Below, in pieces: positions 1 through 64,000 of a stretch of 64,000 nucleotides of DNA; position 1 is the stretch's first letter; every line of letters starts with the position of its first letter. The stretch lies in IMG/VR virus record IMGVR_UViG_3300042471_000650, positions 14,321 to 78,320 of that record; one strand, given 5' to 3'. Below the pieces are notes generated by a model that was not told the DNA's origin, searched no databases, and worked only from the letters and a program-made list of their open reading frames with translations. The DNA comes from a virus. A program made the position numbers and the translations under genes.

Positions 1-75
1 ACCTCTCAAAGAGGCATACTGAAACATTTGATTTCCTAATCTGCCCAGTCTACCAAGATGATTAAACGCCAGCAT
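1..75 (-). CDS. GT11 alpha-1,2-fucosyltransferase-like protein, 5' part only (runs off the window)
   Basis: Manual translation MLAFNHLGRLGRLGNQMFQYASLRG contains the GT11 motif GRLGNQMFQYA; paralog of 882..1733. Confidence 0.85.
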   Translation of the reverse strand, partial: MLAFNHLGRLGRLGNQMFQYASLRG

Positions 76-889
76 TCAGTTGTCTCCTTCTTTCTTTAAC
101 ATAATTTTGGTCTTCATAGTATCTTATTATAGCATCTTTATCCAATGTTCGGATTACCTGCCAAAGATTATGATTGTCCATAAACTTTGGATTGTGATAG
201 TGTGAGTTGAAAGTCCGAGAGTGGTCAAAATGATAAACCATATCATTTACTCTTCCTACATTATATCCAAGTGCTTGCAGGCGATAATAATATTCACAGT
301 CTTCAGCACCCCAAGAGATGAAGTTTTCATTCCACATATAAGAGTCAATATAAACTTGACGCTTAATCATTTGACCCCAACCCATTACAGAAGGTTGCAG
401 TTTACAATTTGGTTGCAAAACAGATAGGTTAAATTCAGATGAAATAAAAGCATCAAAAAGAGAAATGGGATAATCAACTGCCCATTGATAAACTCCACAA
501 CCATATGGATAGACTGCATCAAATCCACCTTGAGTAATCATATTATAAGCAGTGGTATAACTTGATACTGGGTAGACAACATCAACATCGTAATTATAAA
601 CTACCTCTGTCTTTGCTGCAAGAAGTAGGTCATTCAAAATACGTGTCTTGTAGAAGAATTTATCTTCAGATTGTTCAAAGATGTGATAGAGATTTGACGG
701 AATATCTCCAACAATTCTTTCAATAACGGGAAGTGCCTTATCTTGAAAAACAGATTGCCTATCATTCTCCTTGACAATAATAGGAGATTGTGGGAAATGG
801 TGCGTGATATAACTGATTGAAGTGATAATGTTTTTCAGTCGGTCTTCACTTTCAATTCGACAAGGCATTAAGAATGTAAGATTATTCAT
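62..889 (-). CDS. Glycosyltransferase (GT-A fold, GT2/GT7 C-terminal-like)
   Basis: DxD motif (YDVDV), NENFISWGAED motif, YHFDH. Confidence 0.8.
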   Translation of the reverse strand: MNNLTFLMPCRIESEDRLKNIITSISYITHHFPQSPIIVKENDRQSVFQDKALPVIERIVGDIPSNLYHIFEQSEDKFFYKTRILNDLLLAAKTEVVYNYDVDVVYPVSSYTTAYNMITQGGFDAVYPYGCGVYQWAVDYPISLFDAFISSEFNLSVLQPNCKLQPSVMGWGQMIKRQVYIDSYMWNENFISWGAEDCEYYYRLQALGYNVGRVNDMVYHFDHSRTFNSHYHNPKFMDNHNLWQVIRTLDKDAIIRYYEDQNYVKERRRQLNAGV

Positions 890-1733
890 AACTTACCTCC
901 ACCCATCTCTCTGGCAGAAGGTCTTCCATATTGTAATGATCATACATCGACCCAAACCAAGGATTAGGTGCAACAATCGGTTGTGTAGGATTCTCAATCA
1001 ACCAGGCACCCCACCAACTCATTGTGCTGTTGGCAATAACACCACCATTACACAGAGACATCATACACAAATCAAAGTAAGGAATCAATGCCTGTTGACG
1101 ACCTTGAAGTGTATCACAAGTTTGTGGATACTTTTCAGTATATTCCGAAAGCATAAACCTGTCATCTTGAAACAATTCTTGCTCTCCACACCACTCAATA
1201 TCATCAGAGAATACAAGCACTGTAGAATTTTCATCAAAGTGAGTCAGTGCCTTCTCATAATACTCAATAGGACAAGCAGGGTGTGCCTCTGGTTTGACCA
1301 GATAATCTCCCCTCCTTACGTGAAGGAAAATAGGATTCTCAATCTCGTCGATGATTTCTTTACAAGGTTCTAGAATATCATCTTTGAATGTGTAATCTTT
1401 ACGAATAACATCTTCTACATTCAGAAAGTATTTTTCGGAGGTAAAGTAATCGTGAAGATTTACATTGTCAGGACACTCATCAAAAAACTTTTGAATGAAA
1501 TGAAACTCTCCAGTAGAGACACTAGGAGAATTTAAGATTCCAAAATTACTCTCTTGGACTGATTCCATTTTGAAACAATCAAAGAGACCATAGTTGGAAT
1601 CTCCATAACTATCTGGACGAGGAATCAACCAATCAAATCCTCGATTTGCAGCAATGCCACGAAGAGCAGCATACTGAAACATCTGATTGCCCAGGCGCCC
1701 ATTAGAACCTAGTCGATTATAACTGATTGTCAT
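882..1733 (-). CDS. Alpha-1,2-fucosyltransferase, GT11
   Basis: GRLGNQMFQYA, HVRRGDY and NSTMSWWGAWL motifs. Confidence 0.9.
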   Translation of the reverse strand: MTISYNRLGSNGRLGNQMFQYAALRGIAANRGFDWLIPRPDSYGDSNYGLFDCFKMESVQESNFGILNSPSVSTGEFHFIQKFFDECPDNVNLHDYFTSEKYFLNVEDVIRKDYTFKDDILEPCKEIIDEIENPIFLHVRRGDYLVKPEAHPACPIEYYEKALTHFDENSTVLVFSDDIEWCGEQELFQDDRFMLSEYTEKYPQTCDTLQGRQQALIPYFDLCMMSLCNGGVIANSTMSWWGAWLIENPTQPIVAPNPWFGSMYDHYNMEDLLPERWVEVSYE

Positions 1734-1734
1734 T

Positions 1735-2352
1735 TCACTTCCTCACATAAAGAGCATCTCCCCAGAGAGTTCCTGCCCAATCAGTTTCAACTCTTTCCAT
1801 ACTGTAGTCAGCAAGAAATACATCCAAATCTTCTACAAAAGCATTTCCTTCATAAAGTTCATCACGATTGATTTCACAATAAACATAATCAACGTGCTTC
1901 ATTGTTTCAGCACCACCCTTCAAAACTTCAAGTTCATATCCTTGAACATCCATATTGATGAAATTAAAGTTTTGGGTTTCATCTGCAAAACTATCCAGAC
2001 GCTTCATTTCAACTTCTTCTGTTCCAGGAAATCCAACACCAGGATGCAATTGAAGATGAACTTTGGGACGCAACACAGAACTGCTAATCAAATCATTGTC
2101 ACTCAAATACATTGTGACATTCTTTTCTTCATTGCCAAGAGCAACCTGATAAGCAGAGATATTGGCATTTACATCCTGCATTCGCTTCTCAAGAATATTA
2201 AAGTTTAAACTCACAGGTTCAAACATAATAATATCTTGGACACCATTATCAACATATTCTTCAATCTCTTGTCCTCGATGAGCACCAATATGGATGATAC
2301 CTTTGATATCCATATTGTATTTTTTCACCATACTGGTAAAACTTAAAATCAT
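1735..2352 (-). CDS. FkbM-family SAM methyltransferase
   Basis: HIGAHRG, FEP and MDVQGYELEVLKG motifs. Confidence 0.9.
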   Translation of the reverse strand: MILSFTSMVKKYNMDIKGIIHIGAHRGQEIEEYVDNGVQDIIMFEPVSLNFNILEKRMQDVNANISAYQVALGNEEKNVTMYLSDNDLISSSVLRPKVHLQLHPGVGFPGTEEVEMKRLDSFADETQNFNFINMDVQGYELEVLKGGAETMKHVDYVYCEINRDELYEGNAFVEDLDVFLADYSMERVETDWAGTLWGDALYVRK

Positions 2353-3170
2353 AATTCTTGTAGATAAGTTTTGTAAATGTAGTCTTCGTTGATGGGATAA
2401 TTTTTAACTCTTTCCAGATTATCCTTGACTGCTTCCAGTTTATCATAATAAAGGTCTGAAGTCAATTGAGAAACATCAAAGTCATCAGTTAAGAAAATAA
2501 TACCATCAGGATTAAAAAACTTTCCAATATCTGGAGACCCATAATAAACTGGAATTGTCCCAGTGGCAAAGCAGTCTTGAATCTTTTCGGTGAAATAAGT
2601 CTCATAACAGGCATTCTCAATTGCAACCGAAAACATATAGTCTGCTAGACCTTCTTCTTTCGATTGAATCTCATTGAAACCACGACCATAGAAATCAACT
2701 TTGCCCTGAAGTTTTTGTGCCCAAGACAAACGATGTTGATGCCCCTCACACATTAACTTGTTGGAGCAAATCATTGAAACTAATTTACTCTTTTCATAGA
2801 GTTGTGGTTCAGTAATCCAACTCCCATACAAAGGAGCAAATTTAAATTTGGGATGCAGTTTAATTAATTCTTGATGATGCGTAAAAATAGCATCATAAAC
2901 TCTCACATAGTGAAGATAATTTCTTTTTACATCTTCCAAAACATCAGGACAGATGTTTGCAGACTCCAATAACCAAGCGTATTTTTTCTTACTTGTATCA
3001 TCGTCAAATGCTAATCCAATGTATCGGTCCACATAGAAGGTTTCCTCTGCTCCAGAATCTACCCACTCTATAAACTTGGACTCTTGTTTATGAATGGAAG
3101 ATGCTTTGTTTCCATTATCATAATTGTTGAATCCGCCGCCGACCAAATTATACGGTTTTTTCGCAGTCAT
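2349..3170 (-). CDS. GT10-like (alpha-1,3/4) fucosyltransferase
   Basis: YMFSVAIEN...YFTEKIQDCF...IPVYYG motif. Confidence 0.8.
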   Translation of the reverse strand: MTAKKPYNLVGGGFNNYDNGNKASSIHKQESKFIEWVDSGAEETFYVDRYIGLAFDDDTSKKKYAWLLESANICPDVLEDVKRNYLHYVRVYDAIFTHHQELIKLHPKFKFAPLYGSWITEPQLYEKSKLVSMICSNKLMCEGHQHRLSWAQKLQGKVDFYGRGFNEIQSKEEGLADYMFSVAIENACYETYFTEKIQDCFATGTIPVYYGSPDIGKFFNPDGIIFLTDDFDVSQLTSDLYYDKLEAVKDNLERVKNYPINEDYIYKTYLQEL

Positions 3171-3194
3171 ATATAATAAAGATTTTATAATAGT

Positions 3195-3878
3195 ATGAAA
3201 AAAGTCATTTCCTTTTCATTATACGGTGATAATCCGAAATATACAATCGGAGCAATCAAAAATTCAGAATTAAAAGAAACTTATTTTCCTGGTTGGGAAA
3301 TGAGAGTCTATCATAATGACTCTGTTCCTAACTATGTATTAGAGCAATTAGAAGCAAATAATGTAGTTTTAATCAATACTGGAGTAGACCAGGGTTTCTG
3401 TAATGCAATGTGGAGATTTGCTCCAGCATCAGAAAAGGTAGAATGCTTTATTTCTAGAGATTGTGATTCCCGTTTATTTGAAAGAGATGCTGTAGCAGTC
3501 AATGAATGGTTAGAATCTGGCAAGTGTTTTCATATCATTCGTGACCATCCTGGCGGACACGCTTGGGAAATCAGTGCTGGTATGTGGGGAGCAAGAGGAT
3601 GTTTTGTGGAAAACATTCAAGATAAAATTAACGAATATATTCAAACAAGTTCTTGGGTGAATGACAGAGCAGTAGATCAAAGATTCCTACAAGAAATAAT
3701 TTATCCAAGAGCTTGTGAAAGTCTTTTTCTCCACGATGAATACTTTAATTATGAAGGTATTGGAACTGCAATTAAAAGAAACCGCCAATTAGATGACTTT
3801 GCTTTTATTGGAGAACCATTTGATGAAAATGATAATCAATTATCAAATCATCGTGATATGATTATTCAAAGATACTGA
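3195..3878 (+). CDS. Conserved glycan-cluster protein (putative GT-A-like), inverted relative to its neighbours
   Basis: 227-aa ORF with KVISFSLYG, SRDCDSR, RDHP and AGMWG motifs typical of phage glycan islands. Confidence 0.7.
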   Translation: MKKVISFSLYGDNPKYTIGAIKNSELKETYFPGWEMRVYHNDSVPNYVLEQLEANNVVLINTGVDQGFCNAMWRFAPASEKVECFISRDCDSRLFERDAVAVNEWLESGKCFHIIRDHPGGHAWEISAGMWGARGCFVENIQDKINEYIQTSSWVNDRAVDQRFLQEIIYPRACESLFLHDEYFNYEGIGTAIKRNRQLDDFAFIGEPFDENDNQLSNHRDMIIQRY

Positions 3879-4573
3879 AGACATTCTGGAAGAATTTTTC
3901 TTTGGTATAAACCCATATTGTGCTGATAGATTGCGTGGTCTTTTGGATGAGACGTTGCAACTTTACTAGCAGGTAGAGAGCAGACTTTGATATGCCTTAA
4001 GTCTTTAACCTTATATCCAAACTGGTAGGCACGATAAGACATATCTCCATCGGCACAGTAATATTCATATTCTGGATTATACATTCCAATCTCTTTAAAG
4101 ATTTTCTTTCGATACAATCCATAATTCATCACAATTTCCCCACCAGAATCTGCAATATTACACAGACACCATCCGTCACTATGGTCTCTACCCTTTAACC
4201 ATTCTGGGTTTTTTGTATCTTCATAAGTCCCATACTTCCAATTGAAAAGATAGAAGTCGTGATTTGATTGAAGTTCTAGAAATACTTCAGACCACTCATT
4301 ACATAAAATTACATCATCATTCCATTGGCAAATAACATCGTATGTTGCTGCTTGAATGCCCAGATTCATAAAGTGTGGATATGAACTACGACCACCAACT
4401 TCAATTAGTTTAATCTGTGGGTGATTAAGTTTTTGAATATAATCAATCGTGCCATCATTGCTTCCACCATCAACAAGCACAAGTTCTAATCTTTCATCAG
4501 ATAAAACCGTATTTGCAATGAGTGCAGGAAGCATACCTACACGATTTAAGGTTCCAGTTACAATACTAATCAT
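3866..4573 (-). CDS. GT2 glycosyltransferase
   Basis: ISIV...VDGGSNDGT...NDD motifs. Confidence 0.88.
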   Translation of the reverse strand: MISIVTGTLNRVGMLPALIANTVLSDERLELVLVDGGSNDGTIDYIQKLNHPQIKLIEVGGRSSYPHFMNLGIQAATYDVICQWNDDVILCNEWSEVFLELQSNHDFYLFNWKYGTYEDTKNPEWLKGRDHSDGWCLCNIADSGGEIVMNYGLYRKKIFKEIGMYNPEYEYYCADGDMSYRAYQFGYKVKDLRHIKVCSLPASKVATSHPKDHAIYQHNMGLYQRKILPECLQYL

Positions 4574-5250
4574 TAGTTTATCTCAATAAAAGGATTAAGA
4601 CCAGAGGAGTTCATTGACTCATCATATTGCCTTACGTAGTTATGCTGATACAGTTTGGGTTTATCTAACTTGTAGGAGCACATTAACTCTTTGAAAGAAG
4701 ACTGCATAAAATGAATCTCTTCTGCATTTTCAATCAGAGTAATATAATCAAAAACATTGAATCTCTTATCATTCATAATCACTTTGTATTCAGTTTCAAT
4801 TCGATTCATATCGATTGAGAATCCACGAGAGGCATCATCGTGTACAAAAATATATCTCTCACCAGTTGGATTCAGAGTATTCAATACTTCTTTCTCCTTT
4901 CCCAAATCCCGTTCAAAGTAAAACTCATCAAACCTAACTGAAAAATCTAATCCGGCAAGTTTATAGAATGCCTTATCGAATGGAAATTCTGGCATTACTC
5001 CAGACAAATCACCAAATCCAATCTTTAAGCAATCCAACTTTTGATTTGAAATATAATAGTCTGCTTGAGCATCGCTTTCCACTCCAAGAACTTGAAACTT
5101 CTCTAGGTCACGATACATATACTGCACATTTTTTACATTATGATTGTATGCAAATAGTGTAATTGCACCATATTCCTTGTAAAAATGTCTAACCATACCA
5201 TTATTAATGATATGGTCACCTAGTCCCAAATGATGATAGATATATTTCAT
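4573..5250 (-). CDS. Hypothetical glycan-cluster protein (possible GT-B fold)
   Basis: N-terminal HLGLGDHI motif; translationally coupled within the operon. Confidence 0.6.
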   Translation of the reverse strand: MKYIYHHLGLGDHIINNGMVRHFYKEYGAITLFAYNHNVKNVQYMYRDLEKFQVLGVESDAQADYYISNQKLDCLKIGFGDLSGVMPEFPFDKAFYKLAGLDFSVRFDEFYFERDLGKEKEVLNTLNPTGERYIFVHDDASRGFSIDMNRIETEYKVIMNDKRFNVFDYITLIENAEEIHFMQSSFKELMCSYKLDKPKLYQHNYVRQYDESMNSSGLNPFIEIN

Positions 5251-6017
5251 TAATTTAAATTAAGAATTGTTTGATGATGATTTGCCCCCATAATCAATGC
5301 TAGGAGACTGACATTCGAAAAACTATACAAAAAGTGACTACAACTTGAAAGAATAAAAACGCTCGATAATACTTCTTCATTGATTATATCTCTATTGGGT
5401 AAATTATGCAATGGAGCATTATCTGAACTAATATGAATTGTATCGTCATATACGACTACATTTCCATATCTTTCTTTGATAGGATTTAGATACTTAATAT
5501 CATCTGTTGCCAAAAAGATATTTTGTATGTCCACCATATCAAAGTATCTGTCAATTTTTTGAATAATATTATCTATACTTGGTTCAGGTATCTCATTTTT
5601 CTTATCTGTGCCTCTAATTTGAATCCCAAGTGTTTTATCAGTAATTCCTAAATCGGCAAACTTCTTTTCAAATAGTTTTCTTTTATCGTCTTTAATCTTA
5701 AGAATACTATCAAACACTTTATTCTTCAATTTTAAATTTTCTACATTAGCAATTGTATGTGCAGTGTAGTCAGAATGATGCAATTGATTCTGAAAAAATC
5801 TATCTAACCACCAAGACCCCGCATCATATTCATCATCACCATCCTCATAGACATTATCAAAGAGTTTAAGAGTTTGTGATTCAAAAACAGAGCAGTTTAA
5901 GTTTTCATAGACACAATAATGCTCCAATGCAATATCAATAATTGCACATACGATGGAGCAGAATCCTTTGTATGAATAATTGAATCTAGGGTCTTGAAGA
6001 GTTATGCAGGCATTCAT
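5250..6017 (-). CDS. NodZ/GT23-like fucosyltransferase
   Basis: LGIQIRGTDK, IFLATDD and SNVS motifs. Confidence 0.75.
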   Translation of the reverse strand: MNACITLQDPRFNYSYKGFCSIVCAIIDIALEHYCVYENLNCSVFESQTLKLFDNVYEDGDDEYDAGSWWLDRFFQNQLHHSDYTAHTIANVENLKLKNKVFDSILKIKDDKRKLFEKKFADLGITDKTLGIQIRGTDKKNEIPEPSIDNIIQKIDRYFDMVDIQNIFLATDDIKYLNPIKERYGNVVVYDDTIHISSDNAPLHNLPNRDIINEEVLSSVFILSSCSHFLYSFSNVSLLALIMGANHHQTILNLN

Positions 6018-6355
6018 AGTCCAGTGTCTCTATCTAAATTATAAGCATATGCAGTTTTAAGACCGCTTGGTTTTTTATCGTTGAATAATATCCTTTCACC
6101 TATAGGCAAATCATAAATGATATGGTCAAATCTAATATTATTTTCTTTAAGAAACTTTTCAGTAATTTCTTTATACTCTAAAGACCTTGCAGTTAGAATA
6201 ACAATTTTATCATCCTTTGAAATCTTTGAGAAAAAATCCTTCACACCAGGAAGCAATTCTTCACCGGCATTCTTATAACCATTATGTTTGACTAATGTCC
6301 CATCCATATCAAACAACCAGGTTTTATTTAAATTAGAGTAATTGCTTCCGTCCAT
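6014..6355 (-). CDS. Small HAD-superfamily phosphatase
   Basis: FDMDGTL motif I, TAR motif II, NDKK. Confidence 0.8.
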   Translation of the reverse strand: MDGSNYSNLNKTWLFDMDGTLVKHNGYKNAGEELLPGVKDFFSKISKDDKIVILTARSLEYKEITEKFLKENNIRFDHIIYDLPIGERILFNDKKPSGLKTAYAYNLDRDTGL

Positions 6356-7851
6356 AACTCACATCCTTTATAAAATGAATACAAAACCGCATCAATATCT
6401 TCCTTTACATAACCAGATAAAGAAAACCAAATACCAGCGTGGAGTAAAATCATTTCAACTTTGGTCATTCTTGACCTCTGAATAATATACTCACCAAACT
6501 GCTCATACCCATTGGATTCAATATCCAATTTGATACCATTGCTCATATCTACACTAAACTTTTTAGAATTAATTTTATCATAGTTTCCCACTGCAGAATA
6601 ATAAAGTTTTGCCCAATCATATCTGGGGTCTCCGTAGATTTTATTTCCCCCAAAAGTTCCTCTGGGGTCAATAAACCAAACTTGATTCTTGTCATCGACC
6701 AGAGTGTTACTAAAAGTGCAGTCACCGTGAATAACCGTATAATGAAGATTCTTGAGAAGATTATTTTCCATAATCTCTTCAAAACTTCTCATATCACAAA
6801 AAGGATTCCTACAAGACTTACGATTGATTTGAATTACTGGTTTAGAGAAGTCTTCTATAATATGCCTAACCTGCATCACTCTCTGATAAGGTTTAAACAT
6901 ATAGGTATCGGCACAATCATAATCATTATTTGGAGCACATTCATTAATTGAATGTAATTCTTGAAGTGCATTACAATAATTTTCAATTATCCAATCCTTA
7001 CCTTGCTTTATATCCCAAGCGTGTTTTCCTTCCACTTTAGACATAATTAAAGGTTCTGTGGAATAAATCTTTGGTATTCTTTGAAAATCATTCTTTACAT
7101 AGGCATACCATTCTTTTTCTGCCTGATGAACTTTATCATACTTTGAGTCAATACATCTTTTATAGACTTTATCATCTTCTATTTTAACTTCATTAAAGAA
7201 TCGATGATTGACTGATTTATTCAATAATTCCTCATACTTATCCACAGTTCCAACCTCAAAGCAATCATGATTTGTAAAGGATGATATCTCATAAGGCATA
7301 TAAGTATCAGATAAAAATCCTCTCACCAATGACTTATCAGTTTTTAAATTTTCAAATCTTTGCTTATTTTTAAAAGCAAAAAATCCAGATACTCCCTTTT
7401 CTTGAGAAGGAATGTTTTTAAAGACTCCATTCTCTAATGACCACCGACAATCAAAATTGCCTGCAAGTCCCACAAGCATTTCATTGTCAAACTCAAACTC
7501 CTGCTCCCGTTCAAAGAACAAATCAGACCAGGTGATAATAAATGGTTCTCCATCAGGAACATTTTGAAGTGCTGATTGAATACCTGCAGCAGTGCCCTCT
7601 TCTTCAGTCTGCATAAGAATATAATTATCAAAATTACTAATCTCACAAATATAATGCAAAAGCATTTTAAAGTGAGTATCGCCAATAATAATGACAGTTT
7701 TGTCTCTGTATGTTTCCAAAGTCTGCTCAATCATTGGTTTACCATAAACTGGCACCAAACACTTTGGGCGATTCATCGTATATTTGCCCAGACGAGTGCC
7801 TTTACCACCCGCCTGGACAATTACATACTTAATATCTTTATGAGTAATCAT
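6328..7851 (-). CDS. Nucleotidyltransferase fused to an APH/choline-kinase-like domain
   Basis: N-terminal QAGGKGTRL...PKCL; C-terminal HGDCTFSN...FIDPRG...YDWAKL. Confidence 0.85.
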   Translation of the reverse strand: MITHKDIKYVIVQAGGKGTRLGKYTMNRPKCLVPVYGKPMIEQTLETYRDKTVIIIGDTHFKMLLHYICEISNFDNYILMQTEEEGTAAGIQSALQNVPDGEPFIITWSDLFFEREQEFEFDNEMLVGLAGNFDCRWSLENGVFKNIPSQEKGVSGFFAFKNKQRFENLKTDKSLVRGFLSDTYMPYEISSFTNHDCFEVGTVDKYEELLNKSVNHRFFNEVKIEDDKVYKRCIDSKYDKVHQAEKEWYAYVKNDFQRIPKIYSTEPLIMSKVEGKHAWDIKQGKDWIIENYCNALQELHSINECAPNNDYDCADTYMFKPYQRVMQVRHIIEDFSKPVIQINRKSCRNPFCDMRSFEEIMENNLLKNLHYTVIHGDCTFSNTLVDDKNQVWFIDPRGTFGGNKIYGDPRYDWAKLYYSAVGNYDKINSKKFSVDMSNGIKLDIESNGYEQFGEYIIQRSRMTKVEMILLHAGIWFSLSGYVKEDIDAVLYSFYKGCELWTEAITLI

Positions 7852-8423
7852 ACAACTGTCTTTCCAATACTACCACCTGGATGATTTTGCACAAACTGTT
7901 TGAGTGTAAGATTTTTTCTTCTTGATATTTCACAAGCAACAGATTGAAGAAAAATTGTAAATATCGCAATTGAAGAAGTTGGCACAATATTCAAGTGGTC
8001 TGCTTCTTTATCGACGTGCAAGTTAATATCAAGAGATGAATATTTTTGAGATTGATTACCATTATTAGAGTGAATGGATACAATCTTACAGTTTTTATGA
8101 CTTACGTGATGTAAAAAATTAACCAGTTCATCAGTGTTTCCACTTTTTGATACTGCGATTAAAAGGTCATTCTCATCAATTACCCCCATATCACCGTGAA
8201 CACTATCAACAGCATCAATAAAAAAACAAGGGACTCCGATTGAAGATATTGTAGATGTTGCTTTAGCAGCAACGTGACCGTTCTTTCCAATACCTGTAAA
8301 GAGTATTTTGCCCTTACAATTCATAATAAGGTCTATCATCTTCTCTACATTTTCATCCTCAAGATGCTCATAAGAAGTCTGAATTGATTCAATATGAGAT
8401 TTATAAAAGTCCCTTACCGACAT
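7848..8423 (-). CDS. SIS-domain sugar-phosphate isomerase (KpsF/KdsD arabinose-5-phosphate isomerase-like, no CBS domain)
   Basis: TGIGKNGHVA, HGDMG, SKSGNT, PTSS and HPGGSIG motifs. Confidence 0.85.
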   Translation of the reverse strand: MSVRDFYKSHIESIQTSYEHLEDENVEKMIDLIMNCKGKILFTGIGKNGHVAAKATSTISSIGVPCFFIDAVDSVHGDMGVIDENDLLIAVSKSGNTDELVNFLHHVSHKNCKIVSIHSNNGNQSQKYSSLDINLHVDKEADHLNIVPTSSIAIFTIFLQSVACEISRRKNLTLKQFVQNHPGGSIGKTVV

Positions 8424-9343
8424 TCTTTATACCAATGATAAGTTGACTCAATACCTTCACGAAGTCCAATCTTTGGTTGCCATCCAAGTGCTTTAATCTT
8501 ATCTACATTCAAAACTTTGCGAGGAGTGCCATTTGGTTTAGTTGTATCCCAATTAATATCACGAGCGTATCCAACAACATCAGCAATCATTTCTGCAAGT
8601 TGTTTGATTGTTACATCTTCACCAGTCCCAACATTGATGTGCTCTGCTTCTTCATATTTTTGCATACAAACATAACACGCTTCTGCAAGGTCATCGACGT
8701 GCAGAAACTCCCTCATTGCCGACCCATCTCCCCACAATTTAACTTCATAATGCTCACTATGCTGAAGAGCACCGTGAAACTTGGCAATCAGTGCTGGAAA
8801 AACGTGGGATGTCTCTAGATTAAAATTATCATTAGGACCATAAAGATTTGTAGGCATCAACGAAATTGCATTGAAACCATACTGTTGACGATATGCCTGG
8901 CACATCATAATTCCAGCAATCTTTGCAATCGCATATGCATCATTCGTTGGTTCCAGAGGACCAGTCATTAGTTGGTCTTCTGTGATTGGTTGCATTGCAA
9001 ACTTGGGATAAATGCAGGATGAACCAAGAAACAGAAGTTTCTTCACACCAAAATTATAAGACTGTTGAATGATATTAGTTTGAATTTGAAGATTCTCTGT
9101 AAGAAAATCTGCCTTATAGTTATTGTTTGCCATAATGCCACCAACTTTGGCAGCAGCAAGAAAAACATATTCAGGTTCTTCTGAAGAAAAATATCTTTCT
9201 ACTTCTTCTTGATTTGTAAAGTCTACATCTTGACGAGTGCCTTTGATGATATTTGTATAACCTTTGCTCTCAAGATTTCTAACGATTGCTGACCCAACCA
9301 TCCCATTGGCGCCAGCAACTAATACTCTAGAATTATTGTCCAT
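8414..9343 (-). CDS. fcl: GDP-L-fucose synthase
   Basis: [38 protein letters not shown]; start taken at MDNNS. Confidence 0.95.
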
Positions 9344-10334
9344 AAATGCACATATCCTCAATCAATTGGTCAAATGTAATTTTAGGTTCCCATCCTAATT
9401 GTGTTTTTGCCTTCGTGGCATCCCCCAATAAGGTTTCTACTTCAGCGGGTCGAAAATATTTAGGATTGACCTTAATAACCTCTTTTCCGGTAAAAACATC
9501 ATATCCAATCTCATCCAAACCCTCACCCCTCCAGGTAATTTGCATTCCAAAGTAAAGTGCTGCTTTTTCAACAAACTCACGCACAGAGTATTGTTCTCCA
9601 GTAGCAATCACATAATCTTCTGGAGTTTCCTGCTGCAGCATCAACCACATTGCTTCAGCGTAATCTTTTGCGTGACCCCAGTCTCTTTTAGCATTTAGAT
9701 TACCAAGATATAAACAATCTTGAAGTCCTACTGAAATTTTTGATAATCCTTGAGTTATTTTTCTAGTAACAAACGTCTCACCCCTGCGAGGAGATTCGTG
9801 ATTAAAAAGAATTCCTGTGCAGGCATACATTCCGTATGCTTCACGATAGTTTTTAGTAATCCAGTAGGCATAGAGTTTTGCTACACCATATGGAGATCTT
9901 GGATAGAATGGAGTGGTTTCTTTTTGGGGAATCTCCTGCACAAGACCATACAATTCACTTGTAGATGCTTGATAGATTCTTACTTTATCTTCCATACCCA
10001 GAAGACGCACTGCTTCTAGAATACGAAGAGTGCCAACACCATCAACATCAGCAGTATATTCAGGCATTTCAAAGGATACCTTCACGTGACTTTGGGCACC
10101 CAGATTGTAAATCTCATTGGGTTGAACCTGCTGAATGACTCTTACCAGATTTGTAGAATCAGTAAGATCCCCATAATACAACTTAATCCTGTTGTAAATA
10201 TGGTCGATTCTTTGAGTGTTAATTTGAGATGCACGACGAATAATGCCGTGAACTTCATATCCCTTTTCTAAAAGTAATTCTGCAAGATAAGAACCATCTT
10301 GTCCTGTAATGCCAGTAATTAATGCTTTTTTCAT
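9333..10334 (-). CDS. gmd: GDP-mannose 4,6-dehydratase
   Basis: [40 protein letters not shown]. Confidence 0.97.
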
Positions 10335-11161
10335 ACTTCACAATTTGTAAAATCTATTTGACCATTTCTGGTTGCCCAGATTGGATACTCTTTACCATAA
10401 GTATTCCAAACATTTGCTTGTGCGTGACCAACCGGAATACCGGTCATTCCAGTAGCATTCCAAATTGTTTCATAGGTGTCATCCTCGTGAAAAGTAAAGT
10501 CGTGAGATTCTGCCTGCTGTTTCAAAAGCAAAGACAAGATAGATTGGTCGTGCCTATTTTCTATAAAAATGGAATCATTAGATAGACTTGAACGACTATC
10601 ATCTAAATACTTTCCACCATCCTCAACACAAATATCCATCCATTTCCTAACCAACTCTCTCATCATAAGAGTATTCTTGAGAAAGAAGATACCAGAAATA
10701 ATTTGCCGAGTCATCAGATATTCATCATTATCTCCAAGTATATGGCGATATGTGTCCATCTTCGTCCATTGAATCTCTGGTAGGTCTAGTGTAAAAAATA
10801 CACCTTCAGTCTCTACACATTCCTGATAATATTGCTGAAGTTTCTCTAATCCATTCTTATTCAACTCACAACCAGAATCCACATAAAGAAGAACCTCATT
10901 TTCAGGAATACTTTCAAGTGCTTTTAAAACAAAGTAAGGTTTACAAGCGTAATACCCATAATATCGTCCAGGCATTCCTAAACGAGGTGCCATCATTGGT
11001 TTGGCGTATTCTTCCCAGAATGCATTGTTTTCTAAATCAGATTCTCCAAATTCCAGAATAGAATCAAATACTTCAAAATTTTCTGCTTGTTTTTTAATTC
11101 TACTTTTACCTATAGAGAAATTTTCATCTCCAAAGTAAGTTAAATGCAACTTCATACACAC
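10331..11161 (-). CDS. Hypothetical GT-A-like protein
   Basis: KPY...LYVDSG...RHDQSILS motifs; first gene of the glycan operon. Confidence 0.6.
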
Positions 11162-11178
11162 TAAAGTATTATTCTGGT

Positions 11179-11213
11179 ATTATAGCAAAAAAGGAGAGTT
11201 TATGCAACTCTCC
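11179..11213 (-). terminator. Intrinsic terminator overlapping a sigma70-like promoter (TTGCAT-17-TATAAT)
   Basis: GGAGAGTT-loop-AACTCTCC-TTTTTT on the minus strand. Confidence 0.75.
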
Positions 11214-11239
11214 CTTTAGTATATAACGGAGTTGCGCTT

Positions 11240-11339
11240 CTCCAGGTTGCTCGCCACTTGCCCTTTGACTGGAGGCAAGAAACCAGGCGGGGTTTCCCCA
11301 TCCGCACCACTTACTTTTTAATGGGAAAGCAAGAAACCA
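11240..11339 (-). ncRNA. wcaG-like structured RNA (two hairpin-UGGYG pseudoknot modules)
   Basis: Two TGGTTTCTTGC-stem-loop-TGGYG repeats with loop/downstream complementarity (UCCCAU/AUGGGG, CUCCAG/CUGGAG); lies upstream of gmd/fcl, as expected for the cyanophage wcaG motif. Confidence 0.7.
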
Positions 11340-11481
11340 AATACTTATACCACAAAATATCATAAAAATAGTAAAGTAGAAATAACCCAATATTTAAAAT
11401 AATTGATGTTGCAATTCCAGTAAATAATGAAGTGAACAAGATTGCAATTATTCTAAATCCTACTGCTTTAAAAAACAACAT
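11311..11481 (-). CDS. 56-aa membrane protein (DUF2061-like), not in the ORF track
   Basis: MLFFKAVGFRIIAILFTSLFTGIATSIILNIGLFLLYYFYDILWYKYLVSCFPIKK; ATG 5 nt after the upstream stop. Confidence 0.7.
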   Translation of the reverse strand: MLFFKAVGFRIIAILFTSLFTGIATSIILNIGLFLLYYFYDILWYKYLVSCFPIKK

Positions 11482-11486
11482 AGATT

Positions 11487-11987
11487 TTAATTTTTTGGTG
11501 GCATACTTGAGAAAAAGGTAAGTGTCATCCTACTGTTTTCTTTATTATCACCAAATAAATCGGTTGGTCCATGCATATTTCTTGCATTGTAGAAAATCAT
11601 TCTATTGAACACATTTTCTACAGATGATAGTAGATTGCGGTTATCATCATAAAATGATGTTCCAGTATTGGAAGGTGGGTTTGGTGTGAGATACACTAAC
11701 CCAGCATAATCGCAAAAATCAGGATGTACTTTCCATTGATGAAAATCATATGGACAAGTCCATTTATTCTTTTCTAGAGAATATCTAAAAACAAAATAAA
11801 ACCTTTCAATTTCTTTAGATTCACTAACGCAATTATGAATCATATTAGTAAACTTATTTGAAAGATTTTCATCAGTTACATAATGTGTATATCCCAGAAA
11901 AGGATCTTCAAAATATTCAGATTTAAGAGAAATGTCTCTTATTTCATCCGGATATTGGAAAAAATTTTCTACTATTTTAACGTTCAT
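11487..11987 (-). CDS. 2OG-Fe(II) oxygenase-like protein (DUF6445-like)
   Basis: HPD...AGLVYLTP...GTSFY...NRMIFY...H...R facial-triad pattern. Confidence 0.75.
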   Translation of the reverse strand: MNVKIVENFFQYPDEIRDISLKSEYFEDPFLGYTHYVTDENLSNKFTNMIHNCVSESKEIERFYFVFRYSLEKNKWTCPYDFHQWKVHPDFCDYAGLVYLTPNPPSNTGTSFYDDNRNLLSSVENVFNRMIFYNARNMHGPTDLFGDNKENSRMTLTFFSSMPPKN

Positions 11988-12013
11988 AAGAGGGGGTCTT
12001 TTGGTTCCACCAC

Positions 12014-12253
12014 CTAGTTTACCGACAAACTAGGAAAGGTTAGTTGAATGAGTTTTGGAACTTCAATTGCGGCATAGAAACCACAAAGAATGAGAATGTC
12101 CCAAAACTTATACTTGATTGCAAATGGAATGACAAAAGCATTTCCAACACATTTTACAAGTAATCCAACTCTGGGATCTCCCCATAAAAGGACAAAGTAT
12201 CCTGATAAGAGAAGAATGTTTCCAATGTATCTTGATACATCAGTATTTTTCAT
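12014..12253 (-). CDS. Small membrane protein
   Basis: Hydrophobic 79-aa ORF from MKNTDV. Confidence 0.7.
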   Translation of the reverse strand: MKNTDVSRYIGNILLLSGYFVLLWGDPRVGLLVKCVGNAFVIPFAIKYKFWDILILCGFYAAIEVPKLIQLTFPSLSVN

Positions 12254-12278
12254 AAGGGTTTGCTCCCGACCAGTACTT

Positions 12279-12548
12279 TTAGAGACTCTCCGTGTCTTCA
12301 TCATCTCCTTTCACATAAGCAGGAACCCTATCAGGATCTAACCAGCAAGTATAAGAAAAATCCTCCATTGCAGTCATAAGTTGCATTTCATTGTCCAAAA
12401 GATACATATCTCGGTATCTTCCAGTATATGAGTCTACTTTCTGAATGCGATAGTCAGGTTTGCCATTGATTTCTAGAATGCCGCATTGAATATAGCGATA
12501 TGGAAACCGCTCAAGAAGAACGGTTGGTTTCCTAACAACTTTCATCAA
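12279..12548 (-). CDS. Conserved cyanophage hypothetical protein
   Basis: 89-aa ORF coupled to the upstream gene. Confidence 0.75.
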   Translation of the reverse strand: MMKVVRKPTVLLERFPYRYIQCGILEINGKPDYRIQKVDSYTGRYRDMYLLDNEMQLMTAMEDFSYTCWLDPDRVPAYVKGDDEDTESL

Positions 12549-12760
12549 GCAACCTCTACAGTTTCAAGATCTTGAGCGACATACTCCATAAGCATTTCAT
12601 AGTCGTCCAGAGGGTCACCCGAAAATACAACCCCTACATTTTCATAGTAGCGGCGCACCTTTTTATAAAGTTTCGGATTCTTTACATCAAGGTAGATTTC
12701 CCCGTTAGCAGCAAGACGAAGAGTGCTAACATCTTTCTTGAATTTTGAGATCAGAGACAT
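12545..12760 (-). CDS. Conserved cyanophage hypothetical protein
   Basis: 71-aa ORF directly downstream of a consensus promoter. Confidence 0.75.
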   Translation of the reverse strand: MSLISKFKKDVSTLRLAANGEIYLDVKNPKLYKKVRRYYENVGVVFSGDPLDDYEMLMEYVAQDLETVEVA

Positions 12761-12783
12761 TGTTTTGTTTTGTTTGCTCTAGT

Positions 12784-12836
12784 ATTATAAGGTGTTTGAG
12801 ACTTTATGTCAAGTGTGCCAGTGAAGAAACTGGCAA
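12784..12836 (-). promoter_or_regulatory. sigma70 promoter TTGACA-17-TATAAT with upstream 22-bp palindrome
   Basis: Perfect consensus; GTGCCAGT-N6-ACTGGCAA at 12815-12836. Confidence 0.85.
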
Positions 12837-12908
12837 TCCAGAAGGTTGGGATCGAACCAACGTCTTCACCGCCCCAAACGGTGCCGTCTACCGCTGACTT
12901 ACTCCTGG
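12837..12908 (-). tRNA. tRNA-Pro(TGG)
   Basis: Cloverleaf: CCAGGAG/CTTCTGG acceptor stem, CACCG-TTTGGGG-CGGTG anticodon arm, TTCGATC T-loop; own TTGACA-17-TATAAT promoter at about 12939-12967. Confidence 0.92.
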
Positions 12909-13029
12909 TTACACCGTTATTTAGTTCGGTGTATAAGCATTATACCCATAACGGGCGGAACTGTCAAGCACATCCCAATGATAAAGAGTCCTATCGGACT
13001 ATTCAATATAGTTTCTACAATATGAAAAA

Positions 13030-13215
13030 TCATACCCCCCTCCAATTTTTATATTCGTAATGAAAGTATTGGTCTACTGTATTATCCAGTGGTGGTGTTA
13101 CATCCCAATCTGACCATTCTCTACAAAACTGTTTGATATATTCATCATTCAATACACTTCTACCATAAGACCTTACAAAACAGGTCATAGCAAAACTATA
13201 TCTTTGCTTATCCAT
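13030..13215 (-). CDS. Hypothetical protein
   Basis: 61-aa ORF in a coupled small-gene array. Confidence 0.65.
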   Translation of the reverse strand: MDKQRYSFAMTCFVRSYGRSVLNDEYIKQFCREWSDWDVTPPLDNTVDQYFHYEYKNWRGV

Positions 13216-13294
13216 ATGCGTGAGTCAAACCCCATTGAATGAATAAAGCGATTGTCAAAAAAAGTATAACTGCTGATATTAAAGTATTAGTCAT
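13208..13294 (-). CDS. 28-aa single-TM peptide
   Basis: MTNTLISAVILFLTIALFIQWGLTHAYG; overlaps both neighbours. Confidence 0.5.
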   Translation of the reverse strand: MTNTLISAVILFLTIALFIQWGLTHAYG

Positions 13295-13400
13295 CTTCTT
13301 CGTCCTCATAAGTTGAAGGTTCTTCAAAAAGTTCTTCTATTTTTTGTTTGAAAACTCTTTTTTGGAGTTCTTTTATATCTTCTTCTGTAATTGTTGCCAT
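13287..13400 (-). CDS. Small acidic hypothetical protein
   Basis: MATITEEDIKELQKRVFKQKIEELFEEPSTYEDEEDD; TAATG coupling. Confidence 0.6.
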   Translation of the reverse strand: MATITEEDIKELQKRVFKQKIEELFEEPSTYEDEEDD

Positions 13401-13603
13401 TAATTTAATGTAATTTTAAGAAATGGTAGTAATGGTGGAATAATTCCAATCAACCTTAATAGTCCTTCAGCAAATAAAGCAAGAACCACCCAACCGACGC
13501 ACATACTAATGATAGAAGCATTACGATTGTGTCTCCGTATAGCAGCATCGATCATCTCCTGAACTTCAGAACGACTCACATATTCATCATAAGGTTCCAT
13601 CAC
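13400..13603 (-). CDS. Conserved cyanophage membrane protein
   Basis: EVQEMIDAAIRRHNRNASIIS followed by a TM helix. Confidence 0.7.
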   Translation of the reverse strand: MMEPYDEYVSRSEVQEMIDAAIRRHNRNASIISMCVGWVVLALFAEGLLRLIGIIPPLLPFLKITLN

Positions 13604-13749
13604 TTTTCATCTCCAAGATACTTTGCGAGAGGATCTCTTTTAGTTTTGACTATTTCACACGCTCTTCGGTAAAACATATTATCAGTATTACCAGAAGATT
13701 CAAAAGTTGCCTTGATCTTCACCCAATTTTGGTAAGTGTGGTCATCCAT
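13600..13749 (-). CDS. Small conserved cyanophage protein
   Basis: MDDHTYQNWVKIKATFESSGNTDNMFYRRA..., 49 aa. Confidence 0.65.
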   Translation of the reverse strand: MDDHTYQNWVKIKATFESSGNTDNMFYRRACEIVKTKRDPLAKYLGDEK

Positions 13750-13846
13750 TGGGATTTAAGTTGAATACTACTAGTTATGCTAGTGAGTATTTTGGCGGTG
13801 TCAACTATGTTAGGATTTGATGATAGTGGTTAAGAAAATATTAAAT

Positions 13847-14083
13847 TCAGAGTCCCAGAAGTTCTTTGAGTTCTTCTACTGTAAGTCCTGCTGCTTCAAG
13901 TTTTTGTTGTGGTGTTAGAGGTTCTGGTTCAGGTTCTGGGTCTGGTGGTAATGGTTCGTTTCCTTCTTCTAACCATTTTAGGTATTCTTCCCATCTTGTA
14001 GCGTCACCAGACATTCTAATTAGTCCATCATCATCTATTTTACCAACGATAGTTTGTTCTTGATTTAAAAATTTGTAATTCAT
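13847..14083 (-). CDS. Tail-fibre-associated small protein (assembly chaperone-like)
   Basis: YLKWLEEGNEPLPPD motif; coupled to the tail fibre gene. Confidence 0.65.
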   Translation of the reverse strand: MNYKFLNQEQTIVGKIDDDGLIRMSGDATRWEEYLKWLEEGNEPLPPDPEPEPEPLTPQQKLEAAGLTVEELKELLGL

Positions 14084-15426
14084 AGTTCTGCGCTCCATCC
14101 TAGATATGCAGCAGTATTTGCTGCAACAGCATAAGTTGAATTACCCGCAGTTAATCCACCTGAAACAGTAAAAGCTGTTTCTCCGTACCATAATCCAGCT
14201 ATATTATATGATGGTACGGCAGTGCAAACAATACCCGACCCAACAGAGTTAAAAATTTGATAATGACTTGCAGTTCCACTTTGTTCTACACTAGTGGGAA
14301 CAGTTCGCATTTCCACTGGAAAAGGAGTTACTGCAATCGCTCCGTTAGAAGCATATGCAAATCCTGAGGTAGATAATCTAGAATTTGAGATATCACGTTT
14401 TACACGATAGTAATACCGCTGACACAATGCCAGTTCTTGTCCATAACTTCTTCTCTCAAACGGGGTAGCAACGGTTCCTGCTTCTAGTTGAACTCCAGTG
14501 ATTTGCCAAGTTCTACCAGCAGTTCCCATAATATTAGTTGTTCCACTTGCTCCTCTATTTGCAGCAGCTCCATTAAACCAAGTATTGAAAGAAGTGGTGG
14601 TTGAAGCTCCACCACCGTCTCCTAAATGCCAATATACTCTCATCCATCCATTGATTCCGTTATCATCAACAATTCCATAACTCGTATCACCAACAAAAGT
14701 CATAGTTTTATATTCCCAAGTATTAGTTGAGTTAACTGTGTATGTAACATTGTTCCATCTTTCTTGAACACCATCATAATGTGTCATATTAACTGTATAA
14801 AGACCGGCAACACTCGCCTTTACCCAAAAAGATAACGTAACAGGACTAGCAGATGAAGTTCCCCATTTTAAATCGCTAACATTAAATCCTTCAATTCTTT
14901 GATGAAATGCCCCCCAATTAGTTGTGCCTCCAAAAGTTGTAGACCCAGCTGTATATTTTACCGAACTAATAAATCCTACGGGAGCATCAGCAACTCTTTG
15001 TATTGATCCTGCATTTGATGAAACGGATTGTTCAAAAGAAAATCTATCCACTGGAAATGTATTAGAAGATGTGGTGACGTTAACGCTTGCCCCAGCATTT
15101 CTTTGATCAATTCTAAAATCTCCATTAATAATTCTATTCCTTGCACCAGAAAGAGGACCGTCATTTACTGAACCAATATAAGCAGTAGTAATACCAGCTG
15201 TTGTTACACCTACAATACTTGTTGCTCTTAAAGTTGTAACAGTAGAAACTCCACTACTATTAACGTTGCCATTAACATTACCAGTTACATTCCCAACAAA
15301 CCCACTCGCAGTAACAATACCAGTTGCATTTAAGTTCGTTACAGCAGACAATTCGGCACCACTGACGGTCAAGGCACCATCAATCGCTGTAATAGTATCA
15401 GTATTTCCGTTTATCTGAATACCCAT
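14080..15426 (-). CDS. Tail fibre / receptor-binding-like protein
   Basis: Gly/Thr-rich N-terminus, RNRIINGDFRIDQR and ITGVQLEAGTVATPFERRSYGQELALCQRYY motifs; late promoter TATAAATA at 15448-15455. Confidence 0.8.
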   Translation of the reverse strand: MGIQINGNTDTITAIDGALTVSGAELSAVTNLNATGIVTASGFVGNVTGNVNGNVNSSGVSTVTTLRATSIVGVTTAGITTAYIGSVNDGPLSGARNRIINGDFRIDQRNAGASVNVTTSSNTFPVDRFSFEQSVSSNAGSIQRVADAPVGFISSVKYTAGSTTFGGTTNWGAFHQRIEGFNVSDLKWGTSSASPVTLSFWVKASVAGLYTVNMTHYDGVQERWNNVTYTVNSTNTWEYKTMTFVGDTSYGIVDDNGINGWMRVYWHLGDGGGASTTTSFNTWFNGAAANRGASGTTNIMGTAGRTWQITGVQLEAGTVATPFERRSYGQELALCQRYYYRVKRDISNSRLSTSGFAYASNGAIAVTPFPVEMRTVPTSVEQSGTASHYQIFNSVGSGIVCTAVPSYNIAGLWYGETAFTVSGGLTAGNSTYAVAANTAAYLGWSAEL

Positions 15427-15458
15427 TAGTCTCAAAGACTTTTCTGGTATTTATAAAG

Positions 15459-15541
15459 CGGAGAGAACAGGAATCGAACCTGCGAAGCTTTTACACCCAG
15501 CCGCTTTCAAGGCGGTGTCCTCGACCAACCGGACTCTCTCC
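15459..15541 (-). tRNA. tRNA-Ser(TGA), atypical D-arm junction
   Basis: GGAGAGA/TCTCTCC acceptor stem, CTTGAAA loop, long variable arm, GGTTCGATTCC; TTGACA-17-TATATT promoter upstream. Confidence 0.85.
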
Positions 15542-15579
15542 ATATGTTATAATATACTATATGTATTTGATTTTGTCAA

Positions 15580-16188
15580 GTGTTTATCAAACCATCACAA
15601 AAAAGAATTGAATTTGAAAGACTTCTGCACGAACTTGGATATAAGGACCGACTACCAGTCTATCCAAAAGAAGATAAAAGATATCAACAAGTCAATTTCA
15701 AGTGCTCTGATGGAGCAATGGCAATTTACACATTCATCATACTCTATCAAACTAAAAAAAGTTATTTGTATTTAGAGTTTAAAGACCATTATAATTCACC
15801 AAATCTGAAAGAAAAAATTCAATCCCTTGCAGAAAAGATTCACTTTCACGAAAAAACCAGAGTTGCTGAAGTTGGTTGGGAAGTCAAGTATACAAAGCAA
15901 CCAGATGAGTTTTCATTAGAAGAAAGAAAACAAATCTTCTATCACTTTATGAAATACACATATCAAAATCTTGAAGAAGGTATGGTAAATCTTTCCCCAA
16001 GACCTGGTGATATTTTAGCAGCAAAACCTCACGGTCCAAAAATCAATGAAGGGTTTACAGAGTCTTCATTAGTAATTGGAAAGCACCAGAGGTCTTTGGT
16101 TGCTCGTAAATTTGGATTTGGTGAATTACAAGAAGATGGATTCCAATACGCTCGTTATGATGAAAACTGCGTATTGAAACCTATCTGA
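15580..16188 (+). CDS. Hypothetical protein
   Basis: 202-aa plus-strand ORF filling the gap; start uncertain. Confidence 0.6.
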   Translation: MFIKPSQKRIEFERLLHELGYKDRLPVYPKEDKRYQQVNFKCSDGAMAIYTFIILYQTKKSYLYLEFKDHYNSPNLKEKIQSLAEKIHFHEKTRVAEVGWEVKYTKQPDEFSLEERKQIFYHFMKYTYQNLEEGMVNLSPRPGDILAAKPHGPKINEGFTESSLVIGKHQRSLVARKFGFGELQEDGFQYARYDENCVLKPI

Positions 16189-16438
16189 CTTCAAAATCAA
16201 GTCGTCTTACTTTACGCTGCCTTCTTTCTTCTTGCCACATAATATCAGCATTTGACAAAACATTATTTTTTTGTTTTGCTTGTGGAGAATTAATCATCAC
16301 CACTTGCCCTAAATCAAGTGCCGTAATGACACCATTACGAATCGTTGCCATATTTGGACAACCACAAGATACTGACTTTCCAGAGACGCCTTCTAACTCC
16401 TTACCACAGGAGCGGCATCTGATTTTAATGTTTTCCAT
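16181..16438 (-). CDS. Small zinc-ribbon hypothetical protein
   Basis: CRSC...CGC motif. Confidence 0.7.
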   Translation of the reverse strand: MENIKIRCRSCGKELEGVSGKSVSCGCPNMATIRNGVITALDLGQVVMINSPQAKQKNNVLSNADIMWQEERRQRKVRRLDFEVR

Positions 16439-16444
16439 TTAATT

Positions 16445-16879
16445 TCATTCAGTAAAAGATCTTAACATCCAAATAAACTTTCCGTGTGCTTCATTTAAGT
16501 CATCAACAAGATTTGTAGTGCCTCTTGATTTTTGCGATTCTGCTTCTTCTGCAACCTGCCCCAAAAGATCTACAATTTGCTGATTACACTTAATGAGGTC
16601 ATTCACCATACCCATTGCATTCAAAGAACTATCTGCTTCTTCAACTTGAGAAACTTCAGTAATTCTTGTGAGAGTGCTAACTGGTTTAACTTTAAGAAAC
16701 CTCATATGCTCGGTGAGACGGTCAATCTCTTCGAACATTTCCTCATATTGTTCACCAAAAACTTTATGGAATTGGTAAAAGTCTGTCCCTACCACATTCC
16801 AGTGATAAACCCAGGTCTTTTGAAACAATACAAAAAGACTTGCTTGAGTATCAGAAAGTAATTTATATAACTTTTCCAT
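16445..16879 (-). CDS. dps: Dps / ferritin-like DNA-protection protein
   Basis: HWNVVG..F..FH..F.E.Y...D...E ferroxidase motif and C-terminal WML; late promoter TATAAATA at 16897-16904. Confidence 0.9.
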   Translation of the reverse strand: MEKLYKLLSDTQASLFVLFQKTWVYHWNVVGTDFYQFHKVFGEQYEEMFEEIDRLTEHMRFLKVKPVSTLTRITEVSQVEEADSSLNAMGMVNDLIKCNQQIVDLLGQVAEEAESQKSRGTTNLVDDLNEAHGKFIWMLRSFTE

Positions 16880-16905
16880 TATACCAGTTTTTTAGGTATT
16901 TATAA

Positions 16906-16977
16906 TGGGCGGTGAGGGATTCGAACCCCCGTCCCTTTCGGTGTAAACGAAACGCGCTACCACTGTGCCAACCGCCC
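16906..16977 (-). tRNA. tRNA-Val(TAC)
   Basis: GGGCGGT/ACCGCCC acceptor stem, TTTCG-TTTACAC-CGAAA anticodon arm. Confidence 0.93.
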
Positions 16978-16985
16978 ATAAAAAG

Positions 16986-17150
16986 TCAAGACTGACTTAA
17001 CATATATTCTACTGTATTTGCAATATCATTCATAGCATCACGAAGATTTTCTCTTTGACCCGACTCTTGTTTAATGATTGGACGAAAATCCTGAACAAGA
17101 GTCCAACGCCAAAGATTCATATCTTTACAGTGCCAGAGATTAATTTTCAT
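16986..17150 (-). CDS. Small conserved cyanophage protein
   Basis: MKINLWHCKDMNLWRWTL...QESGQRENLRDAMNDIANTVEY, 54 aa. Confidence 0.7.
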   Translation of the reverse strand: MKINLWHCKDMNLWRWTLVQDFRPIIKQESGQRENLRDAMNDIANTVEYMLSQS

Positions 17151-17298
17151 TTTTAAAGTGCTCTAGTTCAATCCAGCGAAGAAGAGTATTAAACGCTGTA
17201 ATAGATGCTTGAGTGCAATTATCTTCTTCTAATTTACGAATATAATACTCAAGTGCTTCAATGACCATTTCACGGTCCATTTGAGAAATGAGAGACAT
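17140..17298 (-). CDS. Small hypothetical protein
   Basis: MSLISQMDREMVIEALEYY..., with AGGAGG RBS and a consensus promoter upstream. Confidence 0.75.
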   Translation of the reverse strand: MSLISQMDREMVIEALEYYIRKLEEDNCTQASITAFNTLLRWIELEHFKNEN

Positions 17299-17319
17299 AA
17301 ACCTCCTGACTCGATACTT

Positions 17320-17357
17320 ATTATACTAAAGGGGGGAGTCTTTGTCAACCCCCCCCC
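17320..17357 (-). promoter_or_regulatory. pstS terminator hairpin containing the -35 of a TTGACA-17-TATAAT promoter
   Basis: GGGGGGG-TTGACAAAGAC-TCCCCCC-TTT followed by TATAAT. Confidence 0.8.
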
Positions 17358-17365
17358 TATGTATA

Positions 17366-18334
17366 TTACTGACCGATACGATTTACAGCAAGTCGTGAGC
17401 GATTCAAAATGCTTCCAGAAAGAGGCACATAACCCAAGTCATCAGCAATTCCTTGTGCCTTACCACTCAAAGCATAATTGATGGCAGCACGAATATCACT
17501 TGCTTTAGCACCATTACCATTCTTATAAGCAAGAATCCAAGTCAAAGTAGAAATTGGATAAGCATTTACACCAGCAGGATTTGGGTCTTCACCAGCAAGA
17601 GTTACAGGATCAAGTTTGATGTTATTCAATGCTGCAGCACCAGACTTTGCGGTAGGAAGAACAAACTTACCTGCCTTATTCTGAATTGCTGCTGCCTGAA
17701 GACGATTTGCCTTCACAAATCCAGTATTCACATAACCAATAGCACCAGGAGTTTGTCGGATGTTTCCAGCAACACCTTCGTTACCTTTTCCACCAACACC
17801 AACAGTCCACTTGACTGCCTTACCTACACCAGGACCCCAACCACCAAAAGCATCCAGAGAATTAGTGAATGCAAAAGTAGTTCCAGACCCATCAGAACGA
17901 TATACGACCCTCATCGGACCTGCAGCACAACCGACTTGTTTCCAGTCCTTAATACGACCAGAGAAAATGTCAACGGTTTGTTTTTGAGTCAGTTTCAGAT
18001 TACAACCAGGTTTGTTATAGGCAACTGCAATAGTGCCACCAACCATAGGAATCTGAACGACACCGCGCTTGACCTTTGCTGCTTCTGATGCCTTGATAGG
18101 TTCATCAGAGGCACCAAAGTCAACAGTTCCTGCAATATATTGACGGACACCAGCACCAGAACCAACTGACTGATAATTTACACGATTACCAGTTTGTTGA
18201 GAATAATCTTGGAACCAACGTTGATAGATGGGTGCAGGGAAAGTTGCACCAGCACCATTCAGAGCAGGTCCAGCAAGTGCAGCAAAAGGAGTGGCAATAA
18301 GACTTGCTGCAAAAATTTTAGTAGCGAGTTTCAT
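17366..18334 (-). CDS. pstS: Phosphate-binding periplasmic protein PstS
   Basis: Signal peptide; GAGATFP, YQSVGSGAG, DFGASD and RSDGSGTT motifs. Confidence 0.97.
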   Translation of the reverse strand: MKLATKIFAASLIATPFAALAGPALNGAGATFPAPIYQRWFQDYSQQTGNRVNYQSVGSGAGVRQYIAGTVDFGASDEPIKASEAAKVKRGVVQIPMVGGTIAVAYNKPGCNLKLTQKQTVDIFSGRIKDWKQVGCAAGPMRVVYRSDGSGTTFAFTNSLDAFGGWGPGVGKAVKWTVGVGGKGNEGVAGNIRQTPGAIGYVNTGFVKANRLQAAAIQNKAGKFVLPTAKSGAAALNNIKLDPVTLAGEDPNPAGVNAYPISTLTWILAYKNGNGAKASDIRAAINYALSGKAQGIADDLGYVPLSGSILNRSRLAVNRIGQ

Positions 18335-18357
18335 AAAAATTGATAGACTACGAAAGA

Positions 18358-18397
18358 ATTATAGTATATGAAAGTTAAAGGATAGTTAAGTGTTAAG
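18358..18397 (-). promoter_or_regulatory. Pho-box promoter of pstS
   Basis: CTTAACA, CTTAACTA and TTTAACTT repeats (last two 11 bp apart) upstream of TATAAT; matches the cyanobacterial PhoB/SphR YTTAAYYW box. Confidence 0.75.
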
Positions 18398-18404
18398 GAA
18401 TCAT

Positions 18405-18431
18405 AAAAAACCACCCCAGAAAGGGGTGGTT
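18405..18431 (-). terminator. Intrinsic terminator after the porin gene
   Basis: AACCACCCC-TTTCT-GGGGTGGTT-TTTT. Confidence 0.8.
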
Positions 18432-18454
18432 CCACTCAAGATGTGAGTAGTTTA

Positions 18455-19933
18455 TCAGAAGGTGAATTTCGTCTGAATCACACCACCAACATTGCTGGAA
18501 GCACCAGAGAATGCTTGGTTGTTGGAGACATAGAACAGTGCAGGAGTGACACTGATATTATCACTTACGCGATAACGATAGAACACTTCCCACATCGTTG
18601 CGTTTGCAGGGAGTCCTTGAGCATTTCCAGGTTGACCCACAGCAACACCAGCGGCATTACCCTTTGCAAAGACATCGCTCCACTGAAGACCTGCCATCCA
18701 AGTTTGGGAGTTGGTTGCGTTAGAAGGAGTCGAAGGACCAGCAACATAGTTCCAACCATAAGCAGCAGAAACAGAAGGAACCCAACCACTCTGCAGAGGT
18801 TGCCAGTAAGCATTCAGAGCATAACCGTTAGAACCTTGATTTGAACCCAAAGTTCCAGAAGCACCATTCAGACCATTAAAGGTGCGAATACGAGTGCCTT
18901 GAGTGCCGTAACGATAACCGAAAGCAACACCCCAGTTAGGAGCACGATATCCAACTTGAGCAAGAGTATTCAGACCACCGGTGGAGTTGAATACGCCAGT
19001 TGAACTGTTATCACCGTCTTGTGCAACATAGTTGATACCCGCAACGATTCCACCCTTCTTACCAGGTTGAACATACTGAATACCAAAACCTTGACCAGTT
19101 GCCTTGTTGTAGACACCAGGAGCACCAGCAACAGCAAAGAAGTCAAGAATATCCGACTTATAAGCAGTAGGAATCCACGCCATTTCGGTGTTACGAACCA
19201 GAGCACCAGCAGTCAGAGTTACACCTTTAGCAAGTGCAGGGAAACTGTAATACAGACGGTCAATAATTACACCATCAGCAGTGGTTTCTGCTTTGTCCAG
19301 TTTGAAGAGTGAAGACGAAGAACCGAAAGGTTGAGCACTGAAGTTACCACTACGCAGACGAGTGCGAAGCAGATCCTTACCAGTGAACGATGTATCAAAG
19401 TTCAAACGAAGATCATAGTTGAAAGCAGTGTTTCCAACTTGAGTTCCGTTACGAAGATTTGCACCATTGACACCACCAAGAATGAAGTTTGCTTCACCCT
19501 TGAGTTTGGTAGTAGTAGAAAACTGCTGTGCTTCCAGAACACCAACTTTCTTTTCCAGACCATCAACACGACCACGAAGGACAGCAAGTTCCGATTGGAA
19601 TTCTGCCAGAAGACGCTTCAGTTCGTCAGTGGTTTCTGAAACACGGTCAAGGCAAGCATTCAGAAGTGCTGCTGCCTCAAAACGAGTCATTGCCTTTCCA
19701 CCAACAAAGGTTCCGTTAGGGTAACCAGCAACACACCCATAACGCTCTACAAGGTTAGAAAGTGCCTGATATGCCCAATCAGTAGGTTGGACATCAGAGA
19801 ATTGTGAAACACTTGTAACCTGACTCTCGGAGTATTGATTGACTGCCACCATATTCAGATCTGCGGCATTCGCAGCAACAGGAGCAACCATTCCCAGAGC
19901 AACAGGTGCAAGCATCAGTTGATTGAGTTTCAT
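18455..19933 (-). CDS. som: Cyanobacterial Som-type outer-membrane porin (SLH + OprB-like barrel)
   Basis: QVTSVSQFSDVQPTDWAYQAL SLH motif, FSTTTKLKGE, C-terminal TKFTF. Confidence 0.93.
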   Translation of the reverse strand: MKLNQLMLAPVALGMVAPVAANAADLNMVAVNQYSESQVTSVSQFSDVQPTDWAYQALSNLVERYGCVAGYPNGTFVGGKAMTRFEAAALLNACLDRVSETTDELKRLLAEFQSELAVLRGRVDGLEKKVGVLEAQQFSTTTKLKGEANFILGGVNGANLRNGTQVGNTAFNYDLRLNFDTSFTGKDLLRTRLRSGNFSAQPFGSSSSLFKLDKAETTADGVIIDRLYYSFPALAKGVTLTAGALVRNTEMAWIPTAYKSDILDFFAVAGAPGVYNKATGQGFGIQYVQPGKKGGIVAGINYVAQDGDNSSTGVFNSTGGLNTLAQVGYRAPNWGVAFGYRYGTQGTRIRTFNGLNGASGTLGSNQGSNGYALNAYWQPLQSGWVPSVSAAYGWNYVAGPSTPSNATNSQTWMAGLQWSDVFAKGNAAGVAVGQPGNAQGLPANATMWEVFYRYRVSDNISVTPALFYVSNNQAFSGASSNVGGVIQTKFTF

Positions 19934-20066
19934 AAAAAATTTGTTTTTAGTACTAAACGACATATTGTGTGTTGTGCAAGTAGTTGAGGCACAATCACTT
20001 CACGGTATTTATCTTAACATTTTCTTTGGGATCAGTCAAGCCCTTTCGGTATTTACGATTCTTATA

Positions 20067-20138
20067 AGCGGATTAGGGGATTCGAACCCCTGACGAACTG
20101 CTTGGAAGGCAGCCATTCTACCACTGAATTAAATCCGC
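20067..20138 (-). tRNA. tRNA-Gly(TCC)
   Basis: GCGGATT/AATCCGC acceptor stem, CTTCCAA loop. Confidence 0.93.
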
Positions 20139-20214
20139 AGATGTGGGAGATTGCTCTCCCAGCACACTTCCTTCACACAAGGATAATATAAGACATAATG
20201 AGTATTATGTCAAG

Positions 20215-20286
20215 AGCCCCCGATCTGATTTGAACAGACGGCCGGCGGTTTACAAAACCGCTGCTCTACCACTGAGCTACAAGGGC
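20215..20286 (-). tRNA. tRNA-Thr(TGT)
   Basis: GCGGT-TTTGTAA-ACCGC anticodon arm. Confidence 0.92.
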
Positions 20287-20290
20287 AAAT

Positions 20291-20410
20291 AGGTATCGAG
20301 TGCCCGACACCCGCAGAAGACACTTTCTGCAACTAGCGGGGGTGATCAAGTCCCCGACCTAATAAAAGTTAGGATTTAGCAAGGAAGACCCAGACATTTC
20401 CAGACCTTCC
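20291..20410 (-). ncRNA. Multi-hairpin structured RNA between tRNA-Asn and tRNA-Thr
   Basis: Five consecutive stem-loops and no ORF. Confidence 0.55.
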
Positions 20411-20412
20411 AA

Positions 20413-20485
20413 CTCCCCCACCTCGACTCGAACGAGGAACATCAAAGTTAACAGCTTTGCGCTCTGCCAATTGAGCTATAAGGGA
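20413..20485 (-). tRNA. tRNA-Asn(GTT)
   Basis: CAAAG-CTGTTAA-CTTTG anticodon arm. Confidence 0.93.
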
Positions 20486-20506
20486 TTATTTTTTCCCTTT
20501 CGGGAA

Positions 20507-20579
20507 TGGAGAATAGGAGACTCGAACTCCTCACCCCCGCCGTGCAAAAGCGGTGCTCTACCAAATGAGCTAATTCCCC
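20507..20579 (-). tRNA. tRNA-Ala(TGC)
   Basis: GGGGAAT/ATTCTCC acceptor stem with G3:U70, TTTGCAC loop. Confidence 0.94.
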
Positions 20580-20672
20580 AGAAGGGTTAAGTGTGGTATG
20601 CCTCAAGGACATATCAGGGACTTAACCTCTGTCTTTTATATATTAGGGTATTTTCAAAAATTTGTCAACCCC

Positions 20673-21143
20673 CTACTGAAACAAATAGTCCTTCCATTCA
20701 GAAACTTTTGTTTTCTGAATATCAAGTATCACTCTACTAATTGGTGCTTGTGGAATACTCTTTAAGACCATATTAGTCTCTTTAAGAAGTTTATTTCCTT
20801 TTTTAAGATTACAAGATGTGCAACAAGCAACTAAATTATCCCAAGTATCTTGACCACCCTTTGAGCGGGGAATTATGTGGTCAATTGTAAGGTCATTTTT
20901 AGACCCACAATACTGACACTCATAATCATCCCGTTTATATATCAGTGCTCTCGTTGGGTAATCTGATCTTCCATAGGAAAATGGAATTCTCACATAATTG
21001 ACCAAACGAATAATTCTTTTTGTAATAAGTTTTGCTTTCTGTTTAAAAAGTAAAACAATTGCACGTTTCCAATTAGTGAAGTGTAGTGGCTCGTAAGAAC
21101 TATTCAGAACCAGTATAGTTGAGTATGGTTCTACTAATTCCAT
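20673..21143 (-). CDS. HNH endonuclease (McrA-like) inside the tRNA cluster
   Basis: RDDYECQYCG...TIDHIIPRSKGG...WDNLVACCTSCNLKK. Confidence 0.9.
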   Translation of the reverse strand: MELVEPYSTILVLNSSYEPLHFTNWKRAIVLLFKQKAKLITKRIIRLVNYVRIPFSYGRSDYPTRALIYKRDDYECQYCGSKNDLTIDHIIPRSKGGQDTWDNLVACCTSCNLKKGNKLLKETNMVLKSIPQAPISRVILDIQKTKVSEWKDYLFQ

Positions 21144-21195
21144 TTTCCTATCACACCTCTTGTTTCTATTTAGATGGCACTTTTTAAAGGTTAAA

Positions 21196-21269
21196 CGTCT
21201 TGGGAGGGACTCGAACCCCCGACCAATTCATTAGAAGTGAATGGCTCTATCCATCTGAGCTACCAAGAC
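21196..21269 (-). tRNA. tRNA-Arg(TCT)
   Basis: GTCTTGG/CCAAGAC acceptor stem, CTTCTAA loop. Confidence 0.93.
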
Positions 21270-21272
21270 ATA

Positions 21273-21342
21273 AAGTAGGTTCCTATCGCCGCCATTCCTG
21301 AACCTACTGAAGGGGAATGTCGCAGTTGATCTCTCAACCCCC
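21273..21342 (-). ncRNA. Pseudoknotted RNA forming the 5' leader of tRNA-Arg
   Basis: GTTGA-GAGA-TCAAC hairpin; GTAGGTTC/GAACCTAC stem crossed by CATTCC/GGAATG; TTGACG-17-TATAAT promoter directly upstream. Confidence 0.55.
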
Positions 21343-21369
21343 ATATTATAAGGTATTGAGAGTCGCTCG

Positions 21370-21558
21370 TCAAGCCTTTGCTTCCTTACGGGCGTTCTTT
21401 TCTTCAGTGATTTCGGTTCTACGGGTCTTGACCAGTTTGGCGACTTCCTGAAGTGCTTTACGAGCACGGGTGCCTGCTGCATTGTTTCCAGCAGCAAACT
21501 TTTCATCTTCTACTTTCCAAGCTTCAACAGCATTCAGTAGTTCTTGTGATACAGACAT
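21370..21558 (-). CDS. Histone H1-like Hc1-family small protein
   Basis: EKF..GNNAAGTRARKAL.E..KL motif. Confidence 0.75.
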   Translation of the reverse strand: MSVSQELLNAVEAWKVEDEKFAAGNNAAGTRARKALQEVAKLVKTRRTEITEEKNARKEAKA

Positions 21559-21591
21559 AATCATCTCCAAAAATAAGGTATGTTTATATAG

Positions 21592-21999
21592 TTAATTTTT
21601 AGGGCAATCTTCAACCCAAGAAGCACAGATTCTCATTTCTCCACCCAAAAGTTTTGATTCTCCTGTTTGAAGAGTTGGATCAATTGGTTTTTCGGAATAT
21701 CTTGGTCGATACTTTTGATCCGCTTCTCTAATAATTCTACCATACTCTGGTGTTACATCACGAATTGCTCTGTCTACATCTCTTACAATTCTACGATTCA
21801 GTTTTTCAGGATCTTTAAGTATAAACTCATTAAGGATAGTTTGTGGGAAATATTTTCTTTGAATTTCGTCCAGTAAGTCCCAAAGTCCATTTTTAGATAC
21901 TCCAGTGCATTGTGAGAGTGCTGCAATAATAGAAGATAATACAATTCCTATAATTGCATATTGTTTTATATCTGGTTTCTTTTTACCAAACTTAAACAT
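21592..21999 (-). CDS. Hypothetical membrane-anchored protein
   Basis: N-terminal TM segment ending in a Cys. Confidence 0.65.
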   Translation of the reverse strand: MFKFGKKKPDIKQYAIIGIVLSSIIAALSQCTGVSKNGLWDLLDEIQRKYFPQTILNEFILKDPEKLNRRIVRDVDRAIRDVTPEYGRIIREADQKYRPRYSEKPIDPTLQTGESKLLGGEMRICASWVEDCPKN

Positions 22000-22031
22000 A
22001 AGAAAGGGGAGCATTAAACTCCCCTTATATA

Positions 22032-22679
22032 TTAAACTTCTACCTTGATCAGACGGGATGCATAATCATAAGCATAAGATGTACGAGCACCATGATGCCC
22101 CCATCCAATCCAACTATACGCATAGTCCATATAACGATTGATAGACTTACCAGGAGTTTTCATCCTACTTTCAATCTCTTTCCATTGGACTTCATTCGTA
22201 AGATAACGAAGTTGCGTGTGAAGTGCTGATGGTGAACCACCAAACCTCTTTGCAAAATCACCCAATCCATAATAACGATTGGCAGATGTCCATTGAATCA
22301 GTCCGTAACCGCCACCGCAGTTACTCCAACTGGTTCTGCTACCACCTTCACAAATGTTAGGAATAAAAGTTGATTCCTGACGAATATTGCCCATAATGGT
22401 AGCAAGGGCGTTTCTGTCTTTAATACCACGTTCCTGGAAGTATGCCAGGGTAGCATTCTCATGTTCATTACACCCTTTACAAATTAACCTTGTCTCTTTA
22501 GGTTTTTCGGGAGCAACCTCGCGGATTGCTGTCTTTGATGTAGGCTCCTCTTGAACAATTGCGAAGGGTGGTTTTGGAGGACCACTCACAGGTGGAGGAG
22601 GAAACACTGAAGGCAGTGATGCCGTTGTGGTTGTAACCGTTGCCAGAAGAGGCAGGGTTACTGTAAAGAAATTTTGCAT
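22032..22679 (-). CDS. Secreted cell-wall hydrolase (phage tail lysozyme-like domain)
   Basis: Signal/Pro-rich N-terminus; ALATIMGNIRQES...GYGLIQWT motif. Confidence 0.75.
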   Translation of the reverse strand: MQNFFTVTLPLLATVTTTTASLPSVFPPPPVSGPPKPPFAIVQEEPTSKTAIREVAPEKPKETRLICKGCNEHENATLAYFQERGIKDRNALATIMGNIRQESTFIPNICEGGSRTSWSNCGGGYGLIQWTSANRYYGLGDFAKRFGGSPSALHTQLRYLTNEVQWKEIESRMKTPGKSINRYMDYAYSWIGWGHHGARTSYAYDYASRLIKVEV

Positions 22680-22890
22680 TTAAATTAATTGAACTCTACA
22701 TCCGTATAGAAGGGGGGTCCACCTTTTTCTCAAAAGGCACCTTCCACGGCTCTGGGTGTCACGGTCAAAGACTCATAAAAAGAAACCCTGCTCATAACAG
22801 GGATTTTACATAATAAGTTAATATTTAGGATTTGTCAAGTATGACAGTTTGTAAAGTGGCACATAAATAAATTGTTATGCCTCTACACCA

Positions 22891-22995
22891 ATGGCAAAAT
22901 CACCAAATAAAGGCAAGAAAGGATCTGCTGGCAGTAAGCAGAATCAAGGTAATGCGACTGCGAAAAAAGCAAAGAACGGTGGCAAGAAAAAGTGA
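22891..22995 (+). CDS. 34-aa Lys-rich basic peptide
   Basis: MAKSPNKGKKGSAGSKQNQGNATAKKAKNGGKKK; late-type ATAAATA promoter at 22863-22869. Confidence 0.6.
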   Translation: MAKSPNKGKKGSAGSKQNQGNATAKKAKNGGKKK

Positions 22996-23001
22996 GGTCA
23001 T

Positions 23002-23193
23002 ATGCCACGAGAGTGGAATACACCAAAGCGTGAGCCTTGGAATGCCCCCATCCATCAGATTTTAAAAGCAATTGATAATCACACTCACGAATACTTCATG
23101 AGTGGTAATACTTGGCACCTAGAAAAAGCAGAGATATTAAGAAAATATGTTAGTGAATTAAAAACCTGGATTCATCAGCAAGAGGAAAAATGA
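23002..23193 (+). CDS. Hypothetical protein
   Basis: 63-aa ORF with GAGG RBS. Confidence 0.7.
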   Translation: MPREWNTPKREPWNAPIHQILKAIDNHTHEYFMSGNTWHLEKAEILRKYVSELKTWIHQQEEK

Positions 23194-23429
23194 AACTCAA
23201 TCTCACCAAACTAATTTTTATAGTTTGTTTTTCTGCGATTGGGTTTGTCAGTATCAATTTTATTGCTTGTAACTTTATGATTCCAGGAACAATCAATAGA
23301 GCAAACGTAAAAGGAGAATTGAAAAATCCTCCCCCTTTAGATTGCAAAGAATCTGAAAGAAGAGGATATGAAACACTTTTAACGATATTAACTACTGTGA
23401 TTGCATTAAGAACTAAAGTGGAAGATTAA
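23190..23429 (+). CDS. Small two-TM membrane protein (possible holin)
   Basis: Two hydrophobic segments; converges on the lysozyme gene. Confidence 0.55.
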   Translation: MKLNLTKLIFIVCFSAIGFVSINFIACNFMIPGTINRANVKGELKNPPPLDCKESERRGYETLLTILTTVIALRTKVED

Positions 23430-23890
23430 GACATCCAAAGTTTTCCTTCAGCAATTCTTCTTCTTCGTAGTCCTGCTTCTACTTTTGTGCCAGGATTACG
23501 ATACAATTCTAGAGTCGCAGGAATACCTTTCCAATCTCTTTCTCTCAACTTTCTGGAGATCGTATTGAATCCAGGAGCACCATAAAAATCAGCGCCAAGA
23601 TTATAACTGAAAGAAAGCAGTGCTCCTTTTTGTTTGTCATTCATTTCACTCCAATAAGGAATCTTCGTTAATTTTGGAAGAAAACGATTGAGTATATCGT
23701 GCTCTAATAAACGATCAGCATAGTCTTGAGTAATAACTCTATCTCTCTTGAATGGAGTGTAGTCAAAGTCCCGAGTACTTCCCCAACCGATTGTGATTGG
23801 AAGTCCTCCAGTTAATGGATCTGGATATGCTTTTAGATGACACCCCTCAAACTCTTTAATTAATTTAATTCCGGGTGCTGGAATTTTCAT
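23426..23890 (-). CDS. Phage lysozyme (GH24 endolysin)
   Basis: EFEG..L.AY.DP....TIGWG.T catalytic motif; GLRRRRIAE. Confidence 0.92.
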   Translation of the reverse strand: MKIPAPGIKLIKEFEGCHLKAYPDPLTGGLPITIGWGSTRDFDYTPFKRDRVITQDYADRLLEHDILNRFLPKLTKIPYWSEMNDKQKGALLSFSYNLGADFYGAPGFNTISRKLRERDWKGIPATLELYRNPGTKVEAGLRRRRIAEGKLWMS

Positions 23891-24588
23891 TGCTTTTTTG
23901 CGTCAAAGATTCTCCCCCAACCATCATTACCTTTAGGGCACCAGCGGCGAACTAAATCTGAACGCTTATAGACGACACCCTTACCATTTGTGACTGGACC
24001 AGTGTATCCATCATTCAGAGAACCATAAGGATCATTAATCACATAATCTTCTCCTCTTTTACCAATGACTACACATATGTGCCCACCAGTAGGTGCAGAT
24101 AGAGAACCGCGATGAAGAATCCCGATACATACAGGTCTACCAGCGGCAAGCTCCCTATCAAGGTTAGCAAAAGAAAGATTGTAACTAAACTGTGACTTAA
24201 TACCATAAGACGCAAGAACTTTGGTTTGAACCGTGTGATCTGTCGTGTCACCAATTGCGAAAACCTTGCGAATATATGCATCATCGCCCTTTGGTCCAGA
24301 AAGTGTGCCTGGTTTAAAGTATTCTAATACCATTGCACAAGAAGATGAATTACAGGTTCTGTTCGCATCTCTGTAATTATCTGTCTGTGGATAAAAAGGA
24401 ACGTCAAGAACGCCAGGAGTCTTTGGTGCTTCTACTTTGGATCTAAAAATTCTCACCCAATTTGCATCATCATCCATTAAGTCTTCTGCTTTTGCCAGAA
24501 GATCCTTTTCAAGTTGCTCTACTGCCGCAACGTGCTTTGGATTCTTCTCATCATAAAATCTAAAGAAGTTATGAAGATCGATTTGCAT
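23887..24588 (-). CDS. Peptidase C39-like protein
   Basis: Q...CNSSSCAM, GGH.CVVIG and NDPYG catalytic motifs. Confidence 0.85.
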   Translation of the reverse strand: MQIDLHNFFRFYDEKNPKHVAAVEQLEKDLLAKAEDLMDDDANWVRIFRSKVEAPKTPGVLDVPFYPQTDNYRDANRTCNSSSCAMVLEYFKPGTLSGPKGDDAYIRKVFAIGDTTDHTVQTKVLASYGIKSQFSYNLSFANLDRELAAGRPVCIGILHRGSLSAPTGGHICVVIGKRGEDYVINDPYGSLNDGYTGPVTNGKGVVYKRSDLVRRWCPKGNDGWGRIFDAKKQ

Positions 24589-24589
24589 T

Positions 24590-24766
24590 TTATTCTCCGA
24601 TATATTCTAATGAAAAAATATCATGCTCTGGAATATCAGGATTCAACCATTCACTAAACTCAGATTGAATTGAATGTGCATCTTCTAGATCTTTTTCACT
24701 CAAATAATGAATACGATCAATTGCCCAATCATGAGAAGTTTTGAGGGTTTGTTCCAAAGTCACCAT
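24590..24766 (-). CDS. Small conserved cyanophage protein
   Basis: MVTLEQTLKTSHDWAIDRIH...EFSEWL; the longer track ORF is probably over-extended. Confidence 0.7.
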   Translation of the reverse strand: MVTLEQTLKTSHDWAIDRIHYLSEKDLEDAHSIQSEFSEWLNPDIPEHDIFSLEYIGE

Positions 24767-24844
24767 AGTATTTAGAGTTTGATGGGTTTTTTTAAGTCTA
24801 TCACTTTTAGGTATGAAAGGCAAGTCTAAATAGGAAAATAAGGT

Positions 24845-25276
24845 ATGCTTATGAATTGGCAATATAATGGTGAGGTCTTTACTGAAGTTCCCAAAGGAAT
24901 GGAAGGATTTGTTTACATAATTACGAATCTTACGAACAATAAAAAATACATTGGTAAAAAACATTTTTGGACAAGGCAGAAAGATAGAAAAACTGGACGT
25001 AGAAAAACTTTAGAAAGTGATTGGAAAAATTACTTTGGTTCTTGTGATGAATTAAATGAGGACGTTAAGACTTTGGGTAAAGAACACTTTCTTCGTGAAA
25101 TCCTATATCTTTGTCCTCATAAGAAGTCAATGAGTTATTATGAAACCTATGAACAGTTTAAAAGAAATGTTTTATTAAGTGAAGACTATTATAATACAAA
25201 TATTGGCGGTACTTTTTATATGAGTGAGTCTGAAAGAATTTATGGTGCGGTCCTTAAGAGCTCAAAGTATTATTAA
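24845..25276 (+). CDS. GIY-YIG endonuclease (Seg-like)
   Basis: GFVYIITN...KKYIGKK...YFGS...E...YYN motif. Confidence 0.85.
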   Translation: MLMNWQYNGEVFTEVPKGMEGFVYIITNLTNNKKYIGKKHFWTRQKDRKTGRRKTLESDWKNYFGSCDELNEDVKTLGKEHFLREILYLCPHKKSMSYYETYEQFKRNVLLSEDYYNTNIGGTFYMSESERIYGAVLKSSKYY

Positions 25277-25280
25277 ATAT

Positions 25281-25346
25281 AACTTATCTTCAACGGAGAC
25301 AAACCTAGTCTAGCAATAAAAAAGCACCCTGTCAAGAGGGTGCTTT
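25281..25346 (-). promoter_or_regulatory. Terminator-embedded TTGACA-17-TAGACT promoter plus copy 1 of the 32-nt repeat
   Basis: AAAGCACCCT-CTTGAC-AGGGTGCTTTTTT hairpin; TAGACTAGGTTTGTCTCCGTTGAAGATAAGTT at 25281-25312. Confidence 0.75.
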
Positions 25347-25364
25347 GAATTATGTTAGGATTTA

Positions 25365-26504
25365 TCAATCCTTCTTTGGCATTTTAGCGCCAGTTTTATG
25401 TCTTTCAACACCTGCAGAATCCCTATAGGTTTCACTTTCTCTTCTTGGTGTTACATAACCAACTCCAGGAACCGCACCAGTTTGTCCAGCATCTCTAGCA
25501 GCATTTCTTGCTGCTGCTCTTTGTGCTGCTCTCTTACGATTTCTATCGTATTTTGCATCTTCATTAATAACTTCTTCGACAATATCACGGATGACTTCTG
25601 CATCCATTTCCATCATTACATAGAGTGCTTCATCTACAGTCTCTACGTGCCCGTTGTCGATGAGATACTCAAGGACTAAATCAAAAGCATCATACTCATA
25701 GGACTGGTTTAGCATCTTCTCTCTAGCGGTCTGCCTAGGCGCTACAGGGGTTGGTTTGGGGGTTGCAGCAAGGGCAGCGGTCTGCTTAACTTCAGGTGCT
25801 TTAAATGCTTTTGCACCTGCTTCCTGACCCGCTGATTGAATTTTAGCGGTCGTGCCAGCAGACTTTGCTGCTTGAAGTGCTTTTTCTGCAGAAGCACCAG
25901 ATGCTCTTGCTGCTTGTGCTGCCTTTAATTCAGCAGAAGTTGGTGTTCTTCTTTCGAATGAAGTTTTGCCCAACATTCCGGTTGCAGGTTTTGCAGATGC
26001 TGCAGGTCTAGTAGGGGCAACTTTAGCAGCAGCAGGGGCAGCTGCAGGTCTTGCAGGAGTGCCGGCTGCAGGTCTTGGTGCTGCAGGGGCGCCAGCAGGT
26101 CTTGGTGCTGCAGGGGCGCCAGCAGGTCTTGGTGCTGCAGGGGCGCCAGCAGGTTTTGCTTTTAAATTTTGAGCTCCTTGTTTAAAAACTGATTGAAAAG
26201 TTGCTCCAGGCTTGAGCAATGCCGCTCTTCCGCCGCCTGCGGCAAATGTTCTTTGCAGTCCAGATTTCGTAGCTTCTGATCCAAGATCTTTTAATTGTTG
26301 CTGATTTAATTTAATTTCTTCTAGATATGCCTCATACATCTCTTCCCAAGTATACTCACTCAAATCATAACCTTCTTCTAAAAGTGAGTTGACCCAGTTT
26401 TCAACTTCTTCCCAAATTTGCTCTTCAGTGATTTCTTGTGGCGCATAAATTGCAGCATATGCTTCCATCAAACTCTTTGCTTCACTGCCAGTAATTCTAG
26501 ACAT
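25365..26504 (-). CDS. Late Ala/Pro-rich protein with acidic helical modules (putative internal head protein)
   Basis: TATAAATA at 26532-26539; shares an FDxxLExL..G...EA...M..M module with 54606..55325. Confidence 0.7.
   Translation of the reverse strand: MSRITGSEAKSLMEAYAAIYAPQEITEEQIWEEVENWVNSLLEEGYDLSEYTWEEMYEAYLEEIKLNQQQLKDLGSEATKSGLQRTFAAGGGRAALLKPGATFQSVFKQGAQNLKAKPAGAPAAPRPAGAPAAPRPAGAPAAPRPAAGTPARPAAAPAAAKVAPTRPAASAKPATGMLGKTSFERRTPTSAELKAAQAARASGASAEKALQAAKSAGTTAKIQSAGQEAGAKAFKAPEVKQTAALAATPKPTPVAPRQTAREKMLNQSYEYDAFDLVLEYLIDNGHVETVDEALYVMMEMDAEVIRDIVEEVINEDAKYDRNRKRAAQRAAARNAARDAGQTGAVPGVGYVTPRRESETYRDSAGVERHKTGAKMPKKD
26068..26154. repeat. 27-bp tandem repeat x3 (PAGAPAAPR)
   Basis: Three exact copies of gcaggtcttggtgctgcaggggcgcca plus a partial fourth. 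Confidence 0.95.
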
Positions 26505-26562
26505 TTCTTCTTTGTAATGCTTTTATAAATTTATTTATAAAAAAAGAGGGTCTTAACGACCC

Positions 26563-26709
26563 TCAATAAACATCATTACCTTCTGCTTCTTTCCAAATAT
26601 AGGAATAATCAAAGTCTCCAAATAAAAACTTATCGGATTCTGCTGCTTCTTTATAAGCATTTTTCATTGCTTCAATATCCCATTCTATGTTGGGACTTTC
26701 AGTATTCAT
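26563..26709 (-). CDS. 48-aa acidic hypothetical protein
   Basis: ATGA-coupled to nrdB; ends inside a terminator. Confidence 0.55.
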   Translation of the reverse strand: MNTESPNIEWDIEAMKNAYKEAAESDKFLFGDFDYSYIWKEAEGNDVY

Positions 26710-27887
26710 AGTTTAAACCCAGCAAAAGTATCATTCTTCATATCTTGCTTAATGCCACCAATCAAATATTGTTCAATTTCTACTTCTTGGGGGGCATTTT
26801 GAAGACTTCGGGAATTTAACCAGTGGTCCGTCCACGGAAGTGGATTATTCTTTGCGGAAACATCATAAAGTGGTTTGAGTCCGATTGCTTTCATTCTGCG
26901 ATTGGCAACCCATTCAACATATTGCTGAAGAAGTTTATCATTTAAACCAATCATTGATCCATTTTTAAACAGATATTCTGCCCAAAGTTTTTCTTGATTG
27001 ACTGCCTTCTCAAAGGTCTTATAAACCCACTGTTCCTCTTCTTGTGAGATTTTCTTCATATCGGGGTCATCACCCTCTTTCCATTTGTTTAGAATGTTTT
27101 GTGTGATGACCAAATGTTGACTTTCATCTCTTGCAATTAGAGAAATTATCTTTGCACTTCCTTCCATAAGTTTGAGCTCGCCAAATGCAAAACTGCAAGC
27201 GAAACTGACATAAAAGCGAATACCTTCAAGAATATTAACATTTGCAACTGCTCTGAACAATTTTCTTTTAAGTTCATATCTTGTTTCTTGTGCGGTGGGA
27301 ACTTGTTCTAACGCATGAATCCAATCATTAGATGTTCCATATTGTTGGGCACAGTTGATAAAATCATTATAAGATTCAGTAACACTTACCGCCCTTTCCA
27401 TTATGCGGTCGTCTTTAAGAATCGTATCGAAAACTTCAGAGGGATCCGAATAAACATTTTTAATAATGTATGTATAAGATCTGGAATGAATCATTTCCAT
27501 GAATTCCCAGACCTTCATACACGCTTCTAATTCGGGAAGAGAACAATATGGCGCAAATGCCATACCAGGACCACGACCTTGAACTGAATCAAGCATAATC
27601 TGATATTTTAAGTTACTCGTAAAAATATGTTTTTGTTCTGGACGAAGAGTTTGATAGTCCCCCCTGTCCTTTTGTAAGGAAATTTCTTCAGGTCTCCAAA
27701 AGTAACCTAATTGTTGTTGAGTTAATTTATCAAAAACTGGATATTTGTATTGGTCATAACGTTGTAGACCTAATGGTTGTCCAAAAAACATTGGTTGCTT
27801 TTTAGTATCTACCTCTTGAGAATTGAAAACGGTCATTGATTCGACCATTGATTTCTCCTCTGAATTTTTTCTGAAATTAAAAACCAT
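26706..27887 (-). CDS. nrdB: Ribonucleotide reductase class Ia beta subunit
   Basis: FWRPEE, EMIHSRSY, EGIRFYVSF and RDESQH motifs. Confidence 0.97.
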   Translation of the reverse strand: MVFNFRKNSEEKSMVESMTVFNSQEVDTKKQPMFFGQPLGLQRYDQYKYPVFDKLTQQQLGYFWRPEEISLQKDRGDYQTLRPEQKHIFTSNLKYQIMLDSVQGRGPGMAFAPYCSLPELEACMKVWEFMEMIHSRSYTYIIKNVYSDPSEVFDTILKDDRIMERAVSVTESYNDFINCAQQYGTSNDWIHALEQVPTAQETRYELKRKLFRAVANVNILEGIRFYVSFACSFAFGELKLMEGSAKIISLIARDESQHLVITQNILNKWKEGDDPDMKKISQEEEQWVYKTFEKAVNQEKLWAEYLFKNGSMIGLNDKLLQQYVEWVANRRMKAIGLKPLYDVSAKNNPLPWTDHWLNSRSLQNAPQEVEIEQYLIGGIKQDMKNDTFAGFKL

Positions 27888-27936
27888 ACTTCCCTCAATA
27901 GATTAACTTTAACTCACACTGTAATATTTAACTGAA

Positions 27937-30237
27937 TCAGATTTTGCAACTTTCGCAATCTTCTTCACCACTTTCCATAATGTCATCAAGAAGTGATTGC
28001 AATTCTTGCTTGGAATCTTCAACTACTTCATCGGTCTTAATATCGTAAGTATTCTGATAGTATGAAGTCTTCCAACCATAACGATAAGTAGTCAACAAGT
28101 CATTTGCCATTACGCTAACAGGGACTTCATTATCTGGATAATTTTGCGGGTTATAGGACCAGTTTCCACTAATCGCTTGATCGAAGAATTTTTGCATAAC
28201 AGCAACAATATTGATGTAACCACTATTGCTAGGCATATCCCAAAGAAGTGTATAATTGTTCTTAAGTGTTTGATACTGGGGAACAATTTGCTTAAGGGGA
28301 CCTTTCTTGGACTTCTTAACGGACAGGTATCCTCTAGGTGGTTCGATTCCGTTGGTTGCGTTTGACACAACGGAACTGCTCTCCGATGGCATCTGTGCGG
28401 ACAGTGTTGAGTTCCGTACTCCATACTGCTTAACCTGCTCCCGTAATGACTCCCAATCATACTTAAGTTCGTTAGGTACAATCTCATCTACATCTTTCTT
28501 GTAAGTATCTATAGGAAGAATTCCTTGAGCATATTTTGTTCGATTAGAATACTCGCAAGGTCCTTTTTCTCTGGCAAGTCTTACGGTTGCCTGAATCAAA
28601 TAATACTGAAATGCTTCGGTAAGATCGTGTACTAGTTTCCAAGCGCCAGGATCGTCGTAATGCTCCCCGTGCTTGGCGAGATAGTGTGCAAGACCAATAT
28701 AACCAACCCCAAGAGAACGACGTGCTCTAGTGGCGATTTCTGCTGCTCTGACGGGATATCCCTGAAAATCAATAAGTTCGTCAAGACTCCTAACTGTAAG
28801 GTCACAGAGACTCTCTAATTCGTCATTTGATTTTAATTTACCAACATTGATGGCAGAAAGAATACAAAGAGCAATTTCACCATCAGGATCATCAATATGC
28901 TGAATGGGTTTTGTGGGAAGAGTAATTTCTTGACAGAGATTGCTCATCTCAACTTTATCCATAAAGGATGAGTGGGAGTTGCAATGGTCAATATTCATAA
29001 TGTAAATACGACCAGTTTCAGCACGTTCTTTCAGGAGGTCCAGAAAGAGTTCTTGAGCGCCGATAGTTTTTCTTGGAATAGACTCATCTCGTTCATAACG
29101 AAGATATAACTCGTCAAATCCATCAGTGCCAAAAGCATCATACAGACCAGGAACAGCGTGGGGAGAGAAGAGTGAGACTTCTTCGTTACGGATGAATCGT
29201 TCATAGAACAGTTTGGAGATTTGGATGGAGTAGTCTAACTTACGAACACGGTTATCTTCAGTTCCTTTGTTATTTTTTAGTACTAGGATATCTTCGATTT
29301 CTTGGTGCCAGATTGGAAAGTGGACAGTAGCACTTCCACCACGAATCCCGTTTTGTGTACAACATCTGACAGTTGCCTCAAACTTTTTGAGGAATGGGAC
29401 AACACCAGTATGCTGAACTTCTCCGCCTCTGATTTTAGCGTTGATACCCCGGATGCGACCTGCGTTGATGCCAATTCCTGCTCTTTGAGCAACATAGCGA
29501 CCAATTGCCATATCAGAGCTGAAGATGCTATCAAGGGTGTCATCAACATCAACAAGAACGCAACTTGCATATTGACGAAGTGGGGTTCTAACACCTGCCA
29601 TGATTGGCGTAGGAATGTTGATTTTGTGCTTTGAGATTGCGTCATAATACTTCTTAACGTAATCTAGACGGGTTTCTTTAGGATACTTTGAAAAGATAGT
29701 CGCCGCAATCAAAAGATACATGAATTGTGGCGTTTCATAAAGATTGCCAGTGCTTCTATCTTGTACAAGATACTTGTCTACAACTTGACGAAGACCGGCA
29801 TAAGTAAACAGATAATCACGTCCATGATCTATAAAACTCTCAAGTTTTTCAAATTCTTCTTCAGAATAAAGATCTAGAATTTCAGCATCATAGACTCCCT
29901 TCTCAACACACCTCTTCGTATGCTCCAATACAGTTGAGTTGTCATACATTCTTCCAAAAATTTGCTTGCGAATCGCAAACAAAAGAAGACGAGCAGCAAC
30001 AAACTGATAATTGGGATGCTCAAGATCAATCAAATCAGAAGCAGATCGAATCAGAATCTCTTGAATCTCTCCAGTAGTAATTCCATTATAAAATTGAATT
30101 CCAGACTGCATTTCAACTTGTGAAGCAGAAACTCCAGCAAGATCTTTACACGCCTCTTCAACCATTACATGAAGTTTGTTTAGATTGAGAGATTCAGTAT
30201 CACCACTTCTTTTAACAACTTTTGTTCCGTTACTCAT
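27937..30237 (-). CDS. nrdA: Ribonucleotide reductase class Ia alpha subunit
   Basis: ATP cone, PTPIMAG, SNLCQEI, C-terminal CESC. Confidence 0.97.
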   Translation of the reverse strand: MSNGTKVVKRSGDTESLNLNKLHVMVEEACKDLAGVSASQVEMQSGIQFYNGITTGEIQEILIRSASDLIDLEHPNYQFVAARLLLFAIRKQIFGRMYDNSTVLEHTKRCVEKGVYDAEILDLYSEEEFEKLESFIDHGRDYLFTYAGLRQVVDKYLVQDRSTGNLYETPQFMYLLIAATIFSKYPKETRLDYVKKYYDAISKHKINIPTPIMAGVRTPLRQYASCVLVDVDDTLDSIFSSDMAIGRYVAQRAGIGINAGRIRGINAKIRGGEVQHTGVVPFLKKFEATVRCCTQNGIRGGSATVHFPIWHQEIEDILVLKNNKGTEDNRVRKLDYSIQISKLFYERFIRNEEVSLFSPHAVPGLYDAFGTDGFDELYLRYERDESIPRKTIGAQELFLDLLKERAETGRIYIMNIDHCNSHSSFMDKVEMSNLCQEITLPTKPIQHIDDPDGEIALCILSAINVGKLKSNDELESLCDLTVRSLDELIDFQGYPVRAAEIATRARRSLGVGYIGLAHYLAKHGEHYDDPGAWKLVHDLTEAFQYYLIQATVRLAREKGPCEYSNRTKYAQGILPIDTYKKDVDEIVPNELKYDWESLREQVKQYGVRNSTLSAQMPSESSSVVSNATNGIEPPRGYLSVKKSKKGPLKQIVPQYQTLKNNYTLLWDMPSNSGYINIVAVMQKFFDQAISGNWSYNPQNYPDNEVPVSVMANDLLTTYRYGWKTSYYQNTYDIKTDEVVEDSKQELQSLLDDIMESGEEDCESCKI

Positions 30238-31205
30238 ACCTTTTTCCAATTGTTGAATTTAATTTTTGCTTCTAAACCAATGTGTGTATTTGATTTTAAC
30301 ATATCCATAACGTTATGTCCAGCGAGTACAAGGTCATTAATATCCTTTTCCTTTAGGTTACTGGACCAAATCACTACTTTGTCACCTCTGTCGATGGTCT
30401 TTGATATTCGGTTGACGATTTCTCTATTGCGTGGTTCATTATCAAAGACGTAAATATAATCGCGCCAACCAAACGACCTAATATCAATGTCGGACCCACA
30501 CATAGCAACAGCATTTTCGATAAACGTGGAGTCGAAAGGTCCTTCAACGATGTAAATGGATTTTGATGAATCCACTTTTTCAAGTCCGTAAATTTTTGGC
30601 GCATCATCAGAAAGCATCACGGTGATGTATTTATTTGGAGAGGGTCCAAGTGCTCTTCCCTGAAATCCTATCAAATTATAGTCTTTATCATACATTGGTA
30701 TAATAATGCGACTCTCATCCCTAGTGATAGTGTTAAAAGTTTGTTTTTGCGTGTTTACCCACTGCTTAAATTTGTCAGCGAAATAAAACTTTTCCGGATC
30801 TACTTTTCGCCTTTCCAAATATTCTTTGGCAATTGGAATTTCCGATGCTTTAGGTAAATCAAGTTTCTTTTTAAAAACTGGTTTGTCAAAATCAAACTTT
30901 GGTTCCTCAACCACAAAGTTTTTGCCAGTATGCCCCTCCTTAAACTTCTCCATAATATACTGCTTATGAAGAGTTGAATCAAGTTCTTTAAGAAAGTTAT
31001 TAAATGACAAACTTGCACCACAATTGTGACACTTGAAGTTTGTATTATTTTTGACTTGATAAAAATATCCCCTTGTCTTACTTTTATTTTTCTGGGAATC
31101 GCCACAAAGAGGGCAGCGGAAGTTATAGAGATCTGCCTTAACTCTCTTAAATTTTTGAAGACGCGAAGATACGAGTCCAATATACTTGGAGTCAATCAGA
31201 TCCAT
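30234..31205 (-). CDS. gp61: DNA primase
   Basis: CPLCGDS zinc finger; VEGPFDS and DNEPRN TOPRIM motifs. Confidence 0.95.
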   Translation of the reverse strand: MDLIDSKYIGLVSSRLQKFKRVKADLYNFRCPLCGDSQKNKSKTRGYFYQVKNNTNFKCHNCGASLSFNNFLKELDSTLHKQYIMEKFKEGHTGKNFVVEEPKFDFDKPVFKKKLDLPKASEIPIAKEYLERRKVDPEKFYFADKFKQWVNTQKQTFNTITRDESRIIIPMYDKDYNLIGFQGRALGPSPNKYITVMLSDDAPKIYGLEKVDSSKSIYIVEGPFDSTFIENAVAMCGSDIDIRSFGWRDYIYVFDNEPRNREIVNRISKTIDRGDKVVIWSSNLKEKDINDLVLAGHNVMDMLKSNTHIGLEAKIKFNNWKKV

Positions 31206-31218
31206 TATAAAGAGGTTA

Positions 31219-31632
31219 TTATTTCGTGCTCTCTATTCTAACAGGTTGTGAGTCTGGTGTCAATATATCTACAACCATATGGGATTGTGAAACTGCAAAA
31301 GAAACTACAACAGCAATTCCAACAACAATCCAACGAAACTTTGCAATATCTTCAACTTTCATTTCCAATGCTTTAATTCTATCTGTTACACCCTTATGCT
31401 GATCTCTATTTTCATCCTTCAATTCACCAATCATTTTAGAAATCATCTCATCCGTTTTACCACACTGCTCAATTTTTTCATCATGAACTGCCAGCATCTT
31501 ACTGATGTTTTGACTGGTTTTACCCATAATTTGAATTGCTTCATCAATCTTTTTTAGCAAAAGTTCGTATGATGAAAGACGCTCTTCTAATACAGCAATT
31601 TTGGTGTCGGATGAGGTGTTTTGATTAAACAT
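31219..31632 (-). CDS. Coiled-coil protein with C-terminal TM segment
   Basis: 137-aa ORF at a conserved position upstream of the primase. Confidence 0.7.
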   Translation of the reverse strand: MFNQNTSSDTKIAVLEERLSSYELLLKKIDEAIQIMGKTSQNISKMLAVHDEKIEQCGKTDEMISKMIGELKDENRDQHKGVTDRIKALEMKVEDIAKFRWIVVGIAVVVSFAVSQSHMVVDILTPDSQPVRIESTK

Positions 31633-31675
31633 TTTTCTTTCTGGTAAGATTTGCTCATAACAAATCTAATACTAT

Positions 31676-31885
31676 TTATTTACCCTTCAAATACTGCAAC
31701 CACCACTTACGTGATCCTCTTCCACCTTTTGCATATCTCTTTTTTTTCTTTGAAGGGAACACTGGAGGAGTACCGGTGTTGATATTATATCCAAGAGATT
31801 TTTCACCATCGCCAACCACGTTTGCAATCTCACCTTCTTCTTTAAGGGTATGAATAATTTGAATTAGTTTATCTAGTTTATTCAT
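31676..31885 (-). CDS. Small hypothetical protein
   Basis: 69 aa; TAATG-coupled. Confidence 0.65.
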   Translation of the reverse strand: MNKLDKLIQIIHTLKEEGEIANVVGDGEKSLGYNINTGTPPVFPSKKKKRYAKGGRGSRKWWLQYLKGK

Positions 31886-32256
31886 TAGATTGTTTGCAAA
31901 TGTGCTAGACAGTCTTCATCTTCTTTAATATTATGCATCTGCGTTTTTGGATATTCCGGAAACCGATTCAGAAATAAAAGAAAACTTTTTATTGCTGGCC
32001 AAAGATCACTATCTAAATTATAAAACAATAATGGGACAGCAGCATCATTAAAGACATTGAAAAGTATTGTCAAGTGATTCAAAATAAGGTGAGTTCTAAG
32101 CTCACCTGTATTTTTATATTTTTTCAACAACCTTTTCACATAACGAATTCGCTTCAAGTCAGATTGAAAATCCTCCATCGTAAGTGCTTGAGGATTGTCA
32201 TAAAATTTTATAGCAAATAACAAATAATTGTCTTCATTCAATTCATCAAATCTCAT
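31885..32256 (-). CDS. Conserved T4-like phage hypothetical protein
   Basis: ELNEDN.LLFA...YDNP...F..DLKR..Y motif. Confidence 0.75.
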   Translation of the reverse strand: MRFDELNEDNYLLFAIKFYDNPQALTMEDFQSDLKRIRYVKRLLKKYKNTGELRTHLILNHLTILFNVFNDAAVPLLFYNLDSDLWPAIKSFLLFLNRFPEYPKTQMHNIKEDEDCLAHLQTI

Positions 32257-32265
32257 ACCATATTA

Positions 32266-32820
32266 TCAGCTATCTGGAAATCTTGAATCATCGTCAGCGT
32301 CACCAGTAATGCTACTACCAGCAACTAATACTTCACTCTTAACTCTGAAGTTGCCATGATTGTCAACATAAGTTGTAACACCAACCCATCCAGCGTGAGC
32401 AACTGCATAAGCAGCATTTTTACCACCGACAGTTCTTCCGGCAGCAACTGTTGCTTCAGTAGTACCTACACCAAATACTGCAGAGAATCTACCACTCTTT
32501 ACATCAGGAGCAAAGTACTGCCCATCTTCAAGAGTGTACTTTGGTTTTTGATTTACTGTGTAAGCAACGCCAGCAATTGAACCATTAAGAGGAATTAAGA
32601 ACTGGGTTGAACCAATAGAAAGTTGCGTAGCAGAAGTTACTCCAGTAATTACTGCCTGACCATAAGTAGCTCCGGCGCCAACAACCAAAATATCGCCAGC
32701 TGAAATTCCAGCAGTTACGAAAGTTGTACCACTTCCAGTTACTACTTCAGTAGCAAGATTGATTGTTATAGTTCCTGTAAGACCCGTGCTAAAAGAATCT
32801 TTATTGCCCCAAAGAGACAT
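32266..32820 (-). CDS. Virion structural protein
   Basis: MSLWG...HAGWVG...RVKSEVLVA; TATAAATA at 32853-32860. Confidence 0.7.
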   Translation of the reverse strand: MSLWGNKDSFSTGLTGTITINLATEVVTGSGTTFVTAGISAGDILVVGAGATYGQAVITGVTSATQLSIGSTQFLIPLNGSIAGVAYTVNQKPKYTLEDGQYFAPDVKSGRFSAVFGVGTTEATVAAGRTVGGKNAAYAVAHAGWVGVTTYVDNHGNFRVKSEVLVAGSSITGDADDDSRFPDS

Positions 32821-32911
32821 ATGCTTTACCTAATAAATTTCTTTTCTAGTAATATTTATAAAAAAAGGAGACCTTATAAAAAGATCTCCTTTATTTTTAT
32901 TTTGTTAACTC

Positions 32912-33097
32912 TCAAGGAGTTAAATCTTTTGCACCTTTCTTTTTGAGGTGCTCTTGTGCTTGAATAAGAATAAATGAAAGAATTCCATTTGCTTTAACTT
33001 TTGGATTAGCACCAACTGCTTCTGAAATCAGAAACAAAATAGTTGCAATTAGACCTTCATTTGCTGCAACCCAAGCCCAGATAGCTGCGACTGTCAT
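32912..33097 (-). CDS. Small membrane protein
   Basis: LFLISEAVGANPKVKANG; GGAGG RBS. Confidence 0.65.
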   Translation of the reverse strand: MTVAAIWAWVAANEGLIATILFLISEAVGANPKVKANGILSFILIQAQEHLKKKGAKDLTP

Positions 33098-33137
33098 AAT
33101 GTCCTCCGTGTGAAGAGTATCCTGATATATTTAGGAA

Positions 33138-34661
33138 TCAGTCAGATTCACCAGCTCTTGGTTTGTACATATCTTGTGCCCTTCTTTCTGCAGCAGATTG
33201 TTGTACTTTTTTCTTTGCAAGTCTATCTGCTGTAGTTTGACCTTTTGGTGTGGGAGCACCAGGAGTCTTTTTGACTCCCCTTTCACCTTCATGTTGAGCA
33301 ACCGTTTTTCCACTTCTAGTCATAAGACCTTGACGAGTGCTTGGCATTTTTCTTAGCATTTCTATAGCACGATCACGTGGTTTTCTTTGAGTTCCTTTTT
33401 CTTCACGTCTTCTTTCATCAAGAATTTCAGTTTCTTCTGTTGAAACCATCACAATAGGATTTTTAGCACCCATCGCTCTTGCATAATTTTTGGCAAGATT
33501 AACTGCGGTTGGAAGGGATCTAGGATCCTTTTCTTCCATTTCCTTTTTTGCTTTATTGTCTGCTTGAGTAACAGTTTCTTCCTTCATAGAAGTTTTCTTT
33601 TCAGGAAGTCCTTTATGAGAAGTTTTAGCAAACTTTTTAGCTTCCTTTTTACTCATTCCAGAAGCTGCCTTTGCAACCTCTGGAGATGCTGGCATTTCAC
33701 CTTTCTTTGCAGCGTAAACCATTCCCATAAACTTTTGTTGTGCTTTGCTTACTGCTTTTTCAACAACAAAAGATCCTTTAATATCATAATGTGCTAGTTG
33801 CATACCATAATTAGATTTTCCACTGTTTGATCCTGGCGCTTCAGGATTGACCTTTACTGTATTTTTTCCTTTCATCACATCAATCTTTTTTGCATTTGCA
33901 TCAGGATTGGATGATTCATCATTAACTTCGCCAATGTATTCTTCCTTTACACTCGAAGTATCTTGACCGTCTGGGGTTCCACCTTTTTTACGCTGAATAG
34001 CGTTGTGAACTGCACCACGATATTCTTTAGCACCACTTTCTACTTTACCATCTCCATCATAATCTTTTCCTGCTTTTGCTCTTGCAGTTTGCTCACCCTT
34101 CTTCTTTTCACCTTCATAAGGTTCGCCATAACCAGTCATTTCAACTGATTCAATATTTGAATTTGCACGAAGTTCACTAATCTTTTGACGATCTGCATAT
34201 CTAACATATGAACGACCGTCCTTTCCAGTAACTCTAACTTTATATTTTTTATGCTCCGAAGTTTCTAACTTCTCCATATAAGTTAAACGAATTGGTTCTT
34301 GCTCCTCTTGAACCCCTTCAACAAATACTTTAAAGAGTGCGTTTGCTACGCTAGAAGAAGCTAAATCCTCAATGTTAAAATCTTCTGCTTGCATACCACC
34401 TTTACCAAAAAGTTTTTGCTTTACTATCGTTTTTTCTTGCTGACTCATACTACTGTTTTGCATATATTGAGTGTATGCTTGGCGAAGAGGAAGTTCTTCT
34501 CTCCTAGCTCTATAACGAATATCGTAAATTGCTTGCTTTGCTCTTTTTTCTGGAGATTTTCCACCATCTTTTTTCCCTTCTTCACCACCCTTTTCAGATG
34601 AAGGTGCCTCAACTGGCGAGTGTTTTCTTGCTGGAAGCTCTTCAGCAATATGTTTTTTCAT
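33138..34661 (-). CDS. Modular charged protein (contains a DUF3008-like module; putative internal head protein)
   Basis: KAVSKAQQKFMGMV...KKFAKTSHKGLP module; charged segments separated by Glu residues. Confidence 0.7.
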   Translation of the reverse strand: MKKHIAEELPARKHSPVEAPSSEKGGEEGKKDGGKSPEKRAKQAIYDIRYRARREELPLRQAYTQYMQNSSMSQQEKTIVKQKLFGKGGMQAEDFNIEDLASSSVANALFKVFVEGVQEEQEPIRLTYMEKLETSEHKKYKVRVTGKDGRSYVRYADRQKISELRANSNIESVEMTGYGEPYEGEKKKGEQTARAKAGKDYDGDGKVESGAKEYRGAVHNAIQRKKGGTPDGQDTSSVKEEYIGEVNDESSNPDANAKKIDVMKGKNTVKVNPEAPGSNSGKSNYGMQLAHYDIKGSFVVEKAVSKAQQKFMGMVYAAKKGEMPASPEVAKAASGMSKKEAKKFAKTSHKGLPEKKTSMKEETVTQADNKAKKEMEEKDPRSLPTAVNLAKNYARAMGAKNPIVMVSTEETEILDERRREEKGTQRKPRDRAIEMLRKMPSTRQGLMTRSGKTVAQHEGERGVKKTPGAPTPKGQTTADRLAKKKVQQSAAERRAQDMYKPRAGESD

Positions 34662-34670
34662 GAGGAAACT

Positions 34671-35987
34671 TTACTTCTTATTTTTTCTATACTTATTTAT
34701 GAAATTAAGACCGTATGCTCTTCCACCTTGTTGAAGATTTTCCTTTCCCGTGCCAATTGCACCTGGTGTTTGCTTTGCAGCATACTTAAAATATCCCAAG
34801 GTTCCAACTAAAGTATTTGGTTTTCCTGGTTGGCGATATTCTTTATCCATTTTAACTTCCGTATATTCACGTAAGTCTTTAATCCAAGATTTGAACATTT
34901 GACCAGATTCGGTGACACAAATCAAATAATTAGTGCCTCTGCGAATAATACGTCCCATTAATCCAGTATTCAAATTTTCAACTACTTCGCCAATTTTGAA
35001 AATAGATTCTGTAATATAATTTTCACGAAGAGATTGAAAATCAAGTTTAGGTGCAATTTCCCAAATATCCCAACCTTCCTTCACATTCATCGCACCACGA
35101 AGAATATTAAATAATTCCTTTGCTTCTGCTGGTTTGACTTCTGGGGGAAGACCTGAACGGAAAGTTTTAAAATCTCCTTCTGCTGCAGCAAGTCTCATTC
35201 TTGATGCAGACATTCCTTCAACACCCTTTGCATCAGGATCTCTGTCTCCAGCAGAAACTACTTCAATATTATCAAAGTTATAAAGTTGCCCATTATACTG
35301 GTTAGAAAGTTTTTCAAATTCCTTAACTCTATCAGCACCACCAATAATTCTTACCCCAGCATATCCATTATTATGCGCCATTTTTAAGACATCAAAAATT
35401 GTCTTTGTATTGGCATCATTTACAATATTTCCAGCGTGCTGTGGATAAAACTTTTGCATATAAGCAATCTTTGTATCAGGATCAAGAGGATTCTTTTTCT
35501 TATCCTGACTTCTTGATGGGAAAATTAAATATTCACCACCATCTTCCTGCGCCGCAGATTGTGCTGCAACATCCATTAATTGTTGATGTCCAATTGTGGG
35601 AGGATTAAAACGTCCAAATGCAATTGTCAAAGTGCCTTTAGTTTTTGGAACTGGAAGATATCGTGCCGGTGGTTGCTCCTGTGCTGCTGCTTGTTGCTCT
35701 GGTGCAGGTGGTTGCTCTGCAGGCGCCTGTTGTTGAGCGGATTGTTGAGCAGTTGCTGGATCTTGATATCCAGGAGAAGCAATTGTTTTTTCCTTTTCTG
35801 TTTGTTTTGGATCTTTTGCCCCAACTCTTTGACGCTTATTATAAAACTTGAGTTTTCCACCCTCTGTTTTTGCGACAAACTCACCTTGACGGTCATACCA
35901 TCCTCCGTGCCCGTCTCCAACAAGACCAAGACGTTGTGCTTGTTGTGAGGCAGATGCTTCTGATATAAATTGGAAAAAACTTTTCAT
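34671..35987 (-). CDS. Cytidylyltransferase-like (HIGH-superfamily) protein
   Basis: FGRFNPPTIGH, GADR and MSASRMR motifs. Confidence 0.85.
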   Translation of the reverse strand: MKSFFQFISEASASQQAQRLGLVGDGHGGWYDRQGEFVAKTEGGKLKFYNKRQRVGAKDPKQTEKEKTIASPGYQDPATAQQSAQQQAPAEQPPAPEQQAAAQEQPPARYLPVPKTKGTLTIAFGRFNPPTIGHQQLMDVAAQSAAQEDGGEYLIFPSRSQDKKKNPLDPDTKIAYMQKFYPQHAGNIVNDANTKTIFDVLKMAHNNGYAGVRIIGGADRVKEFEKLSNQYNGQLYNFDNIEVVSAGDRDPDAKGVEGMSASRMRLAAAEGDFKTFRSGLPPEVKPAEAKELFNILRGAMNVKEGWDIWEIAPKLDFQSLRENYITESIFKIGEVVENLNTGLMGRIIRRGTNYLICVTESGQMFKSWIKDLREYTEVKMDKEYRQPGKPNTLVGTLGYFKYAAKQTPGAIGTGKENLQQGGRAYGLNFINKYRKNKK

Positions 35988-36037
35988 TATTTACTTTGAA
36001 TTATGTATCAGATATCTTTATAATATGTATTTATCAA

Positions 36038-37372
36038 TCATTCTAATTTATAATATGGAGCAGAATAAGTTGCTTGAGAGCTAGCATAAAGATAAAAATC
36101 TTGCACCACATTATCTCTGGTTTCACCAGATATTGAATTTATTATTTGAAATAACTTCATAACAAGATATTTCGAATACCTATACTTATTTGATTTTTTT
36201 TGTATGGCATCTGCAATATCTTCAATTTGTTGTGGTTTAATTATACCATTTTGTGCCATTAATTGAGATATATTCATACAATGCTCTATTGTATTTTTTG
36301 TAGCAAGAGAAGCTGATTCCGTAGAAGATGGAATTTCCGATAATCCATATCTTCTTAAAATAAAATTTATTGGACCTAAAGAAATTTTTCCTTGATTAGC
36401 AGATGCACCTTTAATTTCTCCCTGCCAACCTGTCAAAGATGTTTCGCCACCAAAACTTCTAAATTGAATTTTTTCATTATTAAGAGATCCCCATTGGATA
36501 TATCCATCCATAGAATCTACATTACTAGTTGTTCCATAAAATTTTGCCTTATTTACTTTCGTATCTGCTGGAAAATTTTTCTTTGATATTTTTCCACTAC
36601 CATACATTTTTTTAAGAGATACACCAATGACTTTATTATTTTGGATAAAGTCATACATTTTAGCATTTAATGATCTTAAAGATCTCTCTTGACTTAATTC
36701 CCCCAAATTAGCATTATTACTGATCAGGTAAATATCTGCTGGACTCCATTTATTTAAATTTCCAAATGCCTTTTCATCTTTATTAATTCTACTAAAAACT
36801 GACTCAATTAGTGAAACTTCACTAGAACCTCGGTGAAACGTAAAAGTTCCTTTACCCCTAAAGGTTCGGTATAAAGCATTTGCACCCAAAATAGATGAAT
36901 TTATCCAATCATCAGGAAGATCATTAATTATACTTTGGAGAGAAGAATCAATTAATGCTGTAGATGATGCCTTTACAAAATTATCTTTTGTAACATCTAT
37001 AATACTCATTTCCCTTTTCAAAACATTAAATACAACTGCCGCATATAATGCTTGTGCAGATTCGGATAATTTTGTAAGAGCAGCACCTGCCCCAGATCCC
37101 CCACCTCCAGATTTTTTATAAATTAACTTAATTATCGATGCAGATTTCGGTAAAACAATTTTAGTTACTGGAAATGATGATTCACTTTTATCAATTTCAT
37201 TTTTAAAATTAATTCTTCTTGCCTTCAATTGTTTAGATATATTATCCTGATCTTCTGCTCTTTGTGATGATATTATTCTAATCTTATCTACCTTTGGTCC
37301 AGTTTTAACAACTTTAGTTTCATATCCGGACAACACAGAATTTAAAGCCAATAATATCTCCGAATCCGTCAT
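36038..37372 (-). CDS. AT-rich hypothetical protein, possible PD-(D/E)XK nuclease
   Basis: E...KWSPADIY...GVSLKK pattern. Confidence 0.6.
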   Translation of the reverse strand: MTDSEILLALNSVLSGYETKVVKTGPKVDKIRIISSQRAEDQDNISKQLKARRINFKNEIDKSESSFPVTKIVLPKSASIIKLIYKKSGGGGSGAGAALTKLSESAQALYAAVVFNVLKREMSIIDVTKDNFVKASSTALIDSSLQSIINDLPDDWINSSILGANALYRTFRGKGTFTFHRGSSEVSLIESVFSRINKDEKAFGNLNKWSPADIYLISNNANLGELSQERSLRSLNAKMYDFIQNNKVIGVSLKKMYGSGKISKKNFPADTKVNKAKFYGTTSNVDSMDGYIQWGSLNNEKIQFRSFGGETSLTGWQGEIKGASANQGKISLGPINFILRRYGLSEIPSSTESASLATKNTIEHCMNISQLMAQNGIIKPQQIEDIADAIQKKSNKYRYSKYLVMKLFQIINSISGETRDNVVQDFYLYASSQATYSAPYYKLE

Positions 37373-37403
37373 AGATCTTTTTTATTTTATTTTTATTTAG
37401 AAG

Positions 37404-37476
37404 TGCCCGTGAGAAGATTCGAACTTCCACTGTATGGATTCTAAGTCCACCCTCTCTACCATTGGAGTACACGGGC
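37404..37476 (-). tRNA. tRNA-Leu(TAG) with short variable loop
   Basis: GCCCGTG/CACGGGC acceptor stem, GTGGA-CTTAGAA-TCCAT anticodon arm, 5-nt variable region. Confidence 0.88.
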
Positions 37477-37485
37477 AAAAATAGA

Positions 37486-37884
37486 TTAACGTATGGGCAT
37501 AAGATCAAATAGTTCTGGATGAAGTCTCCCATACTTCCTCATAATTTCACCTGCCTTAGCATTTGCTTCGTTTTCGGCAGGACTTCCTGGATGTGATGTA
37601 ATTTTTTTACCATCCACGATTTGCTTATAGTGTATAAACTCATGAGATACCGTTCTCAAAATGTCAATGGGATGACGATTGACAATACTAATATAAAGCA
37701 CGTTTTTTTTCATCATCCCAAATGCCATATGATCTTTAGCAAAATCAGAATCATCTATTAAAACATATGGAATGTCATATGTCAAATGAAGTTCTCTTTT
37801 AAGAAAGACTAAAAATCTTTTAAGAAGAGCGTCAAACTGCATTCTTGTAGTCGGTCTTCCTTTTCTTTTGCCGATCAAAGACAT
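37486..37884 (-). CDS. HExxH zincin-like hypothetical protein
   Basis: RTVSHEFIH...ENEANA. Confidence 0.65.
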   Translation of the reverse strand: MSLIGKRKGRPTTRMQFDALLKRFLVFLKRELHLTYDIPYVLIDDSDFAKDHMAFGMMKKNVLYISIVNRHPIDILRTVSHEFIHYKQIVDGKKITSHPGSPAENEANAKAGEIMRKYGRLHPELFDLMPIR

Positions 37885-37899
37885 TTTTTTAAATATTTA

Positions 37900-38085
37900 T
37901 TAGACACCAAGAACAGCACCAATGTTATCGTCAATATCTTTAATCACTCCACGAATATCAGTAATACGAGGAGGAACACTCAATTCATCATAAGTGTATC
38001 CCTTCTGAGCATCGAATAGGACCTGACGAATTGCAGCGGCGCACCTGGCATCCATTTTAAGTGTTACTTGTTTTTCTTTAGTCAT
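37900..38085 (-). CDS. Small conserved cyanophage protein
   Basis: 61 aa; coupled to mazG. Confidence 0.7.
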   Translation of the reverse strand: MTKEKQVTLKMDARCAAAIRQVLFDAQKGYTYDELSVPPRITDIRGVIKDIDDNIGAVLGV

Positions 38086-38495
38086 CGATCGTCAGCAGCA
38101 CGGTTTTCTGAAAAGTATGAGTCAAAAGCACCTTCAGGATAACGCTTCAAAAGTTTTTGAACATTACGAGCAACAACTTCGTCAAGAGTGACATCAAGTG
38201 CAATACACGCTTGAGCAACATACCACATAATATCCCCCAGTTCAATAATCAGATGCTCACGGTTGTCTTCACTATAAGGTTTGCCCTGAAAGATCATCTT
38301 CTTGACAATTTCCATAAACTCACCACCTTCCGCATTGATACCAACAGCACCAGTTAGAAGTCGCTCAATATTTGCACCCTTTTCGTCCAGAGCAACAAGA
38401 CGGTCAGAAAGTGCAAGAAAATCTTTAGATGCATCAGATGTGACTACATCCACAAATTCAGCATACTTGTCAAAATTAACGTGTTTGGTTTCCAT
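38082..38495 (-). CDS. mazG: MazG nucleotide pyrophosphohydrolase
   Basis: EGGEFMEIVKK...ELGDIMWY...KLLKRYP. Confidence 0.92.
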   Translation of the reverse strand: METKHVNFDKYAEFVDVVTSDASKDFLALSDRLVALDEKGANIERLLTGAVGINAEGGEFMEIVKKMIFQGKPYSEDNREHLIIELGDIMWYVAQACIALDVTLDEVVARNVQKLLKRYPEGAFDSYFSENRAADDR

Positions 38496-39874
38496 TAAAA
38501 TTTAAATCCCTCAAATGATTTTTTAGGTTTTTTGTCTTCGTAATCATTATACTCGTCTTCGTTTCCAGAGTCAAGTATATCTTTTTGTGCTGTTTGTTCG
38601 CAATCATAAAGACGCATTTTAGCACGGTCAATTCCTACAATAAAACGTTTGTAAATTGTAGGGTCATTGTATCGGTTCTTCAACTGCTTCACCATAATCT
38701 GTCCCAACTGCTCAAGCTCTTCTGTACTAATAAGGGCAAACATAAGATCAGCAGTAGCAGGCAGACCAAAGGACTCACTAGTATCAGTAAGTTCAACATC
38801 AGAAGAACCAAAACCTGAACGAGTGGTCTGAGTAGCGGAGACAATTGGGACATTAAACTCGACGGCGAGTCCACGCAATTCCTCAGCAATTGCTTTGATA
38901 TACGAATATGAATTGACAGAAAGGTTTGATTTATACCTACTGGAAGCACATATATTAAGGTAATCAATGAAAATAATATCAGGTCTAAATGACTTCTTAA
39001 GTGCAAGTTCGTTAAGAAGTGCTTTAAAATGTCCACTATGTGCAGATGCAGTTGGATATTCCTTAATTATAAGGGTTCCTTGAGTTTTCTTGGAAAGACT
39101 TGTGACCTTATTTTCAAACATCTGGCGAGGAAGGTCTACCAGTTGCTGAATTGGCACATTCAATAAGTTTGCGTCAATTCTTTCAGCAATGCGTTCTTCT
39201 GCCATTTCCATCGTAATGTACAAAACGTTCCGTCCTTGGAGCAAGACGGAGCTAGCCACATGGCACATGAATAGAGATTTCCCGACACCCGTACCAGCAA
39301 GAGCGATATTAAGAGTTTTGTTAGGGATCCCACCTTTGGTAATTTTGTTAAAGTATTCAAGATCAAATTCGATTTTGTCTTCTTTTCGGTGATAAAACTC
39401 ATATCGTTCCTCATAATTTTGTAAGTAGTCGTGTCCAATATTATTGTCAAAAGATACTGCTAATGCATCAGAAAGAATACTGGGAATAGCATCCCGATTC
39501 TTTTTTTCATTATTACCATCAGCAATATGAATTGACTCCATAAGTGCTAGATAAATTGCACGGTCACGACACCACTTTTCAGTAGTATCGAGTAACCATT
39601 GTTTTTCTACAAGAGCATCATTTAGAGATTTATTAATTTCTCTGACTTCTTTTATTTGCTCCTCTGTTAAATCTGTGCGATTTTCTATTTCAATGCTGAG
39701 TGCTTCAATGGTGATTGCCGAACCATACTTAACAATAAATTGGACAATCTCTTCAAAAATGACCTTTTCGGTCTTTTTCTCAAAATAATCTGGTTGTATG
39801 AAAGGAATAACTTTGCGTGAGTAGTCTTCATTAAATATTAGGTTTCTGAGAATTGTGGTCTCAATTCGTTCCAT
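38495..39874 (-). CDS. gp41: Replicative DNA helicase
   Basis: AGTGVGKS, EMAEERI, IDYLNI and SESFGLP motifs. Confidence 0.96.
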   Translation of the reverse strand: MERIETTILRNLIFNEDYSRKVIPFIQPDYFEKKTEKVIFEEIVQFIVKYGSAITIEALSIEIENRTDLTEEQIKEVREINKSLNDALVEKQWLLDTTEKWCRDRAIYLALMESIHIADGNNEKKNRDAIPSILSDALAVSFDNNIGHDYLQNYEERYEFYHRKEDKIEFDLEYFNKITKGGIPNKTLNIALAGTGVGKSLFMCHVASSVLLQGRNVLYITMEMAEERIAERIDANLLNVPIQQLVDLPRQMFENKVTSLSKKTQGTLIIKEYPTASAHSGHFKALLNELALKKSFRPDIIFIDYLNICASSRYKSNLSVNSYSYIKAIAEELRGLAVEFNVPIVSATQTTRSGFGSSDVELTDTSESFGLPATADLMFALISTEELEQLGQIMVKQLKNRYNDPTIYKRFIVGIDRAKMRLYDCEQTAQKDILDSGNEDEYNDYEDKKPKKSFEGFKF

Positions 39875-40874
39875 AAGAGAATTGCTGTTTCGCGGCAGCA
39901 TCAAGTTGCTGCATTACTTCTTCTGTAAAATATTGATCTGGGTTTTTCAGGATTTCCTTCCCATAAATTTTCTTACCATTAATCTCATAACGTCCCGCAA
40001 CATTCTTCCAGAGTCCAGCGAGTTCCCCGAGTTCCAGAAGACCATAATAACGGTCAAGACCACGCTCATCGTAAAATAGACGGACTTCAACTTCTTGATT
40101 CTCCTTACTCAAACGCGACTTAGCAGTCTTTGCTTTGATAATGTTTCCAACAACTTCTGTTCCATCCTTTTCTTTCTTTTTACCAAGATATATGATAGTA
40201 GAAGCGGCATACTTAAGACCACTACCACCACCCATCTCTTTAGTAGGAACATAAGAACCAATAACATCGTAGGTATGATTGGTTACAATCATTGGGATGT
40301 TTGCCTGACCCAGTTTAAGAGTGAGCATACGGAAAGCACCTTTCACAAGTTGCGATTTAGTCATATCACGAACTTGCTTATCATTCAGTGCGTCAGTAAT
40401 CTCTTTCTCGGTTGAGAGCATACCCAAAGAGTCTAACACAAACATACAAGGTTTGCGGTCTTCTACAGGTTTTTTTAAGTATATATCAACTGCCTTGAGT
40501 GCCTTACCACGAAACTCTTCTACAGTAACAACATTTACAACCACAAGACGATTAGTATCAATTCCACGCGATTCTAATAGAGATTTAGTAATGGCAGCTT
40601 CAGTATCAAAGTAGAGACAATAACCATCGGAGTTATTATCAAGAAAATTCTTAACCACAGCGAGAGAGAAGAAAGTTTTTCCAGTAGAAGACTCTCCAGC
40701 AATAGCAGTAATCTTATTCCCAGATACACCGCCAAATATGCTACCTGAAACCAGTGCATTAAAGATGTACGAACCCGTGTCAACATAAGTCTCAGTCTCA
40801 TCAATATCAGAAGCGAGTTTGGTATACTCACCTCCAACTTCTTTTACAATTTCTTTAAGAAAGTCCATGGTCAT
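39861..40874 (-). CDS. uvsX: RecA-like recombinase
   Basis: AGESSTGKT, DSLGML and GGGSGLKYAAS motifs. Confidence 0.95.
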   Translation of the reverse strand: MTMDFLKEIVKEVGGEYTKLASDIDETETYVDTGSYIFNALVSGSIFGGVSGNKITAIAGESSTGKTFFSLAVVKNFLDNNSDGYCLYFDTEAAITKSLLESRGIDTNRLVVVNVVTVEEFRGKALKAVDIYLKKPVEDRKPCMFVLDSLGMLSTEKEITDALNDKQVRDMTKSQLVKGAFRMLTLKLGQANIPMIVTNHTYDVIGSYVPTKEMGGGSGLKYAASTIIYLGKKKEKDGTEVVGNIIKAKTAKSRLSKENQEVEVRLFYDERGLDRYYGLLELGELAGLWKNVAGRYEINGKKIYGKEILKNPDQYFTEEVMQQLDAAAKQQFSYGTN

Positions 40875-40987
40875 TTGTTCCTGTTAAAATTAAAAGTCCA
40901 CAATTTATTGTACAACTGCTTTTCATCAGTTCTTTTAAGCAATTCTAAAATTTTTTTAAATTCACGTTCAGTAATCGGTAAATTCAT
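40871..40987 (-). CDS. 38-aa conserved peptide between gp43 and uvsX
   Basis: MNLPITEREFKKILELL...LYNKLW; coupled on both sides. Confidence 0.6.
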   Translation of the reverse strand: MNLPITEREFKKILELLKRTDEKQLYNKLWTFNFNRNK

Positions 40988-43488
40988 TAGATAAAAAATG
41001 AATCAAGACTTGTTGTTTTCTCTACTTTCCACCCAATTGAATCGAGAATAGATTTAAGGGGGTCAATAAAACTCTTTTCAAATTGTAAGTCATAGTCAAT
41101 GTATTTGTCAAGTCCAAGTTCTTTAGGAAAGTCTTGAATAAATGCTATTACATTTTCTTGAATAATATTTGGTTTCTTCAAAAAAATAAACTTGACTTTT
41201 TCTCCATTAGAAATAAGTGAATACTTATTAGTAAGTTTTTTCTCCCTAATATAATGATTGAAAAGAAGTGCTCCACGAATATGAATGGGAGTCTTTTGAG
41301 CATAGATTGTTGAAGATGAATGATACTTACGCACATCAGAAGCAGTTCGTGGAAAAGCAATCTGCTCTGGTGGAAGTTTCTTGAAATCTGAACGACACTT
41401 ATCAATAAACTCAATTACCTCTTCTTCAGTTCCGCTCATCATCAGTTTCAGACCATCCTTAATCATCTGACGACAAGGTGCAGGAGTGGAAGATTTAACT
41501 GCCTCAATACCCATCATCTTTAGTTTAGGTTCTTCATAACGAACACCTTCACTATCCCAGACATTGAGAATATAACGCTTCTTCGCAGTCCAGATTCCAC
41601 GGTCAGCAATATTCTCCCGCTTCATCTGCATCTTCTGGTCATAAGCATTCACATAGTCTGCCAGTTCTTGGTAGCAACTTTCAATATACTTTTCAAGTTC
41701 CACCTTAGCGACCTTATCAAGGAACGAAACAATGCTTTCAGTAGTTTTCTCTCTTCCCTTGAATATAGTTTCAACCAAAGGACCCATATTAAGATAAATG
41801 GAATCGGTATCAGAAGCAATGACATAATCAACATCCTGTGTCTTTAGAACTTTATTCAGATACTTATTAATCTTATCTTCAATCCAACGAATCGAAACCT
41901 GTCCAGAAAGAGTAATTGCTTCAGCATTTGCTAGTTTAAAATAACGGAAATACTGATTGCCGATAGCACCATAAGCAGAGTTAAGTTGAATCTTCCTTGC
42001 CATTTGGATGTTATTGCATCTTGCAATCTCTTTTTCAAGTTCCTTTGTCTTCTTCTTTTCATACTCCTGTTTAGCAGCAAGCATCTTCTTTTTATAGATG
42101 GTGCGGTCTTCATAAATCTTTTCCATCAATTCTGGAAGAAACCCACGCACATCTTTGCGATACATTGCACCGTTAGCACAAACTGCATAATCCTTATACA
42201 GTTCAAAATTAATTTGCTGATTAAGTATTTTATCTACAGTTACAGAAGGATGCCTCTCATCCAAAAGGGTTTCAGGACTAATGTTATATTGCATAATCAG
42301 GTGAGGATATAGACTATTAAGGTCAAAGTTCACTACCCAATCATACTTTCCAGGAATAGGTTCCTTAACATAAGCACCAGCATACTTAGAATCTTTATCT
42401 GATTTTTCTTTAGGGGGAATTACAATGTTTCTCTGTTTCAAATAATTGTAGATGATTGTATCCCACATTCGAACTTGAGAGAAAACATCAGAATAGTTTG
42501 CTTTAGCGTCATATGCCATCGTCAAAGCAAGTTCAATGAGTTTCATCTTGTCTTCCATACGGTCAACAAGTTCCACGTCAATGATGTTGTACTCTACAAA
42601 CTTTTGCCAACCTTTAGTATAGAAGTCTTTGAAAGTATCAAACTCAGAGTGATCCAGTTTTTTCTGTCCGAGTTCTACACTTGCAATATAGTCAAGACGA
42701 TAAGATTCCTGTGCCTTATAAGTAAACTTTTTATAAAGATTCAAATAATCAAGTTGACTAATACCACCAACATCGTATGAAATGTGTTTACGACCGGCAA
42801 CATAAATTTCACTCTCTGTTACGAGTCCCCACGGTGACATACGCTTCATTAGTTTTTCACCAAGAACACGATCCAAACGACGAACCAAATATGGAATATC
42901 ATACAGTTCAGTATTCCAACCAGTTACAACTTCTGGAGTATTCTCTTCTACCATCCACCAGTTAATAAAACCCATCAGCAGATCACGCTCATTATCAAAC
43001 GAATGATAAATCACATTCTTTTGTTGATTCTTAAACGGACCCATACCCCAAGTACGAATCTGTTTAGAAGAATAATCCTGAATAGTAATCAAAAGAACTT
43101 CTTCAGCAGCAGACTCCACATCAGGAAATCCATTCTCTGATGCAACCTCAATGTCCAAGGTAGTAACTTTTACTTTACTAATATCAAATTTCAGTTCTTC
43201 CTCCGGATACATTTCGGAGATATACTGATAAATGTATTGACTATTTCCATAGATCTTAAAGTTTTCTACACCTTCATACTTTTTAATAAACTCACGACAG
43301 TCACGGACAGAACCAGGTTGAACTGATTCAACATATTCCCCATTCAGAGTTTGGTATTTTGTTTTCTTTTTTGAGGGGACAAAAAGAGTCGGGTAAAACT
43401 TCTCACGGGTCATAAAATGTTTACCATTTTCATAACCACGGACCAAGAAGTGATCCCCGACCATCTGCACGTTTGTATAAAATCTCAT
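40987..43488 (-). CDS. gp43: DNA polymerase (family B)
   Basis: DIE exonuclease motif, FDLNSLYPH, KIQLNSAYG, SDTDS. Confidence 0.98.
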   Translation of the reverse strand: MRFYTNVQMVGDHFLVRGYENGKHFMTREKFYPTLFVPSKKKTKYQTLNGEYVESVQPGSVRDCREFIKKYEGVENFKIYGNSQYIYQYISEMYPEEELKFDISKVKVTTLDIEVASENGFPDVESAAEEVLLITIQDYSSKQIRTWGMGPFKNQQKNVIYHSFDNERDLLMGFINWWMVEENTPEVVTGWNTELYDIPYLVRRLDRVLGEKLMKRMSPWGLVTESEIYVAGRKHISYDVGGISQLDYLNLYKKFTYKAQESYRLDYIASVELGQKKLDHSEFDTFKDFYTKGWQKFVEYNIIDVELVDRMEDKMKLIELALTMAYDAKANYSDVFSQVRMWDTIIYNYLKQRNIVIPPKEKSDKDSKYAGAYVKEPIPGKYDWVVNFDLNSLYPHLIMQYNISPETLLDERHPSVTVDKILNQQINFELYKDYAVCANGAMYRKDVRGFLPELMEKIYEDRTIYKKKMLAAKQEYEKKKTKELEKEIARCNNIQMARKIQLNSAYGAIGNQYFRYFKLANAEAITLSGQVSIRWIEDKINKYLNKVLKTQDVDYVIASDTDSIYLNMGPLVETIFKGREKTTESIVSFLDKVAKVELEKYIESCYQELADYVNAYDQKMQMKRENIADRGIWTAKKRYILNVWDSEGVRYEEPKLKMMGIEAVKSSTPAPCRQMIKDGLKLMMSGTEEEVIEFIDKCRSDFKKLPPEQIAFPRTASDVRKYHSSSTIYAQKTPIHIRGALLFNHYIREKKLTNKYSLISNGEKVKFIFLKKPNIIQENVIAFIQDFPKELGLDKYIDYDLQFEKSFIDPLKSILDSIGWKVEKTTSLDSFFI

Positions 43489-43742
43489 CAGGCAGTTAAT
43501 TCAAGATACTTTTCAACAATTTCTTCTTTTGGATCAACAATAGTAAGAATACTATCAGAATGAATCATCATTTCTCTTTGGTCAGTTACATCTGGCCAAG
43601 GAGTAAGATTTCCTTCTACATCAATACGATATGGATTAATGAGTTTACAATCTGGTTCTCCTAATTCAGATCCAACCTCAATAATTTCAGTAACAATCAC
43701 ATTATCAACTTTTAACAAAAGACACTTAACTGTTTTTTCCAT
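43488..43742 (-). CDS. Conserved cyanophage Sm-like protein
   Basis: GEPDCKLINP motif. Confidence 0.75.
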   Translation of the reverse strand: MEKTVKCLLLKVDNVIVTEIIEVGSELGEPDCKLINPYRIDVEGNLTPWPDVTDQREMMIHSDSILTIVDPKEEIVEKYLELTA

Positions 43743-44034
43743 TTACTCTTTCCTCATAAAGTTCTTTAACTGAATTAAGCGGTTCAACAATAGTCACAAC
43801 CCAATCTAACGGAACTAAAATCTGATCATCCTGCGTAAGAAGTATCCAAGCAGACAAAGATACTTGAATTTTTGCATCATAATCTACATCTTCGGTTAAA
43901 AGAATAGACCTTTCTGTAAGGACCTTATAAGGTTTATTGAAAATGTATCCACAAGGTTTTTCTTCAGAAACAATTTCTTTAATATCAGAAATAACGGTTT
44001 CGCCAGATTTTAATAGTGCTAATTTAATTGACAT
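43726..44034 (-). CDS. Conserved cyanophage Sm-like protein
   Basis: MSIKLALLKSGE...DWVVTIVEP. Confidence 0.75.
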   Translation of the reverse strand: MSIKLALLKSGETVISDIKEIVSEEKPCGYIFNKPYKVLTERSILLTEDVDYDAKIQVSLSAWILLTQDDQILVPLDWVVTIVEPLNSVKELYEERVNGKNS

Positions 44035-44055
44035 TTTTATTTTCTCCCTCAACTC

Positions 44056-44107
44056 ATTATACCCAAAAAAATGGGAGGTGTCAACTGGATTGTGCCAGTT
44101 ACCTCCC
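44056..44107 (-). promoter_or_regulatory. hsp20 terminator overlapping a TTGACA-17-TATAAT promoter
   Basis: GGGAGGTAACTGG...CCAGTTGACACCTCCC-ATTTTTTT. Confidence 0.8.
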
Positions 44108-44128
44108 TGCGGCGACGATACTTAATAT

Positions 44129-44569
44129 TTAGATATAGTCTTTACGGGCGTGATGCTCTGGCACTACTTTTCCAAGTACGATTCGTAGAAGTCCGTCTTC
44201 AAATGTGACTTCTCGTACTTCTGTGTCGTCGGATAAAGTCCACGCTCGTTTAAAACTTCTGCTAGCCACTCCCTTGTGGATAAACGTCCTATCCGATTCG
44301 GAATCTGCTTTTTGCCCTTCGACAAAAAGTTTTCCATACTCTGTGAAAACATTGACCTCTCCTTTCTTGAATCCTGCTAATGCGAGTTCCAAATGAGATT
44401 CAACATTATTTATTTGGACTAGGTTATAAGGAGGGTAGTTGGTTGTAGTTTCGTGAAGATTAAATAAACGATCAAAATATTCATCCATCCCAATGCTATT
44501 GCGCGTAATTCTTTCCATCAAGGCAGGAAGATCCGCAGCAGTAAACCGTGATGTTGCAAGGTTAGTCAT
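44129..44569 (-). CDS. hsp20: Small heat shock protein
   Basis: NYPPYN, ALAGF and DGLL alpha-crystallin motifs. Confidence 0.95.
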   Translation of the reverse strand: MTNLATSRFTAADLPALMERITRNSIGMDEYFDRLFNLHETTTNYPPYNLVQINNVESHLELALAGFKKGEVNVFTEYGKLFVEGQKADSESDRTFIHKGVASRSFKRAWTLSDDTEVREVTFEDGLLRIVLGKVVPEHHARKDYI

Positions 44570-44676
44570 TATGGTAGCTCCTTAAAAAGCGAGTTTGTGT
44601 TTTGTGGACCCTTTCGGCATCCGTATATAATTATACTACTTCTTACAAAAAAGGCGGGTGTAAAACCCGCTCTTTT

Positions 44677-45117
44677 TCATTCGGCATCCTCTACCTTTTT
44701 CTTTTTAGCACCAATATTATATTTGGTTTCCAGAATCCAGTCTCCCTTATCCTTATAAGCAAGGACTTTAATTTGATTCAAAGGAGCAATGTCTTGAATC
44801 TTACTTACATCTACAATAGTAATTAGACCCCAATCTGCAAGAAGTTGGGCAATACGATTGCGACGTTGAACATCGTTTACGGTCAGGTTTGCGTGTTTGC
44901 CATCCAGAGCAAACAATTCCTTAAAGTGAACGAGATAATACCTACCTTGCTTGTGCAGAATATGGCAAGACTGATAGATTTTCTTTTCTTTTCTTGAAGC
45001 AACTCCGATACGGGTCAAAGTCTCACGAACCTTAAGAAAATCATCGGGTTCATTAAGAATCACTTCCACCATTTGGTCGGGCGTCCACTTCACTTCAGGT
45101 TCTTGAACGACACTCAT
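44677..45117 (-). CDS. regA: Translational repressor RegA
   Basis: FLKVRETLTRIG...QSCHILHKQGRYY..HFKEL. Confidence 0.96.
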   Translation of the reverse strand: MSVVQEPEVKWTPDQMVEVILNEPDDFLKVRETLTRIGVASRKEKKIYQSCHILHKQGRYYLVHFKELFALDGKHANLTVNDVQRRNRIAQLLADWGLITIVDVSKIQDIAPLNQIKVLAYKDKGDWILETKYNIGAKKKKVEDAE

Positions 45118-45494
45118 TTTGTTCCTCCAGTTTCAAATTTCGATTTAATAAATGTTAGTTGTTCTTTGGTAAGAATCCTCAAAGCTTGTTTTGCCTTTTC
45201 ATTACTATAACCATAATAACGTTTGACATACTCAAGGTCTTTGATTTTATCTTGTCGGAGCCAGGGAGAAAATCTCTTCTTTTTCCTCAGACTATTTATA
45301 AAAAAGTCATATTGCATCTTCTTTGGGAGGAAATGAAAGCGATTCATTTCATTCGCAAACATAATGCAGTCAATGTGCCCAGAAAAGCAGCGATTGATAA
45401 TATAAGGTGCATATTCCTTCTCAAGTGAAGGGTCTTCGTCAATCAGGTGTTGCTTCGTTTGATTGATCGAGTTTAACCAGTCCTTCAATTCCAT
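45114..45494 (-). CDS. gp62: Clamp loader small subunit
   Basis: Y.PYIINR...ANEMN...QYDF...RKKKRFSPW. Confidence 0.92.
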   Translation of the reverse strand: MELKDWLNSINQTKQHLIDEDPSLEKEYAPYIINRCFSGHIDCIMFANEMNRFHFLPKKMQYDFFINSLRKKKRFSPWLRQDKIKDLEYVKRYYGYSNEKAKQALRILTKEQLTFIKSKFETGGTK

Positions 45495-46311
45495 AATTAA
45501 AAAGCAATAGTTCTTTTCTTTGTTTTTGCTCACGCATATATTCACCAACAGAACGCATCGTATAAGTCAAATCAAACTCTGCAGCGTTCCAGTTCTTAAA
45601 CCTATCTTTCACAAGTTGGTCAGAATTATAACTAATCAACTGATCCATATTGTTAGTGTCGCAATCAGCAACAAACTTATCGTGATCGAATCCTTTATGC
45701 ATTGATCCCTTTCTCCCATAGAGATTATCCTTAATATCATAAGGAGGATCGAGATACATAAAAGCACCTTTGTTTCCATCCATCAGATAATCGTAGGAGT
45801 AATTAGTTATGTGCCAGTGAGCAATTAACTTGGAATACTCGGGCAATTTATAGATTCCTCGCAGGGAGAAATTGGAGTTACTTGCTTGCTCTGAAAAAGA
45901 TGAACTTTCGGTAAGACCACTAAAAGAACATTTATTAACAATATAGAAAGCGACAGCACGATTAAAGTTCGATTCAGACTCATCATTAATATGCTCCTTT
46001 GACTTAGTAAATAACTCTCTTGCTAATTCTGGGGTATTATATGCTGTTTTTAAATCCACCAATTCACTTTTTAAATCATATCCAAACATCTGGAGTTGCT
46101 GCCAGAAGTTTACAAGAGGTTCGTAAAGATCATTGACCCATATATCTAGGTTGGGATATTTTTTAGTAATGTAAATCGCAACGCTTCCACCACCAAGAAA
46201 TGGTTCACGAAACTCATCATAGTTGCGAAGATCTGGAAAGTAAGGCCCCATCTTTTCACAAGCACGGGACTTACCTCCGGGATATCGCAATGGCGTCTTA
46301 AGAGACTTCAT
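45439..46311 (-). CDS. dam: DNA adenine methyltransferase (D12 class)
   Basis: RYPGGKS, EPFLGGGS and DPPY motifs. Confidence 0.9.
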   Translation of the reverse strand: MKSLKTPLRYPGGKSRACEKMGPYFPDLRNYDEFREPFLGGGSVAIYITKKYPNLDIWVNDLYEPLVNFWQQLQMFGYDLKSELVDLKTAYNTPELARELFTKSKEHINDESESNFNRAVAFYIVNKCSFSGLTESSSFSEQASNSNFSLRGIYKLPEYSKLIAHWHITNYSYDYLMDGNKGAFMYLDPPYDIKDNLYGRKGSMHKGFDHDKFVADCDTNNMDQLISYNSDQLVKDRFKNWNAAEFDLTYTMRSVGEYMREQKQRKELLLFNYGIEGLVKLDQSNEATPD

Positions 46312-46507
46312 AATCTTTAGGATGATACTTCAAATATTCTCTAAAAGTCAATTTCATTTCTTTCTGCGTCATTCCACAATGCTTTGCTGCAGCAGGAAGC
46401 GTCATTTTAGCACGAAAGAGACCTTCATTTGCCTCTTTCACATTTTCAGGAGTTGTTTTAACTGGATACTCGTATAGATTTTTGTAACTTATTTTATATG
46501 GATTCAT
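46298..46507 (-). CDS. Small hypothetical protein (HTH-like)
   Basis: TLPAAAKHCGMT segment. Confidence 0.65.
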   Translation of the reverse strand: MNPYKISYKNLYEYPVKTTPENVKEANEGLFRAKMTLPAAAKHCGMTQKEMKLTFREYLKYHPKDYEVS

Positions 46508-47448
46508 TTAAACTCACACTCCACCATTAGTTCAGTAAGAGCAGCAAGAAGATTTATCTCCTGGTCAGCAACGAACGCACATTGGTATTGATACTTAGCA
46601 ATAACAAGAACGGCAGCAGGAATAGTTGCGAGTGAAAGGCAATCATAACAGGCGTCATAAACCCTGCGAAGAAGGTGAGAAGCATCGTTGTCCAAGTTGG
46701 CGACCACCCACTTACGGACTTCTGTGAAATTCTTTTCTTTGAGCGATTTAACCAACTCATTTACAGAGATGTCCGAGAAAGATGCAAGAATTCCAGAGTC
46801 AATTTGTCCGCCCACCGAATACCTTTGACATTCGTTGAGAACTCGTCTCCAGTCTGGGAAGTGCTTGTTGATAAGTTCCGCAAGGACTTTTTGATCATAT
46901 CGGACGCCTTCCGCATCCAAGATGTTTTGTAGACGCTTGAAAAAGGATCCTGCCAGTGCCGCTTTTTCTTTACCTTTAATCCCAAAGTCGATGACAGCAC
47001 ATCGAGAGTGGAGAGGTTCAAGGATTTTGTTTTTGTAGTTGCAGGTGAATACGAATCGGCAATTGCCAGCAAACTCCTCAATAAACGCCCGTAGGAGGAG
47101 TTGTACGTCGTTTCCTGTGTTATCTGCTTCATCAATAATGACGACTTTGTGTTTAGCAGTTGACGAAAGCGATACGGTCGAAGCGAAGTTCTTCGCATTG
47201 TTTCGGACAGTATCAAGGAATCTACCCTCGTCGGATCCATTGATGACATAAAAATCTACCCCCAACTCATTGCATAGTGCTTTTGCCACTGTGGTCTTAC
47301 CAATACCAGGAGGACCTGCAAGAAGCATATTTGGAATTTCACCCTTATTTAGAAACTCCTGAAACATACTTTTGGTAGACTCTGGAAGAATACACTCTCC
47401 AATAGTTTTAGGGCGATATTTCTCAACCCAAATAAAATCACTGTTCAT
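46504..47448 (-). CDS. gp44: Clamp loader large subunit
   Basis: WVEKYRP, GPPGIGKT, DEAD and SRC motifs. Confidence 0.96.
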   Translation of the reverse strand: MNSDFIWVEKYRPKTIGECILPESTKSMFQEFLNKGEIPNMLLAGPPGIGKTTVAKALCNELGVDFYVINGSDEGRFLDTVRNNAKNFASTVSLSSTAKHKVVIIDEADNTGNDVQLLLRAFIEEFAGNCRFVFTCNYKNKILEPLHSRCAVIDFGIKGKEKAALAGSFFKRLQNILDAEGVRYDQKVLAELINKHFPDWRRVLNECQRYSVGGQIDSGILASFSDISVNELVKSLKEKNFTEVRKWVVANLDNDASHLLRRVYDACYDCLSLATIPAAVLVIAKYQYQCAFVADQEINLLAALTELMVECEFK

Positions 47449-47578
47449 AATTAAGTCCAATCAGTTTTTTCAAACAACAATCTGGGACAACTTCCCACCA
47501 TTCATTCCCATCAAAAATATACACTGTGTATGTATCTTTGTCAAGAAAAAAATCACCTTTTTTGTATTTTATATCCAT
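47438..47578 (-). CDS. 46-aa hypothetical protein
   Basis: MDIKYKKGDFFLDKDT..YIFDGNEWW; fills the gap between neighbours. Confidence 0.45.
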   Translation of the reverse strand: MDIKYKKGDFFLDKDTYTVYIFDGNEWWEVVPDCCLKKLIGLNYEQ

Positions 47579-48078
47579 TCAGGTTTACGTTCTGGCATAC
47601 GAAGATAATTAGATGCAACCCAAGGTTTGGATGCGATATACATCTTGTAAGCAGTAAAAGTATCAATGCTTGTGTCAAGTTTATACTCATCTGGCATTGC
47701 CCTTGCAAATGGTGTTACTTTATTGAGTTTACCTTTAGGAAACAAATAGTATGCTTCAATTAAAGTATTCTGGCACGAATGAATTTTATTATATCTCAAC
47801 GTGTATTCATCACAAAGATTTAGTCCCCACTTAATCAACCAATAAGCATTATCAACTGTTTTTGCTGCCCATTGAGTGCAAGGATGATTCCTAAATGCAC
47901 CCTTTTCTGTGGCATAAGCATTGCCGTCTTTCTTATGAATTGGTCCGTAATTATGATACCACTTTGATGCTACAATTGATAACATTTGACAACATTCAAG
48001 AGGCATTTTGGTTATATGTTTGTCAGGAAGACAAATTGCCGACTCGGCAGGAAATTGATTAGTGACGAAGATATTCAT
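47569..48078 (-). CDS. Pyrimidine dimer DNA glycosylase/endonuclease V-like protein
   Basis: MNIF...DKH..KM.LE..QML...NHPC..W...EY..RY. Confidence 0.75.
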   Translation of the reverse strand: MNIFVTNQFPAESAICLPDKHITKMPLECCQMLSIVASKWYHNYGPIHKKDGNAYATEKGAFRNHPCTQWAAKTVDNAYWLIKWGLNLCDEYTLRYNKIHSCQNTLIEAYYLFPKGKLNKVTPFARAMPDEYKLDTSIDTFTAYKMYIASKPWVASNYLRMPERKPEWI

Positions 48079-48488
48079 CAGAAGCAATACTTGTTTACGT
48101 AGTATAGCACTCTCTCTGGTTTATCTTCCAGATAGTATGCTTCAGTTTCATAAACTGGATAAGAATTTTTACTTACCTTAACAGAGCGAACGACATCATT
48201 AAGTTTATACTTATCTAATGTTGCGTCAGCAATTTTAAGAGATCCTTTCTTACACGCTTGAGCAACATGAACTGCTTCGTGATAAACAGTTTCGTTTACA
48301 TAGTGATTTACAGGACTGATAGTATTCTTGATGTTATTCGTACAAATTACAAATCGAGAACCATCTATTCCTCCAAAAATTTCCCTGTTCCTACAATATG
48401 CAGAGTTTTCTACAACTCTGTAATTTTTCATCATAATTTTACTCACCAGTTCTTGACCGATGGGCGTCAAATAAAGTAGAAATTCCAT
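48078..48488 (-). CDS. HExxH zincin-like hypothetical protein
   Basis: HEAVHVAQ...ETEAY. Confidence 0.65.
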   Translation of the reverse strand: MEFLLYLTPIGQELVSKIMMKNYRVVENSAYCRNREIFGGIDGSRFVICTNNIKNTISPVNHYVNETVYHEAVHVAQACKKGSLKIADATLDKYKLNDVVRSVKVSKNSYPVYETEAYYLEDKPERVLYYVNKYCF

Positions 48489-49174
48489 TATGCAAAAGTT
48501 GAATCAGGTTCCAGAGCAATATAATAGCAGAGATTGTATTTGGGATTCGTGAACTGTGACAGAAGTTTTTGTGATACAACTACGTCATAGGCACCAGGAA
48601 TAATCTTAATGTTTTCAACCTTGAAGTTGAAAGTAAATTCCTTATCAGTCTCACCAACTACAATAGAATATTCGTTAGAAGTATCATTCTTCTTATCACG
48701 AACCACCAGACGAATTACACCTGCATCACCAACTGCCGATAGGTCAGGAAGTTGATAAACTGCTGCTGCCTTCAGAAGTTTTTCCAGGGTTACACTCTCA
48801 AGTTGGAAACAAACATCTTTGGAAGGAAGTTGAATTTCTTTTTCTGGAGGAGAAATGATAACATTCGGGTCGGCAAAGAAATACTTCACACGACGCTTAC
48901 CTTCACGAATAGTAATGTGCGAATCTTCGGCAAAATCAAGGTCTGGGTCCTGATGAAGACTCAAACCATTCAGAAACTGGTTGAGGTCATAAATTGCAAA
49001 GTCACGGGGAAACTCTTCAGTAATATCCGCTTCAGCAAGAATATTCTTTGCAACGGAAATCGTGCGAAGACGATTACCCTGCTTTACAAGGATGGAGTTG
49101 TTAATGCCAGCAAAGTTTTTGAGAAGGGCAAGAGTGTTGTCAGAAAGTTTCATAGTTTGGGGTTTGAGTTTCAC
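48488..49174 (-). CDS. gp45: Sliding clamp
   Basis: MKLS..TL.LLKNFAGIN...IYDLNQFL...YYIALE. Confidence 0.95.
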   Translation of the reverse strand: MKLKPQTMKLSDNTLALLKNFAGINNSILVKQGNRLRTISVAKNILAEADITEEFPRDFAIYDLNQFLNGLSLHQDPDLDFAEDSHITIREGKRRVKYFFADPNVIISPPEKEIQLPSKDVCFQLESVTLEKLLKAAAVYQLPDLSAVGDAGVIRLVVRDKKNDTSNEYSIVVGETDKEFTFNFKVENIKIIPGAYDVVVSQKLLSQFTNPKYNLCYYIALEPDSTFA

Positions 49175-49548
49175 TTGTTTTCAACTAGATTGAGATGATT
49201 AATCAAAAGAATAGTATAGTGCAATACTTTAAACAAGTCAGCACGAGGAGTTCCTTTTGTGTCATAACGATCAATATACTTGGTCACATTACCTGCACAA
49301 AATCCCTCACGACGATTGTGTTTAATCTTATCAAGAGTTTGTTCAGTTCCACCACCAGTCCTATCAACATAATGCTGACTATAAGTTCCAGAAATATATT
49401 CTTCAAGTTGCTTGAGAATTTTGTCTTCGTTATATTTCCAAAAATGATTTGAGTTGTCGTTCATAATAGATTCTTTGTCAATTGAAATTTTACCGTCACT
49501 ATTCAAATACATAGTGAATTCATTCATTGGATAAGGATGCTCGTCCAT
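49171..49548 (-). CDS. DUF3310-like conserved phage protein
   Basis: TYSQHY...FCAGN..KY..RY..K...DL.K..HY; start uncertain. Confidence 0.7.
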   Translation of the reverse strand: MDEHPYPMNEFTMYLNSDGKISIDKESIMNDNSNHFWKYNEDKILKQLEEYISGTYSQHYVDRTGGGTEQTLDKIKHNRREGFCAGNVTKYIDRYDTKGTPRADLFKVLHYTILLINHLNLVENK

Positions 49549-49589
49549 AATAAAGGGGGGAGGTCATAGTTTTACCTCCCCCAATTATA

Positions 49590-50723
49590 TCAGAAAGGAG
49601 CGGGTTGGTCAACGTATTCTACAGTCAGTTCAGGACCAGTAGAAGGCATTTGGAAGTCAGCATCAACTTTATCATAGAGTTCCAGGAAGGACTGCTTGGT
49701 CTCATCGTCAAAGCGATTCACACAAACTTGAATCGCTTTCGCCTTATCATTGAAGATACTGTAGGCACGAACAATGTGAACCAGGCGGCGGGTGCTGATG
49801 ATTTCCTCAATACCACCATCATAGAAGGTCTTGCGGATGATGTCTGCCCAGTCAACCAGACGCTTACAGAAGTCGCGGTCTTCCACACCAAGATCCAGAG
49901 CGATACCCTCAAGGATCTTCTGTTCGGTAGCAGGCGCAGGATATGCTTGCTCAAAGGTCACAGGAAAACGCTCAAGGAATGCTTCATTGAGGACATTGGT
50001 GCCAATGAAACGACCATCATCAGAACCCTTACCTTTGGTGTTGGCAGTAGCAATAACGTTAAAACCAGCGGCAGGTTTTACAAAGCGACCAATCTTTTTC
50101 AGGAAAACACCCTTACCTTCCAGAACAGATTGAAGGCAGAGGATTTTGTTAGAAGCAAGGTCAATTTCGTCCAGAAGAAGAATCGCACCACGCTCCAGTG
50201 CCTCAATCACAGGACCATTGTGCCACGCAGTTTCACCATTCACCAGACGGAAACCACCAATCAGGTCATCCTCATCAGTCTCAATCGTAATGTTGACACG
50301 AATCAATTCACGCTTAAGTTGAGCACACGCTTGCTCCACAGAGAACGTTTTACCATTACCCGAAAGACCCGTGATAAACGTAGGATAAAAGAGACGGGAC
50401 TGAATAATTTTCTTAATATCGTTAAAGTTACCAAACTTGACGAAGGTATCATCTTTATCAGGAATCAAATTTTGATGAGTTTCAGGAAGAACAGAAACAT
50501 TGTTAAAAGAACGCTCAATTTCTTCAACACGTTCTTGAGTCACTTCCAGATTCCAACGACCACGAGCAGTCTTATAACTCTCAAGACGACGACTAACAGT
50601 CTGATAGTTAAGACCACGAGAGGCACAAAAACCTTTCAGGTCTCCAGAAGTGATTTCGGAACCATACAGTTCTTGAATGCTTGCGATAAGTGCTTGGTCG
50701 TTCACAGAGGACTTGCGAGGCAT
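49590..50723 (-). CDS. cobS: CobS-like MoxR AAA+ ATPase
   Basis: GLSGNGKT, LLDEID, TANTKG and NEAFLERF motifs. Confidence 0.93.
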   Translation of the reverse strand: MPRKSSVNDQALIASIQELYGSEITSGDLKGFCASRGLNYQTVSRRLESYKTARGRWNLEVTQERVEEIERSFNNVSVLPETHQNLIPDKDDTFVKFGNFNDIKKIIQSRLFYPTFITGLSGNGKTFSVEQACAQLKRELIRVNITIETDEDDLIGGFRLVNGETAWHNGPVIEALERGAILLLDEIDLASNKILCLQSVLEGKGVFLKKIGRFVKPAAGFNVIATANTKGKGSDDGRFIGTNVLNEAFLERFPVTFEQAYPAPATEQKILEGIALDLGVEDRDFCKRLVDWADIIRKTFYDGGIEEIISTRRLVHIVRAYSIFNDKAKAIQVCVNRFDDETKQSFLELYDKVDADFQMPSTGPELTVEYVDQPAPF

Positions 50724-50796
50724 AATGTAGTTAGGTCGTTTTGTTTAACTGAAGTTATTATACAAGAAAAAAGGGGGTCGTGGAACCCCCCTTGTG

Positions 50797-50985
50797 TCAG
50801 TTTGCCAACTGGTTCTTCAGTTTCTCAAAGTGCTCTCTGCTGGCAATTTTTCCAGTGTAACCAGGATAAAATTGTTTTACCATTGCAGGAATACCCATCG
50901 CAGTAATCGCACTATCGCAAATCACCCACACTTCTTGAGTATCATATTTGACTACGTGCTCAAGTGGAAATTTAGTCTTCTTCAT
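50797..50985 (-). CDS. Small hypothetical protein
   Basis: 62 aa from MKKTKFP. Confidence 0.6.
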   Translation of the reverse strand: MKKTKFPLEHVVKYDTQEVWVICDSAITAMGIPAMVKQFYPGYTGKIASREHFEKLKNQLAN

Positions 50986-51532
50986 AAGTAAATGTTTTGT
51001 TCTTAACTTTAGTATCAAATTCACCAGTTCTACCTGGTTTCATTTTTCCAACTCCAACATTCTTTCCTTTACCAGGCCAAGATGTTTTTGAAGTTCCTTT
51101 GAGTGTAGCAGAACCTTTTGGTTTGCGTTGAATCAATACAGAATCTTGGTCGTCTCTAGAAGAACCTTCAGGAGCATTACGCTTCTGCTTGAGTCCTCTT
51201 TCAGTTCCAAGTTTCTCTATAGTTTTCTTGAACTTTTTCTTACCCATTTTACCAGAAGAAACTACGTGAGATTTTTCACCTACTTTCTTCTCTTCTGGTG
51301 TTCCTGGATTTTCGGTATAACGTCCAGATACTTTAGTAGGTCCTGGAAGTCCAGCACCTCTAATTCTTCTTTCAGTTCTCGCAGATCTTGCCTTATTTTC
51401 TGATTTTGATTTATCTCCTCTTTGTCCAGAAAGAATTGCCATACCACCTTTTTGAGACTTGCTCATTACGCGAGTAAGGGAAGTCTCTTGGATAGAATAA
51501 CATTCTACCATAAATTCCTGAAAAGTCTTCAT
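50972..51532 (-). CDS. Basic protein with T4 capsid-targeting-like N-terminus
   Basis: Starts MKTFQEFMVE; CTAAATA late-type promoter upstream. Confidence 0.7.
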   Translation of the reverse strand: MKTFQEFMVECYSIQETSLTRVMSKSQKGGMAILSGQRGDKSKSENKARSARTERRIRGAGLPGPTKVSGRYTENPGTPEEKKVGEKSHVVSSGKMGKKKFKKTIEKLGTERGLKQKRNAPEGSSRDDQDSVLIQRKPKGSATLKGTSKTSWPGKGKNVGVGKMKPGRTGEFDTKVKNKTFTYEED

Positions 51533-51559
51533 CTTTATAAGCACTTTTTGAATATTTAG

Positions 51560-53710
51560 TTAAGCAACCAACTCAATAAACTCTCCAAGAATACGCTTAT
51601 TCATTTTTTTACTCTTCAGACTCTTAACAAAAGCGTTTTTAATCTGTGCCTTAGAAGCATCTTCAGAAACAGCAAACTCCGAATCTTGAGAGAGTGCATT
51701 TGCAGAAAGTCCAAAATATGTATTATATCCAGACTTTTTAATAGAAAATGCTTTTTCCTTACGCCAGGAACTAATTGTCTTTTCATAATCAGAACCATAA
51801 TGACCACAATAACGACGAATAAAAGCACCTGCATCATGAGATTCAAGCACACGAATACCAATAAAGTTAATATCAGTAAACTTATCCCTCAAATTGCGGA
51901 GGAAAACATCAGTCATTTGATGCCATTCACATTCCAGAGAATAAGTATTGCCAGTTTTGCGGTCACGCAAGAATGAATTAGTGCCAATATGAGAAGTGCC
52001 CAAATAAGGACCATCTTCCCAATGACGCTTCACTTCACGATGATACTTAATACCACACGCCTCACCATCAGTCAGAATCACACACTGAACTTTTTGAAGT
52101 TTATTTTCTTTTTGAAATTTGGGAAGAATCTGATGAAGAGCAATCATAGATTCATTTAAAGGAGTGCCCGAAAGACTCATACCCAAAGGAGTGGGATAGG
52201 AATGATAAGAATGGCGTCCAAAAGAAACTGCAAGACGGAAAATATTTTTCATTTGATTTTCTAGCGTCTTACTGTTCACTTTACTGGTGAGAAGATTCAT
52301 CATAGAAAACCATTCACCAACCTGAATCAGACCATCTTTCTTTTGATAGGAAAGTTCGCGCATATTTGCCCTACCATTCTCATCATAAGTCACCAAAGGA
52401 TAATCGGTTGTAAAGGCATAAACATCAAAAGGAATTGCAACTTTCTTACAAAACCAAACAAGATTGAAGAGTTGCTTGACAGTATCCAGCATTACATCAC
52501 CCATAGAACCAGACCAGTCAAGAACGAATACGAGACCGTGATTCTTACCAGTAGCAAGAGTAGTGACCTTTTTGAAAAGATCCTCATTGTATTTGTAGGT
52601 ATGAAGTTTGGAGCAATCAAGTACACCAGTGCGAGCAGTGGTGGCACGTGCATAAGAATCTGCTGCCTTATGACACTCAAACTCTTTCACAAGATAATTG
52701 ACTTCCTTTTGAGCAGAGCGTTTGAATTCCACAAACTGCTTATCAACCTCACCAAAAACACATTCATAAGTGCGGTCACTGTTTTCCAAGTATGCATTCC
52801 ACGACTCACTACATTGAGAATGAATCTCTGCATTTGAAACAATAATCTTTTTCAGGTCAAGTTGAGGAATTTCCAGATAGACATTCTCATATCCGTCATT
52901 GTTGACAAGATCTTTAAGTGCCTCTTCCAGAGACTCCATTGTTTTCACTTCAGGATCTTCATTCTTCTCACCACCTTGATTGTTGGGATTGGGTTGTTGT
53001 TTCTGATCTGAAGATTCATCAGAAGAAGCACCTTCGGAAGCACCAGATTCGGGTTGGTCATTTTCACCCTGCTGCTGGTCAGTAATATCAGGAGAAGGTT
53101 GATTATCTGCACCACCATCCTGCGATTCCAGATTATCAAGATTAATTTTAACTTCTTCTTGCTGTTTTTGCTTACAATACTTATAGAGTGCCTCTGATGC
53201 AATCAAGACATCGGAAAAAGTTTCAGCATCAGCAATCAGATTGATAATATCAGTCTCTTCACCACGCCCAATCGGCACATCAACAAAGTTTCCAACCTTA
53301 AACCAAAGATTTGCACGGTCGGCAAGATTATAAGTTTCCAGATTGTCATCACCAATCTGAAAGAAATCATCGTCAGCAAGTTCTTTATAACCGTTAAAGA
53401 AGGTCTTGCCAAGACCAGCATAACGACGCTTCATCAGTTTCTCAATACGAGCATCCTCAACTACATTCACAAACTGTGGGGGAATACTATATTGTTTCGT
53501 CCAATCAATATTAGGGGTTTCTCTTGAATGCCCAACTTCGTGTGCCACAAGAAGATCAACAACAGTATTACTCGCTTTCCACATAGGAAGTGTAAGCACA
53601 CGAGTATGGACATTAAAACAAGCAGTATCAACTTTTTTATGCTCCACCACAATGTCTTCTTCCGCCAGAAGTTTGGCGAGCATCCCTTTGATTTCGTAAT
53701 TAACGGTCAT
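51560..53710 (-). CDS. CobT-like metallopeptidase/VWA protein
   Basis: HEVGH...NVVEDARIE; VWA MIDAS DWSGSM...GTP...TDGE. Confidence 0.85.
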   Translation of the reverse strand: MTVNYEIKGMLAKLLAEEDIVVEHKKVDTACFNVHTRVLTLPMWKASNTVVDLLVAHEVGHSRETPNIDWTKQYSIPPQFVNVVEDARIEKLMKRRYAGLGKTFFNGYKELADDDFFQIGDDNLETYNLADRANLWFKVGNFVDVPIGRGEETDIINLIADAETFSDVLIASEALYKYCKQKQQEEVKINLDNLESQDGGADNQPSPDITDQQQGENDQPESGASEGASSDESSDQKQQPNPNNQGGEKNEDPEVKTMESLEEALKDLVNNDGYENVYLEIPQLDLKKIIVSNAEIHSQCSESWNAYLENSDRTYECVFGEVDKQFVEFKRSAQKEVNYLVKEFECHKAADSYARATTARTGVLDCSKLHTYKYNEDLFKKVTTLATGKNHGLVFVLDWSGSMGDVMLDTVKQLFNLVWFCKKVAIPFDVYAFTTDYPLVTYDENGRANMRELSYQKKDGLIQVGEWFSMMNLLTSKVNSKTLENQMKNIFRLAVSFGRHSYHSYPTPLGMSLSGTPLNESMIALHQILPKFQKENKLQKVQCVILTDGEACGIKYHREVKRHWEDGPYLGTSHIGTNSFLRDRKTGNTYSLECEWHQMTDVFLRNLRDKFTDINFIGIRVLESHDAGAFIRRYCGHYGSDYEKTISSWRKEKAFSIKKSGYNTYFGLSANALSQDSEFAVSEDASKAQIKNAFVKSLKSKKMNKRILGEFIELVA

Positions 53711-53754
53711 TTGAGTTTGTGTGATATGTGAGTATCATAGTCCAACCTTACGAC

Positions 53755-54507
53755 TTACGCATCACCACTAGGACAGTTTTTAAACTGGACCCTACCTCTT
53801 ACCCACTCATCGCCAGGACACTCAAAACATAATTTTTGTGAAACTCCATCATTCCACCATTTTTTGCCCATCGCTGATGGTGGAATAAGTCCCAGTCTTT
53901 TAGATGCTTGACTTATTTTTTTCTTATGCTCGTCTGTGAGTTTTTTACCTTTTCTTGAAATACTTTGTTTTTGTCTAGTTTCATCACTTACATATTTTCC
54001 CGTGTTTATTTTTCTAATATTTTCTATTTCGCCCTCACTTAACTTTCTAGAATATAATCTCCCAAGAATCCATCCATCACCAGGACATTCAATAGTGTGT
54101 TTATCTATCTCACCATTATTCCACCATCTTCTTTGAGAAACTTGTTTAGAGATTAATTCTTTTTGCTCTTCTGTTAGTTTTTTATTTTTATTTTTTTGTC
54201 GTATTTTTTCTTTTGTTTCTTCACTTAAAACTCTACCAGAACTTCCTTCACCGCCATAAGACATATTGATTAATATACCACCTTCACTTTTTAATCCAAG
54301 AATAGAAATAATATAGTTTTCGTGTTTATAAGCATCAAACTCGGTTAGATTTTTCTTCAAGAAAAGCACTCTATCTTTTGGTGGAGGAGACATATAAGTA
54401 TCACCTCTTTTATGGGGACAATATGCCCGATTACGAATACCTTTACCAATATAATAGGGCGTTTTATCATCCCTCAACCAAGCATAAGTGTAATAAGTAT
54501 TTTTCAT
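53755..54507 (-). CDS. GIY-YIG homing endonuclease with NUMOD3-like repeats
   Basis: YYTY...PYYIGKG...R...E...N; SEETKEKI and WWNNG repeats; TATAAATA at 54537-54544. Confidence 0.88.
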   Translation of the reverse strand: MKNTYYTYAWLRDDKTPYYIGKGIRNRAYCPHKRGDTYMSPPPKDRVLFLKKNLTEFDAYKHENYIISILGLKSEGGILINMSYGGEGSSGRVLSEETKEKIRQKNKNKKLTEEQKELISKQVSQRRWWNNGEIDKHTIECPGDGWILGRLYSRKLSEGEIENIRKINTGKYVSDETRQKQSISRKGKKLTDEHKKKISQASKRLGLIPPSAMGKKWWNDGVSQKLCFECPGDEWVRGRVQFKNCPSGDA

Positions 54508-54605
54508 TAGGACACACTCTTTTTACTCCACACTATTATTTATATAAGTTTATACAAAAAAAGAGGGTGGTGAGACCCTCTAGTGTGCCAGTTTGAAAAG
54601 TGGTC

Positions 54606-55325
54606 TCAACGCTCACCGCGCATATGTCTTTCAGATTCTCTTGCCTTTTGTAATGCCTGACCAGTATTTTGTTTTCCAGAAATATGTTTGAGAGCAGAAC
54701 CAGATTTTCTTTCGTTTTCTTTATTAAACTTTTTTTGAAGATATTCTGTTCTTTTAGTCTCTTCAACAATACTCTGCTTCCACTCTTCACTCATATTTGC
54801 CATAATAGCGATTGCTGCCTCATTCGTATCAGCATAACCTTCAGCAACTAGGTGCTCAAGGATGTAGTCAAAGAGGTCAAAACTTTCAGCACTTACACCA
54901 GTTTTCTTCTGTCTCTCAAGTTTCTTACCCTTTGGTTTTCCACCAGGAGCACTTGGACCCCCATCAAAATCTGGGTCATAACCGGTGTGCCCATATTCTG
55001 CCTCACCTCTTGCATAATCTCTGCCACTTTGAGTCATTCCACTTCTTCTACCTGAATAGGGAGAAGGTTTAGTTGACTTCTTACCTCTATTTCCTGCATC
55101 AGGATTAAGAGTTCTGTAGTGGTGTTTTTCGGCAGATTTTACTTGTTTAGTTTTATCACCTCTTTTTGCAAATCCACTTGCGGGAGTTTCTCTTCTCTTA
55201 TTAGCAAGTTTCCCATAAGCAGCAGTTGCTTTTGGTGTTTGTCCATAAGAACCTTCTGCCTCATCAAGTTCTTGATAAACTTCCAAATATGCCTCTTGAA
55301 GGTTACGAAACTCTTGTGCGTCCAT
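54606..55325 (-). CDS. Late modular protein (putative internal head protein)
   Basis: TATAAATA at 55346-55353; LQEAY.EVY N-terminus and FDYILEHLVAEGYADT module. Confidence 0.7.
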   Translation of the reverse strand: MDAQEFRNLQEAYLEVYQELDEAEGSYGQTPKATAAYGKLANKRRETPASGFAKRGDKTKQVKSAEKHHYRTLNPDAGNRGKKSTKPSPYSGRRSGMTQSGRDYARGEAEYGHTGYDPDFDGGPSAPGGKPKGKKLERQKKTGVSAESFDLFDYILEHLVAEGYADTNEAAIAIMANMSEEWKQSIVEETKRTEYLQKKFNKENERKSGSALKHISGKQNTGQALQKARESERHMRGER

Positions 55326-55348
55326 TTTTATGAATACTTTTTAGTTAT

Positions 55349-55489
55349 TTATAAAAAAGAAGAAGCGTCCCCGTGTTGGAGACGCTTCTTGAGTGCTTGG
55401 CGACGTGCCTTTGCTTGTCGGAGTGCTTGAGGTTTAAGTTTTCGTTTCTGCTCCTTTTTGGAGTGATGTTGCCAGTTCGGAAGTTTCAT
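55349..55489 (-). CDS. Small basic protein
   Basis: MKLPNWQHHSKKEQKRKLKPQALRQAKARR. Confidence 0.7.
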   Translation of the reverse strand: MKLPNWQHHSKKEQKRKLKPQALRQAKARRQALKKRLQHGDASSFL

Positions 55490-55576
55490 TTTTCTCCGTG
55501 AGTGAATCCATCCATTCTCCAATTCTATCAACAAGTCGGTCCAACCAGTCTTGCCCTTGTGCCACTTTATCTTCTG

Positions 55577-57292
55577 TCATAATTCATTTTTATAAGAGAA
55601 CCCGTTTTTCTTTTCAAACTTAATCACACTATCAAACTTATCGTGCAAATCAGACTTGTGTGAAATAACAAAGATGTTAGCATCTTTCACAACATACCGA
55701 ATAATCTTTAAAAACTCATCGGCACCAAATCCATCAAGAGAAGAGTCAAAAACTTCATCAAATAAGAGAATGTTGCAGTTTACAGAATTCTTCAGTCTTG
55801 CAACTTCACGCCAGGCAAATAACAAACTCAAGTCAATTCTTGCCTTTTCACCCTCACTGAAAGAACTATAAGAAAAGTCTTCGTGAATAGGAGATTTAAC
55901 ACTTTCATTAAACTCTTCATCAAGATGGAAATTGATATAAAAGTCCATCATTTGCAAATAGCGATTTACTTGCTGATTGATGAATGGAAGGTATTTTTTG
56001 ATAATTTTTGTTTTTACACCGTCGTCCTTGAGTAAGGAGTAGGCAAAATCGTAATAAACGATTTCTTCTTTTTTCTTCGAAAGGTCTTCGAATGTTTTTT
56101 GGAGATTGGTTTGAAATTCTTCTAACTTCTCATGTTCAGTATTTCTGTTTGCAAGGTTTTGGATAATAGTTTGAATTTCAGATTCAAGGTCTCTGATTTG
56201 CCTCTGGTTGAGTGAAATCCGAGTATTGTTTTGAGAAATCTCATGATTGAGTTTCGTAATCTCCTTTGATAGAACTGTGAATTGACGCTCTCGTTCTTGT
56301 TCTAACTTTATAGTCTCCTCAAGTTCTTGAAAACCTTTTTGGAGTTCCTTTGCTTTATTTTGAGCGTCTGCAATTCTATTTAACCTAAACTCCTCCTCAA
56401 TTGTTTGTGTGCAAGTAGGGCAGACCGTATTCTCTGTAAAAAACTTATGCTCTTTGGTAATTACAGACACTTTTTGAGATATCTTACCTTTAAGATTATT
56501 AAGCTTCACTAATTTATCACCAGCACCCACAACTTCTTCTTGCTCCTTCGTATACTTAAAAATACTTTCTTCAGTTAAAGCATTCTCATTCATATAAATG
56601 CCAACTTCCGAATCTAATTTGGCAATCTTTTCTTTATTGGCATTTATGTTGGCATTTCCACGACTCTCAAGTTCCTCAATGAAACTTTGTTGCATCTTCA
56701 TCTTGTCCTTAAGAGTTTCTTTCTTAAGGTCAAGAGATTTGATTTGCTCTTTCTTTTCACGAATCTTATCTTTGATAATCGCATTCATTGCAGAGAAGAT
56801 ACGAATGTCCAGAAGATCTTCAATGACTTCTCTACGATTTGCAGTCGTCAATTGCATAAAGGGAACAAAAGTGCTACTACCCAAAATCACAATTTGAGTG
56901 AAACTACGATAGTTTAATTTGAGAATATTTTCCTCAAGAATTTTCTGATTAGCACGATCATCTGCTTCTTTATGAAGAGCAATTCCATTTACTTCAATAT
57001 CAAAAATATTTGGTTTAATTCCACGGCGAACCAAATAATTCTTACTATTAATCGTAAACTCAATCTCTACAAGACAATCCTTTTCGTTTGTTGTATTGAC
57101 AAGTTGTGGTTTATTAATCTTTCGAAATGGTTTATTGAAAAGCACAAAACACAATGCATCCAACATTGTAGATTTTCCAGCACCATTCGTCCCTATAATG
57201 AGATTCGTATGGTTTTTTTCAAAATCAATTTCTGTAAAAGTGTTTGGAGAAGAAAGAAAATTTTTATAACGAATCTTATGAAATACTAACAT
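55577..57292 (-). CDS. gp46: Recombination endonuclease ATPase subunit (Rad50-like)
   Basis: GTNGAGKS, CPTC hook, FSEGEK, DEVFD. Confidence 0.96.
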   Translation of the reverse strand: MLVFHKIRYKNFLSSPNTFTEIDFEKNHTNLIIGTNGAGKSTMLDALCFVLFNKPFRKINKPQLVNTTNEKDCLVEIEFTINSKNYLVRRGIKPNIFDIEVNGIALHKEADDRANQKILEENILKLNYRSFTQIVILGSSTFVPFMQLTTANRREVIEDLLDIRIFSAMNAIIKDKIREKKEQIKSLDLKKETLKDKMKMQQSFIEELESRGNANINANKEKIAKLDSEVGIYMNENALTEESIFKYTKEQEEVVGAGDKLVKLNNLKGKISQKVSVITKEHKFFTENTVCPTCTQTIEEEFRLNRIADAQNKAKELQKGFQELEETIKLEQERERQFTVLSKEITKLNHEISQNNTRISLNQRQIRDLESEIQTIIQNLANRNTEHEKLEEFQTNLQKTFEDLSKKKEEIVYYDFAYSLLKDDGVKTKIIKKYLPFINQQVNRYLQMMDFYINFHLDEEFNESVKSPIHEDFSYSSFSEGEKARIDLSLLFAWREVARLKNSVNCNILLFDEVFDSSLDGFGADEFLKIIRYVVKDANIFVISHKSDLHDKFDSVIKFEKKNGFSYKNEL

Positions 57293-57545
57293 TTTTAGGG
57301 GGAATTACAATATCGTCAGGAGTGACCACAGCATACTTATAATTATAGCGTTTGCAGGTCAATATGGCAAGGTCATCATCAACTTCTACAACATCCATTA
57401 TGGTCTTTTCTTGATCTTCAAGCATCATTGCATAACGAGTGGCATCGTCCTCTTCCTCAAAGAGAAACAAAACTTTTTCACCATATCGGTTTTGAACCGC
57501 ATATGCTCCATCGTCTTTTCTATCTTTAAGTGTGAGAAGAAACAT
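57276..57545 (-). CDS. Conserved cyanophage hypothetical protein
   Basis: GAYAV...LFEEEDDA.RY...DDIVIPP. Confidence 0.75.
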   Translation of the reverse strand: MFLLTLKDRKDDGAYAVQNRYGEKVLFLFEEEDDATRYAMMLEDQEKTIMDVVEVDDDLAILTCKRYNYKYAVVTPDDIVIPPKNVSIS

Positions 57546-58582
57546 TATTCTACTTCGCAAGCTTGCTTATAAAGATCTTGAAAAATACCTTTGATAATAT
57601 TCTTATCAAACTCAAATTCTGATTCTTCAATATAACGATTTAGAATTGTTAGAGTGTTTTCATCTTCACTAATTTCAAACTCCTCATTTTCTTGAATATC
57701 AAAATTCTCAATAATTTTGAGATCTTGAATACCAATACTATAAAGTTTATCGATGAATTTTTCAAAATCTTTTGGTTTAGATTTTTTACGAACAATCACC
57801 TTTACAATTTTGTTTTGATATTCAGTTGCATCAAATAATTGATATGGAGTATCCTCATAATAAATGTTATAGAATAATTTATAAGGATTGTTGATTGGAG
57901 TGTGCTCTAGAGTTTCTGTATCAAAAATGTGAAATCCTCTAGTATCGTTCACATCATTCCAATACATTTCATAAGTATTGCCCAGATAAAAGATTTTCCC
58001 ATTATCAGAGCGAGTGTGGTAGTGTCCTGAAAATACTTTATCAAACTTATCAAAAATTTTTGCATCCATTCCGTGCTCTTCCATTACCAGATTTCGATTC
58101 ACACGGAAACCTTGTAACTCCAAATGTCCCATTGCAATCTTTGCTTTGGACTTTTTGATTTGCTTTATGGTTTCATCATAGTTTTCACTACAAATCCAAG
58201 GCACCATCATAATGTCCAACCCACCAACTTTAATTGTTTGTGGAGAACTATAAGCACTAATATTGGGATAGGTTTGAAGAAGCAAACTTGGAGAATTGAC
58301 GCTATTGGTATTCTTATAGTAACAATCGTGATTACCAACGATCATATGAACGTCATAATTTTTCAAAGGTTCAAATACAACTCTCTTTGCCCATTCCAGA
58401 CTTTGATAATCAATTGACTTACGACTATCAAAAGCATCACCCATATGGATAACTGCATCTACCTTATGCTCTTTCAGAGCAGGAAAGAAAATATTCTTAT
58501 AGAAAAGTTCAAAGTAATCGTGAAGATACTTGGAACCTTTCCTTGCCCCATAATGAGTGTCAGTAAGTATGGCAACTTTCAT
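57545..58582 (-). CDS. gp47: Recombination endonuclease nuclease subunit (Mre11-like)
   Basis: DTHYG, GDAFD, GNHD and SGHYH motifs. Confidence 0.96.
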   Translation of the reverse strand: MKVAILTDTHYGARKGSKYLHDYFELFYKNIFFPALKEHKVDAVIHMGDAFDSRKSIDYQSLEWAKRVVFEPLKNYDVHMIVGNHDCYYKNTNSVNSPSLLLQTYPNISAYSSPQTIKVGGLDIMMVPWICSENYDETIKQIKKSKAKIAMGHLELQGFRVNRNLVMEEHGMDAKIFDKFDKVFSGHYHTRSDNGKIFYLGNTYEMYWNDVNDTRGFHIFDTETLEHTPINNPYKLFYNIYYEDTPYQLFDATEYQNKIVKVIVRKKSKPKDFEKFIDKLYSIGIQDLKIIENFDIQENEEFEISEDENTLTILNRYIEESEFEFDKNIIKGIFQDLYKQACEVE

Positions 58583-59055
58583 CGGTTATTTCGGTATTGA
58601 ATAGCATCTTTCATACTATTATAGTCGGAATTGCTTCCAGAAAGCAAGTTGTCATCAATCATCATAACCTCATCATAACCAGTGCGTTCGATAATCTTGG
58701 TCTTAATTTCTAATTGCTTTTTCTCCTTTTGAATACGACGGAGAAATGCATAGTGAATAATTTGAGTAAAGTAGGCAAAAGGATTACTTGATTTTTGTGG
58801 ATCAAAATTGTGAATATATTGAACGCAATTTTCTATGCCATCAGAAATCATATCATCCCGAAACATATAATTCACAAAGTTAGGTTTATAAGAAAGATGT
58901 GTGGCAATCTTAAGAAAGCACTCTCCCAAATAATTTGTAATACGTGGTTTTGGAAGTCCTTGTTCTTTAGCAGCAGCAACTTTTGACCTGTAAACAATCA
59001 ATGCTTCAAGTAACTCTTTGTTATTTACATAATGTTCTGATTTCTTTTTTGGCAT
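58579..59055 (-). CDS. gp55: Late transcription sigma factor
   Basis: HYVNNKE...DMISDGIENC...NPFAYFTQI. Confidence 0.95.
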   Translation of the reverse strand: MPKKKSEHYVNNKELLEALIVYRSKVAAAKEQGLPKPRITNYLGECFLKIATHLSYKPNFVNYMFRDDMISDGIENCVQYIHNFDPQKSSNPFAYFTQIIHYAFLRRIQKEKKQLEIKTKIIERTGYDEVMMIDDNLLSGSNSDYNSMKDAIQYRNNR

Positions 59056-59111
59056 AATACATCTTTTTGATTAAGATAAGATAAGGTTATTATACCACAT
59101 AAATCAAGGGC

Positions 59112-59166
59112 TTGACAAGTATCAAAAATATGTGTAGACTAGGTTTGTCTCCATTGAAGATAAGTT
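59112..59166 (+). promoter_or_regulatory. Antisense TTGACA-17-TAGACT promoter plus copy 2 of the 32-nt repeat
   Basis: 59135-59166 is 31/32 identical to the reverse complement of 25281-25312. Confidence 0.75.
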
Positions 59167-59583
59167 TTAGCTTTCTTTATTATCTTTAAGGTCCTTAAGG
59201 AAAATATCTTCGAGTGACTTACGAGAACCCTCTACTGACCCCAAATATCCCATTTTATCAGATATTGAAACTTTACCATCATCCTCAATATCACTACTAT
59301 CATCATCTTCAAGATATCTATGATAAAAATCAATCGTAGATTGATTTTTGATTTCAGTCATAGTAACAATTTTATCTAACTTAATTAAGAAAAAGTCATC
59401 ATCAGGTATTTCCATCCAGGGTTTTATTTTTAAATACGTACCAGCCTGATTTACGAACGTTTTCATAGTCACAGGATTTTGAAGCACAATAATAGGATCT
59501 CCATCATTCTCATCAATAGAAACTAGAGAGAAGATTTCTTCACCTGTGATTAATTTAATTGCTGCGTAAAACTCTTCTCCCAT
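59167..59583 (-). CDS. Conserved Sm-like hypothetical protein
   Basis: IKLITGEEI...NP...PW; MGYLGSV. Confidence 0.75.
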   Translation of the reverse strand: MGEEFYAAIKLITGEEIFSLVSIDENDGDPIIVLQNPVTMKTFVNQAGTYLKIKPWMEIPDDDFFLIKLDKIVTMTEIKNQSTIDFYHRYLEDDDSSDIEDDGKVSISDKMGYLGSVEGSRKSLEDIFLKDLKDNKES

Positions 59584-61046
59584 CAGTTCTTAAAAGGTAT
59601 GTTTACAATATCATAATTAAAGTTTTCTTCATTATAGATTTTAATTCTTTCTATTAGATGATTGAGTGTGTAATTTTTTCTTGATTTATAACTGATATCA
59701 TCAGCAATATCATATAGAGTTGCTTTTGTCTTATTATTGCCTTTTCTTAAGACTCTTCCGATTGATTGGAGGTTTCTGATTCTTGATTTACTAGGGGAAG
59801 CAAAGATAACATTATGTAAATTTCTGATGTTAACACCAGTAGAAAAAGTGCCGTAAGAAGCAACGATGATTGCATTGTTTTCTTTCTCTGTGATTTCTCT
59901 TACTTTTTCACGGTCTTCAGTATCTACACCACCGTGTACAAAAAACACGTGACGATTATCAGTAACGCTATTATTTATGAGATCGTATAAAGGTTGCCCG
60001 TGACCTTCCACTCTTGAGAAAAGAATTAATGTATTACCTTTGAGATCAAGAGCAAGATTCTTAATAAACTTATTTCTCTTTTCGTGATTGATAATATACT
60101 GGACTTCTTCTTCAAAATTTTCAAATTTATTTGGTGAATGCTTTAAGAGAAGAATATTAATATCAAGAGTTGCTACGTGACCCTTCTTCATTAACTCATC
60201 AGTCTTGATGATTTTATATGAGGGTCCAAAGAGTCCTTCCAATACCCACTTATGAGTTTGGGATCCATCAAGTGTGCCTGTAAATCCAAAACGATACTTG
60301 GCATCAAAAAGTTTTGTCATTATAGATACTAATGACTTGGATTTAAAATTATGTGCTTCATCACCAACTACCACATTAAATCTTGAAAAGTATTGTTTAG
60401 GTAGTTTGTAGATTGATTGCCAAGTTGTAATAATGACTTGTGAATCAGTTTCTCTTTCTTTTCCAGCGTAGATTTTGTGGCAAAATGACCCCACATCCCA
60501 TCCATAATCTGCAAAATCTTTATACATCTGCTCTACAAGGGATGTCGTTGGAACGACTATCAGAATATTTTGTTCTTTCTCAACGTAATATCTCACAATC
60601 GAATATATCATCAACGACTTTCCTGAAGCAGTTGGAGATATCAACAACTTTCTATTATGTCTTAAAGCGTCGTATACTCCCTCAACTTGGTAATCACGGG
60701 GAGCATACTTTGAAATAGAATTTATATAATCTTTTACACCTTCTTTTGAAATCATCTCATTGACTTCAAAAGGAAGACCATAATACTTATTATCTCTAAA
60801 CTCATAAGTATAATTATGCTGTTCGCAAAATCTTATGAGTTTATCCAATAGACCAACGTATATTTCTTGAGTATTAATATTAAACAAATAGATACGCCCA
60901 TCCCACCACTTATTTTTGTAAGCAGGGGCAAACTTCGCATTTGGCACTTCGAACTGAAATGCGTCTCTTAATTCATAATAGATATGAGGTTCTGCTTCCA
61001 CAAGCAGATAAACCTCATTCTTTTTTGAAATAATCAAATGTGACAT
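59583..61046 (-). CDS. uvsW: RNA-DNA/DNA helicase UvsW
   Basis: SPTASGKS, DEAH and QSIGRVLR motifs. Confidence 0.96.
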   Translation of the reverse strand: MSHLIISKKNEVYLLVEAEPHIYYELRDAFQFEVPNAKFAPAYKNKWWDGRIYLFNINTQEIYVGLLDKLIRFCEQHNYTYEFRDNKYYGLPFEVNEMISKEGVKDYINSISKYAPRDYQVEGVYDALRHNRKLLISPTASGKSLMIYSIVRYYVEKEQNILIVVPTTSLVEQMYKDFADYGWDVGSFCHKIYAGKERETDSQVIITTWQSIYKLPKQYFSRFNVVVGDEAHNFKSKSLVSIMTKLFDAKYRFGFTGTLDGSQTHKWVLEGLFGPSYKIIKTDELMKKGHVATLDINILLLKHSPNKFENFEEEVQYIINHEKRNKFIKNLALDLKGNTLILFSRVEGHGQPLYDLINNSVTDNRHVFFVHGGVDTEDREKVREITEKENNAIIVASYGTFSTGVNIRNLHNVIFASPSKSRIRNLQSIGRVLRKGNNKTKATLYDIADDISYKSRKNYTLNHLIERIKIYNEENFNYDIVNIPFKN

Positions 61047-61078
61047 TCATAACATATCAGTTATGAATATTTATTTGG

Positions 61079-61510
61079 TCAGTTAAAACCTGACTGGAAT
61101 CGATGCCATTCAATACTATTCTTGATTTGATATGTACGATTGGAAATGCATTTGATCACTTCTTCTAGAAATTTCAGCATAATGTCATAATATCTGATTT
61201 TGAGATCGATTTTATTCAACTTCTCATCAGCGTCCATATGCCTCTGTAACGCTTCTTTATCTCTGACCTTATAGGGAAATGGTTCTTCTACGTAAACCTC
61301 TGCAGGTGCCTTTCCAGTGTAGTAATTGTATCGTTCAAGTTTGACTCTATTATATGTATCTCTTGCTTTTTCTCTTAATAGGGTAATAGTATTGTATACC
61401 GTATAATATTTTGCGTGAAGTTGAGGAATTTTTAAAGATTCATCGTGTAAATTATCAGGGTCAATGACAGCATCTCTCTGCCACATTTCCTGAATTTCAT
61501 CAAGTGTCAT
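61079..61510 (-). CDS. uvsY: Recombination mediator UvsY
   Basis: D..ID...L..ES..IP.LH.KY...R.YQIKN.IEW. Confidence 0.92.
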   Translation of the reverse strand: MTLDEIQEMWQRDAVIDPDNLHDESLKIPQLHAKYYTVYNTITLLREKARDTYNRVKLERYNYYTGKAPAEVYVEEPFPYKVRDKEALQRHMDADEKLNKIDLKIRYYDIMLKFLEEVIKCISNRTYQIKNSIEWHRFQSGFN

Positions 61511-62061
61511 AGAGGTTGTCCAGTTTCATTCAGTATACTGTAGATAGTATACTTGAAAGAGACCTCTGCTGTAAAGTACTGAATGTCAGTTTGTGTGGAG
61601 TCAAATTCCAGAGAGGTTAAAGAAACTGGAAATAAATCTTTAAACTTTACAATTGAATTTGTATTATAGTTACTATCTAAAATATAAAGACTTCCGTCAC
61701 TGAATGCTCTTTTCGGATCCAATGGTTGAGTTAAATCATCTTCATTGGTTAACAAATCTCTATAATCTTGAGTGCTTTCTGGAAATCCCAATCCAGTTAA
61801 CCAGTTATGAATCACCATATAATTCATCATATCTTCATCGACTAAAAATCTTAAAGATAAGTCTCCATACTGGAGTTTACCACCAGGTACATCAATATCC
61901 TTAAGATATGTTGGTTGTTGCACCAGAGAAAGAGTAATTTCAGGTATTCTTGCGGAGTTGCAGAAAAAACTTATCTTTGGTTCTTTAGCTAAAGTAAAGT
62001 TAAACCCGACTGGGGAAAGAAAATTTCGGTTTTGTATCTGATTTCTAAAAGCAGACGCCAT
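61507..62061 (-). CDS. gp3: Tail tube terminator / tail completion protein
   Basis: NFLSP.GF.F...FLVDE...NY..IHNW...FP.SL. Confidence 0.85.
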   Translation of the reverse strand: MASAFRNQIQNRNFLSPVGFNFTLAKEPKISFFCNSARIPEITLSLVQQPTYLKDIDVPGGKLQYGDLSLRFLVDEDMMNYMVIHNWLTGLGFPESTQDYRDLLTNEDDLTQPLDPKRAFSDGSLYILDSNYNTNSIVKFKDLFPVSLTSLEFDSTQTDIQYFTAEVSFKYTIYSILNETGQPL

Positions 62062-62083
62062 AATGTTTTATTGATATTTAGAT

Positions 62084-62112
62084 AAAAAAAGAGGGTCCCG
62101 AAGGACCCTCTT
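62084..62112 (-). terminator. gp23 terminator
   Basis: AAGAGGGTCC-TTCG-GGACCCTC-TTTTTTT (cUUCGg loop). Confidence 0.9.
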
Positions 62113-62131
62113 GAAAGAGTTGTAAACTAAC

Positions 62132-63526
62132 TCACATTAAGTTAGCAACCTTAACTCTTCTGTAGTAGGTGTTTGCATTGGTGGTAAGAGCACCAGCGCC
62201 TGCGGCGAGACCCTCTGCGAATGGGTTTGCAACCATTCCGTAACGGGTCTTAAAGCCGATCTTAGGCTGGAAGGTGTTCTCGCCAACTGCACGAACCATC
62301 TGGAGAGGAACGTATGGGCAATAGAAGAGACCAGCGTCATATGGGCTAGAACCCTTATAACCGACAACGTAGAACTGGTTAGCAGAAACGTTTGCCGAAT
62401 ATGGGTCAATGTAGACGCGATACTTACCTTGAAGAACTCCAGCAAAAGTATTGCCGGTGTCATCAACGTTGAGGTTTGCGTTGAGTGCAGGGGTGTAATC
62501 GAGAACACCTGCCATTGCAAGTGCTGAAGCAACGTCAGCAGAGCAAAGAATGGTGTTACCCTTTCCTCTACGAGTTTGCTGAGCAATAGCGTTAGCGTCG
62601 CGCTCGATTTGGAAAATCAGACCCTTGAACTTCTCAACCGACCAACGACCGTTTGAGTCAACGTCGAGGTCAAAAGTACCAGCAGTAGCGGTATTGACTT
62701 GAGCACCAGGCTTAGCAATCTTGTAGATGGTTCTGATAACTTCGCGGTTGATTTCAGCAAGAATCTCAGTTGAGAGAATGTTTGCCAATTCCGCTTCAGC
62801 ATTCAGACCGTGAATTGCCTTAAGGTCTTGAGCGAGCTCAAGTGAGTACTCGGCTTTCAGAGCACGTGACTTTGCGGTAACAGTGACTTTCTCAATTGAG
62901 AATGCCATCTGGTTGAACTGCTCAGATTCGCCAAGCGATTCTGCTTCGTCAGTTCTCATTCCCTGACCAACGTTATACTGGTTAGCGCCAGTAGCGTTGT
63001 TTGCTTGGTTGGTTGGGTCGAGTACTGATGGGTTGGTGCCGCCTTGAGCGGTAGTACCCATACCGACTGAACCACCGGTCCAACCGTTGGTGTTGTTGAA
63101 TCCCGAATCCTGACCAGAGAATGCTGAATCAACTTCGTTGTAGAAGGTCTCAGCACCAGTCTGGCTGGTATAACGTGAACGCATTGCGAAGATGAGTCCG
63201 GTAGGACCATTCATTGGTTGAACGCCACAGAGATCGTAAGCGATCAGATTAGGCATTGAACGTCTGATAAGTGAAATCAGAACTGGATCAAAACCTTGCA
63301 TAGCGCCGGTTGTTGCACCACCCAAACCAGGATTTGCACCTGAAGCAGTGCTGTTGGTTGGTGACTCATAAAGGAACTCACGCTCTTCGCGGAGTGCTCT
63401 TTCTTGGTTTTCTAACAGGATAGCGGTTACAGCTCTACGATGTGAATCTTTGAAAGAATCAAGACCTTCGTAATCTAGGAGCGGAGCCCACTTCTCCTGC
63501 AGTGATTCTACGTTGAATCCTTGCAT
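62132..63526 (-). CDS. gp23: Major capsid protein
   Basis: KWAPLL, GVQPMNGPTGLIFAMR, KSRALKAEYSLELAQDL, FQPKIGFKTRYG. Confidence 0.98.
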   Translation of the reverse strand: MQGFNVESLQEKWAPLLDYEGLDSFKDSHRRAVTAILLENQERALREEREFLYESPTNSTASGANPGLGGATTGAMQGFDPVLISLIRRSMPNLIAYDLCGVQPMNGPTGLIFAMRSRYTSQTGAETFYNEVDSAFSGQDSGFNNTNGWTGGSVGMGTTAQGGTNPSVLDPTNQANNATGANQYNVGQGMRTDEAESLGESEQFNQMAFSIEKVTVTAKSRALKAEYSLELAQDLKAIHGLNAEAELANILSTEILAEINREVIRTIYKIAKPGAQVNTATAGTFDLDVDSNGRWSVEKFKGLIFQIERDANAIAQQTRRGKGNTILCSADVASALAMAGVLDYTPALNANLNVDDTGNTFAGVLQGKYRVYIDPYSANVSANQFYVVGYKGSSPYDAGLFYCPYVPLQMVRAVGENTFQPKIGFKTRYGMVANPFAEGLAAGAGALTTNANTYYRRVKVANLM

Positions 63527-63575
63527 TTGTGTTTACCTCTTTAAAAGTGTTGTTGTTTGATTTATGATTTAAAAA

Positions 63576-64000
63576 TCACTTTTTAGAAACTCTTTGGAGA
63601 GTCTGAAGATATGCACCCATTGTGCCACTAACTGATTGAATATTCAGATTAGTTTCTTCCGACAAATTTTCACTAGCGTTTCTTTGAGTACCAGCAGTTC
63701 TGGATGGGAAATAAGATTCCCTCAGAGTTACCAGTTTCTCACGATAGCTCTCTTCACCATCAAACTCAACATTTTCGGCAAGAGAAGCGAGTTTGTCCTT
63801 TTGAGAAAGTGCAAGACCCTCAGTGACATCTGCAAAAATTACATCAGCAACTGACTCTGCTAATCTTCTATTAAGAGCAACATTTCTTTGAATTTGCTCG
63901 TTGAGTTTTTCTTCCATTTCATCAAGTTTATCTACCATGCTCTCGATGACATCATATCTATCTTCAGGGATTGTTACATAATGATCTTCAAAAAGACTCT
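63576..64000 (-). CDS. gp22: Prohead core scaffold protein (3' part)
   Basis: Open frame running to the window end; GL..SQK.KL..LAE...K..TL.ESYF; directly upstream of gp23. Confidence 0.9.
   Translation of the reverse strand, partial: SLFEDHYVTIPEDRYDVIESMVDKLDEMEEKLNEQIQRNVALNRRLAESVADVIFADVTEGLALSQKDKLASLAENVEFDGEESYREKLVTLRESYFPSRTAGTQRNASENLSEETNLNIQSVSGTMGAYLQTLQRVSKK

Follow-up and report, generated by a model that had tools for sequence, protein, structure and literature searches.

The closest described system to the locus reported here is the wcaG RNA (RF01761), an orphan riboswitch candidate since 2010. As published, it is a 98-nt cyanophage element with two UGGYG copies, which lies upstream of polysaccharide genes and was read as a 5′-UTR cis-regulator; the original alignment already carries a pseudoknot line (Weinberg 2010, PMC2864571). 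The motif's discoverers noted in their supplement that a dimeric protein could bind the two UGGYG copies (Weinberg 2010, PMC2864571). In our literature search only the original survey and two genome papers were found to mention the motif, and a search for cyanophage transcript maps returned nothing usable on the array locus. Other systems also bear comparison. Multi-site protein-binding RNAs are represented by the sponges of the CsrB/RsmZ type, and phage translational operators by those of MS2 coat protein and of T4 RegA and gp32. PeSLs, attributed to Arbiol in 2010, are reportedly composite promoter-terminator motifs connected with gene shuffling in T4-type phages. Comeau 2014 (PMC4122927) describes PeSLs as mediating small-gene shuffling in other T4-type phages, and a search of that text for 'cyanophage' gave no match.

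We analysed a 64-kb stretch of viral DNA as a whole (hereafter the window). On sequence comparison, the published wcaG motif is only the last two units, modules C and D, of a larger ordered array. Modules C and D share with the published RNA the two hairpin-UGGYG elements and the flank:loop pseudoknot, as well as the context of a cyanophage, upstream of polysaccharide genes. Whereas the published element was placed in a 5′-UTR, here it forms the 3′ end of a usually four-unit array, which adds two unit types outside Rfam, nested protein genes and a terminator with its own promoter. These two unit types have not been described before.

Layout and structure of the array

The window was searched with Rfam and with three covariance models derived from other phages: R1, a single-module model from wcaG hairpins; R2, from 98 A-type elements; and R3, from 47 B-type elements. 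The features of the locus are as follows, from high to low coordinates.

12784..12812, minus strand, predicted sigma-70-type promoter TTGACA-17-TATAAT (consensus scan 12/12; putative function)
12545..12760, minus strand, 71-aa ORF (cluster w71), conserved first gene (ORF list)
12279..12548, minus strand, gp206-like 89-aa ORF (cluster w88, phrog_481), stop codon inside module A
12249..12306, minus strand, module A, S-type unit (R2)
12014..12253, minus strand, 79-aa hydrophobic ORF (cluster w96, phrog_2318), between A and B
11985..12043, minus strand, module B, H-type unit (R3 and R1)
11487..11987, minus strand, 166-aa DUF6445/2OG-oxygenase-like ORF (w166; Pfam PF20043, 28.5 bits; phrog_1644)
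11311..11481, minus strand, 56-aa hydrophobic ORF (w56), 3′ end and stop within wcaG hairpin 1
11243..11341, minus strand, canonical wcaG RNA, made up of modules C and D and a central hairpin (Rfam RF01761, full length)
11305-11343, minus strand, module C within the wcaG RNA (R1, 46.1 bits)
11252-11289, minus strand, module D within the wcaG RNA (R1, 52.4 bits)
11179..11214, minus strand, composite terminator/promoter (read from the sequence and by scan)

An earlier note on this DNA had claimed four modules of wcaG type, and all four are present on the minus strand, about 3 nt or less from where it had placed them. The assignment to wcaG was borne out for C and D, which form a single RF01761 match (model positions 1-98) that scores 91.2 bits where the gathering score is 42; aligned to the Rfam consensus, the match shows a central GC hairpin as well as two hairpins with UGGYG after each. 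With the E-value limit relaxed to 10, neither wcaG nor any other Rfam family matched A or B, and B was the third best match to R1, after D and C (14.7 bits, E ~0.13). With the dedicated models, A scored 57.4 bits with R2 (E ~2e-24; runner-up 5.9 bits) and was the only such hit in the window or the 78-kb record, and B scored 48.4 bits with R3 (E ~1e-10), module C being the runner-up. Each was the sole strong match to its model within 64 kb, and neither is therefore at background. Moreover, A had been taken for a weaker match, but it is no weak copy of the same hairpin and represents a distinct, well conserved hairpin type. Modules A and B lie outside the curated wcaG family and all others in Rfam, as companion elements in two conserved families. 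Within one genome the four modules have little in common beyond UGGYG.

Each unit consists of a short structured piece, an invariant single-stranded UGGYG (UGGUC in A) and a tail that is first G-rich and then C-rich and usually folds into a small hairpin. The structured piece is of two types: S-type, a hairpin whose loop reads YGGR, and H-type, a hairpin/pseudoknot with UUUC and AAAG on either side. Module A comprises the hairpin AGAC-ACGGAGA-GUCU, UAAAAG, UGGUC and the tail GGGAGCAAACCC, which runs into the ATG at 12253 (12253-12251) of the 79-aa membrane ORF. Module B comprises UUUC, an 8-bp hairpin CCUAGUUU/AAACUAGG, UGGUG and a diverged tail GAACCAAAAGACCCCCUCUU, which runs into the ATG at 11987. 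The window's B tail lacks GGAG and is near-unstructured (-0.4 kcal/mol). A-type tails carry GGAG 9 to 12 nt before the nested gene's ATG in 33 contexts, and in the window GGGAG is found 9 nt before the ATG after A. The suggestion that no Shine-Dalgarno sequence precedes these starts therefore holds for B and fails for A.

The H stem was 98.9% paired across 118 module sequences, with six of its seven pairs changed on both sides and many G-U pairs, and in the B stem pairing reached 95.7%, 4 of the pairs showing compensatory change between phages. RNAalifold predicted no structure from the S-type alignment; direct pair counting revealed compensatory AU/CG and UA/AU changes in the S stem. Pairing of the S-type loop YGG with the CC before UGGU was also considered, and was set aside after inspection of the alignment revealed no consistent pairing. 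UGGYG was invariant in the unit alignments, and the minimum free energy fold of a gene-free array had an indecisive z of -2.2. The compensatory and G-U changes in the stems show selection acting at the RNA level. A coding function for the modules was rejected: ORFs running across units (cluster w64) group only through RNA conservation, and unit lengths vary by 1 to 2 nt between phages, which makes a conserved reading frame unlikely.

The earlier note had the loops pairing with sequence just downstream. Such pairing is not conserved, being possible in 11 of 45 D-type sequences against 13 by chance, and B-type loops, at mostly 3 nt, are too short to form the pseudoknot proposed for B. The conserved pseudoknot instead joins the 5′ flank with the loop. 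This pairing reads CUGG:CCAG in D and UGG:CCA in C of the window, is present as CCUGG:CCAG in 43 of the 45 distinct D-type sequences, and has three of its four pairs changed on both sides across phages.

The predicted promoter at 12784..12812 heads the transcription unit that contains the array. The 71-aa ORF lies upstream of most arrays and has an all-helical model, and the model of the gp206-like protein (pLDDT 82) has four strands and two helices. Foldseek returned no match to either model at E <= 0.001, VIA-align, run with the gp206-like model alone, no PDB match at Z >= 5, and a PDB sequence search found nothing; weak PC4-like and Sm-like rows for the upstream proteins were not taken as evidence. 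As had been noted from the sequence, each of A, B and C includes the stop codon of the ORF before it, and both B and C read stop-G-UGGUG. The last codons and stop of the 79-aa ORF are encoded by the B hairpin, and arrays of the commonest type carry this ORF at the same place. The 79-aa and 56-aa membrane ORFs were considered as paralogues and show no significant similarity.

Variation of the array among cyanophages

Ninety-two distinct arrays from viral contigs formed the comparison set. Four modules were found in 64 of these, in the window's order, and the usual arrangement is the gp206-like gene, an A-type unit, the 79-aa membrane gene, a B-type unit, C, D and a composite terminator/promoter. 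Units differ by their position in the array (S1, S2/H2, H3, H4). Of 84 new loci recovered by a search seeded with the S-type pattern alone, 74 have H-type units, and among the 10 that lack them 6 are cut contigs. In five complete or near-complete cyanomyovirus genomes (178 to 241 kb) the modules were confined to one locus and their order was largely fixed; the window's own record likewise holds a single locus. One locus per genome argues against a dispersed or integron-like repeat, and recombination of that kind, which had been proposed for the modules, is unsupported. A wcaG-pattern scan of bacterial and archaeal genomes gave at least 120 matches; those listed were all chance matches that lack the second hairpin and have no bearing on presence in hosts.

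The slots between modules were either empty or held w96, c10, c19, c49, or w166 with or without w56, and at least 20 of the 92 arrays were complete with no ORF between modules. In the window, w166 and the 56-aa ORF downstream of it form an insert in the B-C slot. A closer inspection of relatives revealed w166 in the same slot of two close relatives, L332 and the 98%-identical L331, and its absence there from S-SRM01, the nearest isolate, in which B is directly followed by C and the slot is empty. An RNA-library contig of one relative also joins B to C. A homologue of the 56-aa ORF is found directly upstream of hairpin 1 in L099, and is absent from L332. Relatives therefore differ both in their ORFs and in the number of modules (2 to 5) between the gp206-like gene and the C-D pair. 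Together with the scores of A and B above background, these differences fit the view that exchangeable genes are bracketed by a repeatable junction element, a view that describes the comparative pattern well; the mechanisms proposed along with it fared worse. The locus provides a concrete cyanomyovirus case in which conserved non-coding RNA units mark sites of gain and loss of small accessory genes.

Metatranscriptome contigs matched the wcaG RNA, module A and the upstream genes, and none fell on 11378-11947. Most came from relatives, so they are no proof of this phage's transcription or of its transcript starts, ends or strand.

Function of the array

We tentatively favour, with slightly less than even confidence, an extended wcaG RNA: one ordered modular RNA whose units would serve as docking sites for a single factor and also as homology anchors. 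The RNA would come from the gene strand, as the distal portion of an operon of small genes that runs from the predicted promoter at ~12812 to the terminator at ~11190; transcript ends and expression timing are predictions. The hairpin-UGGYG repeats would each be docked by one RNA-binding factor, of phage or host. UGGYG lies 15 to 25 nt before a nested gene's start codon and, in A-type tails, just before GGAG, so that a bound factor would act as a translational operator for the nested genes; it would also leave the transcript's 3′ end loaded with protein. Since its B tail lacks GGAG and structure, in the window the operator idea suits A better than B. Nearly identical from phage to phage, the units could thereby serve as passive homology anchors, so that ordinary homologous recombination in co-infections would add, remove and exchange linker genes.

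Like CsrB/RsmZ sponges and phage operators, the array presents a short invariant single-stranded motif beside variable hairpins, in variable repeat number, with some repeats overlapping ribosome-binding regions. The CsrA site has GGA in a loop, which the S-type loops (CACGGAUG) resemble. In contrast to the sponges, the motif of the array is UGGYG and not GGA, the units are interleaved with coding genes and the binder is only putative. Confident models of the two conserved upstream proteins show no recognisable RNA-binding fold. Stretches of 250 to 700 nt of coding sequence can intervene between units, a spacing that makes cooperative binding by a single oligomer less plausible. A further point against docking is that conserved unpaired bases within small H-type pseudoknots are also a typical feature of ligand aptamers.

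We consider it unlikely that the modules serve in RNA processing, as the earlier note proposed. The units would then be sites at which a host or phage RNase recognises or is kept from the transcript, cutting a polycistronic or tRNA-containing precursor into defined pieces or stabilising the 3′ end. Their location, both separating cistrons and closing the transcription unit at its 3′ end, is consistent with this, as are S-type hairpins that begin 1 to 3 nt past tRNA 3′ ends in five loci and, weakly, the piling up of relatives' RNA-library contigs over A and the wcaG RNA; contigs, however, cannot show read-level ends, and the conservation of UGGYG and of the loop motif is stricter than simple protective hairpins need. 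Both multi-site protein binding and RNA processing are directly testable in cultured phage-host pairs, e.g. S-SRM01, S-SM2 and SynMITS9220M01.

The element after module D bears on several further alternatives. Its terminator hairpin, GGGAGAGUU-GCAUA-AACUCUCC, is followed by a U run (U7 including the last stem base; TTTTTT by scan), and it contains a promoter, whose TTGCAT covers the 5′ arm and loop and whose TATAAT follows after 17 nt. Our own scan found two such composites in the 64-kb window. Among 87 distinct downstream flanks of other arrays, 72 have a terminator and 62 a composite terminator/promoter; at some loci an ORF directly follows the last unit, with no terminator.

It is distinctly improbable, in our estimation, that the units are tandem ligand-sensing aptamers in which H-type pseudoknots bind a metabolite and control terminator read-through into glycan/GDP-fucose genes. 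The listing of wcaG as a riboswitch candidate, the compact H-type pseudoknots with invariant unpaired bases and the frequent terminator after the last unit all speak for such sensing, and the window has GCAACUC at 11229-11235, a potential pairing partner for the 5′ arm and loop of its terminator. However, the spacer of L331 differs from the window's and lacks GCAACUC. Across 72 loci, complementarity of the last unit and spacer to either terminator arm was no higher than in shuffled controls (4.2 nt, compared with 4.0 and 3.8 nt), and there is no conserved antiterminator. Moreover, terminator stems vary freely while units stay constant, in most flanks, as in the window, the terminator contains a -35/-10 that belongs to the downstream genes, and S-type units and units upstream of nested genes are unlike an aptamer-platform layout. 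The array is normally closed by a terminator that contains a promoter, and a 5′-UTR ligand sensor becomes less likely.

We regard as very unlikely a primary function at the DNA level, with the modules as recombination sites of a PeSL-like or integron-like small-gene cassette system. Gene content in relatives does change exactly at unit boundaries, and PeSLs likewise involve indels between close relatives bounded by short conserved non-coding motifs. The PeSL-like element that closes the array shares with PeSLs the terminator hairpin, the -35 across the 5′ arm and loop and the -10 past the U run. A composite of a terminator and an overlapping sigma-70-type promoter, which defines a PeSL, is thus found at 11179-11214 and not in modules A to D. 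PeSLs occur as many near-identical copies scattered through hyperplastic regions, whereas hairpin-UGGYG units are held at a single locus, without dispersed copies, differ from one another, keep a fixed order and show RNA-level covariation. Integron attC arrays similarly place short structured repeats between small, exchangeable, promoter-poor genes. Unlike in integrons, Pfam matched neither an integrase nor any other recombinase family among the six ORFs of the unit, and complete cassette-free arrays are common. Since the units of one genome differ they would not be interchangeable sites, and the G-U pairs and strand-specific structure indicate selection on the transcript.

Processive antitermination of the EAR/put type, in which the folded array would modify RNA polymerase for read-through into glycan genes, is a slim prospect. 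The epsC/EAR motif, described in the same 2010 survey, turned out to be a processive antitermination element, the array's position just upstream of a terminator is constant and the downstream genes are often polysaccharide-related. Nevertheless, the Rfam search gave no sequence similarity to known antiterminator RNAs, some loci have the ORF directly after the last unit, and the downstream genes have their own promoter.

A very slim prospect is multi-site tRNA docking, in which the unpaired UGGY beside each hairpin would pair with the 3′ RCCA of uncharged tRNAs, much as the UGGN bulge of T-box leaders docks the tRNA 3′ end. UGGY is invariant and unpaired, with 4-nt complementarity to RCCA, its Y would match purine discriminators, and S-type units abut tRNA genes. 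Were this true, a phage transcript in or beside a tRNA cluster could sense or sequester tRNA 3′ ends in the course of infection, and this could be coupled to expression of the nested and downstream genes.

Lastly, termination and re-initiation, with a ribosome that stops in the hairpin being held by UGGYG and restarting at the next ATG, had been suggested by the stop codons that modules A, B and C contain and by the ATG that follows A and B within 16 to 25 nt, and is scarcely credible: UGGYG is presumably not consistently complementary to the 16S 3′ end (GGUG alone would pair), where the stop falls with respect to the unit differs from phage to phage, and the ORF-free arrays and the A-type hairpins directly after tRNA genes suggest that stop codons inside modules are incidental.

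Layout of the locus and identity of the units

The window is a fragment of a T4-like cyanomyovirus that originates from lake water. Its nearest isolate is Synechococcus phage S-SRM01, with 84% identity across the aligned parts (71% of the query). All hairpin-UGGYG units lie on the gene strand, and the locus is laid out as follows.

Features of the array locus in the window, 5' to 3' along the minus strand
12812-12784 (-): predicted sigma-70-type promoter, perfect match in a consensus scan
12545-12760 (-): 71-aa ORF, directly after the promoter
12279-12548 (-): gp206-like 89-aa ORF, between the 71-aa ORF and module A
After the gp206-like ORF (-): module A, an S-type unit
12014-12253 (-): 79-aa hydrophobic ORF between A and B, start ATG at 12253
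Between the 79-aa and 166-aa ORFs (-): module B, an H-type unit
After B (-): 166-aa DUF6445/2OG-like ORF
Between the 166-aa ORF and C (-): 56-aa hydrophobic ORF
11243-11341 (-): modules C and D, the wcaG RNA (Rfam, full length)
11187-11214 (-): terminator hairpin and U run, after D
Downstream of the terminator (-): glycosyltransferase-like gene, then GDP-mannose dehydratase (ORFs)

A tRNA gene (12837-12908) is found just upstream of the promoter, and a second perfect TTGACA-17-TATAAT (12939-12967, minus strand) just upstream of that tRNA gene.

The search with the Rfam wcaG model (RF01761) suggested in the earlier note matched 11243-11341 at full length (91.2 bits, gathering score 42). C and D thus make up a single known RNA, one half each, and do not count as separate discoveries. 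Approximately 100 wcaG-bearing viral contigs were collected by DNA pattern and their upstream flanks inspected; most contained A-like and B-like elements in the same order as the window. Three covariance models were then applied, with training sequences from other phages only. R1, trained on 118 canonical wcaG hairpins, scored D at 52.4 bits and C at 46.1 bits in the 64-kb window, ranked B third (14.7 bits, E ~0.13) and did not detect A. B-type units of other genomes reached 25 to 31 bits with R1, making B a relative of the wcaG hairpins. R2 (98 A-type sequences) recovered A at 57.4 bits (E ~2e-24; next-best match 5.9 bits), whilst R3 (47 B-type sequences) recovered B at 48.4 bits (E ~1e-10), the runner-up being module C (15.9 bits). 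Modules A and B, which had been proposed from the sequence alone, are thus genuine and of two kinds. A is a separate hairpin type that has only the UAAAAG-UGGYG part in common with the wcaG hairpins. Neither A nor B matched any Rfam family in searches up to E 10.

Anatomy of a unit and selection on the RNA

From 5' to 3', H-type units (B, C, D) consist of 3-4 flank bases, UUUC and a 7 to 8-bp AU-rich stem with a loop that pairs with the flank through its first bases, followed by AAAG, the 3' arm and UGGYG. The S-type unit (A) has a stem of 4 to 5 bp (AGUC/GACU or AGAC/GUCU) and a 7-nt loop with YGGR, then UWUAAMAG, 3 to 5 bases and UGGUC or UGGUG. Four tail types occur 3' of UGGYG, and most tails form small hairpins (MFE <= -3 kcal/mol in 87 to 96%).

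Tail types
T1: GGGAG..CCCCUU
T2: GAGUCA..GACCC
T3: CGGAUGGG..CCCGCC, the wcaG central hairpin
T4: WGCMUG

Hairpin and tail types combine freely, S1, S2, S3, H2, H3 and H4 all being found. An S-type hairpin stands before the T3 tail (UGGUG-CGGAUGGGG) in two contigs (L332:1990-2110 and L191); the usual partner of this tail is wcaG hairpin 1, so hairpin type and tail type can be recombined.

The substitution pattern indicates that selection is acting on the RNA. Pairing in the H stem reaches 98.9%, with both-side changes in 6 of 7 pairs and frequent G-U pairs; the flank:loop helix has both-side changes in 3 of 4 pairs, the S stem AU/CG and UA/AU exchanges, and the B stem four compensatory pairs. 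The earlier note had loops pairing with downstream sequence. For D-type loops this was possible within 30 nt in 11/45 sequences, against 13 expected from shuffles; instead, the loop pairs with the 5' flank in 43/45, a conserved tertiary pairing. In B-type units the loop usually measures 3 nt. A pseudoknot line was already present in the original wcaG alignment (Weinberg et al. 2010, PMC2864571).

Arrays and nested genes across phages

Four units were found in 64 of 92 distinct arrays, and three-unit or five-unit arrays also occur. Most common, with 25 arrays and some minor variants besides, is the order S1, 79-aa gene, H2, H3, H4, which is the window's layout minus its insert. Fourteen arrays contain four units with no gene in between; in others the gap from unit 2 to H3 is filled by unrelated genes, from protein clusters c10 (63 to 80 aa), c19 (~70 aa) and c49 (~245 aa). 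A search with the S-type pattern only returned 84 new loci, 74 of which had H-type units, and 6 of the other 10 were cut contigs. The units occupy a single locus in 5/5 complete or near-complete genomes, and in the window's own 78-kb record as well.

The window's insert, between B's tail and C, comprises the DUF6445-like gene (11487..11987) and the 56-aa ORF, and is shared with contig L331 (98% protein identity). In L332 (86%) this slot contains the DUF6445-like gene but not the 56-aa ORF, and the T3 tail there has the S-type hairpin in front of it. In S-SRM01, C directly follows B with no insert, and B's tail is joined to a C-type hairpin in one RNA-library contig of a relative (n=1). Nested ORFs start directly 3' of the C-rich tail end, and the next hairpin encodes the last codons of both the 79-aa and the 56-aa ORF. 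GGAG lies 9 to 12 nt upstream of the ATG in A-type tails (33 contexts) and is absent from the window's B tail.

Nested genes may in some cases come with a promoter of their own. Ahead of the c10 gene after unit 2 (L002:2100-2150 and other c10 loci) lies AAAAACUAAAUAA, which resembles a late promoter described for T4-like cyanophages, the CTAAATA type. In S-SRM01 (L001:2340-2380), ATA stands in place of the 79-aa membrane ORF's ATG; GTG and TTG come in frame after a few codons, and no CDS is annotated here in the deposited record. The fifth unit of L021, L056, L067, L099 and L115 lies downstream of hairpin 2, the order being hairpin 2, UGGUG-GAUCCAAAUGACCCC, UUCCGUGUGG, another UUUC hairpin with UGGCG and a GC-rich terminator-like hairpin. 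In five loci the S-type unit begins 1 to 3 nt past the 3' end of a tRNA (Ile, Met or Arg), and the array can thus belong to a tRNA-containing precursor.

S-type units abutting a tRNA
L043:3915-3988
L106:3071-3145
L117:4060-4132
L121:3062-3135
L015:11674-11749

The terminator/promoter and the proposed function of the array

An intrinsic terminator lies <=95 nt from the last UGGCG in 72 of 87 distinct flanks. In 62 of these 72, the terminator loop region contains TTGCAT, TTGACA or a near variant, with a TATAAT-like -10 following 16 to 18 nt on (search patterns TT[GA]NNN and TANNNT). The window's composite (11179-11214, minus strand) reads GGGAGAGUU-GCAUA-AACUCUCC, a U run and TTGCAT-17-TATAAT; the -35-like TTGCAT extends from the 5' arm of the terminator into its loop, and the TATAAT, 17 nt on, is a perfect match. 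This fits the definition of the PeSL (promoter-early stem-loop) composite motif of other T4-type phages, and is kept, with covarying stems, in 62/87 related flanks. The downstream glycan genes therefore have their own (predicted) promoter, and the wcaG RNA closes the upstream unit at its 3' end. Between flanks, terminator stems are free to vary while the units do not change. The last unit showed no excess complementarity to the terminator, and the window's candidate antiterminator is absent from the 98%-identical L331. The D-terminator spacer (window 11229-11235, minus strand) seems from sequence comparison to turn over fast, being wholly different in L331:2240-2290 despite the 98%-identical DUF6445-like protein.

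There is good support for what the array is and how it evolves; its function we infer. The discoverers of wcaG remarked that a dimeric protein might bind both of its UGGYG copies (Weinberg et al. 2010, PMC2864571). By extension, we favour the units being repeated docking sites for one putative RNA-binding factor, which would act as an operator wherever a nested gene follows a unit; the near-identical units would double as homology anchors for gene exchange. The two conserved upstream proteins gave confident structure predictions, the gp206-like one (pLDDT 82) as four strands with two helices, the 71-aa one (pLDDT 92) as a helical bundle; neither convincingly resembled any solved structure. After docking sites, processing signals are the next possible reading, followed by tandem aptamers. 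Antitermination, also possible, comes third. A possible DNA-level recombination role is fourth. Translational termination/re-initiation at the units, an idea of the earlier note, is unlikely because some arrays contain no ORFs.
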